DNA from: Chlorokybus atmophyticus
Lineage: Eukaryota > Plantae > Mesostigma and Chlorokybus algae
Length of the DNA stretch: 64,000 bases
Direction of reading: 5' to 3'
Assembly: GCA_009103225.1 (NCBI GenBank)
Contig: RHPI01003261.1
Location: 62,001-126,000, forward strand
The stretch's first letter is position 1. Each line of letters starts with the position of its first letter. A program made the position numbers and the translations under genes. Below the pieces are notes generated by a model. The model was given only the letters and a program-made list of their open reading frames with translations, was not told the DNA's origin and searched no databases. Positions 1 through 64,000 of the stretch are shown here, in pieces.

Positions 1-508
1 AATAAACATTTTGTATATAGAGTTGGAGAGTTAGCAGGCAATACCATGTGCTGGACCACACGGCGAGCACCGTTGGTGATCAGCTCGTGGAAGGACCCAG
101 AGTGGTCTTGGCTGCTAGAGGCACCTGAACCTGTGTCCAGACACTTGGTCTCGATTGCTTATACAACCCATCCAATTCTTTTGCTTCGTTACTGCAAGTG
201 TTAGTTTGCCATGGCATATACGCATAGTGCATCTTTCAATGAGACAACATGTGCACTTATATAGGACACAAGGCCATGCCGCCTGTTATTACACTTCCTC
301 AGCAAACTGGCTGCAGTCTTGAGGAAGCCCTTTGCAGCATTTTCTGTTGACTCTAAATAGAAACTGATACAAGTGTGATGCATGCAGCGAGATGCGCATG
401 CGCAGGCACTGTTCATCCGGGCAACATCATGATTGCCAGCTGCAAAGCAACAAGTGCACCCACGCATATCAACTAAATAAACACAGCGCACTGGAGTGAA
501 GTGGCGGG

Positions 509-3500
509 CTATGTGCGGCTACGATGTCTGCTGCTGCCTCGACTGCTACTACTGCGACGATGTCTGTACTGATGATCACTGCTGCGAATGGCAGACAACT
601 GTTCCCTGAAAAAGGGGTGGTTTAGGGCTTCTGATGCTTTTAAACGCTCAGAGGGCTCGTACTTCAACAGTCCGCTCAGCAGGTCGGCAAAAGCAGACAT
701 TGCTGGACTCCTTTCCTTGTCATACAACATATCCTGCAAAGGATCGCATGCGCATGAGCACAAACCGATCTTGCGTATCAACCCTTAGCCAACATATAAG
801 CAGTATGCTCACCCGCAAACGGTCCAGTCGTCGAACGGCTCGTATGCTTTCATGAGAGGAAGCGCCGTCTGGCCAGTTGAGTACATGGCCATCGTGATGC
901 CGAAAATAGTGTTGGGAATGGCGGCTGTGATGAAAACAAGCTGATGAGAGCATGTTTTGGGTGCAATGCCAAAATGAGCAATGCCTTGCGTGATTGTTTG
1001 CACTGATGTTGAGACAAAACTTACTCAGCGCGCGAAGCCAAGTGTTGCGGTATGGAGCCCAAAACGCGCTCCATCATGGCGAGATGCTCCAAATTGTCAT
1101 GCGTTTGAAACAGAGCGTTGCCCTGGCAACATAACATGCATTCAACAAAAAGGGTGCATGCCACCAGGTTTGCACCCATGAAACATACATCCCTCACCGT
1201 CACCAGCTCAATCAGGATGCAGCCGATACTCCACATATCGCACGGGTACGACCAGCCAAGGCCTGCAAGCAACAGCTTATTAGCACCACATACTTCACAT
1301 TGGTAACTGCTGGAATATGCTTGTCACTGTCGACTTGCATCCAGGTGGCATCCCACCAAGTATGACTTCTGGCGCACGATAGTGGCGTGTTGACACAATG
1401 CGCGAATGGTACTGCCCATCAAATGTAGCACTGCCAAAATCTATAAGCTTGATCTGTTTTGAGACAGGAACTCGCTTGTGGCCCTTATCCTGAACGCAGA
1501 CCATGCACGCAAAGCACCGAATATCATTGAATGACAGAGTTAGTAGTAAGCACTCTACACAGTGTTGATCATACAACTTGGTGCACGATATGTGGCATGA
1601 TGTACCACAAGCACTGCATGGTGTTTATGCTACAACATGCAGTGCCTGAGCCAACTACTCGGTACCTTGTGAGGCACCTTCGTGTAAGCTGAAGACACGA
1701 GAAGAATGTTCTCCGGCTTCAAGTCTGTATGGATGAGTGTCGTTTCATGCAAGACTGAAGCGTCTCTGTTAAGGGAACCAGCACCAGCTTGGTAATCTGT
1801 GCGCGCAAGCATGCATATATGACGAATGTGTGCAATGCCAGCTGCAACAGGATACAGGCTACGGCCTCAAGTATTTGCTTGGCGATGTCTTGGACAATGC
1901 TGAGTGAGAACCCTCTGTACCGATTCTTCCGCAAGAAGTCATACAGACTGAGCCCCAGTTTCTCAAAGACCTGAAGCCATCAACGTGAGAACAGGACACA
2001 ATGCAAGCGGATGGACAGCAAACTGTGTACAGCGATGCATGTGCTTACCATACACACATGGCCCCGGTAGTCGAACCAGTCTAGAAGTTGCACGCATCGA
2101 CTGCGACAACGGCCACGGTTGCAACAATGTCAAGGCAACACGACTTTGCACGCTGTTGCGCCAAAGCACAGACAACCATGTCTGTACGACCCAGTGCTCA
2201 CTATTTTCCATCTGGATCGTGTTTCTGCAGGTGCCTGAGGACATCCAGCTCTATCATCGCCGCATCGCGGTACTTGCTGACATTGCGGATGATCTTGATG
2301 GCGACATAAGACTTCTTTTCTCGGTCCCAACATTCCGCAACTCTACCGAATGTGCCTGAACCATGCGCAGCACAAGCCACAGCACATTCACACCGCTTGC
2401 CGAGCTTATGTGACTTGGATCTTGACTCAATGCGATTTCGTCCTTTGATGACCCGCATGCAAGTAATGCTCGAGCAAGTTGATTTGTGCATAGCTTTGGG
2501 ATGCCAACACAAGGCTCTGGCATGATAAGCTTGGCATACCTTCTCCCATTTTGCTGAGTATTTTGTCTGCAAGCAAGCAAAGGGGCTTGTTACCACCCAT
2601 CTGAGCTGCAAGTCAACATGTGCATATTAAGTACTCACATCGTGATGACAAGCTGTCGCCCAACTCAAACGCATAATGCCCATCTTTCTCATCCGGCCGC
2701 CAAGGAGGGGATGCGCGTTTTCTTTTGGTCCCATTTGCTACAGGTGGTCGCGACCCTTCGGAGGCCGCAACGTGATCACTTGTCTCTGGCTGTGACACGC
2801 TGGGAACGCTCTCAGGTGCTGTTTCAGGTTTAGGTTGGCCTAAGGGCGCAGGCCTTTCCAGCAGCTCTGCTGTTGTTGTTGCAGTGGCTTCTGCAAGCAA
2901 GGTAAGTATGACCAAGCAACGAGAGTATGCCCAAACAACAAGCAGTCACAAGCATGCAGAGTGCGTGAACACGTGTGAAGCAGAGCTTGTAACAGTGCAC
3001 TGCTGACCTGTAGTTTTAGTTGTTGCCTCTGCTGGTAGCGTCCGACATATTGAGGGTGGAGAAGGTGCTCTCTCGCGCGGGGGAGCGAACACAAACGGCG
3101 ATGAGGAGGTTGCGGGCACCTGCGGCTCTGGAATCCCAGGAGAGGCTGAGTGGCCACCAGACCCCTCATCGCTCTCTTGCTCAGAAGGTGGCTGCATTGA
3201 CAACAACGGATGTCAACACAAGCTAATAGACCACTACCTTACATACAACCCATACGGTATTGTACTGTTTGCTCACTGCCAGTAGAGTATAACACTGATG
3301 GGACAGATGGTCAACCAACAGTTGCTGTCGATTAGTGTAAGGGCACAAGCGAGTAGCATCAACTCAATCAGCCCTTGTATTACAGTAGGTCTGTGATTTG
3401 GGATGAGCTGGAACCACAAACAGACTGCTGTTGAAGGACTCAACACCATGCATTGCATGACTCACGCAGCAGCTCCAACCGTAGCCCTAACCCTAAATCT

Positions 3501-3893
3501 AAATCTGAACCCAGCTGCCATGACCAAGAACCTTTACCACTAATCACATCACACCCACCCTTCTTTGAAACTGCATTGTATGCAGCCAGTGTGAACACTC
3601 CACAAGCAGCTCAAACGATGTTCCAGTGCCGGGAGACTGCGTGGTTGTGCATTTGCAGCCGGCTTGCATTGACTTTGCAAGTACCATAGCTGACATGGTC
3701 ACATGATTGCATGCTTGTGCACGTCGTCACGCAACGGTAGCTGTTTGGGCAAAGGAACGCTATACGTTGAGTAAGCATACTACAGCAGCACGGTTAGTGA
3801 CAGCGAGTATGGTTGTCCAAGCCAGATCACCTTGTTCATGTCAAACTTAGGTCTCTTCTTGTATATCACAGCTTGCGCCTCTGCAAACTCCAT
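509..3893 (-). CDS. AFC: LAMMER family (AFC/CLK) dual-specificity SR-protein kinase, multi-exon
   Basis: Spliced exons give [87 protein letters not shown] and the signature [15 protein letters not shown], with an RS-rich tail. First coding exon 3831-3893 ([21 protein letters not shown]) splices in phase 0 to PPSEQ... at ~3191. A possible in-frame upstream ATG lies at 4066. Confidence 0.95.
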
Positions 3894-4278
3894 GGTGCGG
3901 CCCAGTCTCAAGCAGAGAGCGTTCCGCCCTAGCTGTTGCCTCAAACACACAACCTCAACAAGCTTGGCCAAGTTTGACAGCTGCGATTCCGTAAGATTCC
4001 CTAAACATTGTCATACACGACATTGCCACTGGCAATGAGTGCAACACCAGCCACCTCCTTCACCATCTGGCTGCATGAGGTGCATTCCAGCCTGTTCCTC
4101 AACGACCACTCCAACTGCCACCAGTCTAAACCACTATACAAGAAGCCTGAGTAAAGCCTGGCGCACAGACAACGTCTTGTTAAAGGAGCATACAGCAGAG
4201 CGACGGTTGGCCACGACGCCGCCACCGCCACCACCGCCCTCGCCGCCGCCCTCGCCACGTGGGTTAGCTTCAGAACAC

Positions 4279-4295
4279 GGTTAGGTTAGGGTTAG
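4279..4295. promoter_or_regulatory. Telomere-like GGTTAG/TTAGGG cluster in the AFC/VTC4 divergent promoter region
   Basis: GGTTAGGTTAGGGTTAG. Confidence 0.35.
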
Positions 4296-5161
4296 ATTAA
4301 CTAACCACAACCTTAGCCCTGGATCTGGATTGCTTTGTTCCGTGTTAGACGAATTCCATCACCACCGCAACTCATAATCCCGTCAATCGTTCATCAGCAT
4401 AGCTTACACTTTTTCTCATAGCCTTCGTCTGCAGTTAGCCCATTTTCGTCTGCACGTCGCTGGCGCTCGCAGCAGTTTGTAACAAACTGCGACCAGCTGA
4501 AGCCAAGCACACGACCACTTCATACCTAATCTACGAAAAAAGTCTTCCAATATTTTCATCAAGCTCAGTAGAACATGCGTTAGCGTCGTTAGCCGAGGTT
4601 AGATGCTCATCCAACGGCTGTGCAACGCCCAGAAGTTGCCAATTGAACATCACCGTTCCACTGAGCAGATGCTTTTCCAATAGAGTGCATTGTGCTGATG
4701 CGTGACACATTATGCTTAACTCTGTCGGCGGTGGCAGGGTTGGCGTCGTTTGCGGCGGTGGTGGTGGCGGCGGTGTGCTCGCGCAGAGCAGCGAGGCAAT
4801 TGGACTGCTTGGGAAGGTGGAGAGAGGTGTTGGGGCTCGTGGCACCGGCGTGGTCTCTGCTGTGGTGCATCTGTACAGATGAGCAGCGGCCGTGCAGCAG
4901 CTGCACAAGCACGGCAGTCCGGCGGTTTGCAGGCGGCGTGTGTGCATTGACTGTGACTTTGAGATTGGTGCTGTAGGTGAGCGCTGTGGTGTGCTTTACG
5001 GTTTGTTTGCGGACTGAACTGTTATTCCACGCTATCGCGGCGGATTTGGTGAAGCTGCCGTTTGCATGCAACCATGATGGCTGAGCGAGTGCTGTGCACT
5101 GCGTTGCGCATTAGGTTCGGCTTGACGGGCGCCAGCTGGTGGTCATAGACGCTCCGTGACC

Positions 5162-8100
5162 ATGAAGTTCGGCAAGTTTATGCAGCTGCAAAGCAGCGAG
5201 CATCCAGAATGGTCCAACAGTCTGGTGGATTATGCAAACCTGAAAGGCATCCTAAAAAGCCTCAAAGAGGTCATGAAGGACGAAGGTACGTGAAGCTACG
5301 GCCAGCCTTGTGTTGAGTGGTACTGTGGACCGGTCCAGTGCAACCCACAATCCAGTGCATGCTGTTGGAGCAAGCGCTCGCACCATTGACAGTGATTCTC
5401 GCCTGTCGCATGCCTGTCCCATCACTGGTAAGCCAGCCGTCATTGCTTTATTGCATGGTTGCGTACAGGTGAGGCTGGACCCTCAAAGCCGTTCGCCTCC
5501 TTAACTGTGCCTCAGTCTCCCGATGGCTTTGGCACATCGCCGATAGCATACTTTGAAGGCAAGCCGGTTAGGGAGTCGGACTTTTTCAAGCTGGTCGACT
5601 CGCAGGTGTGGATATGCAGGGTTTTGTATCACAAACGCATTCGCGTTCACGCATGGGTTGCAACACTCAGGCCACATTGGTAGCCGAAACCAATTGGTTC
5701 GTTTCTGCACAAACAGGTTGAAAAGGTTGGAAATTACACCACAGATACAGTAAAGTCCCTTCGAGATCGCACAGAGTCTCTTCAGCTCAAAGTGGCAAAC
5801 CAGGATGCCATGCCTGAGGGCACTGCTAAGAATAAGCAGAAAGAAGTCCTGGAAGCGGAGGCAAAGTCTCTCGGGGATGGGTTTTTGTCGCTTGAGAAAT
5901 ATGGTAACGCTCGTGTTTATCAGATGGTAGTGTTAGCCTGGTTCGTCCCTGTTCAGATTGACGAAGTCATTGTTTCCGTTGTACATGTAATCAACCTTTG
6001 TTACATGGGCTGCTTGGAGCCTGGTGGTCTGTCGACGCTTTTTTGAATGACAAACACCGTTGCCATTGTACCTGCAGTCAATCTTTGTTACATGGGCTTC
6101 TACAAAATTCTTAAGAAGCACGACAAGATGTTACCCACAACGCCTTGTCGTCAGTTCTACATGTCGCGACTGCACCAGCAAAGGTATATCTTTGGCGACT
6201 TCAGCGATATCTTCGTCCAACTGAGCAAGATATACTCGAATCTGCGTGGAGACGTGGTTGCCAAAGCTGTGGAAGCAGAACAGCAGGTCAGTCTTATGGA
6301 CTATTACCAACTGCCGCAGTCAGTTGCTCTGGCACTGTCAGTCAAGCAACTCGTGTATGTAGTCACTGCAAGCTTGCAGTGTGCAGCCAATGCCTGCTTG
6401 GTGGTGGAGTAGTTGCTCTAAGTATGTTCCTTGTTTTGCAGAACTTTGTGCGCTCAACAAAGAAGTATTGGGTGCGGACAGAGGACGTGACTGCAGTAAA
6501 GCACTTCATCTTGCAGCATTTGCCTGTGTTTCAGCTCAATCAAGAGCAGTTGACTGGCGACTCGCAGCTGACCAACAGCGTGTACCTTGACAACAGGTGA
6601 GACTTGCGTTATTACAAATTATTTTCCTCACAAGCGGCTTGACAGCATGAGTGCTAATAAAACACTGATACTGTACTGGCGTTTGCAGTACTCTTGAACT
6701 GTACCACAATCGACTTGATAAGAGGCCTGGCGCAATAGCCGCGAGGTTACGCTGGTATGGCACTGGCGAGATAAAGACCGTGTTTGTTGAGAGGAAGACG
6801 CATCGGGAGAGTTGGAAGGGAGAGGTTTCTGTCAAAGAGCGCTTCACGCTGAAAGAGAACCAGGTCGTGCCGTTCTTGCGCGGCGAGTACACTGTGGACG
6901 ACAAAGTGGCTGAGATGCAAAAAGCTGGGAAGAGTGAAGGGGACATTGAAGCTTGCAAAACACTCATGTCGGAGGTGTTTCAGCAGATTGACACGAAGCA
7001 GTTGACACCAATGATCCGCACGCAATACATGCGCGTGCCCTTCCAGATACCTTTCGACCAGTCGGTAAGCATTGGGCGCCTTCTGTCTTGTTGACTGATC
7101 ATCAACCAGGGCCATGACAACAGCCTATGTGCATAACAAGTACTTTGGTGGAGATGCAGTCTTTGCTGTGTGCATCGTCATTTGTCACATGGAGGCTTTG
7201 TTGCTGGCAGGTGCGCATCAGCTTGGACACCAACTTGACAATGGTGAAGGAGAACCCTGACAACCAGCCAGCCTGCCTGACGGTTGGCCGATGGTGTCGG
7301 GATCCTAACGTCCCGGTCCCGCGCACGGAGATTACGCACTTTCCGCATGCCGTCCTGGAGGTCAAGCTGGCTCTGCCCGAAGGAGAGGAGACTCCCACTT
7401 GGGTCACCGACTTGCTTGAAAGCGGCATGTGCACACATGTAAGCAGAAGTCAAGGACACACAGCTTTTGTGTGTACAAACCGGAGCAATCACACTGCTTA
7501 CCATGCTATTTTAGGTGCACAAGTTCAGCAAGTTCATGCACGGCGCAGCAGTGCTTCTGCCGGATCTCGTGCAAGCGGTGCCATACTGGTTTGACGACCA
7601 GAGTATAAGAGCGTCCATCCTCAATGCTGCCCCGCTGGACGGCACGCGCAGCGCCATGCGCCTGGCGCTGCCTGCCAACGACGAGGAAAAGGTTGAACAC
7701 AAGCGTCCTGTGCGGCCCCTTCCAACCTCCACGCAAGCAGGACCTTCCGGCACGGGGCCGTCCGCAGCCGCTGCCGCCAAAGTCAATGCTGCTGCTGCCA
7801 GCGCACAGGTTGGTCCGACGCGCCCAACACGCCCGACAACACAACCCGCATCACAGCAGGTATGTAACCAAGAAGAAAAGCATCAGCACGTGACATTGGC
7901 TAAAGGAGTCATTTGTGTAGATGACACGCGATATGTGCGCAATGCTTGACTTCATTTGATATATCGCCATTGGCGACAAGGCCTCAGCTAGCCAGGCTGG
8001 TTGTTGGTATCTCAGTTGAAAATTCATTTGACTATCCAAACAGGTGTTGAGTCCCAATCTGGTACACCCGCTGCTGGGTGACGCTCCTAGAACCGATCTC

Positions 8101-8550
8101 ATGGGTGAAAGCGACAACGATAGGTCAATGGGCTGCTGGGATTGGGTCAAGCTCATGTTCGGTGCCGGGGACACGTCGCTGGCAGCAAAGGTGCAACAGA
8201 AGGTGGAGCCGAAGGTGTTCTTCGCAAACGAGCGCACGTTCCTCAGTTGGCTCAGCATGTCGGCGACCATTGGCACCATCGCCTCGGCCATGGTGGCCTT
8301 CTCTGCGAAGCGCAAGGACGATCTCGGTGTCGGCGTGGAGCTCATTGCCGTGCTAAGCCTCGTCCTTCTCTTCGTGGCGATGCTGTTCATTGTCTATGCT
8401 GTTTGGGTGTTCACCTGGCGCATGTCTCAGATCCGCTTGCGCGAAGACCGCTTTGACGATCGCAAAGGACCTTTGGTCCTGTCGGTGGTCGTCGTGTGCG
8501 CGCTGTGGGCGATCTTTGTCACATCTGTTCTTCGGTTGGTGCAACCATGA
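5162..8550 (+). CDS. VTC4: Vacuolar transporter chaperone 4 (polyphosphate polymerase), SPX-VTC-DUF202
   Basis: SPX start MKFGKFMQ...VDYANLK and NLCYMGFYKILKKHDK. VTC domain RSTKKYWV, AIAARLRWY, VFVERKTHRESW, HAVLEVKL, HKFSKFMHG. C-terminal KVEPKVFFANERTFLSW plus 3 TM helices. Confidence 0.95.
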
Positions 8551-11065
8551 GCGACACCATTGGAAGCGCTTTGCCCCTCTTCGTCAATGTACATGGTGGA
8601 TGGTGAGGTTGCGAGTACGTGGATTGTGTTAAAGTAGAGTACGCGAGTAGCTTGTGTAGCTTGTATCCAGCAGAGCGCAGTGTCCAGAGTGATGACACGC
8701 GTATTGGGGTCCATGAAAGTAGCCATGTGCACCTGTAGGTCGCAAGTTTAGTCCCCATAAAGTGCCCATATGACACGCTGTATACGGTGGTTGCACATAC
8801 GTAGCTAGTAGGTTCAAGCATGTTCCTGTGTAGCTGTCAGTTATGATTTTGGCAAAGCTGCAGGTCGTTGTAAGCAGTGATGGTTGCCAGTCCATGCCCA
8901 TGCAGTTGCTGGCCTTGGTCTGTAGTGGGTGTCAGTCTCTGTGTGCATGCGATGTAGTGACTATGTACATACAATGCGCGTGGCATATGCTCAAGCATAG
9001 TGACAATCACCATCCCACAATCATACCACTCACATTTTAAACTACCACGTAGTTCACCACCGGGCTACTATACCAATCCACCTACTACTGCTAACACACC
9101 TGTTTAGTCAGCCATGCAAGCATGCATACATGCGCAGTCACCTGCGGCTCGGTTGTGGTTAGCGGCCAGCCTTGCAGCGTCCACGACAGCAGACTCAACG
9201 AACTCCCCCTCTCTCCCCCTTGCCGCCAGCTCACTCAGAATGCACTGCCATCGCTCGGCAGCCGTTTAGTCGTTAGGGTTTCACATGCATACGTCAGCAT
9301 GACATCACACTAGCCAGGCAGTTGCTGTGTACATAAGTCTCAAGAGCTAATGCAGCATGCACTGATGTGCAGCTTAGCACATGTTTGCCATGCATGTTTG
9401 CAGTATGACTCATACCCAAAACATGGCTGCAAGCATATCCCATCACACCGCAACTTGCCCGTGCCAAAGGCATAAGCACCCAACCCCACCACCCAACCCC
9501 ACCAGCAGCACCTAACTGCCACCAATCTCTGACTGCCAACAGCACCACTACCACCCTGCACTGTGCGGTGCAGTGCTGACGTTGGCACTGCACCGCAAGG
9601 ATTGGGGTAGAGTAGCGGTCAAGGAAGCAGCATGAGCTGCAGAGCGAAGAGAGTGGCGGGAGAGAGGGAGAGCAGGAGGGAGGGAGTCGTCGTGTTTGCT
9701 GTGGACTTGCTTGCCGTTGGCACCAGCGACTAACAGCAGCCCATGTGGGCAAGTAATGACAAAAGTGTGCATGTGCATGCATGTCTAACGGGGAAGGCTA
9801 GTTGGTGTAGAGTAGAGAAGTAGCTTAGCCCGGTGGTAACAACGGTGATGTATACTAGTGTCAGTGAAATGCTTGAGTGATGTGCGTATTGCATGCGTGC
9901 GCACAACAACACGTCATATATATCCTGTACACGTGCACCACACTCACCACAGCAACAAGTTTGCACATGCTGAACCACCGGGGTCAGCGAAGTACACTGT
10001 ATACTTGTCTCACTAAATTTTGTCAGACGGTCACAAGGTCCCAGTGTCAAAGCCATAATGCTAACACAACAACAACGCAAGTTCAGAACGATCACAACGC
10101 GAAGACACATGACGACACAAATATGAACGCTAGCGTACACTGCTGTATATCACAGCTATCCCACCGCACCATGTTAGGCGTGCATATTCCAAGCACTATT
10201 CATATTAACCAGCACAGCACTCACACATACCGGCTGCTGTACAGGTACTTTACTTGCCTTGGCTTGTTGGGGTTGGGCTAGGTAAGTGGTAGTGCTAGAC
10301 CATGTAACCTGGCGTAGTTACATGCGTCTGCTGTGAGGTGAGTGCGTGTGTTTTGTGTGTTGCATACTATGTCCTACTATGCATGAACTAGTGTGCATAT
10401 GGACTGCAAGCTGGCACAACCAAAGACTCCTTCCCTTGATCCTATATACACGGCGTCCATGTGCATAGGGTAAAAGAGACGGTGCATGCATGCGTGGTTG
10501 ATAGTTGTTACCTGCACCGCGGCTGCTTGTTGGCACTGGCCGTTGCTGCACTCGTCACAGCAGGCATGCAGCATTGACGGACACTCCCCTCTAATTTCTC
10601 TCCCCTTCCCTCCTCTGCCAGCTTCCCCCACGCCCTCCACATCTTGTCATAACCGCACCTGCCAACTACATGGCAACCCTCGTAGTGCACTGCAAGAAGT
10701 GCGGTGCCTGTGGTGTTTGTATCTGTGCTGTTGATGGCTGAGATGTGCATTTCGTGGGGTGTGTGCAGCCAAGCGCCGGTATTGTATACTGATGCAACCC
10801 TGATGTGCACCCTTCTTACTGTACATTGTTCTGACGGTTGTTTAGGCTAGACTTTTGAGACGCGGTTTGTCAACAGGATTGTTCAAGAGTAACACAACAC
10901 GATAGCAAACATTCAATGTTGATATTGTACAACCAGCTTGTGGCCAGTCTGAGCACTGCTGGCCCTTGGCCGTCCCACGACTGCATTGACCCGACAGACA
11001 ACTATAGTACAGTGGCAATGACCACAAAGAATAAGCACACCTTAAAACGAATGGAAATCTCCCAC

Positions 11066-14000
11066 CTACTGCACCTTGCGAAACACCAGCACGGCCCACT
11101 TGGGCAGACTGATCGGCAGCTTGCCATGTTCCGCATAAATGGTTCCTCTCTTCTTGTTGCCTGAGTCTTCCCAGCCTCCAAATGCAGCTTCCTGACAACG
11201 CAAATGCATCGCAAGTGTGAGAATGTAATGCTGTTTCAAGTTTCAGTCCAACGCCACATTGCAAGCATGGTTACCTGGGAGTTGAACACTTCTTCATAGG
11301 CGGAGCCCTCAGCAACTGGAACTTTGAACTTTGGCCACTGCCCTTCGCTCATGTTCAGCACCGCCACCATGGTCTCATCGAAAGCCTGCAGAGGTCAAGC
11401 CTGTCAGAACAACCAAAGCCTGCTTGCCTAATGCTGCATATCACGTATTGTGACATGATCTGTAATACCAACTGTTGGAAGGTTGTGTCGAGGGCTACAT
11501 AAGTGATGCACGTCTTAGAGACACTAACAGTACGGGATGCGAGCAGTTGTGGTGCTGCGATACTGGCCACCATACCTTGCGTTGCACAACAATGACCCAA
11601 GTCCCTCTGTCCGCCATCAGAAAGTCCACTCCACCGATACGCAGCGCATGACTGGAGAGTCTCAGCTTGTTCATTGCCGCCACGCACGCCTGCATCTGCC
11701 GCCCGTGCTCATCCACTGCAAACAAGGGGATGTACCACATGAACACCACGAAATCACGCGCAAATGCACTGAAACATATGTACCGAAATATGGCTTACGG
11801 GCAAAGTCCCAGTTGAACCGATGGTGCTCGTCGATGTGCCACCAGCCTCGGCTCAAACACTCCGAACCCATGAACGTCATTGGCATGCCAGCTGCCACTC
11901 CCATTACGCCGTACCACATCCGGACTTGCGCGCGCGCGTGCCACGAGTCACGCCCTCCATAGTGCTCCACAGCATACCTTAATAGTACAATGTGCTGAGA
12001 CGCTCGCTACGCTAAGCTCTGTTCTCTATGCATCAACAAGCAGCTGCTTGCCGCGAGCTGCTTGAAACAAGCACATGCACGCATTGTGTGTGACCTGCAC
12101 TTTGACTGATGTTGGCATTGATGTGTAATTGACAGCATGTATATGTGTACCTGTGCTTGCCTCCAATGGACTCAATGTCCGGGTCAAACCCGCCGTTTTT
12201 CCTGCAGCCAATCTGGTCATGCGATCCGAGGAAGTACTTGACGCACTGGTGCGGCTTCGTGAAGCCCGAATGCAGTCTTATGTTTGACAACAGCCTGTCC
12301 ATGTCCCTGTCTCCCCGCATGAACCCGATGGCGTCGAAGAAGGCCGCGTGCGCCCATGTCGAGTCAAAACCAGCGTTGTGTATCACCGCTGCGGTCTCGG
12401 GTGTGATCTCTGCAACACACAACACCATAGTTGTCAACAACCGAAAAAAATGGTGATGCACACATCACAAACACGAAACTTTCTACTATACCACTGATCA
12501 GCACTCTGCCCGGAAACTCATGGCGCAGAACATACGTCAAGTGTTGCAACAAGTCCCACGGCATGTTGTGCACCGAGTCAAATCGCAGCCCATCACCTGC
12601 GTTGCAGTCGCAAGTTACAACCACATCACGCTTGCACACAACCATCACCTGGATGATCACAGCGTTGATGACATTGCATAGGATTATTAGGTACCGTTGT
12701 ACTCATCCAGGAACATCCGGGCTGAGTCTGTGATCATCTGGCGCACTTCTGTCTTGAAAAAGCAGAACATCCTGCCCCAGGGAGTGTCCTTGCTGCCCTC
12801 AAAGTATATACCTGAGAGTTGAGCGCGCAATGACGATTCAAGCGATGCTGTAACTGTATGTCCTTCACCCAACAATAGTGTGATTGACACGCAACAGAGT
12901 GCTTAAGCAACGTACCTCCATTGTTGTTGGGGCCCCAACCGTCCCACTCCCATAAGCTGCTCGCAACAGATAGCCAGATCAATGTTGAGCTAAGGTTCCA
13001 AACAAGTGCGGCCTGGTGAAAAGGTGAAACAACCAATGCAATCTGCAAGGAGAGAAACCAGGATTTAGGTGCATGTATACCTGTTCAGCCTGGACGAGCC
13101 ATGGTTGAGCACCACATCGAATATGACAGCCAGCCCTAGTCAGTGTCACAGTAACACACTATGTCAGGAATTGCATGAAAGTTATATTAATGCGCGCCAA
13201 TACCCTCTAACACCAACCAACAGGTGGATAAGTATCAAGGATGCGCATTTGCGCAGACTCTAGATACATATGCATGACAATTGCGTGTGGAATCCACCAA
13301 CTCAAGTAAACAAACACGTGTGTTGGACACGATACGATGACAATGGTGCCATGAGTTATTCTTGCTCAACAAGTAGCTGGAATACCTTTCTGGTGGCAGG
13401 TATCCACAAGATGGCGCAGTTCAGCTGGCGTGCCGAATGGGCCGTGAACTGACATAAGAAGACGCGGGTTGTACCCCCACTGCCCGCCAAACTCATGCAC
13501 CGGAAGGAGCTGAATGAAAGTCCAAAGTCGATTTAACATCAGCTACACATCCAACACAAACAGCGTACAGCGCTGTAGAGAGAAATCAAGTAAATTTTCA
13601 GAGGCTTACCTGTATTGCGTTGAAGCCGAGTGACTTGATGTAATCTAGTTTAGCTTCCATTGCAGCAAAAGTACCACCGCCCTTGGGATTGTCACCATCG
13701 TGATACCTTCGAAATGGCACAAGTTGATAGGTTGTAAAGCACAAGTGCTGGTTTATGTGTATACTCACCCTGTGAAAGAGCCAATGTGCAGCTCATAAAG
13801 TATCAGCTCATCATAAGCTGGCCTCTCAAATGGCGTCCAGTTGTAGCTTGTGTCTGTTATAATGCATGCGTCTGAGTTGTAATCGGTGTGACGAGCGTAC
13901 GGGTCCCTTCGATGCAGCTCGCGTCCGTGGGTGTACACCAGATAATGGTATGAATCGCCCTGTCCAAGTTATACACGCTGTAGCATCTATGCCAACTCCA

Positions 14001-15299
14001 GAAGGCATTATCTCTTGGCATATCAGTACAAGCGTGGGTATATACATGCATATTATGCACATAGAAGATAGTAATAAAGTGGTGTCTGCAGTGGTCTTTG
14101 AACTGACTCAGTTCAAAGTAATGGACTTGCACCGCACTGTGACAGTACATACATATGCTTTGCAGTGTGCGATGCAGCGCCATATAGTGCTGCAAGAACA
14201 AGACAAACAATCAAACAGCATGTATGGTGTGCATGCATGCTACAACTCATTGGCTCGCTGCCAACCTTACCACTTCTGCTGGGGCGTGGGTGTACCAAGA
14301 GTGCGTGTCTTGTGAACACCGTTGCATGGGATACCGGCGAGCTGTTTCAGCATTGAAGGCGCCATTGTAAACCGCCACGACCACACCATCAGCATGCGGC
14401 GCCCACACCCTGAAAGCTACCAGCTGCTCGCCTTCGTATGTGACAAGCGTTGCACCGCTAGTAGTCGGCTCAGGCAACTCCTCAACCTGTGCGAGTGCAC
14501 ATAAGGCAAGGAATGATACACACCTGCTGAATGCAAGTAAAGACTATGGCGAGACAGGACAACACACCCATCGTGGCGTATTTGCAACAAGCTCTCACCT
14601 CAAGGGTTGTGGTAGCTGACTCTTCTGTAGGTGAAGAGATTACAGCGCAAGTCCTGTGAGTGAAAGCTGTAAGCAATCACATGGTGAAGAAAGCATCGTC
14701 ATTCCGGGAGACAACGCAGATTGCATTGCATGCTCAGCCCGAAGCTGTAGCATTAACAAAGCGTACGTACAGTCAGTCGTATCATGCATGCCGTGACAAC
14801 TAGTGAGGGTCATAAATACCGCTCAACATGTGTGTAACCAGCTATGCAATGTCAGAACTCGTCAGTCAGTGTACGGCACCTTGACATATATGCGCATGCA
14901 TGCAACGTTTGCATGCGCGTCGTAATGGTCAGTTGGCGCCGCACTGTTGTCGCTTCTTGCATGCAGCATATGTCTGACGAGCACTGGCACTGACACAATA
15001 AACCCATCCATCAACATCAGAGAAGCCGTGTCTCGCTATCATGTCATATTGCATAGGCAAAACATGCAACCAAAGCTCCGCAACCCTCACTTCAGCCAGG
15101 ATCGCTGCTTCCTGCTGCTGCTGCTGCCTGGGTGAAGTCCACCGACAGGCAGCGAACGGCTTCTACAGCCGAGCCGCGCCGCTTCGCCCCGTGTTTTTCT
15201 TGCAGAACGCCGGGAAACACCAAAAGCTACGGTCACCCTCCCCACCACTCCTTCCACCGCCCACCTTCCCGTCACCCCCGCCGCCGCCGCCATCGACAT
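11066..15299 (-). CDS. GH13 alpha-amylase family enzyme with CBM48 (branching enzyme/TreZ-like), probable plastid transit peptide
   Basis: FRVWAPHAD (CBM48), LILYELHIGSF, KLDYIKSLGFNAIQ, GGQWGYNP, GLRFDSVHNM (nucleophile), VLISEITPE (acid/base), FLGSHDQIG, GMPMTFMGSE. Ends PISLPKWAVLVFRKVQ*. Ala/Arg/Ser-rich N-terminus from ATG 15299; the junction between the first exons is not resolved. Confidence 0.85.
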
Positions 15300-16033
15300 G
15301 GCTGCTGCTACTGACGACAACGGCTCTGCGCAGCACAGCGCACATGCGCTTGTAGCGACGAAAACCGAATATGCACGCGCGTGCGTTTTGCATCGTCGGT
15401 CGTGCATGTGTGATCCTTTACACATCCTATGCAGAGTCCGATGCAGAGTCCTGAAACGGGCCAGGAGGGTAATGGCTGCGGCAGACCGTCCGGAGATGAG
15501 AGGTTCGAGAAAGCACATCACAAACATCCTGACCTGAGCCAGAGTGTGAAGCGTTGGTTGAGCGTGGACATAGTCCTGAAACATACAGCCTACCAAAGGG
15601 CCTGATTGTGACTAAACTAAGCTGACGTGATGCAAATAATAAACAATCCGAAAATGGGTTTCGATGCAATTTTTCACAAACTACTTGGAATCTAGAGTCA
15701 AGTTTATTTGGATGTCCATATTTTTTACAACATCGAATGATATTTGGAAAATAGCCCTTATATTCATTGTGCAGCATATGTGAGTGTTATTAAATTACAC
15801 CCATGTAGGGTGTGCAATCGCTCTCTGTTTCTCTTTAACCGTATATTTGCAAGCTCGCGCACGCAATCACAGTCATAACCATTACGTGATATTTTAAACC
15901 ACAGCAAGCCTTCAATTCTTAATAGCAACAATGCGATTATAATACGAGATTATCCTACTTTCTTCCCCTATATAGAGAGCGAGAGTCCCGGGAGGCCTTA
16001 AGCGTAACGTTTTGTCTGCTGATTGAACCTGAG

Positions 16034-16370
16034 TGTTAAGGGTCTTCTCCTTTATTTAAGGTTTTCACCTTGACATTATTTTATATGATCATAATTGATT
16101 GATCATATGCCAAGCTCCATTGGTTCCTCGCTCCATGCTTATTAAGACCTTATGAGTCTAATGCAAATTATGAGTCCCAACGGGTGATAACCGCGACTCT
16201 TACCCAAATTGGTTAGTATCCACCAGACTGGTCAAAGCTATGGCTAATAGTGAGTGGTTGGGAAGGGAGTTCTTTACCACACGACAGTCACGGCGGCGGC
16301 GGGGGTAGGGTCGTTGGCGTGGGTGTCGGGGTAGAGGATTAAAGGGGGAGTTTGGCATTTCCCCTTTACA
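16034..16370 (+). repeat. 5' LTR (337 bp)
   Basis: Starts TGTTAAGGG and ends CCCTTTACA. Alignable end to end with 22621-22961. Confidence 0.93.
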
Positions 16371-19300
16371 TTTGGTAGCGGAGCTACCCTTCCTTGTGGG
16401 TACGGCTCTGATTGTTTTCTTTATCGTAGGGCAGCGCCAGCAGTTGAAGTGGCTGTCGGCAGCACCACCGCCACATCCTCTAGGCCGGAAGCCTGGCCAG
16501 CCATGCTCCACTGCTCATCCACCTGCTGCATGACCTGCGTCGTCGCAGCAGGTGCTATGGTATTAACGACCGCCGGAGCTGTCCGCCGCGCGCGCCAGTT
16601 CCTACCCCTTGCGGTCGGCCGCCACCATGCCAGCGGCAACCAAAGCCTGGCAAGTCACCGCGACCAGCCAGACTCTCAACCTGAACAAGTAAATACTTAG
16701 CTTGTACAGGTTGCTTTACTAATCTGGCCCCTCTCCCTTGTGGGGAGGTGGATGTGCGTGAGTGTTTGCTGGCTCGCTTGCATTGTGTGCGTGTTTGTGC
16801 AAATATTAGCAAAGAGAGCCTCTCAAGATAATCTTGTCAGTATTTAAGGGAGCCTCTCAGATATTCTTCTGCGCTGCAGTAGAGCACCTAGTCAGTACGT
16901 TGCTTTGCTTTGCATCGCAAGTAGGTGACAGTACTCACTCGCACATTAACACCATCCTTTGAGTGGCAGTACACTCAGTGTTACAACACGAGCAGCCTCT
17001 GGCATAAGGCTTGTCGTTGTTGTTTGTTGCGAGCTTTGCTTGCACAACTCTTTTCACTAGCACAGCGTTGTTCTTACTACATGTATTGTTGTGTTTAGAC
17101 ATGGCAAAAGGCAAGTTAAGCAAGACATCTCAGGGCACTGTGAATCCCCCGCCTACTGCTACGCAAGTAGAGAGCAAAAGGAGAATACAGTTGACCCACA
17201 GGATGAGATTGAAGGGGCCATTCTCCTTGAGCTCACCAAGCAAGAACGTCTCCGCAGTCAACCCTACTCTGTGGGGAAGGCCAAACGTTTTGCAGGTAAT
17301 GTACGAAGGCACCTTCTTGCTAGTGAACAGTTCGACAAACCTGAACCCGCTGGGCAACAGCGCCTTACACTTGATGTAGAGAAGCGATCGAAAGAAGTTG
17401 AACAGGGGGCGACCCCATTAGAGTTACTTGCAGACCCTGTGCACATTGTGCATGTTGATGTCAATGAGCCTAGGGAGAACATTACATAGCAACAACCTGC
17501 ACCAGCAGCTACTCGCACTACTTCAGGGGAAGCTGAACAAAGCCAACCTTTTGTGTTGCAACCCATTGAGAACAATGATAAATTCATTCAAAAACTCCTG
17601 CGTATCTTTGACGCTGCTTCCAAAGGCCTACATGGTGCATTCGATATCTCGGCACAATATTGTTGCTATCAAGAAGCGTTAGCGCAAGGCATTACTGCTG
17701 GATTGAAGAATGCAAAGTCATTGATCTCTCATCTGTTTCAACAAGTGATGACGCTGCATTGTGCACCCGCAACGAGCACTATGTCTGCCAGTGCCAAGAT
17801 GGCATTGGTCAAGCCATTCAAGTTTGATCCCACTGACAGGAAGACTACTATCAAGAAGTGGGTCGTGTCCATCCACAACTGGTTGGCCTTAGCCACTAAC
17901 ATGTCAAAGGAGGACAAGTTCAACATTGTTTCCAACTTGGCACCAGCTGAGGTGCATATGCAGCATGAGGAGGGCATGTTTGCCAGTACCATGCAAGCAC
18001 TGCTAGACTACATGCGCACTCACTACCAAAGTGTTGCGCCTTGGGTGGTTGCTCATTCGAAGTTGGGCCAACTTCAAATGGGCAACAAGAGTGCTAATGT
18101 GTCTGCGCGCGAGTGGTGCCTGTTGGTTGATGAAGTCAAGCAAGGACCACTTCCATATGATGCGGCTGCATAAATACGCTCCTTTCACAGTGGATTACGC
18201 AAAGATATTGTCACCAGCTTGCAGCTGAAAGGGGACAACACTATGTGGGGGGCTAAGGATCTGAATGAGTACATCAAGGCTGTCATCAGTCTTTAGCACT
18301 CTATGCAATCTACCAAAGCAACTCATCCTGAGGATACAGCTGCAGAGTCAGCGCAGAAGAAGAGAGAGCACACGGACGGCAAACGTGGGGCACCTTAGCA
18401 ATCCAAGAAGCCCCGCTTTGACAAGCCAAGTGTGCCTTGTGCTTCTTGCAAAAAGCCGGGTCATGCGGCAGATCATTGTTGGCAGCTGCACCCTGAGCTC
18501 TAAGCCTCGACATCTCAGAAGATGGGCAAGGGCAAGGGCCAGAAGACTCAGCAGCAGCCGTGCAGATTAGCCATGCTCACTTTGCCTAGTGACATTGGTT
18601 TGGACGTTACATCTGTTTTGCGTACACATGGTGTTACACATGCTTGGTTTTATCCTAATACGTTGCCTGTGTTGCGGCGTGAGGAACCTGTGCATGATGC
18701 ACGTGTGTTGCTTTCGTGCAAACCCACTGACTTAGCAACTATTTCAGCAGAGTTTACTGTGTTTCAAAAACAGCATCCTGCTATCACAGGGTACGTCCTA
18801 ATGCCATGCTATCATGGCTCACGGTCCAAATGGACATCACATTGACATCTTGTGGCTAAGTTCAAGCGGACAACCGACATGCCTACTTCCTTGAAGTTGG
18901 TGATGCTTCCGCGGCACAGTGACCATGCGCTTGTGGCTGCATTTAACGGTCATCTTACTTACTCCCTTATTATGGACCTTTCAAGGTTCTTTAGCGGGTT
19001 ATCATGCTTCATTTGTGTCGGACACGGCTACGCATAGCTTCATTGATTACTCGTTAGTGAAACGCTTATCGTTGGCTATGTCACCAGCAAACATGATGTT
19101 GCATGCCGCATGGCGTAACACTTTGCCTCTAAACAGCCTGATTAATGCATGCATTATGCGTGCATTGACCAGTATGCACCAATGCGCATGATGCGCATTG
19201 GTGCATACTTGGGCGTATTTAAGATGTTGGTCACAGATTTTGAAATCAAAGTATTGATGTCATCCTGGGTCTTGCTTGGCAGCAAGCTGTGCTTTTGACT

Positions 19301-20610
19301 CTAGACACATATGCAAAAAACGTATTCTGTGCGCGAAGGTAAACATAGAGTTACGCTCACCGCGCAATTGCGTCGAGCCATGCCTGAGCCTGCAGGGCTT
19401 TTGAATGCTTTGCAAGCGAAACGTGTGTATCGCAAGCAGATTTCAATGGCCTTCTTTCCGTATGTACGCGCTTTTTCGACTGACGTTTTGCCAGAACTAC
19501 CACCGTATGGAGGAGGTATTGGTCATACCATCCTTATTAAACCGGGACTTGTCCCTCCTTCACGACCTACTTATAGGTTGAGTCCCGTCAAGAGGGAAGA
19601 AATGGAAAAGCAGATCACTGAGTTATTGGCCAAAGGTCGAACTTAGACCTTTGAATTGAATAACTTAGACCTTTGAATTGAATTCAGCAAAGTAAATCCC
19701 CATACGGCTCTCCCATTCTCTTTATGAAAAAGAGGAATGGGAAGCTACGCATGTGTGTGGATTAGCGTGCACTGCATAAGATCACGGTCAAAAATAGGTA
19801 CCCCTTACCTCGCATTGATGATATGCTGGTCTCATTGTCGGGTAGTAAGTACTTTACATCACTCGATTTAACCAGTGGTTATTATCACATCCGGTTGCAT
19901 CCCGATGATGTGTATGCAAGACTGCTTTGAAAAGCCAATTGGTCATTATAAATACAAGATGTTGCCATTTGTTTTTACCAACGCATCCGTAGTCTATCAA
20001 GTCGAGATGAATGCTGTGTTTGGCAACTTGCTTGGCAAGTTTGTGAAGGTCTACTTGGATGACATTATTGTTCATAGTAAGAACCCAGAGTAACATCGAC
20101 AACATGTGGTGATCGTGCTTGAGCGGCTGCGAAAGCACAAGTTGTTTGCCAACCTCAGCAAATGCACCTATGGTAAGCAGGAGTTGCCATACTCACGGCA
20201 CATTGTTGGTGATGATGGCATCAAGCTTGATCCTACCAAAGTTCACGTAAAAAATTGGCCTACGCCTCGCAAACAGCATGAGCTGATGTCATTTTCAGGC
20301 CTAGCTAACTACTTTCGACATTTTATACTCGATTACAGTTCACTGACTTTGCCGTTGACAACATTGTTACAAAAAGGACAATGCTTTACATGGGATGCGA
20401 AACACGGCAAATATGCGTCTGATCAAGCGTGCATTAAAATCAACACCTGTACTGGCAATGCCAGTTAATTGGAGGAAGCAATTCACTGTAATTAGTGATG
20501 CGTCCAAATTGGGGTGTGGTGCTCATGCAAGATGATCGTGTGTGTGCTTATGAGTCTCGCAAGTTCATTCCGGCTAAGGTCAACTATACCACTACTAAGC
20601 AAGAACAGCT

Positions 20611-20780
20611 GGGGGGGGGGGGGGGGGGNNNNNNNNNNNNNNNNNNNNNNNNNNNNNNNNNNNNNNNNNNNNNNNNNNNNNNNNNNNNNNNNNNNNNNNN
20701 NNNNNNNNNNNNNNNNNNNNNNNNNNNNNNNNNNNNNNNNNNNNNNNNNNNNNNNNNNNNNNGGGGGGGGGGGGGGGGGG
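20611..20780. other. Assembly gap flanked by poly-G
   Basis: N run 20629-20762 inside the RNase H region. Confidence 0.95.
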
Positions 20781-22620
20781 CATGCACTGAAAACGGGGCA
20801 TTGCTATTTCGAAGGCGTACACTTTACAATCATAATAGATCACAACCCTCTCGTGTTCTTTCAGACTCAACCATTGCTGTCTCGCCGCCAGGCACGCTGA
20901 AATGAGTTTTTGTCTCATTTTAATTTCGAATGGTGCTATTGTCGTGGTCGTAAGAGTGTGGCGGATCCATTAAGCTGCATACCGGTGATGATCAGCAGCA
21001 TTCGGGCATACATCAATGTCGTGGTTGCTGTAACACCGGACATATCATTCTTGTCATGTGTTTAAACTGGGTACAAGCCTTGACTGAATATGACCCTTGG
21101 TTTAACACCCATAACCACGTAAAGGGCCTTGAGTTGCGGAATGGAATATGGTACCGTACCATATTGCCCTTGTGCCAAGGGCAATGAGCTTGTTATACCT
21201 GACCATGATGGCTTGCGCATTGAGTGTATCGTTAATGTGCATGACCCCCCGCATGCTGGTCATTTTGGGCGGTCCAAGACTACCGCTGCAACCCAACGAC
21301 CCTTATACTGGCCCGGGTTGACAGTGGATGTCGATCGGTATGTTGCAACATGCGATGCATGTCAGCACAACAAGCCGAGACGGCAAGAATGTCCGGTCTT
21401 TTGCAGCCATTGCCTATCCCATTGCTGAGTTGGGAGAGTGTCAATATGGACCTCATCACTAAGCTATCAGAGACTCATTCAAGCCATACAGCGATTGTAG
21501 TGTTTGTAAATCGTCTAATTAAGATGGTTCACCTAGCTCCTTGCCATACGGACACGGGTGCTCGGGAAATAGCTATGATGTTCCTCTCCTCACTTTTCCG
21601 TTTGCATGGTTTGCCACGCAACATGGTATTGGACAAAGATCCGAGATTTACGTCTCAGTTTTAGAGATTAATGTGTTCTTGCGCATTAACCTACACATGA
21701 GTACGGCGTTTCATCCTTATACGGGTGGGCAAACTGAACGTGTTAACCAGATTGTGAAAGAAACTTTGCGACATTATGTTGCACATAATCAAATGATTGG
21801 GATGTCTACTTCCCCATGGCAAAATTTGCCATGAATAATGCCTGGCAAGAGAGCATTAACGACACACCCTTCTTTGCAAACCATGGCAAACACCCATTGG
21901 GGGTGGCTGATCTAAAGTTACCACCTAGTGATTAAGTGCCAGTTGCATGCGATCTTGCAAAAGAGTTGCAATCATGCACGCAACGAGCACGTGAGTGCAT
22001 GCGTGCGGTGCAAGATCGATACAAAGCGGACATTGATAAGCATTGGCGTAATGTTGAGTTTTACATTGCTGATATGGTGTTGCTAAGCACCAAGAACTTG
22101 TCACTCAAAGCAAAGGGTACCCGCAAACTCACGCCACGCTTTAAGGGACCGTTCGCAGTACGCGAACGAGTTGGCAATCTTGTGTACCGGTTAGAATTAC
22201 CAGCATCGCTGGGAAAGATACATGATGTATTTCCCGTAAGCCTCCTTTCAGCCTATCGTGCTGATGGACGGACTCTATCCCCACCTCTTGTTGTTGTCTT
22301 AAATGATAGTGAGGGCTAGAAATATGAGGTGGCGGGTGTACTTGATCATAGAAAAGATAAGCGCGGACGCACATCTTATCTGGTCAAGTGGAAAGGGTAT
22401 GGTGTTTAGCACAACACCTGGGAGCCCGAAAGGAACTTGACAAACTGCCAGTAGGTTCTTTAACATTACAACTCTCACTAGCGTGTGTGCCCACCGCATT
22501 ACTGACAGGATGAGGCAACATGTCTTCAGTGTGCAACCCTCGTCCCTCTTTGGAATCGGATCCGGCTGTTGGCATGATCAACCAAGGGTGTCGGGAGCCG
22601 CCTTCTTTGAGGGGGGGCAA

Positions 22621-22961
22621 TGTCAAGGGCTATTCCCTTATTTAAGGTTTTCACCTTGTCATCATTATATATGACCTTAATTGGTCAACTATATGCCAAG
22701 CTTCATTAGTTCCTCGCTCCATGCTTATCAAGACCCTGATATAAGTCTAATTCAAGTTATGAGTCCCAACGGGTGATATCCACGAATATTACCCGAATTG
22801 GTTGAAATCAACCTAACTAGTCAAACTATGCCTGATAGTGAGCGGTTGGAACGGGGGTTCAATACCACACGACAATCACGGCGGCGGCGTGGGTATGGTT
22901 GGCGTTGGCGTGGGTGTTGGGGTAGAAGATTAAAAGGGGAGTTTGGCATTTCCCCTTTACA
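22621..22961 (+). repeat. 3' LTR (341 bp)
   Basis: Starts TGTCAAGGG after the PPT and ends CCCTTTACA. Roughly 75-80% identical to the 5' LTR by eye. Confidence 0.93.
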
Positions 22962-23751
22962 CCGAGTGCATGCGCAACCTATAAATTACTCGGTATGTAA
23001 CATCGAGATTAGCTATATGTGCAAAATACATTGCGTATATGTTGCACATAGAGAGGTTGCATGATGCTCGTGTACGCATGTATCATGCTGACACGGAGTA
23101 CACTTTCCTTTGCACGGCACAGCGTAGCACAACCAAAGGTCATCTCAGTATTTGAGTAAAAGTATACACAGCAGCAAAGCAGAGCATGCGAAAAACGGCA
23201 TAAGGCTGCACTAAACCCAAAGCCGATGAGGTTATGCACGTGCATAACAAAACCATTCACAACCTCTCTTAAGTTGCAAACAAACGCACTCAAGTGTGCA
23301 TGCTCCAACATACTTTGTGTGCAGACGTGATGATTGTCTATAATACATAATTACGATCATGCTTGTGATGTGAAGTTTCAAGCCACACATGGTGTTTAAA
23401 TGTATGGTGCTATGGTTGTCTCTACCTTAAGCAGCAAGCACGAGCACAACCTACTCCACACCTACCCTCCAAGCAAGTGTTATGTCTCTAACCACATGAC
23501 TGCCACGGTGGGTGGCATTGCCACTGCGTCTCAGAAGCAAGCACCAAGCGTAAGCTCGCCATCCATAGTTGGACAGCATCCTGCTCTAATATCGACAATC
23601 GCGCTAATGCCATTGGCGCGAGTTGTGTCACCATGACAGCAACAAGCGATATCGCCCAGAAAAAGGGCCATAGCTTTCACCAGGCCAAGAACTTGCCCTT
23701 GCGCTGTTCTGGCCTGGTCTGGGCGGCGAAGTGGCGGCGGGCGTAGGCGTC

Positions 23752-26059
23752 ATGGCTGGCCGGTGGCGCGTCGTTAGTGTGGCTGGTGCATTGCTTCTGC
23801 TATCTGCTGTCGCTCCCTTCACGGCGGCGCTGCAGCTCAAATGGATCCCCGCAGATCAGCTGAACGGCGAGGACCAGGCTGAGCCTGGCAGCAGGCTGGA
23901 GAGCGGCGCTACTTCATCGGCTATCATGGCTGTGGAGGATAGGGTTACTGAGGTGCGGGAGCAGCAGGAGGAGGAGGCGCCTGTGGATTTTGGCAACATG
24001 CAAAGCATGCTGCACTGGGCAATTGGTACGTGGCCAGCTTGCTAGTTTTGCATGCATGGAGTAGCATGATTGGACGGTGTTTGTTTTGTGTTTTGTTTGG
24101 CTGTCTACACAGTTTGATCTTGTTATCTTGATTTTGAGCTGTGGATAACTGCGCAGCCATTGTGCATGTGCTCGTCGGTAGATAGTGTCATTGTTCCGCT
24201 GCAAAAGTAAGGAGCGTGAAAGGTTGCAGCAGAGTGTACCGGTTTGGTGCTGTTTGGCAACGGTTAGTTCCATAGGTAACAGATGACTGGCTGGTTGCAC
24301 CGTTGATTGCATGGATACTGCCGCAAGCACAAAGTGGCACACATAGCCACGTGCCTGGCTGCAACTCCTTTAACAGACAACTCCTAAACTAGTTTAATTA
24401 CCTTTGGCGCCATGGTATGTCAGTATGTTTGCACTCGCAGTGTAGTTACCGTATGAAGTGAACTGTGCTTACACCCATCTGTTTCTTATAGGGCACTCAG
24501 ACCCCAACGAGTTGCATCGCCAAGCGCACACAAAGAAGACATTGGCAGAGTTGGAGCAGCAGCGTCAAGAATTAAAGGTGGCTGCTTGATGTACAATGCA
24601 TGCATGTGTTCTGTGCGCAGAAGAAGTCGGCTTGTGAGAGGTGTTGTCGATTGTGCTTATGTCGCCTCCTGCAGGAAGTGATGGACCTCTTGCGCCTCCC
24701 TTCAGACGCTGAACTCATGACAAGCTCTATCAGCGTGCTGACAAACGAAACAAGCCCTGACATTGAACGGGAGCAGGCATTGCAGGAACTCCTGTATCTG
24801 GTGGAGCCCATTGATAATGCGAACGGTGCGTACACCACACTGGCATCTATGATGCTAAGGCATCTGGTGAAGAACAATACAAAATGTCTTGATTGCCGCT
24901 TGCCTTTGCAAGTTGCTATATGCTCCGCCTTGGTCAGTCGCGTTATGTACGACAGTTTACTTGGCCCATGTCCCCCCCCCCCGCGCGCGAGCGCGCGCGG
25001 TAGGTTGTTAACACTGTTTTTGTCTCAGACTTGCACAAGCTTGGTGGGCTTGAGGTGCTGGCGGGGTACTTGAGTGATTCCATACCTAGCTTACAGACAA
25101 CAGCTGCCTGGGCGTTGGGCACAGCCGCATCGAACAACCCGCTCGTGCAGGGTCAGGTATGCAACTGGCCGTGCAACCATCAGGTTGTTCCAACGATAGG
25201 AGAGTGTTAAGATGTCAAGTTTCAACAGATACTTGAGCTGGGTATCTTGGGAAAGCTGTTGCAAATGGTGGACACGAGTGATGTGGAGGGGCGTGTCAAG
25301 GGGCTGTTTGCCATCTCAGGTATGTGTTGGTCATGCATGACAGTGCATGCAGGGGTGGTCTGGCAGCATAGTGTTTGCCAGATACAGCAGCTGCAATGCA
25401 CTGAAGCAGAACAATGTTGTGGCAGCTGTCACACGCAACAACCCTGCAGCAGTCAAGGCGCTACAAGTCCTGGGTGGAATGGAAACTCTCCGCAACATCA
25501 TCTTGGACCCAGGCAAGGCACACCCAATTTGCATGCTCTCGGATGTGTGTAGCGGTTATGATTGGTTACATGGTTTTGCTGCCAGTGGCTCTGGTTTCTA
25601 TACTTGCTGATATTGACAGAGGCGGAACTGAGGCTCAAGCGAAAAGTCGTCTCATTGCTCGCTGATTGGCTACAAGACGGTAGCCTGTCTGTTGAAGCGC
25701 TCAGGAATGATACAATCGCCTGCGCATTTGTACACGCGTTGCAGCAACCTGATTGGGACTTGCGAGAAAAGGTATGATTTGCAGGGATGAACATCCAGTC
25801 GCTCATGCCCATCTGCACATACAAGGTTGTTTACCTGTTCACATGTACTGCGCAGTCTTTGCTTGCTATTCAGCTGCTTGTGGAGCAGCCGATGCACGAG
25901 CAGCTGTTTGCAGCATGCCCGCCGGCGTCTGCAATTGAACAGGTGCAAAGCGAGTTGACAGCTGCGCTTGAAGAAAATGGGGCGGATTTTAATGAAAGCT
26001 ACATGGCTGACCTACATAGTTTGTGTAGCTCTGTTCTAAGACACGTGCAGACTTCTTGA
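23752..26059 (+). CDS. SIL1: ER nucleotide exchange factor SIL1/Fes1 (HspBP1-like ARM repeats) with signal peptide
   Basis: Signal peptide MAGRWRVVSVAGALLLLSAVAPFTAA. MQSMLHWAIGHSDP (Fes1 N-terminal motif), ALQELLYLVEPIDNANDLHKLGGL, AAWALGTAASNNPLVQ, KGLFAIS. Confidence 0.88.
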
Positions 26060-27253
26060 TGTTGATGGAGGTGTAGTTTTATGGCTATTGGTGGTTTAGG
26101 CTGAGGTGCAAATAGTTTCATGTACATAAGGGAGTGGCTTGCAAGGAGTGCTCGAGTTGCTTTGGTAACAACCTTGGTTGCAATAATTGCATGGTTTTGG
26201 GGGATAGACTAATAAATCACGCTGCAAGATGCAGACAATCATGCTGGATTGCACATGATATCACGTGTTACATACACACCAGATCCGGTCATAGAATTGT
26301 CTTCGAGCATAAGTTAACCAGAAATGAAAACCATGGCTGAGCAGATTGAATTTATTCTTTCCCTCCTTTGAAGGTTGAGTTGTTTGCTTTTGTGTGTAAC
26401 TACACAAACGTACCGGTTACAACTACAAGTAGCAAACAACTTGCGTCGCGATGACCCCATGCACATAAATAAACGTTACTACTACAGTGTACTGCACCTT
26501 TTTCAACAATGGCATGCCGTACACAGCAGCAGTGCATGCCATGCACTGCTATGTATATTGTATGGTACAGTATACATATAAGAAATAATACGATGTAGTG
26601 CACGTTGCAGTTGAGAGAAAGAGCGACATGCTACTAAAAAGTCAGCAATGGGCTAGTTTACATTGTAAGAATAGAAGAAGAAGACAATCAACAACGAACA
26701 TAACGCTTTCACGCAAGACGGCAACTCCATTCCTTGCAATCAATTGCATTACACACTACATATATCAAGCCCTGATATGGCACAATTGCCCAAATTAACA
26801 TTGATGATAAGAATTTTATTTCAGATGCTAAACGTGCAATGAGCCTTGAGCAATGACCATATTATGCGAACAGTTCAATTCGAGGTTGGCATCATATTAA
26901 AATACTTACATACTTAATCGTGTGTTACATTTGCAACCATTACTGCAGAGACAAGCTTCGTATTTTTGTATTTGCTGACATAATGTATCAGCCCATCTGC
27001 CCCCCACCCTCCCCCCCTTAAACGCCCCTTGCTGTGCATTACTGACAATCACGGGACTTAACAATAATGCATGAAAATAATGACTAAAAATTACATAGCG
27101 TGTAGCAGCAATCTATATATATTCAACTGCATGATGATGTACATAATTGCACATATTTTACAAAGCTGATACTAGCATTCGCTGATAGCAAGCGAATACG
27201 TTAATAATACTGTGTGTTATGATAGCCCTTGGGTGGGGGCTTTGATAGCTATA

Positions 27254-27677
27254 CAGTATAACCTCGATAAGTGCATATTCGATTAGTGCATAACCGCGTT
27301 TAGGGCATAAATTCGGCCATCACCGACGTCTTCAGGGGCAAGACCTGTGCATTAAGAGCATATGCACTTGTTGATAAGTGCATACTATGAGATGCCTAAC
27401 CTTTGGTGTGTCTATGCACTTATCAAAGTGAATTACGCTTGAGTTACAGACAAATTACGATTACAATGTATAATAGTTACGGTCGTACACATTACAGCGT
27501 AACTCAAGATCAGGTTTACTCAATAAGTGCATAGGTTATGCATTCATGCCAAGCCTAAGTGCATAATGTATGCACATAAAGCGGGTGCATAATTATGCAC
27601 TTAACGACGATGCATAAACGCGATAAGTGCATACATAAGCCTGTTCCCGATGGTATGCACTTATCGAGGTTAGACTG
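27254..27677. mobile_element. pogo/Tigger-like MITE (424 bp)
   Basis: TIRs CAGTATAACCTCGATAAGTGCATA and the reverse complement of TATGCACTTATCGAGGTTAGACTG (1 mismatch in 24). TA on both sides. Multiple internal (A)TAAGTGCATA/TATGCACTTA copies; no ORF. Confidence 0.88.
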
Positions 27678-28179
27678 TAACACAATTTTTTCCGCGGACC
27701 AGCCCTGGTCCGCACGTGCGGACCGGGGTCAAAACACCCGGGCGGCTTAGGGTTCGGACTAGGGTTCCCCGCCTTAGTCTGCACATAAGGACCAGGGCTG
27801 GTCCAAACAATATGTAATTGTCCCACGGTCCCCCGAAAACCGAACCAGGGTTGGTGACGCCAGTTGAACACCGTGTCAAAAAGCAATTGCAAGCGAGTAA
27901 TGTATCGTGTTATTGCTGCTCTAATGCGTAAAAGCATGAGCAATTACTGATTTGAATACTCTATACAATTGTTGCAATTGTTGTCATTTAAGCTAACAGT
28001 GTAGCCTACAACACAATGTATTTAACCGCATATATTATTTGATTTGGCTACACATTACACCTGTGCTATAATGGTGACATCATTCGTGATACTGTTATCA
28101 ACATTGATTTGTGTATTACGTCTCAAATATAACGCATATGTGTAGCACATCTAATGAAATGCACGCTTTGTGGAGTTTA

Positions 28180-28236
28180 CCATGAAGCTAGTGCATAGGT
28201 TTTATGAAGGGCTATGCACATCGTAGAAGGTATAAC
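28180..28236. mobile_element. Degenerate terminal fragment of a related pogo-like element
   Basis: TAGTGCATAGGTT...TATGCACATCGTAGAAGGTATAACTG resembles the MITE right end. Confidence 0.4.
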
Positions 28237-30354
28237 TGAAGTCATCAAGAACAAAACCACGAGTGTCGGACCATGATGGCCACCACTTGAATTCTGCTGG
28301 TCAATCGAGCAACAAATTGAATGATGCATCGTACTGGTAATTGGACACCGAGCCCATTTTCAATTTCGCTATACCGAGGGTTCCCCGCGCTATATTCGGA
28401 CCGCGCGAACGCGACAAGCAGCAACTCTGGCGCGCGACAAGTGCGTGACAAGTGGCGGTAAGCAAGGCAATCTTGAACGAAACGACAGCCCCGCATGTGT
28501 CCCTACTGCCAGCAGGCCACTGGCCACCACTGTGTCGGACCACTGGCATGAGCCTAGGCTAAGCTGGGGTCACGCGACTTTACCTTCCCTCAACATGATC
28601 AATGTCTTGCTCCCATGACATCCAGCACGCACATCATTGCGCAGCTTTAAGGCATACGGCATTCAGTGCGTTAATGAATGCAGAATTGCCGGTATGTACG
28701 AGCTAATCTCCCCTCCCCTCTTCCCTCATCTTAATCTGCGGTGTTGGCATAGATTTTACATAAAATGCAACAATGCAAGTGGCTTACAGGTCTCAGCATT
28801 TGGCGTCACAAGGCATTGCGCGATGTAATGTATTGTAGATATCACTCGTTTATACTATACACATATAAGATCTCTTTCAGTATTAATGTGTTATGTGGCA
28901 TTGAATGAAAGCCATTTAAAGCGATCACGCTCATCAACGGCATGATATGCTTTAAAACAATCGGGAGAAAGGAGTGAAGGCGACAATATACAGCCACGCA
29001 AGTTGCTTTGCCAAAGCTGTGTTCAGTACGGTATTAAAATCAAAATATACGAGTTGCATAACAAACGCAACTCGACATGCAATTTAACCCTCGACGACAG
29101 AATATGTTGGACACAGAGGCGATTACTATTACCAGTATTGCAATTATATGCATATTTCACCAATGCGACAGTTTTAGATGAAAGGAGCCACAAGCTGGCT
29201 TGGTGTAAAGTGACAAATGTGCATTTTAGGTCGCTGAGGACTCCTCACGAAGGAAATCATGCGAAGGCAACACCCGGTGCGAAACGACCCCTATGTTATG
29301 ATGAAATGTGACTTTGCTGCTAGGCGCTCCCGACCTACACTCGACCATCGGATTCTGCCACTGCGGACCGAATCTGGTACATACAGAGTGTCATCTTCCC
29401 ACAAGACAAGAACAGTCACCGGTTTTCCCGCCCGAATCGAGCACTTTCGCCTCGCACGTGAGTCGATCGTGGTGACGAGACAGGCCTGTTTTGTTCAACA
29501 TGCGTCGTGCACCTGTCCCTTGTTTGACCTTGTCCGAGGGGCAGCCGATGACGAGGGACATGTGTGCAGTCCCTAGTCCCGACAAATATCAAACGGAAGA
29601 CTAACTTGCCGTGGTTGCGGTTACGTCACAGCAACAAAATGCAAGTTAATGAGGTTGACCGGGCAGATAAACAGCAGGAAACGGCTCAGCTGCCACATAA
29701 AAGTTTACTTTATACTATATTTTATATACAGTGGTTGGTGTGGCAGCCCTGCTTTGTGGCGGTGACAGGGGGGGGAGTGTAATAAACTCAACGTTTGTAT
29801 TGTCCAGCTTTGAAACCGCTGCGCTGTATGACACATTGCAGTTCAACTTGTGCTTCAAAGTAACTTGCACTGTTACGCCACAGACTGCCCTATGGCTTCC
29901 ATAGTAGACTCCTTCTTTAGGGAGGTGTACTGTACTACACTGTAGTATACTAGGCTTGAGTCTGGTCTAGAGCGTTACGGCCTAAGCCCCGACCAGGCCA
30001 CAAGGTAGCCTTCTCTCACTTAGGCGGCGCTATCCACGTGGCAGCCACAGAGCGAGTCTGTGCTTTTCCTCGTTCCGCCTCTCTGCTGCGCTTGCGTTTT
30101 ATTTTACCAATTCTTTTTCTGTCTCGTGTCTGTCTGTCTGTTTGCTCCAATGGCTACCACCAGCAGCATGATGGCCAGGGCTAGGCCTTTATATACCAGG
30201 CCTGAGCTTGCACCAGACCACAGGCATCATTGCCAGGCAGGAACAGACGCCACAGCTGCTCCGCCTGTTGCTCGTCGTGTAGGACTTAGCCGCCAGGAGG
30301 CTTGTTGTCTTTTGTGGGAGCGTAGGTGTGGTAGTCTTGCACACGCTTGGCGCC

Positions 30355-32238
30355 ATGGCTGCCAGGGTTGCTACTGTAGTAGTAGTAGTAGCTGTTGTCC
30401 TGTTGACCACCTCCTTCGCCTCATGCAGCGCCTCCTCCTCCTCCTCCTCCTCCTCCTTTGCGTCCACCTCAGTAGCAGCCCAAATTGGCCGCTGGTTCCT
30501 GAGAGGCAACCCCATTGCCGGTAAGCACAAGTCCCTCCCCTAACACAAACCCACATATCCACACACCTACATACCCACATTGCTCACCCAACCCAACATG
30601 TCCAACACATGTCAAATAGTACTCACCCGCCTCTCTCTCTCTCTCAGCAGACACGCAGTCTCTCTCCCCTCAGCCCAACAACGACACAGCATCCCCACAT
30701 AGGCGTTCCCTGTTAGCAACAGATTGCCGCGCTGGCGACACATTAGCTCTAAAGTCATATGGCACAAACTCCCCCTCTGGTCCCGGCACCCCCGTGTCGA
30801 GCTTCGCGTACTCCAACGTCGGCGGAAGCGGCACGTACAACAGCGTGGTCAACATGCAGAGCGCACCCGTGTGGCCGCCGCCGTGCGCACTGCCAAGCGC
30901 CGCATCATGCGTCAAAGCACCAAGAGTGAGTGTGTTTGTTGGGAGTGTTGGTTGTTACTCAACCCAACATGTGGACTCATGTGTGTATGCGTGGTTACAG
31001 GTGTCCAAGGGTGTTCTTGCCCCGTTTCATGAGGAGCAGTCTATGCACTTCAGGGGTCCACTGGAGCTGTACAACCTTGCTGTGTATTATCCCAATGGGC
31101 AGGGCTCGTGGAAGCGCGTGTCCAACTTTGACCGCTGCAGGTGGGTGGGGATGCGACACAACAATTGCACACATACACATTGTGTGGAACTTCAACTTCG
31201 ACTTCAACTTCATGCATGAGGCTCACTGTGTGTTTTTGCAATTGCAGTCAGTCCAACATGGGATTCCTCAACAACAAGGGCGGCGGCCCCTCCGGCGTGT
31301 ACACAGTATGTGGCGGGTCGAGCCAAAGTTGGGCTTCAGCCGATGGAAAACAGCCCGAAAAATCAAACACACGCTTCTCGGGCTCACTCGCAGCAGACGT
31401 AGAGGTGAGTATATCTGACACACACACCCACAACTTGCGACACACAAACCAACATGCAACTAACTCACCTCCATGGGTCTCAGGTCAATGCGATGACGGG
31501 TCAGGCTTGCACGGGTTCCGCGTGCGGGTTCTTCCGGGGTGTGGGACAGAGAGGGTGGGCGGGGAATGCCAAGGGTGAGAAGATGTTCGTGCTGAGGTTG
31601 AGGATGCCGAAGGCGGGAGGGACCGACACGCCCGCGGTGTGGCTACTCAATGCACAGGTACGGAAGTTACACACGCATCATGCATGTGTGTGCCAATGTG
31701 TGAATGCGCGCATGCGCATGTATGCCTGAGTGCGCTTGTGCATGCACACATGCATGCACGTGTGTGTGTGTGTGTGTGGGTGGGTGTGGGTGGGTACAAT
31801 TGTGTGCGTGCGCGTGTGTGTGTGCTTGTCTGCATGCGTACACGCAGGCGAGTGTGCATTGCATCGATGCACATGTTGCTTACCACACCATTCTTCCCAC
31901 AGGTCCCTCGTTCCGCCCAATACGGTTGCAACTGCCGCGGCATGGGCGGCGACGGCGGTTGCGGCGAGTTGGACATCATGGAAGTCCTCACCGATCCTTC
32001 TCGCAAGTCCCAATGCATCAGTCAAATCTACTCTTTCAAGGGTTCCACTGGCACGGGTGCCCACTACTTCATCCGACCCGTGAACAAAGCCGTGACGGTG
32101 TTTGTTGTCTTTGGAGCAGATGGGATGGTGAAGATATCGACCGCGGGGGCGGATAGTTTCGGGTTCCCGAGATACGTGCAGCAGAATGCGATATCGAGGC
32201 AGTTCTTCGCGCGCACGCAGGCTTCAGTCATCTTCTGA
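30355..32238 (+). CDS. Secreted TOS1/YJL171C-like (DUF2403+DUF2401) putative GH16-type glucanase
   Basis: Signal peptide MAARVATVVVVVAVVLLTTSFA. FAYSNVGGSGTYNSV, LAPFHEEQSMHFRGPLELYNLAVY, FLNNKGG, KMFVLRLRMP, PAVWLLNAQVPRSAQYGCNCRG and GCGELDIMEV (ExDxxE). Confidence 0.85.
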
Positions 32239-33329
32239 GTGGGTTGTGTTAAAAACCACACGCGTGACACACCGCTTGTGTGTCACGCTTGTGTGTAGCA
32301 GCGTAGGGGAGGGGAGTGTATGGGTGTATGGTATGGTGGACTGGAGTGAAGTGTATTGTGTGTTAGCAATTGTATTACTCCTGTACTATGGAGATATACC
32401 TCAGCCGCAGCTACCTCCAATTTTTGATTAGGGGGACTGCGTGCTAGTTGTAGCCGGCGTAGATACTGTTATAGTTTTGGTGTAGAGTAGCCCAATGCAG
32501 GGGAAGGTGGTTATGTACGCAAACCTGGCAAGAGCTGAAGGAGTTGTCTGAAGATGAATGTGCCAGCTGCAGCGGGAAGAGTCCAGGAGGAGAGAATAGT
32601 TACTAATAGGTTGTTACTACTATTACTACTGCAGTGCAGGCAACTACTGCACCCGGGCACTATGCCCATGCAACTGATTATAGCCGATAATGGTGATGTG
32701 TATGGCAACTTGTGGCTTTGTGTGCTTTGCGACATGTGACAGTTCAATTCCTCTTTGTGCTGTGGTTGCGACCATGCATGCTGAGGACATGCATGAATTG
32801 CACACATAGCATGAAGTTGACATCTTGGCCATAATATGACCAGGTGAGTGCACGCATAGGGCTTAACAAACTTCCCCGCCAAGTGATGGTGATGACCAGA
32901 CTAGAACACACCATGCACACTGACTTACGGCCACCATCATTGCACGGACCAGCTACTTAGTGCAACTGCTACGATGCGGATACCTATGTCCCTGTGCAAT
33001 GCATCTATGACTTGTTGCTTGCACACGCACTTCAATGACCACTACCATGTGCCAGCCTGTGACTATAGCGCAGCACAGCAGCTGTTCGCACAGAAGCTGA
33101 TCTAGTGTGTCAGCACAGTATGTTGCAAGACCACCAACGACACGTACACAAACATCCTCCGCCTCTGCTGGGAGAGTAAGTTTGACAAAGACCCCTCCAA
33201 ACCAGTACACACGCCAAAGACATCAGAAGCAAGCACCATATAATAATAAAGTTTAGCTGCATATGCACTGGCGTTTGTCCAAGGAATGTATACACAAGGC
33301 AGCATTAACACAACCTGTCTGCGGCGACG

Positions 33330-35173
33330 CTACCCGCGTCCCGCGAGCACGTCCGGCTGACCATTGTTGCCCTTTGTCGAGGGCGCCTGGCTGTAAAACT
33401 TCGACCGGGTTGTCGGCACGACGGGTACAACACTGGCCGGTAACTTCTTCTCTTGAGCAGAAGTTAGCTGTTTCGGGTTTGGGTTGATCACCGCCACCTT
33501 CTTCGCAACACCCTTGTTATTATTGTTGGCAGCATTGACCTTGATAGGCACACTCTTGTTCGTGCTGTTTCGCTGCTGCTGGTGAGTGTGTGCCACCTTC
33601 AACACAATTGCTGCAGCCCCAACAACTACCCCGAGCTTGATCAACAGTCCAAACCTCGAGCCCGAGCGGTTGTCTTTGGGTTGTGCGCCTACCGGCCTCG
33701 TAGCGGGTGGCTTCGGAGCTGATGTTGGAGGAGGGGGAGTTGTTGTTGTTGTGTCGGGTCGGGATGTTGGCGGGTGAGCTCGCGTGTTGGCTGTAGCTGC
33801 GGGTGTTGCTGTTGGAGGCTGAGGGGGGTTGCTGTTGGGTGGGGGGATGACGTCGGCGACCATACGGCCCTCATCGTCGCTCATCATGTTCTCGTCCGTG
33901 TGCGTCGGGCTGGCGAGGTTGACTTGCTCGTCTCCGTCCCGTAGCAGCCTTCCCTCCACCCTGGCTCTGCAAGACAGGGTAATGCATGTTGGGTGGTTGA
34001 TGCAATGTGTGACAGAGTGCACACGTGCAAGCATGTGCACGTACGGTCACACCCATGACAACGAGCGAATGCACATGCACATGTGTTTGCCCAATGTTTG
34101 TCCATGCTCGACCGTGCTCACACATACACACGTGCACACACGCGCACACAAGCCTGCACGCGAGCATTAACACACCTTGTGGGGGTTGAGGCGGAGGTCT
34201 TAGCTCGAGGGGCGCTCCTGACTTGTGGCTTGTTGGGTGTCACTGGTGCTGTCACAGCTGCAGCAAGCACACGACATGTGTGAGTGCAAGTGCGAGGGAA
34301 TTACCCTCCCCCCCAAACCCAACAGTGGTACACATTTCTCACTGTGAGACAAACCTGCCGGTTCGGGTACAGGTGCCGCTGAAATGGGCTCGGGCCTGAA
34401 CGATGTGTAGTTGTTCGGCCTGTTGATGCTGGCTGTCTCTGATAAGAAGGAATCCACCGCGCCTGGAGTGCCATCCTGCAAAAGCCACCAATGATGTTTG
34501 ACAAATCCCACCTGCTGTGCCAACAAAACAGCACGTCACGACACGTGCTTACATGTCCTTCTTGAAGAAGACGCACCAGAGCGCTCCGGCTTTCGTCAAT
34601 CGAGCTGAGAGCTGCCGCCTGTGTGCAAATGACAACACAAGAAAACAACACTGAGATATGACAAGCTCTTAGTCTTGAGCAAATGTAGTAGTACCCAGCA
34701 TGCAGCGCACATGTCGACCACTGCAGATGCATTGCGACAGTAACTCGCATGCAGCGTGTGAGCAATCAACACTACGGATGGAGATATGCCACACAAATAG
34801 AGACACCGCACGCTGCTCGCGTTAAGCACGCGGGTAGCTGTATGCGTTACGACGAAAAGTATTTAGAAAGCAAGAAATTGAACCTACCCACACAGGCATA
34901 CACATATGCATAAATGCACAGGTGCAAAGGGGGGAGAGTGCATGCCTGTTCAAGTCGCTGCTGCAGCTCAATGGCGTTCATCTGTCGCAGCTGCGCTTCA
35001 AGCGAGTCGAGTGCGAGGCGGACGCTGCTGAGTCGCTCACCGCTGGCGGCGCCTGAGGGAGAGTCCGCCAGGCTGTTGGTGTAGTCATACTCGTAGTCGC
35101 CGCTTGCCCCTGCCCCTGAACCAGGCCGCATGCCAGACGCCGACGACCGCACCTCAGACGACGCGTCGCCCAT
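33330..35173 (-). CDS. PDV: PLASTID DIVISION (PDV1/PDV2)-like outer-envelope protein, 5 exons, predicted 377 aa
   Basis: Exons 35173-34946, 34618-34553, 34475-34355, 34257-34176 and 33966-33330 join in frame. Coiled coil ERLSSVRLALDSLEAQLRQMNAIELQQRLEQAAALSSIDESRSALVRLLQE, one TM (FGLLIKLGVVVGAAAIVLKV), C-terminus PDVLAGRG*. Confidence 0.8.
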
Positions 35174-36138
35174 GCTGTGGTCTTGTGGCCTGGCTCGGCG
35201 TGGCCTGGCCTAGGGCTGGCCTAGTCCGCAAGACAGCAGGCTGCAAGAAACGGTCAGGCTTCTTTCAGCTCACAACTACGACGGCGCGAACAGGTAGTCA
35301 CAGTTGAAGGAGACGTACAAGCCCAGATCCCAGCTCCTGCTCCTCCACGCCAACCACACCCCCTTCAACTACACCCTCCCCGCCGCCGCCTGCTCCACCG
35401 TCCAAACCACTGCGCCAGACACGGCACCGCAAATTCTTGCCGGAATAACCGCGAGGAAACCAGCTAACGTACATTTTCCGTTAGCGCATATTGCTCCAAC
35501 CTTCACCAACGACGTGTTATGCCGGTTTGCGGTATGTGATGACGTTGAGGTAGTCAAGTGCGTGGTTGCTCGTTTCGCGCCACATTCCTCATTGGCGCGA
35601 AAGCCGTCAGCAATTCAAGCAATTGAACCTTTGCATTGATGACTCGCAGTCTCGCAGTCGGTTTCGGGAGGAGGCGGCCATCCTTGCGCGCCCGGATCCC
35701 CGTTTCCCATACGGTGAGTTTCGCACATCCATGGTGAGTTTCGCACATCCACTCACACCTTCTTGGCTGGCCATACTCACTCCCGGCACACGTTCAGCTC
35801 GCCTCTCGCATGATGCCGGCAACATTGTTGGTTGGGCTATTAGCTTGTTAGTGTCCGAGACGAGCATATAACGGTCTGTATGTGTCACGGTCATCGCATT
35901 GTGACTTACAACGCTGTGCGCAACATTGTTGTCGGCATCGTGCGAGCGACGAGCAGTCCGTTGCGAGCATACATTTTGTGCCCTGTCCGTGAGCGTCAAG
36001 ATCGGCGTATGAAAATCATTGCTCAGGAGCGGGGTTCAGACTCACGCATGCTTCTTCACGTCACCATTACAGGCAAGCACCACTTAGCGGGATATCAATC
36101 ATCTGCACAGTGCGGAGCGCGAAAAGCGCTCCTAGCTC

Positions 36139-37020
36139 TTAAACCATTTCCCGACGGATAAGATGTTTACGTTGGCAATCAAGTTGCACGGTTGTATGAG
36201 TTGCCAATTGATGGACTTGTTGGCCACTTTTGCACGCCGAGCATTCGGTGCTCGTGGGTTGGAGATGCGATGTCCATCGCGCTTTGTGACTGTCTTGCGC
36301 CAGCGCATATGTGTCCCACAGAGCGCAGGCCACCGGCATTATGGCTAGCTGCAGCGCATGGAGGCCCCTCCTTGCATGTGCATGATGGACATGTAGCTTT
36401 TGAGGATTACTCGTATGCAGCCTACTGTACGATTGCAACATGTATCTTGGTAGAGTAGCGTCGGACACTACAGACCACAAACGCTGATTGGCACTCATGT
36501 AATGTATGCATTCAAACACTCTTCGCATTTCTGCAAGTAGTGGGCGAAGGCGATGGCGATGGGGCTGGCGGCGATGTCCTCAATTTCCTTCACCTCCGCC
36601 TGGCCGGCCGCCCCCCGTACATGAAGCACGGCTTCCGCTAAACTGTCGAGGTGCTCACTAACCTGCTCAGCAATTGCTTGCTTGCTATCAAGCTACAAAT
36701 GCAGATGTGCTTGTGGGAAGGCGGATGCATTCGTAAAAGGCGTTAAGCTTCATCAACAACTTAATACCGGTGTATTGTTGTAGCCTACATGAGGTCATCA
36801 TGTGCCCCATAGCGACGATCAAAACCGCAAAATGTCTAGTTGCGGTGCCCACGGATAGCGGGGGGTTTATCATGAGGGGGTCACCCGCGAACCGAACGCC
36901 GGACCTCCTGCACCACATGTGCTTGTGCTTGTGGGAGAGATCACAATTGCAAAGCTCACAAAACTGCCTGCAGCTTGCCAAGCACTGCATGAATACAATT
37001 ATGCAGTGCATGATTACAAC
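36139..37020 (-). pseudogene. Possible degenerate coding sequence of unknown family
   Basis: Protein-like stretches (QVSEHLDSLAEAVLHVRGAAGQAEVKEIEDIAASPIAIAFAHYLQKCEE; the 129-aa ORF at 36139-36528) in shifting frames. No recognised motif. Confidence 0.2.
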
Positions 37021-37069
37021 CATGCAATTGTAGCATTTTCATGTCATGTTCAATTTGCTCATGTCTTTT

Positions 37070-37071
<2 letters not shown>

Positions 37072-37116
<45 letters not shown>
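37072..37116 (+). repeat. (GA)n microsatellite
   Basis: About 22 GA units. Confidence 0.95.
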
Positions 37117-37117
<1 letters not shown>

Positions 37118-37196
37118 CATTGTGCAAATGTCTATGTATGCCATGTACAACATGTCACGCAATGGGTATGCAATCACATATACCTGCACGTTGCTG

Positions 37197-37385
37197 CAGG
37201 TGATTCCCTTGCTGCTTGCTGCTGCTCCCCTTCCCCCTCTCCCTCGGTCTATAGCTAGTGCATTCAGCTATAGCTTAGTGGGGCCCCCCACGCCGTTGTA
37301 TTGTCCTTGCTTGCTGGCTATGTGCGCTATGGAGAAGGTTTGCTGTACTTGCTTGTTCGACTAACCCCGATCTGTTGTGTACTAT
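37197..37385 (+). repeat. Dispersed ~190-bp repeat, copy 1
   Basis: CAGGTGATTCC...GGTCTATAGCTA..GCA..AGCTA.AGCTTAGTGGGGCCCCCCAC...ATCTGTTGTG is shared with 42810-42998. Confidence 0.85.
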
Positions 37386-38050
37386 ACACGTATGTTACTG
37401 TTCCACTTTCACTAAGACACTTTGCTCCAACCCCGGAATTCAATACTTTGCAAATGCAGAGCCAATGATGGATACTTGCTGTGCATGGCCCATCATGCAG
37501 CTCAGGTGCCTGCATGCATAGGGGCAGCAGTGGTAGGGTTAGAAGCAGTCGGTAGGTAGCATGCAGGCGCCCGAGCCCAATGCTCGAGTGGTTGTGGTGA
37601 TTGTAACATTGCATGTGCGCTTAGCTGTGCATGTACGAATTGCCTCATGCATCTTTTGTACACTTGGATCATGTATGACTTTCTGTGTACAACCTCGGCA
37701 ACAATAAACCCACACCCACCTCCACCTCACTACCCGTGGGCTAGGAGATAGTGGCGCATGTTTTCTTGCAGCTCTTGAATGCATTGTGCATTGCAATGCG
37801 CTTCTCCAACAGCTTATGCAGCGCGCAATCAACACTTCCAAAGACGCCGCCATGAAAGATGACTTTCGTGCACAACACAGCCCACTAGCGTTCATTGGTG
37901 CGACTTGCAGCACAACCGAACAGTAAACAATGTACACACCAATCTTGCAGCAGCCACCAAGCCAACATGACCGAAGAGCAATGGCAAGCTATAAGAATGC
38001 TGCAGGAAAGCCTGCAAGCTCTAATCTTGTTACATATGTTGAACTGCTGC

Positions 38051-39089
38051 TTAAATGCCAAGGGCCTCACTCATGGCTGTGTGCACCTGCGCAAGGGCAA
38101 ACAACATCAAGCACGGACAAGTTGCAGGTACATATTGACGAATTGACGAAAAACGACAACGTGGTCAAGGAGGGAGGAAATCCCCCTTTTACCTCAATAC
38201 CGATCTCAGCAATAGCTTGCTCTTGTTCCGTGCCGCTCTCAGCCTTGCGGGTATACTCAGCAAGACCTCGCTTGACGGCTTCAGGGTCGAGGTCCTTCAA
38301 GTTGACAGCCTCGACAACAACAACGTCGGCGCTGGAGTCAGCATGCACAAAAGCGAAGCCGCTGCTCACAAAGAGCTCCTCAACACTGTCGCCATCGTGA
38401 ATGCTCACGACTCCGGGCCGCAGTTGAGTCGCAGTGGGAACCTTGCCAGGCTCCACACCCAAGTAGCCTGCAGCTGATGGGAGCACAACCATGTCAACCT
38501 GCATGTATACAGTGTGGCTTGGTCAGTCCCAAGTCATGACCGCAGAGTGCAGAGGAGGGTTCAAACACAATACCTTCCTGTCTTCGTACTTGACTTCATG
38601 TGGCATGTAGAAGTTCAACAGGAGCTTCTCAGGGATAGCATCTGTTTTGGGTAGTTCAATTTTGCTGTGTTCCATGAAATCTGCAAGTCGCTTGGGAGGG
38701 TCCAAATTGGGCACGACCTGTTATGCAACCTGTTTTAGGAGCAGCATGCGGACGCCACCAACAACCAACAAGCGCAGAAGAAGCTGGCCAAATCTCCAAA
38801 TGGTGAGCATGATAGAAATAAGCATGGGCCTGATCAAAGCCTAATCAACCTCTGATCACATCTGCATGCAGTGCAGTGCAGTGCAGTACGTAAAGCAACC
38901 ATACCCCATAACATGCGCTGCATTGCAATGTGAGAGCACCGTCGTTGGGTCAACCATACCCACCTTCTTCCATTCCGAGGCAAAGTCCTTGACGACTCTG
39001 GGTGCCTCTGAGCTGACGAGCTGGTCCTCGCTTTGGCGCAGCACCCTGCTCGCGCGGGAAAACGCCCGCACGCTGTGCCTGAGCAACAT
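38051..39089 (-). CDS. ATP16: Mitochondrial ATP synthase F1 delta (delta') subunit
   Basis: Presequence MLLRHSVRAFSRASRVLR. KLLLNFYMPHE, VDMVVLPSAAGYLGVEPGKVPT, LRPGVVSIHDG, FVSSGFAFVHADS, DLDPEAVKRGL. Final exon VHTAMSEALGI*. Confidence 0.95.
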
Positions 39090-39112
39090 CCTGAAGGGGC
39101 GCACTTGACGTA

Positions 39113-39260
39113 CCCTAAACCCACGTTAACCGCTTCTAGCAAAATTTTCGTCCTCCAAGAATCGTCCTCAGCGGGGCCCCGCCGCCTCCGCCCCGAACCA
39201 GGACGCCTATGCCCACGCCTACAGCCACGCCAATGACCACAGCCACAGCATTAGGGTTTT
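39113..39260. promoter_or_regulatory. Telo-box-like motifs in the ATP16/CLN3 divergent promoter
   Basis: CCCTAAACCC at 39113-39122 and TAGGGTTT at 39252-39259. Confidence 0.5.
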
Positions 39261-40279
39261 GCGCACAAGCAGTGTCGCACAGCTTGTGCGCAGCAACGCA
39301 CTGCTTGCCAATGGAATCATCCCAAGTGGCAGCGTCTCAGCATTGCTGTGCGGCTTGCCTGTGGCGGTGGCGGCGGTGGGGTCAGGGAAGTTAGGCTTTT
39401 GCTGTCACCCGTCAATTAGTGAAAAGATTGGTGAATGCAAGGGGTCAGGTGTCGAACGGCTGTCGGCGCTGCTTCCTGTGTGGGACAGGAGCTGGAATTG
39501 AGCTACTGAATTGAGCTGCCTACACCAGCTGGGTACAGGTGACGCAGCTGCTTGCTTCGTGCCAGCTTGTTCATCGTGAGCGGTGCAAATTGTTGCGTAG
39601 TGTCGTGATTCAGCGGAATTGTAGCTCTTTGGGGCGCCCAGTTGAGGCATTGCTTCCTCGGTGGCTGTTGAACTGATGAACTCTGCAACTGCTTAATGCT
39701 TGTGATGACAGTTACATGCATTTGCTGGCCAATGCTTAGAACAGGTTGGTAGGTGCAAGCGCTTGCAACATCTGTGGCGCGATTGGCATGCTTGACGCAC
39801 TGCATGCAGCAGTCCATGGGGACTTCACACTCGCAGCACTGGCAGACACTCATCTCAGCGAATTGCATGCAGGGGTGCGTTCGTAGTGTTGAAAAGCAGC
39901 TACTCAACAGTTGGAGAGGCTATCTTATAAAATTCTAAGATACATAAGCGGGCTTGGTCGACCCACAGAGGAGCTTCTCACCTCCTTGGACAGAGACATA
40001 GCCCACCTGTCATGCAGAGCGCGAAGCATGCTTGTGCTAGCTGGTGATAGGGCGCCCTTGGTGCTATGCAGGCAGCCATTGCAGGAACCTTCCACTAATG
40101 TTGCCAAGCAACCTCCCCTGCACGCTCGCACCAAACCACAAGCTCATCCGTTCACTCAGCGCTGCGGGTTGCTTTCGAGGCGGATGCTGAAACCCCTTAG
40201 TGTGGACATCTCGACAGACATTGTTCATCGGCGCAAGCCAACCACTGCTGGCAATCGAGACGGAGCGGAAGATGCGGAG

Positions 40280-42208
40280 ATGAGTTACATGGCGGACGAG
40301 CGCACGCCACTCCTTCCACAGAAGGGGGACAGCTCTGTTGAAACAGGTCAAAATGGTCAAGATGGCTTTTCAAGTATGGGACGCCCGCGCCATCTCATTG
40401 GTTACTGGATTTGCGGCCTTCTCAACAACTTTCAGTACGTAGTCTTTTTAACGGCAGCAGAGGACTTCCTGACCGGCTACTCTGGTGCGGTACGTAAAGG
40501 TGTTTGATCGGTTGTATGTACTTGTCTTACTGACTAGTACGGCTTGATGGTGCGGCAGGTGCTTCTAGCTGACATATTGCCTGCACTGCTCGCAAAGGGG
40601 ATCCTCCCGCTGTTCATGCACAGGCTTGGGTAAGGCTGCCCGTATGCCAGCTACTGCGCTTGCACTGCTGCTCCTAACTGTACTTCTGTGAAGGTCAGCA
40701 TTGATAGTTAACGACTCAATTTTCGCTGGTAACTAACACAGCCGCTGTGGGTAGTGCAGGTACAGACCTCGTGTGTTCGCAGTCGTGTTGTTGGCCATCA
40801 CAGCTTTTTTGGTGGTTGCCTCCGCCAAAGGCGATGTGCCAGTAGTGCTATTTGGTGTTGTTCTCGCGAGTCTGGCCTCCGGTATTGGGGAAAACACATT
40901 TCTCGCGTCTACCTCACGCTTCTCAAAGAACACTGTCAGCGCCTGGTCTTCTGGCACTGGAGCAGCAGGCCTGGCTGGTAAGCACATCACTCTTGTCATT
41001 GTACAACACTTTGCGCTGGAGGCTTGCAGCTTGCTTATAAGACTGCACATTTGCTACTCCCTTGCATGAACATTGTGTCATGGAGGCTGATGTGTCACAA
41101 ACCACCTGTATGCAGGTGCTGGTGCGTGGGTAATACTGCACAACGTGCTGAGCTTAAGCACGCAGCATGCGCTGCTGCTGATGGCACCTCTGCCGCTTGT
41201 GATCGCCTTCGCCTATCTAACATTGTTGGAACCTGGAACCAACATGGAGGCGACAATAGAAGTTGTCAGCAAGGTTGGCGATAGCGAGCAGGGGCTACCA
41301 CTGCTGCAAGATGGCACACGTAATAATAAAGACGTCACTGGTATGTTGTCACTTTCGGTAGTGGCGCATTTCGATGCACAAACACTTGCGCTATGCAGGA
41401 TGTATGCAGTGCTCAGCTTCATGGTTTGTGTGTAGGATGGGAGCTTTTGCAGGCTGTGCAGCCTGTCATAGCACGGTACATGGTGCCTCTAGTGTTGGTG
41501 TACTACCTCGAGTACACAATCAATCAAGCTCTGTTCCTTCCACTGGGACTGGCAATTTATGGCGCCTCCAGCACAAAGGGCGCATGTCACATGTATACTT
41601 ACCTCCAAACAACGTACCAGGTCTGTGCTGCATAATGTTAATGCGCTGTATGCTGGCTTGCGTAAGCCTGACACCTGATGTTTTGGGAAAGGTGGGCGTG
41701 TTTGTATCCCGGTCGTCAGTGAATGTATTCCCGTTGAAGCGCCTGTGGCCGCTGCCTGTGTTTCAAGGCATCAATCTGTTGCTAGCACTTACCTACATAC
41801 TCGCTGCCCCAAGCACAGAGGTGGGTGTCTTTGGTCTCATATGCATACGCGTGCCTGAGCGCGTTTGCGTCTCTGTGCGCTCAGGCATACAGAGCTGCTT
41901 GTATTGATTGCTTCAGTGACCAACTTGCACACGAGACACATGCTATCATCTGGCAGGGAGTCTTGGGCTCTACAATCCCACTCTTCGCTGTGTATGTGAT
42001 GGTCTTGTGGGAGGGCCTTCTAGGCGGAGCGTGTTATGTCAACGCGTTCACGCTTATCTCGGCATCCGTGCCGTCCGCGCGTCGAGAATTCGCATTGGGA
42101 GTTAGCAGCCTGGCCGATAGCGTTGGGATTAGCCTAGCCGCCGTCACGTCACTCCTGCTCGAACAGCCGCTGCTGCATCATCTTGGCGTGCAAACGCTCA
42201 AGTGTTGA
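40280..42208 (+). CDS. CLN3: CLN3/Battenin (BTN1) vacuolar/lysosomal membrane protein
   Basis: YWICGLLNNFQYVVFLTAAED, VLLADILP, LASLASGIGENTFL, AWSSGTGAAG, PLVLVYYLEYTINQ, VFVSRSS, EGLLGGACYVN, REFALG. An alternative in-frame upstream ATG lies near 40185. Confidence 0.93.
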
Positions 42209-42809
42209 GCCTGGCATAGTAGAGTGTAGCCATGTCTGCATTCATTCCACTGCGGTGGCATTCTGGGCGACGGATTGTAGTTGTGCTTTGTTGTAAATCA
42301 TTCTTTGTATAGCGACATTGAGGGAGTGGTAGGTCGTGTGTGTAATCTATGGTGAGGCACAGTACTGCGTCAGTCTACTGTTGTTGTAGACCTGGCTTGT
42401 AACCAAGGTCGGTTGATTGGTCGCAAGTGTTGGCACCATAATATTCATCTTATCGAGTATGTTCAGTTGATGGATGCCAGCGTTGGACTTGTACAGTGAA
42501 TGGAGCCAACCATCGACTGTACTTCTCCTTCGGTTGTCTCACATGACGGTGCTGCGGTAGTTGCATACATACAGCATACTATGCAGGGTTTTGTTGCGGG
42601 GGTTGGCTGTGGCATTGGCGTCGGTGTAGCTGGCATTGGCAGCGTCGTCATGGACGGGGAGAAGCGGCCGGAGGAGCAGCGAGTTATGGGCATAGTTGTC
42701 AGGAATCCAGCTGCTGCTGGCAGGCCTAATTTTCCAGTCGCAGGTGCCTCTGTCGCTGACCGTTGGGCACTTGAAGGAGTTGTTCGCTCACCAGTACCCT
42801 GGCCAACCT

Positions 42810-42998
42810 CAGGTGATTCCTTTGCTGCTTTCCACTACCCCTTCCCTCTGCCCCCACTCCCCCGGTCTATAGCTAATGCACTTAGCTACAGCTTAGTGGG
42901 GCCCCCCACCCCGTTGTCTTGCCTTTGCTTGTGTTGCGCTATAGGGCTTTGCTGTGCTTGTTTGCTTTACTAACTGGCCCCTATCTGTTGTGCACTAT
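42810..42998 (+). repeat. Dispersed ~190-bp repeat, copy 2
   Basis: Direct, diverged copy of 37197-37385. Confidence 0.85.
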
Positions 42999-43283
42999 GC
43001 CTGCTTACCAACATCACACCTAACTCAAGCACAGCTGTCGCGTCAGCACATAGTCGGTTTATTAATCCCGAACCCCATGTAAGGGCGCAGTTGCCCAGTT
43101 TACATGAGTGAGGTAGCATAGGAGCAACAAGAACAACACAGTAAAACATTGTGTTGATGGTGTGCAACACAAGCCACACAGAAGCATTGCGAGTTGCAAG
43201 TCATTGATTGCAAAGCTGTTGCAATGCTTGCCTCTCCTCTCACTACTGCACATGAGACGAAACCGAAGACTACAATTCAGTCA

Positions 43284-45524
43284 TCACAGCAACGGATCCT
43301 CGATGGCCCTGCTACTGGCCGACCCAAAGTGCTCAGAGGGCGGCGGTACCCTCGTCTGAGTGGCGGCGGCGAAGTGTTCCGCGCGCCTCGCCGCCGCCAA
43401 AGCCAGCTCGCCCGCCATGCGAAGCACATCCAGGTGCTCCTTCCTCCTGTAACACACGGAACAAAGATTGGGTGTGTTGTGTCATAGCAATTGCGGCAGT
43501 ACTCTCAGTCTGTTGGTGTCTCACCTGAAATGGGATGGATGCGCGTAGATGCACTCTAAGACGGCACAAAGACATCCCTCTGCGGGAAACACACGCCATC
43601 ACGCTCAGCAACATGTAAACAACAGTAACAACAACAGTACCATTACGCAGATCACAATATACCTTCGTCACGGATGTTGACCATCACACGCGGCCCCTCC
43701 ACGCAAAAGTCCCCAGCATTGCCCTCCTCCTCGTTCTCATTTTGTCCATCCCTCTCCCTCTCCCTCTCCCTCTCCCTCCCACCATCCTCCTCGTCCTCCT
43801 CCTCCTCACACCGCCTAACATGCTCCGCCACCTCCTTACCCACCCCCTCTCCCTCCCCCGCCTCCACTCTCTCCCCTCCAACCCAACCAAACAACGTCCC
43901 CACAGCCTGATCCACAACCCACAACACGCACACCTTCACCTGCACAGGGAAGAAGGTGTGTGTTTTGTCCTGCCTGATAACGACCTTCACATCACCAACC
44001 ACAACAACCACTCCTCACCCCAGTGGCTTGCGCGACGCACAGTCTTAGTGTCTCAGCTCTCGATTCTTCTTCCCCGCCTCCGTGCGGGTCGGCGGCGAGG
44101 TCGCGGAGGAGCTGAGCGAGGTGGGTGCGGGAGCGGAGAGAAGCGCGGGCGGCGGAAAGGGCGGAGTGGGCGGAGAGGGAGGAGAGGAGGGTCCTGAGCG
44201 CCGATGGAAGCTGCGCTATAGCCGCCTGACAGGACGTAAAAGCGAGTTATGCACATACGCAAACACTCACACATGCATGCACACTCACGCATTTGAGCAG
44301 GCACACACACACGCGCGCGCACACACACAGTCACACACACGCGCACACGTGTACCTGCATGAGTGTGTGTTCGCGAGGGCCAAAGTCCACACCAGATTCG
44401 GCTTTGTGCTGAACTTCCTCCCGGTCATCTGTCTTGTTGACAGCTTGAAGGACGCCCAGCACGCTGCCATCCGCGTCGCATATAGCACCCGCCAGTGTGG
44501 TGGCACTGCACATGACATAATTATATGTCTTTACAAGCAGTGGTCCTAGACTGGTGGCACGAATGCAACTTGCGTTGCGGTGTTGATGAGGCCGTCGCGC
44601 TCAAAGTCTCCAGCGCCGATAGCCGCAGTCCCGTGAAGAGTTGAGGGGTCCTCCACCGCCGCCCATGCCGCACTAGGCTAACACACAAACAGTAAGAGTT
44701 CACCCGTTCAAACAAACACGCACGCACGTTCACACGCGCACGCACGTGCGCACACACGCACACACGCACACACGCACACGCACACACACTCTTGTCCACT
44801 CTTCGCGCTCACTTTGCCGCAAGGTTGCTGTTGCCTCGCGTCCGCGGAGACCAGTCGCCCGTCCTGGTGAAAATACAGCAGGCAGTGCTCGCAGCCCAGA
44901 TGCCCACACACCACCTGTGTGCCAGATAACTGACTCCATGAACACAACAACATGTGAACTAACAAGTTGTGTCACGCACCCTGCTGATGTTGGTGTGGAG
45001 TGTGGGCCCGTGCGCTCCCGCCTGCGCCGCGGCACGCTGCAGCTCCAACCTCAGCCTCGCCGCATCCAACGCACCGGACAACTCCTGCACGGATGATACA
45101 TTCGTGTGTTGTTGCTATTGTCATCACACATGTGAGTAGACAGTTAAGTGAACATGTAAGCAATGTTACTTGTTGGGTGTTGTTGGCGCGGTCGCGGACG
45201 GTGGCGGTCCACTTGCCAACGCACTCCATGGCCTCGCGCCACACGTTGTTGTTGTTGTCGTTGTTGTTGGCATCATCACCATTCGCATTGCCTCCAGCCG
45301 CACTCAGATCCGTGCCGGTCTCCAACCCTTTTGTTGTTGTTGTTGTTGTTGTTGTTGTACGTGTACGAGTAGTAAATACAGCATTTAGCACAGCATTCAG
45401 CACATACAAGAACCTCACCATCGATGTTTCGACAAGCGTCGATGCACGCACGGCCTTTGTCCCGAACGCACTCGAGCAGAGCTTTCCACCCCGCTGCAGC
45501 ATTGTTGTTGTTGTTGTTGTTGAC

Positions 45525-45555
<31 letters not shown>

Positions 45556-46100
45556 GGTGCTGTTGCGTACGTGCGCTCCCACTGGGCAAAGAAGGCCTCG
45601 GGGGACAACACGCCCGAGGCGAGGTCACCCAACGGGTCGCGGTTGCGTTGCTTTAACAGCTGGGGGCATAAAGAAGTTGGAAGCATAAGGTGACAGAGTT
45701 TTAGTCAATGCTACGTGTGCGAGTATGCGTTTGTGGTCAGTGTGCGTGTGCTAGGGGTGTGCATGCACATGTGTGTATATGTATATGTTTGTGTGCGCGC
45801 GCACGCGCGCATGCGTGCTTGTGTGCATGTGTATGTGGGTGTACGCGCGTGCATGCGCATACCTGCCCATGCTCGCCTGTTTGTGCGCAAGCATGCGTGT
45901 GCATGTGCATGTGCGCGCGCGCGTGTGTGTATGCATGTGTGTGGGTGTAGGTGTGTGTGCCTGTGTGTCTCAAGTGCCAACAAATGCAAGCGTTCAACCA
46001 ATAAACACGTACTTGAGCGTGGGTCAGAGTTTGGCGCGTGGGAGAGCGCGGCGCCGACATCGGCAATAGCTGACTATCACCTCAGCAAGGTGTGGGGAGT
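43284..46100 (-). CDS. Tandem GAF-domain protein with Asn-rich N-terminal region; 5' end unresolved (assembly join at 46170)
   Basis: ICDADGSVLGVLQAVNKTD (GAF signature), KVCVLWVVDQAVGTL (second GAF start), EHLDVLRMAGELALAAA (GAF end helix), poly-Asn tracts. Ends AIEDPLL*. Confidence 0.6.
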
Positions 46101-47055
46101 ACTTACGCCACTTTCAACTATACACATTGTGTGCAGGTGAGCGTGTGTGTGTGTGGGTGGGGGTGGGGTNAGCATTAATGAGGAATGAGGAATGAGGAAG
46201 TAGTACTGATGGCTTTACACGGCCACAAACACACACCTCTCAACGTACACACAACATGCCGCCTGCCTGCTTTACGTTTTACCTCTCGTCAATCATGAGC
46301 TTGTACAATGCTGCAGTGGTATATCAAGACAAGTAGCAGCAGTGGCAGCAACACACCTCAGATAGGCACACCACCCATGCCTGGGTTAGACACTGCCTCA
46401 GTTAGCTAACCGCCCCAAGGGGGGGGGGGGGTCAGCAAGCAAACAAGAAACATACATCAGCACAAGCCAGAATGCGCTCATTGAGCGCTTGTAGCAGCCA
46501 AACCAAAGACAACATGCAAGGCCAAAACAAACGATTAAACACACAAAGAAGCAAATAAACACACCAGGCTTGCATGCACACGCTCACTTCACAGAAGCAA
46601 ACACGAAAGCGGGGGAACTTCAACGTGTTCAGCATTAATGAGGAATGAGGAATGAGGAAGTAGTACTGATGGCTTTACACGGCCACAAACACACACCTCT
46701 CAACGTACACACAACATGCCGCCTGCCTGCTTTACGTTTTACCTCTCGTCAATCATGAGCTTGTACAATGCTGCAGTGGTATATCAAGACAAGTAGCAGC
46801 AGTGGCAGCAACACACCTCAGATAGGCACACCACCCATGCCTGGGTTAGACACTGCCTCAGTTAGCTAACCGCCCCAACCGCCTGAATAAACGGTTAACT
46901 ACCTGGGTTTGCACTGCAAACTTTGCAGTGCAAATCTGCTCTACAGTCAACTGCGTTCAGTGTCGTAGCGAAACTAGGGACTTCAAGTCTCGCTTCTTGT
47001 GACGGCACATTGTCGCTAGATCCTCTGGTTCGTTTCGCTTCCAGCAATCTCCAAT

Positions 47056-47063
47056 TAGGGTTT
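47056..47063. promoter_or_regulatory. Telo-box (AAACCCTA) 93 nt upstream of the RNJ ATG
   Basis: TAGGGTTT exact match. Confidence 0.5.
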
Positions 47064-47155
47064 CTGCACAAGCGCCGGCGGCGGTGGTGGCGGCGAAGAG
47101 GAGTGGAGGCAGGAGGGGGAAGGGATGCGCATTTGAGTGCTTGTCCTTGTTGCTG

Positions 47156-50100
47156 ATGACGTCGTTGGCTGCGCCGACGGCCGGAGCGGTGCTGCCGCTC
47201 TCTGTGGGTCGCCCAGCCCTCCTGAGCTCCTCATCACAGACGCTCTGCGGCAGCGGCGGTGCTGCTTTGCGTGGCAGGAGCAGCCGTTTCCCTTCGTCCA
47301 AAGAGCGGAGCAAAAAGCTTTCCGCCCGCCGTCTGTCCGTGCATGCTGAAGCTGCGGATGTTGCCGTCGGTATGTTAATTCTCCCATTGCTGTTGCTTAC
47401 GTGTCCCAATTGATGCCTCAGCAGAATGTTGATGAGCTTGGGTATGCCCAGCATGCGATTGGCTTTGGCAGACGATGTGTCATGGCAGCTGGGCTTGATT
47501 CATTAAAAGAACAGCAATTTTTTGCACTCTCAATGAACATAGTCCTCACGGTGTTGGTGTGTTCACGGTGTAGTTGCTACAACGCAGTAGTTTCAGGCTA
47601 TTGGTGGCATTCGAGTACACTGGCGTGTTCACTTTCGCCAGTTGTAAACCTAAGAATGTTTGCATCTTGCAATTGAAGTTTGTATTCACCTTGCACTAGA
47701 TGCATGTTGCATGCTGAGCAACATATCAATCGCATGGCTGCTCTGCACAGCCGGAGGTTCCCCGTCCCCAGCTGCAGCTGTAGCGACACCCACAGCAGAT
47801 GCTGCACCAGCCGCGAGCGATGTCCCGCGCCGAAGAAGAAGAACAGCCGCAGGAGGCGACGCCTCATTGCAGCCTGAGTCCTCCAGAGCCAGCAGCAAAA
47901 AGCGGAGCAGCAGCAGCAGCGCAAAGAAGAGCCCAGATCCGCCTCTGCGCGTGCTGCCGATTGGCGGCCTCGGGGAGATTGGGATGAACTGCATGCTGAT
48001 AGGACACTACGACCGCTATATCATGCTGGACGCAGGACTCATGTTTCCAGAGTAAGTCGCCAGTTTTATGTCCTAGAGCCTGCTTAGCTGTGCATTCATG
48101 GGTGGGTTGCTTGAGTGGTCATGCACATGTGCATGTGTTGAGGTTGGTGTGCTTGTAGTTGCACTTGTTCAGGCATGTTCTGCAAGCAATTACACAGACA
48201 TCCGGTTTGTTTTACATGCGGTACATGTGTCAGCTGTATGGTTCCCGGCAACAAAGCATGACCGTGGTTTGTGCTTGCATTGCAGTTTTGATGAGCTAGG
48301 GGTGCAGAAGGTGTTGCCTGATGTGGGATTTTTGGCGCGTTGGAAGGACAAGATTGAGGCGGTCATCATCACGCACGGTCATGAAGATCACATAGGGGCC
48401 TTACCATGGGTAGGTTGGCTAGGCTGTTTATGTTGATATTTATGTTAGCTCTGCCATTGGTCTCACTCTTTGTTCACCAATGCATGTCAACTGATCCAGT
48501 GTTCGCACGCAGGTTGTACAGGCACTTGATCCTAGTACTCCTATCTATGCTACAGGATTTACTATGGAGGTACTTGCCATGTAATGTATCTCTTGTGAAA
48601 CTGCATGCTCGCATGCACAGAACATTGTTGAAACCAGGTCCTTTTGTTGGCAGTTGGTAGTTAAGCGCATGCAGGAGAATAACCTTTGGAACGAGAAGAG
48701 GTTCAAGAAATTCAAAGTAGGGGAGAAGTTCACTCTTGGGCCATTTGAGGCCGAAGCTGCGAGGGTCACTCACAGCATACCTGATTGCGTGGGTTTGCGA
48801 TTGCAATGTGATGACGGGGCCTTTGTTCATACTGGGGACTGGAAGGTGAGTGGCTTCAAAGTCCTGTGTTGCCTATCCTTCTGGCTTGTTAAATATGAGT
48901 TTCTGTACAAGGAATACAACTCGCAGTGTAGCTCAGCCAGCACCGTTGTGTCTCCAGATTGATGAAACGCCAGCAGATGGTGAGCAATACGATCGGGAAG
49001 CATTTGAAAGATGGGGCCAAGACGGCGTCACACTGGTATGGGTGCATGTCACGTGTGCTTTGTGCAACAGTACAGCCGTTTTGTTCGCCATATCACGTCT
49101 CAACCCTTTCTGTGCTTTGCACTGTTGGCAGATGATGAGCGATTCAACAAACGTCTTGACAGAGGGGCGGACTATCAGCGAAGCGGTGGTTGCGGAGGCT
49201 ATTCTGAGGAAAGTGCAGGGGCACAAAGGCCGGGTGGTGGCGACGCAGTTTGCGTCCAATATCCACAGGCTGGGCGCCATGAAGGCTGCGGCTGATGCAA
49301 CTGGTCGTAAGCTGGTATGTATCATTGGCAACATCATGAACCCCTTTGCGAGTGGGTAAATTGCAGTGTGCACTGTTTAAGAGTATCGCACAGGGCATGA
49401 TGCATTTTTTTGCAGGCCTTTGTCGGTCTATCGCTGCGTTCATACATGGAAGCTGCACAACGGGACGGACGAGCCCCATTCGACCCGTCAATATTGGTAC
49501 TAGTGACACCATTCAGCATATGTTGCGCGCCTTGACAGCCGCTGATCTGGCTGTTCGCAGCTTGGCCCCGGTGAACTCGAGGCCTACGCACCACACGAGT
49601 TGCTGGTTGTCACAACGGGCTCACAGGCACGCCAATTCAAGTGTTCATTGGATGGGAGTTAAGTTCTATGTTTGACTGATTGTGTGGTGTACCAGGCAGA
49701 ACCACGAGCAGCTCTCTCTCTGGCCGCCCAGGGCACCAGCAAGTTGCTTACACTGTCACCCAACGACTTGTTGTTGTACTCAGCAAAGGTTTGTACACTT
49801 GTCGTTGTCACATGTTTCTGATGAACATGTCAAGTAGCTCATCAAGCGCTGGTTGTTTGCAGATGATTCCTGGCAATGACGTTCGCGTTATGAGGATGAT
49901 GAACCAGCTTGCAGGGAAGGGCATGAAGATAGCTATGGGACGCAATGACAACCTGCACACTTCTGGGCATGCCTACCGAGGAGAGCTGGTGAGCGTCTGT
50001 TGTGCTGTCTGCATTGCATTCGATTACCGGAGCTTACTCTACGCCTTCTTTGCAGGAAGAGGTGCTTCGCATTGTCAAACCGCAGCAATTTCTTCCTGTC

Positions 50101-51417
50101 CACGGAGAGTTTGCATTTCTTAAGATGCATGAGCAGCTTGCCAGAGAAAATGGCATCAAACACACAATGGTATGCTTGTTGCTTGGCTGGATTGGTGGGT
50201 TTCAGTATACTATGCATTCGTACACGGAAGCTGTCTACAATGTATCGCTCATCGCAGGTCATCAGGAATGGGCAGATGGCTGGCATCAAGCCGCTGCGAA
50301 ATGGGCGTACGGTGGGGCAGACTGGCTTCCAGATGATGGGCGAGCACAAACTGCACGTGAGTCGTCTGAACAATGCCAGCAAGTTGCCACAGAGTTAGAA
50401 GTTTTTTGCTCATGCTGAGACGTTGGTTGCACAGCTATGGTACAACGATGGTGGTAAGGGCACGGGCTCTGCAGATGACCTGCGTGTCCATGAGCGGATG
50501 AAGGTCGCACTCAATGGTGTTGTTGTTGCCAGGTAGATTGATCTCCTTTGCATGGTTTCAGATGTTGGGTTGTCTGCGTAAGTGCGTTTCTCTACTGTGT
50601 ATGCATTCAACTGTCCTGTCAGTGAGCTTACTTGAACAGTGGATGGCATTGCATGTGTGCGTAGTGATCATGCTTTGCTTTGTGCGCAGTGTTGAGCTCT
50701 TGAGCAAGGGAGACAACGAGGATGGCGCGATAGGTGGGGAAAACAGCGAAGGCGAGCAAGGCCTTCGAGCTCGCGTGCGCATTACAACAAGATGCATGTG
50801 GACAGGTGGGAATAACCTCTGGAGTCACAGCTCCCTGTCAGGACTAAGTACGGCAGTTGCAGCTGTGTTCATCTCCGTTGTAGTAATGGTGCTTCCCTTT
50901 TGCAGACAATGATAGGTTGTTGGAGCTCATGCATAAGGGGGTTGACAAGGGGCTACGGCAGCTGGCGCCGGGCACGCCCCTTGTCGCGGTAGAACGCTCC
51001 ATTGCGGAGGTTCTCAAGCGCGTGAACAAGCGTTTCAACTACAAAGAGCCCGAGGTCATTGTGGTTGCATACAACGGCGATGGAACGAGCACACGCGGTG
51101 GTCTACAGCGCAGCTCGGGCGGCGGCAGTCAGTACAGCCGGAGAAAGCCGCTGCAGCAGCAGGCAAAGCCCGCGTACACCATCACGAGAAGGGCTGGCAG
51201 CGTCAAGGAGGAGGATGTGGACGAACTTGTTGTGTATGATGTCGATGATCCGGATGTGCCGCCGGTGTCGCGCCAAGCGCGCAAGCGCAGCCAATCAATT
51301 GCAGCGAGCGGCGCACAACGGCGAGGAGGCAAGTCAGATGCTGTGGAGGCAATCCGCTCCCTGGCTACTACGACAAGCCTCCCGACTGAAGAGTTTGAGA
51401 TTGATGCGGACTTCTAG
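47156..51417 (+). CDS. RNJ: Chloroplast ribonuclease J (metallo-beta-lactamase/beta-CASP)
   Basis: Transit peptide, [82 protein letters not shown]. Confidence 0.96.
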
Positions 51418-52975
51418 GCAGACAGGCACATCACCTTCATTCTTTGCAGCGTGCTGAGCTGCGCCATGCCTAAGGCAACACACTTTGGTGCTGTCACTGG
51501 TGAAGACACCCACAGTTGCATGGTGACTCCAAGGAACGTACTCCAGACAATAGCACGAGTATGTAGATGTTGCCGTTCCCGTGCACTGGGTATGCGCAGC
51601 TATTGTGTGCTGCAGGGCCGAGCAGCCAGGTGTCGTGTTTGATGTCAACCTCGCTGACCTGAGCCCTGACACCGGCCAGCAGCTTGGATCGCAGATTGGC
51701 GGTAGCAGGTGGTGTGAACTCGTGTGTAGCTGAAACTGCAGTGTGCTTCTGCTGGAACTGCTTGTGACACGAGCGAGTTGTCATGTCTGCTAGTACACTT
51801 TGTGCTGCGTTGATAGCCCTGCTTTTCATGGGTTTGATTTGCTCTGAGTTGGCGTCGAGAGTTGTGCTTGTGAGTAACATCCCGTTTGTACCTGAAAACA
51901 GCTATGGCAGGTTTGCTTCATGTGACTGTGTCCGTCGCTTGCAGTATGTTCAAGCGTGCATTACAGCTGGCACTTACTCCCAAATGAACTTGAAGCATTA
52001 TGCATAAAGACATTGCAACATATGCTTGCGTACCCACTGGTAACCACTGTGTGTACTCTGTATGCATGAAGAAAATGTATCATATGCTGAGTATAACGGC
52101 AATTGTGGCAATCATGTCCTCGCGATGCCACATCACGCGTCATGGTCGTCACGCGCATGGCGTTGTTTTTGTCGTGTCGAGAGCGACACGGCGAGAACGC
52201 GTCACGCGCGTGACCTGCTGCTTCCTATTGTTAGGCCTACCATCGCCGGGAGGAGAGCAGCAAGCAATACTGCAACACTGCAAGCCGCCCCACTTAAGTC
52301 AGTGCAACTGGTGCATTGCACAAGTTGTCAAGAGTCATGCTGCATGCATTGCCAAAGGTTGGTCCAGCAGCTGGCAACCAGCGTAGCAGGCTGATCATAC
52401 TGGCACGCACGGCTTACACGGCGACTGCCCCTGCTGCTGGTGAGAACAGGCTACTACTGCGTTGTCTGCTGCGTGCCCTGCCGCTGCTGCTTGTCATCGT
52501 CATTGTTGTCGTCATCGTCAGCGCCTGCTGTTGCCGCTAAAGCTCGCACACTTAGTTGCATGAAGCCCCTAGCTTAGCCCTTTTGGTTGGTCGACAAGGT
52601 AGTTTTCTGCTGCTGTGGGGCACAGCCTGTGCCTGGCCTGTGGCGTGCGAGTCATGCATGGCATGTGTTTGTTACTCATAGAGGATATGCATGCCATAAC
52701 ATACTCCATGTCATCTCCTCACTGAAGCCGGTGACGTGTGCATTGCAGGCTTTCTCCCCTATATCGGCAGCCATCATCGCCGGTACGTGCAGCGCTGTGT
52801 GCATGTGCGTGCGTGTGCGCCTGGTTTTCAGCATGCGTGTCTGTGTGTATGCATGTGTGTGTATGTGTGTGTGCGTGCGTGTGCATGCATGTGCGTGCGT
52901 GCGCGTGCACGGCCGCAAGTCAGCTTCCACCTCAAGAGCTTGAGCATTTATACTTCTCGCAGCAGCGCCAGAGAC

Positions 52976-56068
<3,093 letters not shown>

Positions 56069-56771
56069 GCTCAGTGTATAGGTGAGCATTTACCGATAAA
56101 CTCTACCAAGACGTTGGTAGCTCTACCATGACCATCTTGGTAAGTTTTGCTGGCGACGGGTTTTTGCACTGTAACGACTGACAAACGGTCAGGCTTGATT
56201 TTTGTTTTCTTGACTTTATATTACTATACTGCGACAAATGGAAACATTTGTGATATAAATGTCCACCTCCGTCAAGCTCAAGATTGCGGAAGTGTGTCAA
56301 CACAAGTAATGTGCAAAGGAGTATGCAGTGTACAAACAATGTGTGTGTGATACCATTGTATGTTAGCCAATGGCATCGCAGTGCGAAAGGCCTGAGGGGT
56401 GGGAGAGGGGAACTTCTACATCTGTAAGTGGGCTCGACGGGGACCAGAGGGGAGGGCAAGCGTTGAAGGGAGAAAAAGGGGTTGCGAGAAGCAACCTGTG
56501 CAAAGCTGTATTTGCCACAACAGTCTCCAGTCCATCTGCAATTTGCAAATGATCTAGAGTACAGCTGCTCTTGCAGCTGAGCTGCATAATCCTTCAGATG
56601 GGGGCTCTTCAGCGCGGTGGTGTCATGACCTCTGGCTAACATACACTCCAATCTCTTTCAAATCTGAATGATACACTTGCACCAGTTACCAACACCATGC
56701 ACACTACACTCCTGTTATATACAATCACATACTCGTTTCACAACTGTAATCTGCACAGATGTCACGTAGTC

Positions 56772-59395
56772 TCATATAGAAGAGCCATTGGATATGCCAC
56801 TCAATGAGCGGTTGAGAACATGATTGCTCAGAAAGCTTGACGAAAGCGGCTCTTGAACTAGACCGCCAAAGTTGCAGCTGTGACATGCGCAGTTGTCGAC
56901 CCCAAGCTGATCCTTGACACAAGTCTCTGGGCTGCAGTTTCACGAAAGTCAGCACGGCAGCTTGCAACAACGCATGCAAATTAAAACGCTCAGCTCATTG
57001 CTCCAATCAGGACTCCCTTGCAGTGTTTTGACCAAGTCGTACCTGCCAGCGATCGTGCCCACGCGTTGTCGCGAAGCCATGAGGTCCTCAATAAAGGTGT
57101 CCAGTTTCTGCTGGGTTACGTTAGGCATAACCACTGCGTGCGCAATCTGGCCTTCGCAAGCCAGTTGCCACTTTTTGACAAACTTCTCCTCCTGCGGCCT
57201 TTCAAACACCACCGTCGAGGATAGCCTGTTCAGCATCGTGCCGATCCCGCGAGCTCTTAGGGACTTGTGCAAGTACTGCCAATAACAGCAACCGCTTAAG
57301 ACGAGTGTGCAAGCCCTACAAGCTGCGAGTAAGCCATGCTACCAACCCTACTTGCAGCTAACATGCTTGGCTGCAGCACTCCCATGCTGCCCCAATCCCT
57401 GCCCCCCACACTTAATGCAGACATAGAAGCACATACATGCTTGATTGTGCTACAGTAAACCTGGACAACAGCAAAGTACAACAGCTGAGTGAAGAAACCA
57501 ATACCAACCACAGTCCCCTCCCTCACGCTCCCCTCTTCCCCCCACTCACACATGACATCTGCCACAAGCATCGGCTAGCTCATCTCCATTGCTTGTCCTA
57601 ACCACAGAGACGATCACACGATTGACACACTTGATGGCCGCAGCAAACAAGCTGTTGCATAATTGACACAAACGATGCATTTAAGCCGCCCAAACATGCA
57701 CCTCATGCAAAGCAATTCAGTCCGCTGGCAAGTGTTGGAGTCATCCTCTATTTGCCATGTCCAACACTTACTTGTGCCAGAGCCATGCAGGCGCGCACTT
57801 CCTTCCGGATGCCTCGGTAACCCTTCTTGTTCAGTGTATACCAAAGGAAAATGGGGGCGTGACCATTGCGACTGCCCATAATTGTGGCATCACGGCTGGC
57901 AAGGTACTCCACGTCTCGGCTCAGCTGTCGGATGGAAGAAAGCCGTGTGATGACCACACCGCAAGGCATCGGGCAACCTACAAACTTGTGGCCCGACACA
58001 GACACACTGCCAATAGGCTTCTTGAAGGTCACAAGCGGCGCACGTTTCAGGAATGGCACCTGCAAAGAGCAGCCAGGAGAATGTACTCTCCACAATGCCA
58101 ACCAAGACAAGAAAGCCACTGCACAAAAAGGAAACGCACAAGTCAACACAGATGTCGTCCTTGAATAGTTCATACCATGAGACCAAACAATGCGCCGTCG
58201 CAATGAATGAAGAAGCGCTCTTCCGAGAAGCCAGCACGGGTGAGCGCATCCAAAACGCCGTCCAGGTCATCCACAGCGCCCTTGACAGTGGTGCCAATGT
58301 TGACATTCAGCACGGCACACCTGTCTTTGTTCTGTAAAAGCGACTGGAACAACTCTTCGCAGTCAATCTCGCCAGTGATGAGCGTAGGGACCTTCACCGC
58401 ATCCATGCGGTACATGCGTGCTGCCTGTGCCATCAAGTGTAACAGTCAGCATGCACGCTATGCTTCACACGGCAACACGCATGATAGCATTCAATAGACT
58501 AATGCACATAGCACCTTGAACACTGAGTAATGTGACTCCTTAGAAGCGTATAAGACGGCATCTGGAAGGCACTCCCTGCCGACAAGAATGCCATGCAGGT
58601 TGCCTTCAGTGCCGCAGTTGGTGATGTAGCCCCAATATTCCTCTTTCGGTATCTGCCAAAGCGCAGCGAACCAGTCCAGAACACCGACTTCAAACGCTCG
58701 CGAGTGCACTCCATAGTTGCTTTCCACGAATGGGTCACCCAAGTTGTTAATGCTGAAACCCTGACAACACAAGAAACAGGCTGCGCTCAGAGTACAGTAC
58801 ATGCAGCGCACGTACAAGCTACATGCATGCCGCTCGCGACAATCATGCGAATATGCATGCACTGCATTTGCTCCTTTTGCTGTTGATTGCACTACGTGCA
58901 ATCAACAACAAATAATTACAGTTCAGCGCATGGCAATGCCATTGTGCAGCATGCAAAAACTTGTTACTGAGCTAATGTGTGTCATAAGCCTGCGCTGCAT
59001 CGAGCATCACGTACTTGAAGCTGAGCTAGAGCGCCGTAGTCAAAGTCCAGGTTGTAAGGGTAGCCCAAATGGTGGGCGGTGCGCTCCATGAGCTGGCGGC
59101 GGAACTTAGCCAGAACGGCAGCCATGGCAGCCTCCCTCTCAACGGAATCCTCCTCCTCCTCCTCGTCACCATCCCTGGCCTCGGGCTCCGTCACGGCATA
59201 CACGGCGAACTCCTGAGCGGCACCGCTGCCCGCAGCAGCAGCAGCAGCCCCGTTCACCGTCGTGGCCAGCGCCGGCTTCTCCCTGGTGGGCTTCGCCGAC
59301 GCAACAGGGGAAGGCTCCGTCGGCGGAAGGTCCGCCAGGTCCACCGCGCCGTCCTCGCTTACCCGCAGCTGCCTGAACGCCGCCGACATGGCCAT
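56772..59395 (-). CDS. SDC1: Serine decarboxylase (group II PLP-dependent, histidine decarboxylase-like)
   Basis: [111 protein letters not shown]-terminal [15 protein letters not shown]. Confidence 0.96.
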
Positions 59396-59451
59396 GACCG
59401 TGCCTTCCCCCCTTGCCCACCACCCCGCCCCTCGCCGCTGCTCACCCCTGA

Positions 59452-59459
59452 AAACCCTA
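59452..59459. promoter_or_regulatory. Telo-box upstream of the SDC1 ATG
   Basis: AAACCCTA exact match, 57 nt from the start codon. Confidence 0.5.
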
Positions 59460-61917
59460 ACCCGACAGTGGCGACACTTCTGAATCCAACGCCTATAACA
59501 ACAGCACTGCTCTCGCCAATGCCACCAACACCGCCGCCGCCGCCGCCGCCGCCGTGCCAACTCTACCAGGCATGCACGAAATTTCACCACTGTTAGAACG
59601 CCGTTCTGTTGTTAGCGCATGATGCTTGGCATCTTGTCAGTGTTTGTCGTTCGATGTCAACAGAAAGGCGGCAAACGCGTGACAGCGCCTACGCGTTCGT
59701 TGCCTCCCGTTGTCAGCGCATGCACGCAACTGTCCGCGCAGGAGACTGTGTGAGCGCGTCTGATGTGGAACCGCCACGTGTACCGGAGGTGAAGCGTCGG
59801 CTGTTCGACGAAACAGGGTTCGTACACAGCTGATGATTGGTGAACAGAAGATGCTATGCTCTCTTGGACATTGCCAAGGTTATCAGATGCAAAATGCCAA
59901 ACTATAGCATGATATTGACCATGTGACAGTGCTGCTCCATCATGGAGTGCAGCGAAGAAGGTAGCTTAGAGTCTTTATGATTCAATTTGACATTGTTCAA
60001 CAGTCATATATGAAGTAAAGTAGTGTTTTACGCAGCTGCTGATGATGATGATGATGATTGCAATCTGAACACACATTGGCCTACGCTTAACGCATACAAA
60101 AACTTAAATATGCTCCTCTATCAGCCTATTGTGCAAGCCATTAAGTAATGTTTATCATGAAAAATACCACATATGTGTCAATGTTGTGTGGGTTATATTT
60201 GGGCAACCATAACCAATGCTGGTACGGTCAACATACTTAATATATGTAACAATATATTAATCATATTGCCTCAAGAAATTTTGCGCTGTATAAGCCGTTA
60301 AACAGCAAAAGACAATCTGTGTGATGACGGTCTCTGCAAACGCATCGCAATTGCTGTCCATCAACAAGCGGAAAGCTAAATAGCCCTCACAAGTTTTTGT
60401 TAAACCTTCAACGGCATTTTATAGCACATGTCAGCTGCCGTTTTTTATGAGCATATACTTGTTGCAGTAAGCTTAGCATATGACAATATTGCTACTTGAA
60501 GTTAATTAGGCTTAAGTGATACATAGTAATATCTGAAATACTCTGGATGAAACATCGCAAACCCAAACAGAAGATTTGATAGTGGGGGTGGGGCATTTAA
60601 CCGAAAACGCTGTCGGCTTGTCAAAATCCGCTTTGCTACACGCTTAGGCTTTGCTTCGATGTTACAAAATTTGCGCTTAATCGTCGCCAATAATGCATTG
60701 TGCATAACTCCGAATGCATTGAAGTTTATTCAAGTAGTTGTGATGCCTGCATGCGCGTGCTGCGTGCAACAATTAGTATCATACACAAGCTGTTTCACAT
60801 CATTACAAGACTTCATGTAACATGTAGTCTTGTAATGTTGGGTTGAGGTAAATGCATAACAACGCATCAAGATTAGACTAGGAACATATGGAATGTTCAT
60901 ATACAATGACACGGAATACGTTATTTCCTACATTACATATTATCATTGCCGATATTCATGTTTAAATGTTCAACTCTTTCAACTATGAGCGATACATTGT
61001 TAGCATGCACAAATTGTTTTAAATATATATATATATATATATTAACAATATTATCTCATGTTTATATGGGGTCACATCAGCGACATCAGCACTCGACAAC
61101 ATGACATAACCACATGCAGATGCATTACACATATGGTACTCATCAACTAGTTATTTAATACTTCTGTCGAAAACGCTTTATCGGTAATCAACAAACATTA
61201 CGTCACACCACATGATTGCGTATGCTATGGTTATAGTTTTAAGCATAGCAATGAAAATTATTTTGAATCAATTCAAGTATTGATTCCATGGCATACCGTA
61301 ATGATTGCAGCGCAACTTGCAAGTTGGCTTTGCAATCTGCAGTGCCAACAGGTACTTAACTTAACAATGGGCGATTCAATACTTGCCCAAGTGCAAGTTG
61401 ATTACCTGGCATTGCAATCGCCCCCTGGCCTGCAGGATATCAACAAAACACTCACATCCATAAGCTGAGCTGCTATTACACTTGGCATGCCCTGATTCGC
61501 GTGGCCGAGTCGCCACCGGCAGCACGCCGGACACGAGTACAGCGTTCGCACAGCATCGGACCGGAATCCCCAAAACCCCAGTCGGTCGCAGGTGGGTAGC
61601 GCACCGGTCCGTCGGATAAGCATGCCCAGCTTTACCTACAGAGGCATACCACCGCCGCCGCCGCCAGGAGCGCCGCCTTGCGAGTGTGGGTGAGGGGGTA
61701 GTAGTCTGCTCTGGTACGCTTAAGGTTGTTTGCGCACTGGCACTGATCATCTAAGCGACGGTGGGTGACTTGGACGCCTGATTGCGGAGCATGTCGCTGG
61801 GGAGGCCCAGCTGGTTGCTGCGCTGGTAGCCAGGCTCGTGGTTGAGGCTGTTGTAGGTGTCGTTGAACGCATTGCTGTAGATTAGCAGTAGATTAGCACT
61901 AGACGTGCTTTGCCAGC

Positions 61918-63983
61918 ATGGAGGCGTTGGCCACGTCGGCATCAGCGCCGTCGTCGTCGGCAGCGCAGCCATGCTTGCAATTTAGGAGAGCTTCTGCTTT
62001 CCCGGGACAAAGGCCGAATAGAGTTCGTCCGGCGGCGCCGTTGTTACGACGGCGAGTGAGGCAAAGCTCGAGCAGTCGAGAGCTGGTGAGACATTGATAG
62101 TCCTTCTATGTTGTGGCATATCTCCTTATACATTGTCAAGTTCTGCGCTGCTGTTGATATGAAAATGCATTCAGAATTTTCGTTGTTGCTCGTTGTTGTG
62201 TTCCTAGGGGTGTTTATACCGTGAATTGGTTCTCAACATTAGGTTGTTCTATGCATGTGCACTGATAAGGTGGTCACGGGTTGTCATGCATCTGTGGTAC
62301 TTATGCATGCATGCTGTCATCCATAGGCTTGTGCAGTGCTATCAGCAGACCGCGGCTTGAAGACCCATTTTTCCCAGAATGGCGCACCCAGCATCAATAA
62401 TATTCTTGAGGCTCGCATCTCAGAAGACTTGATGGCGAAGCAACAAAGTCGCCTCAAAATTTTCAGCGGAACTGCGAATCGACCTTTGGCAGAGGTATGT
62501 TTTCAAGGGCAGGAGTATCACTCGAAGTGAGTAATTCAGATTCATTCATTCATTTCTCCATTTATGCAGAACTTTGCAAGTAACAGCATGCAATTGTACT
62601 ACTGATATTGTGCAGGAGATTGCGATGTACTTGGGCGTGGATCTTGGTCAGATCAAGATCAAGAAGTTTGCTGATGGAGAGATTTATGTTAAGATAGAGG
62701 AGTCGATACGCGGGAAGGACGTGTTTCTTGTGCAACCAACATCACCACCAGCCAACGACCATTTGATGGAGTTGCTTATTATGATTGATGCATGCCGACG
62801 AGCGTCTGCACGCACAATTACAGCTGTCATTCCGTACTTTGGCTATTCACGAGCAGATCGCAAGGTCCGAACCTGCATGCACTGTAATCGATAAAAACAA
62901 GATATAGGTCCGAAGCCATGCATGCACTGTTTGGTGTGCTAAGAATAACACAAGTCCTGAAAAGCCATGGCTTTGTGCTGATGTCTTTTGGCTCGTTCAA
63001 CATTAGCTGGTGAGCAGGTATCCGGGCGAGAGTCCATTGCAGCAAAGCTTGTCTCCAACCTGATCACGGAGGCTGGTGCCAACCGTGTGCTTCTCCTAGA
63101 CTTACATTCCGGGCAAGGCATGGGCTACTTCGACATCCCAGTTGATCATGTCTTTGGCCAGCCCGTCATTCTGGATTACCTCGCCAGTAAGATGATTGAC
63201 TCCCGAGACTTGGTGGTCGTGTCTCCTGATGTTGGCGGCGTGGCACGCGCCCGGCACTTTGCCAAGAAACTGTCTGATGCGCCGCTTGCCATCATTGACA
63301 AGAGGAGATCAGCTCACAATGTTGCAGAGGTGATACAAGCAGGCAAATATTGCAAGCTGTGTTCTGGAATATAAAATAACGGACCCTGTTGGAAATGGTG
63401 TGTGAGCTGAATGTATGACCACTGCCAGGTGATGAACCTGATTGGCGATGTCAAGGGGAAGGTTGCGGTCATGGTTGATGACATGATCGACACGGCGGGA
63501 ACCATCACAAATGCCGCAGCTGTGCTGCATGAGGAGGGGGCACGTGAGGTTTACGCCTGCTGCACGCATGCTGTACTCAGGTATGCCTTTTCTGCTGATG
63601 TGTACTCTTGTAAACTGCAGCGGATTGCTTGGCAGTGGGCATCAAATGGCTTGCGGCATGTCCGTCATTACTGCGCACGAGTGTGCGCGCATATGCGTGT
63701 GCGTGTGCTTGTCATACCATCGTGCCGGCGGGCATTGTGTGAAGGAGGAATGCTTGACCTGTTTGTGCTGTGCGAAATGCTGATGCACACCGTGGTACAC
63801 AGCCCGCCTGCTGTGGAGCGCTTGTCAGGGGGCCTATTTCAGGAGGTTATTGTGACGAACTCCATCTCATTGACGAAAGACATGTATTTCCCGCAATTGA
63901 CAGTGCTGTCTGTCGCCAACCTACTCGGTGAGACCATATGGCGGGTGCACGATGAAAGCTCCATCAGCAGCATATTCAACTAG
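61918..63983 (+). CDS. PRS: Class I ribose-phosphate pyrophosphokinase, plastid-targeted
   Basis: Transit peptide MEALATSASAPSSSAAQPCL. KIFSGTAN, KKFADGEIYV, RGKDVFLVQP, YFGYSRADRK, VVSPDVGGVARAR, VDDMIDTAGT, LSVANLLGETIWRVH. Confidence 0.96.
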
Positions 63984-64000
63984 CGTGATTGTTGGTGGGC

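Follow-up and report, generated by a model that had tools for sequence, protein, structure and literature searches.

A five-exon gene lies on the minus strand of the 64-kb window, which is the whole stretch of DNA that was analyzed. Its exons were reassembled from the window sequence, and the spliced chain of 1134 nt encoded 377 aa followed by TAG, with zero internal stops. Exon 1 (34946-35173) begins with the ATG at 35173-35171, encodes residues 1-76, and is followed by a GC donor (CAG/GCATGC); the start codon has an A at -3 and a G at +4, and an in-frame stop is located 12 codons upstream. Exon 2 (34553-34618) encodes residues 77-98 (AAALSSIDESR...), exons 3 and 4 occupy positions 34355-34475 and 34176-34257, and exon 5 (33330-33966), which ends with the TAG at 33332-33330, encodes a linker, a predicted TM helix, and a tail that would lie in the intermembrane space. 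The predicted product closes on a terminal Gly, its last residues being PDVLAGRG (33333-33356), directly followed by the stop. Introns 2-4 are GT-AG introns, and intron 1 (34619-34945, 327 nt) is a GC-AG intron (CAG/GCATGC ... CACAG/GCG), a property absent from the preliminary description of this DNA.

The most hydrophobic stretch of the protein was residues 271-291 (FGLLIKLGVVVGAAAIVLKVA; 33591-33653, minus strand), where the Kyte-Doolittle value in a 19-residue window reached a maximum of 2.3. This is the one predicted TM helix, and 86 residues are located on its C-terminal side. Residues 101-165 and 208-250 were rich in Pro, Thr, and Ala. When the exon-5 ORF was used as the query of a word-based search against 5.8 billion proteins, a single match was returned, the 351-aa protein jgi/Chlat1/7919/Chrsp68S07384 of the eukprot collection, from Chlorokybus atmophyticus (class Chlorokybophyceae, Streptophyta). 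Because the exon-5 ORF protein is Chlorokybus Chrsp68S07384, the contig belongs to a streptophyte alga and not to a land plant. The preliminary description had proposed five in-frame exons, a 377-aa product ending in PDVLAGRG, a Pro/Thr-rich linker with a single TM helix, and an algal rather than a land-plant genome; the first two were reproduced by the rebuild, the third by composition and hydrophobicity, and the last by the identification of the source.

The public annotation and the rebuilt model differ at one junction. Chrsp68S07384 (P0001) was identical to the 377-aa model except for 26 aa (VRLALD...RLEQ), encoded by 78 nt at 34946-35023 (minus strand) that belong to exon 1 in the 377-aa model and are spliced out in the annotation. 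Four of the five exons, including exons 3 and 4, as well as the initial 150 nt of exon 1 matched the annotated protein exactly. The public model exits exon 1 at an earlier GT donor, AGC/GTCCGC, at 35023. The disputed 78 nt were exon-like in composition, with an LLR of +6.4 bits that none of 590 intron windows equaled, while the 42-54 nt past the GC donor demonstrated an intron-like composition of -6 to -10 bits. The base composition flipped from exon-like to intron-like exactly at the GC donor (34945). In addition, the annotated donor fits the gene's other donors poorly (CAT/GTAAGC, CAG/GTTTGT, and AAG/GTGTGT).

A set of land-plant PDV2 sequences was assembled for comparison. The pea orthologue of At2g16070 (PDV2) is represented by mass-spectrometry peptides in supplement file 5 of Simm et al. 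(2013; PMC3565376), including LLNICDALEALETQLSSLQVLQQQQR, YEREIALAEIENSRK, and the C-terminal ERVEVPFSSVAATPDINYGSG. An alignment of the first two peptides, in joined form, with a segment of P0001 served as the query of a word-based search. This search returned 35 proteins (P0004-P0038), the majority bearing the name 'plastid division protein PDV2.' Their sources were legumes, Cannabis, Humulus, Carya, and Juglans, so that the comparison set consisted of rosid PDV2s throughout. These 35 matches were obtained by construction and are therefore uninformative on Chlorokybus, serving as comparison material only. The two pea peptides were contiguous in P0004-P0009 and P0011. The main profile HMM was built from 29 full-length PDV2s with the Chlorokybus sequence left out, and a second profile was built from five non-legume PDV2s. 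Of the 35 fetched PDV2s, 33 carry a record of Pfam PF28116; the annotated P0001 had no precomputed PF28116 match, as expected because its conserved block is truncated.

The joined pea peptides aligned without gaps to residues 54-87 of the 377-aa model, across the junction of exons 1 and 2, with a BLOSUM62 score of 74. Among 20,000 plain shuffles, not one attained this score, and among 20,000 that preserved the hydrophobic pattern, three did. Against the annotated protein, the same query scored 27, which 729 of 5,000 shuffles equaled. In tblastn of the joined pea peptide against the 64-kb window, exon 1 was the best match (E = 0.002). The 29-PDV2 profile matched the 377-aa model with 28.1 bits (per-sequence P of 5e-11), and profile positions 45-97 corresponded to model residues 44-96 over 53 residues with no gap. 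The profile of the five non-legume PDV2s gave 29.0 bits, and pairwise phmmer comparisons gave 23-28 bits. The exon-1 ORF ranked first among the 1,028 ORF segments of the window with the PDV2 profile. For the Chlorokybus proteome, which we take to be about 10^4 proteins, the HMMER figure translates into an E of ~5e-7.

The matched region constitutes the conserved PDV coiled-coil block of the gene, at 34559-35044 on the minus strand (coding portions 35044-34946 and 34618-34559, with intron 1 between them and the second half of the block on exon 2). It was ~40% identical to land-plant PDV2 over 52 aa without gaps. The conserved cytosolic block of the family (RL..I..AL[ED].LE.QL ... QQ.YE...AL.EI[ED].SR..L..L.E) was matched by the GC-donor model only. 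A gapless coiled-coil match to PDV2 had been put forward in the preliminary description, and it was recovered here with the pea peptides and the profile of rosid PDV2s; the kinship to PDV that it proposed was likewise supported, with 28.1 bits from a PDV2-only profile.

The choice of donor determined the strength of this match, with 28.1 bits for the GC-donor model, 0.6 for the annotated model, and 8-12 for in-phase GT alternatives. The GT donors at 34903 and 34891, both in phase, were tried and rejected, since they added 14-18 intron-like residues and lowered the PDV2 score. One could still propose that this is a true PDV gene whose real or main mRNA is the annotated 351-aa isoform (GT at 35023), degenerate or differently spliced. 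That donor is the one chosen by the public gene model, and GC-AG introns are a small minority among eukaryotic introns; however, gene predictors are commonly restricted to GT donors, the GTCCGC donor is unlike the other three GT donors of the gene, the skipped 78 nt look like exon with the composition switch sitting at the GC donor, and the gapless 53-residue match to PDV2 is obtained only with the GC junction. We consider the 351-aa isoform as the main product quite unlikely. Based on the PDV2 match, the composition, and the fit of the donors, we infer that the correct product is the 377-aa GC-AG model, and the 351-aa public model would then remove half of the conserved block of the PDV family.

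The 377-aa model also demonstrated the bitopic layout of the PDV family, in which a long N-terminal region is followed by one predicted TM helix and a C-terminal region within ~70-90 aa. The block motif AL[ED].LE.QL began at residue 54, and in the 29 PDV2s it began at residues 41-86 (53-56 in most legumes). The TM helix began at about residue 271-273, compared to 178-223 in the 29 PDV2s, and the 86 residues past the helix compare with 72-86 in the same set. The last eight residues were PDVLAGRG, compared to PD[IV][NY]YG[CSL]G in the 29 PDV2s, and the chance probability of this end-anchored match was ~1e-4. Among the ORF segments of the window, the pattern PD[IVL]..G.G occurred a single time, at the PDVLAGRG C-terminus. 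The PDV2-like tail with a retained terminal Gly, which the preliminary description had also put forward, was therefore upheld by an end-anchored comparison.

Beyond the 53-aa block and the final eight residues, similarity was weak. The region after the block contained PNN.....P.P at the spacing found in PDV2, which was not significant alone (P = 0.06 for the 40 residues past the block). The intermembrane region was left unaligned by the 29-PDV2 profile, and when the intermembrane parts were aligned locally, (K/R)V.V and (I/L)P.S.V...P paired with PDV2, again not significant alone. Searches with pieces of the gene returned no PDV. In phmmer against 1.84 billion proteins, residues 26-76 of exon 1 retrieved the annotated protein of this gene and, besides it, only two spurious hits to repeat proteins. 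The exon-5 ORF and residues 40-110 of P0001, used as queries of word-based searches, returned the annotated protein only. Pfam searches with the exon pieces and P0001 yielded nothing with a Pfam copy that did not contain PF28116, and phmmer of the intermembrane region and exon 1 against the PDB yielded nothing relevant. A PDB search with the published crystallization linker plus tail retrieved other fusion constructs and no ARC6-PDV2 or PARC6-PDV1 chains, and metagenome scans for relatives found none. The negatives from exon pieces carry little weight, because the full block at ~28 bits corresponds to an E of ~0.1 in the 1.84-billion library and its halves would score lower.

These results bear on a reading in which the locus encodes a lineage-specific coiled-coil membrane protein with no kinship to PDV, whose heptad likeness arose by chance or convergence and whose Gly end is fortuitous. 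The significant similarity is limited to 53 coiled-coil residues, the exon-piece searches returned no PDV, and the model lacks the N-terminal helix that the fetched PDV2s have, all of which would suit such a protein. Coiled coils also inflate scores: shuffles of the block that preserved the heptad pattern reached up to 23.9 bits, compared to a maximum of 9.1 bits for plain shuffles against the PDV2 profile. Yet 0 of 20,000 pattern-preserving shuffles attained 28.1 bits, and the extrapolated tail P was roughly 1e-6. No gap interrupts the match, and its distance from the N-terminus equals that in legume PDV2s. Taken singly, the two pea peptides fell on neighboring segments in the right order (residues 54-73 and 75-87), and the two halves of the block, which are on separate exons, match adjacent PDV2 segments in order. 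The independent match of the tail, the position of the TM helix, and the length of the intermembrane region agree with PDV2 as well. An unrelated coiled-coil protein is, in our judgment, very improbable. We consider with good confidence, on sequence evidence, that the locus is a member of the PDV family in C. atmophyticus and that its product is the 377-aa GC-donor model.

Among the sequences compared, all of them rosid PDV2s, the Chlorokybus protein appears closest to land-plant PDV2 (At2g16070). It shares with PDV2 the coiled-coil block, which starts at the residue number found in legume PDV2s, the single TM helix, an intermembrane region within the range of 72-86 aa, and the Gly end PD[IV]xxGxG. 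The Pro/Thr-rich linker is ~80 aa longer than that of PDV2, and the protein has 377 aa compared to 276-320 aa; the intermembrane region can barely be aligned to that of PDV2 and has an insertion of ~20 aa ahead of the tail. The fetched PDV2s have the N-terminal helix MEEEGIGLVLARATELR, whereas the Chlorokybus protein lacks it: in the alignment, the helix MEEEGIGLVLARATELR.KI common to all fetched rosid PDV2s had no counterpart in the protein, and tblastn detected no exon for it upstream or nearby. The tail itself reads LAGRG compared to NYG[CS]G in PDV2, and the tail of PDV1, which we take to end in ...ARG, would be closer to the ...GRG of Chlorokybus. PDV1 (At5g53280) belongs to the same family and has the same architecture, and the structure of PARC6 with PDV1 shows the terminal Gly of PDV1 with its carboxylate in a pocket of PARC6, where it makes polar contacts (PMC9945983). 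Single-copy PDV genes of later-diverging streptophyte algae are Klebsormidium GAQ78465 (PMC5398205), Chara g41289.t1 (PMC8964177), and Spirogyra PDV1/2 (PMC13519894); they demonstrate that the family is older than land plants.

By analogy with PDV1 and PDV2 of Arabidopsis, the Chlorokybus protein would span the outer envelope, its N-terminus facing the cytosol. The C-terminal tail would reach into the intermembrane space, where the free carboxylate of the last Gly may enter the pocket of the ARC6 C-terminal domain, and this docking would place the protein at the division site defined by FtsZ and ARC6. The cytosolic part may then help to recruit the dynamin DRP5B. A PDV homologue could instead not act as an adaptor between ARC6 and DRP5B at all, and have another role in the envelope or in signaling, or an ancestral function without the N-terminal helix of land plants. 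Spirogyra has kept PDV1/2 although FtsZ, ARC6, PARC6, and ARC5 are reported absent, and its PDV1/2 is co-expressed with chloroplast signaling genes (PMC13519894). The Chlorokybus protein lacks the helix and has the longer linker described above, and ARC5/DRP5B is not entered for Chlorokybus in the RBBH survey of MacLeod et al. (2022; PMC8964177). In contrast, the tail that docks to ARC6/PARC6 is conserved with its terminal Gly, and ARC6 is present in Chlorokybus, being given as Chrsp17S02703 in Table S5 of that survey (PMC8964177). A blank RBBH cell is weak evidence of absence, as this PDV gene itself demonstrates. We regard a non-adaptor role as rather unlikely.

PDVs of streptophyte algae have been described before. 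The PDV of Klebsormidium is GAQ78465 (PMC5398205), and the RBBH table of MacLeod et al. (2022) has entries of PDV2 for Klebsormidium and Chara, with the cells of PDV1, PDV2, PARC6, and ARC5 empty for Chlorokybus and Mesostigma (PMC8964177, Table S5). PDVs have also been published for zygnematophytes, for example, Spirogyra, which keeps one PDV1/2 orthologue (PMC13519894). As that alga illustrates, a retained PDV need not mean a canonical division machinery. A 2026 review states that PDV1/2 'originated in charophytes' (PMC13650779, citing Liu et al., 2024), and another source places 'PDV2 in streptophytes' (PMC11285052). The origin of PDV1 and PARC6 has been placed later, in ferns (PMC11285052), or alternatively in charophytes (PMC13650779). 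The proposal of the preliminary description that PDV is older than land plants is consistent with the homologue found in Chlorokybus; as a claim of novelty it did not stand, given the published streptophyte-algal PDVs. Because PDVs have been published for Klebsormidium, Chara, and zygnematophytes, the novelty is limited and the gain is a modest extension. In the literature searched, the gene id Chrsp68S07384 had no mention, and nothing specific was found on PDV2 together with Mesostigma or Chlorokybus. The new part, as far as this literature extends, is a PDV on the deepest streptophyte branch, of which it contained no earlier record. The truncated public gene model explains how the Chlorokybus PDV could be missed. 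Since one GC-AG intron can hide a gene from reciprocal-BLAST surveys, tables of presence and absence in early streptophytes need caution.

PDVs connect the outer dynamin ring with the inner FtsZ/ARC6 ring, and in land plants they determine how fast chloroplasts divide. We tentatively suggest, as a possibility and not as the expected outcome, that the ancestor shared by all streptophytes already had a PDV and that PDV existed in the monoplastidic Chlorokybophyceae, the deepest branch, before PDV1, PARC6, and polyplastidy, where it was overlooked through the GC-AG intron. The ancestral PDV might in that case have comprised a coiled-coil block, a TM helix, and a Gly tail, and have lacked the N-terminal helix of the fetched land-plant PDV2s. 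If this is true, the host-derived outer adaptor would go back to the base of Streptophyta and to an alga whose cells have a single plastid, and the origin of PDV would be separated from the later rise of many plastids per cell. The Chlorokybus protein would then represent a minimal PDV from before the duplication, and it would help in asking which of the block, the tail, and the N-terminal helix are ancestral.

The public annotated protein of the PDV gene, Chrsp68S07384 (P0001, 351 aa), most likely derives from a model in which intron 1 was mis-spliced. The donor used for intron 1 in P0001 is a weak GT at window position 35023 of the minus strand, and an alternative GC donor is present at position 34945 of the same strand. 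Because the GT donor was used rather than the GC donor, P0001 lacks the product of segment 34946-35023 (minus strand), a 26-aa stretch within the conserved PDV block. With the GC donor, intron 1 spans 34619-34945 on the minus strand, and its length of 327 nt is divisible by three; exons 1 and 2 therefore share a common genomic reading frame. Read-through of intron 1 was ruled out by stop codons inside the intron.

In the 377-aa model, residues 51-76 (ALDSLEAQL..., 35023-34946, minus strand) of the PDV block resembled residues 77-98 (ALSSIDESR..., 34618-34553, minus strand), and the two halves were repeatedly superposed on each other by MAFFT. The likeness may go back to an ancient internal repeat, or it may be simple heptad similarity.

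A precomputed Pfam match to PF28116.1 was found in 33 of the 35 database PDV2 proteins used for comparison (P0004-P0038), the sole exceptions being P0029 and P0032. No PF28116.1 match was found for annotated P0001 among the precomputed Pfam records.

Directly downstream of the 3' end of the PDV gene, on the opposite strand, an ORF (31639-32235, plus strand) matched the Pfam YJL171C/Tos1 C-terminal domain of a cell-wall protein (E = 1.8e-16). Two plus-strand ORFs covered the start (39911-40504) and a later part (41374-41904) of the Pfam CLN3 (battenin) profile, each scoring below the gathering threshold when taken alone; together they look like exons of a single CLN3-like gene. Two further ORFs are ordinary nuclear genes: one, at 38070-38504 (minus strand), carries an ATP synthase delta/epsilon beta-sandwich domain (E = 3e-12), and the other, at 24600-25070 (plus strand), has a Fes1 nucleotide-exchange-factor domain (E = 1e-9).

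A published RBBH survey contains no PDV2 entry for Chlorokybus (PMC8964177). The probable mis-splicing of Chrsp68S07384 may explain this absence.
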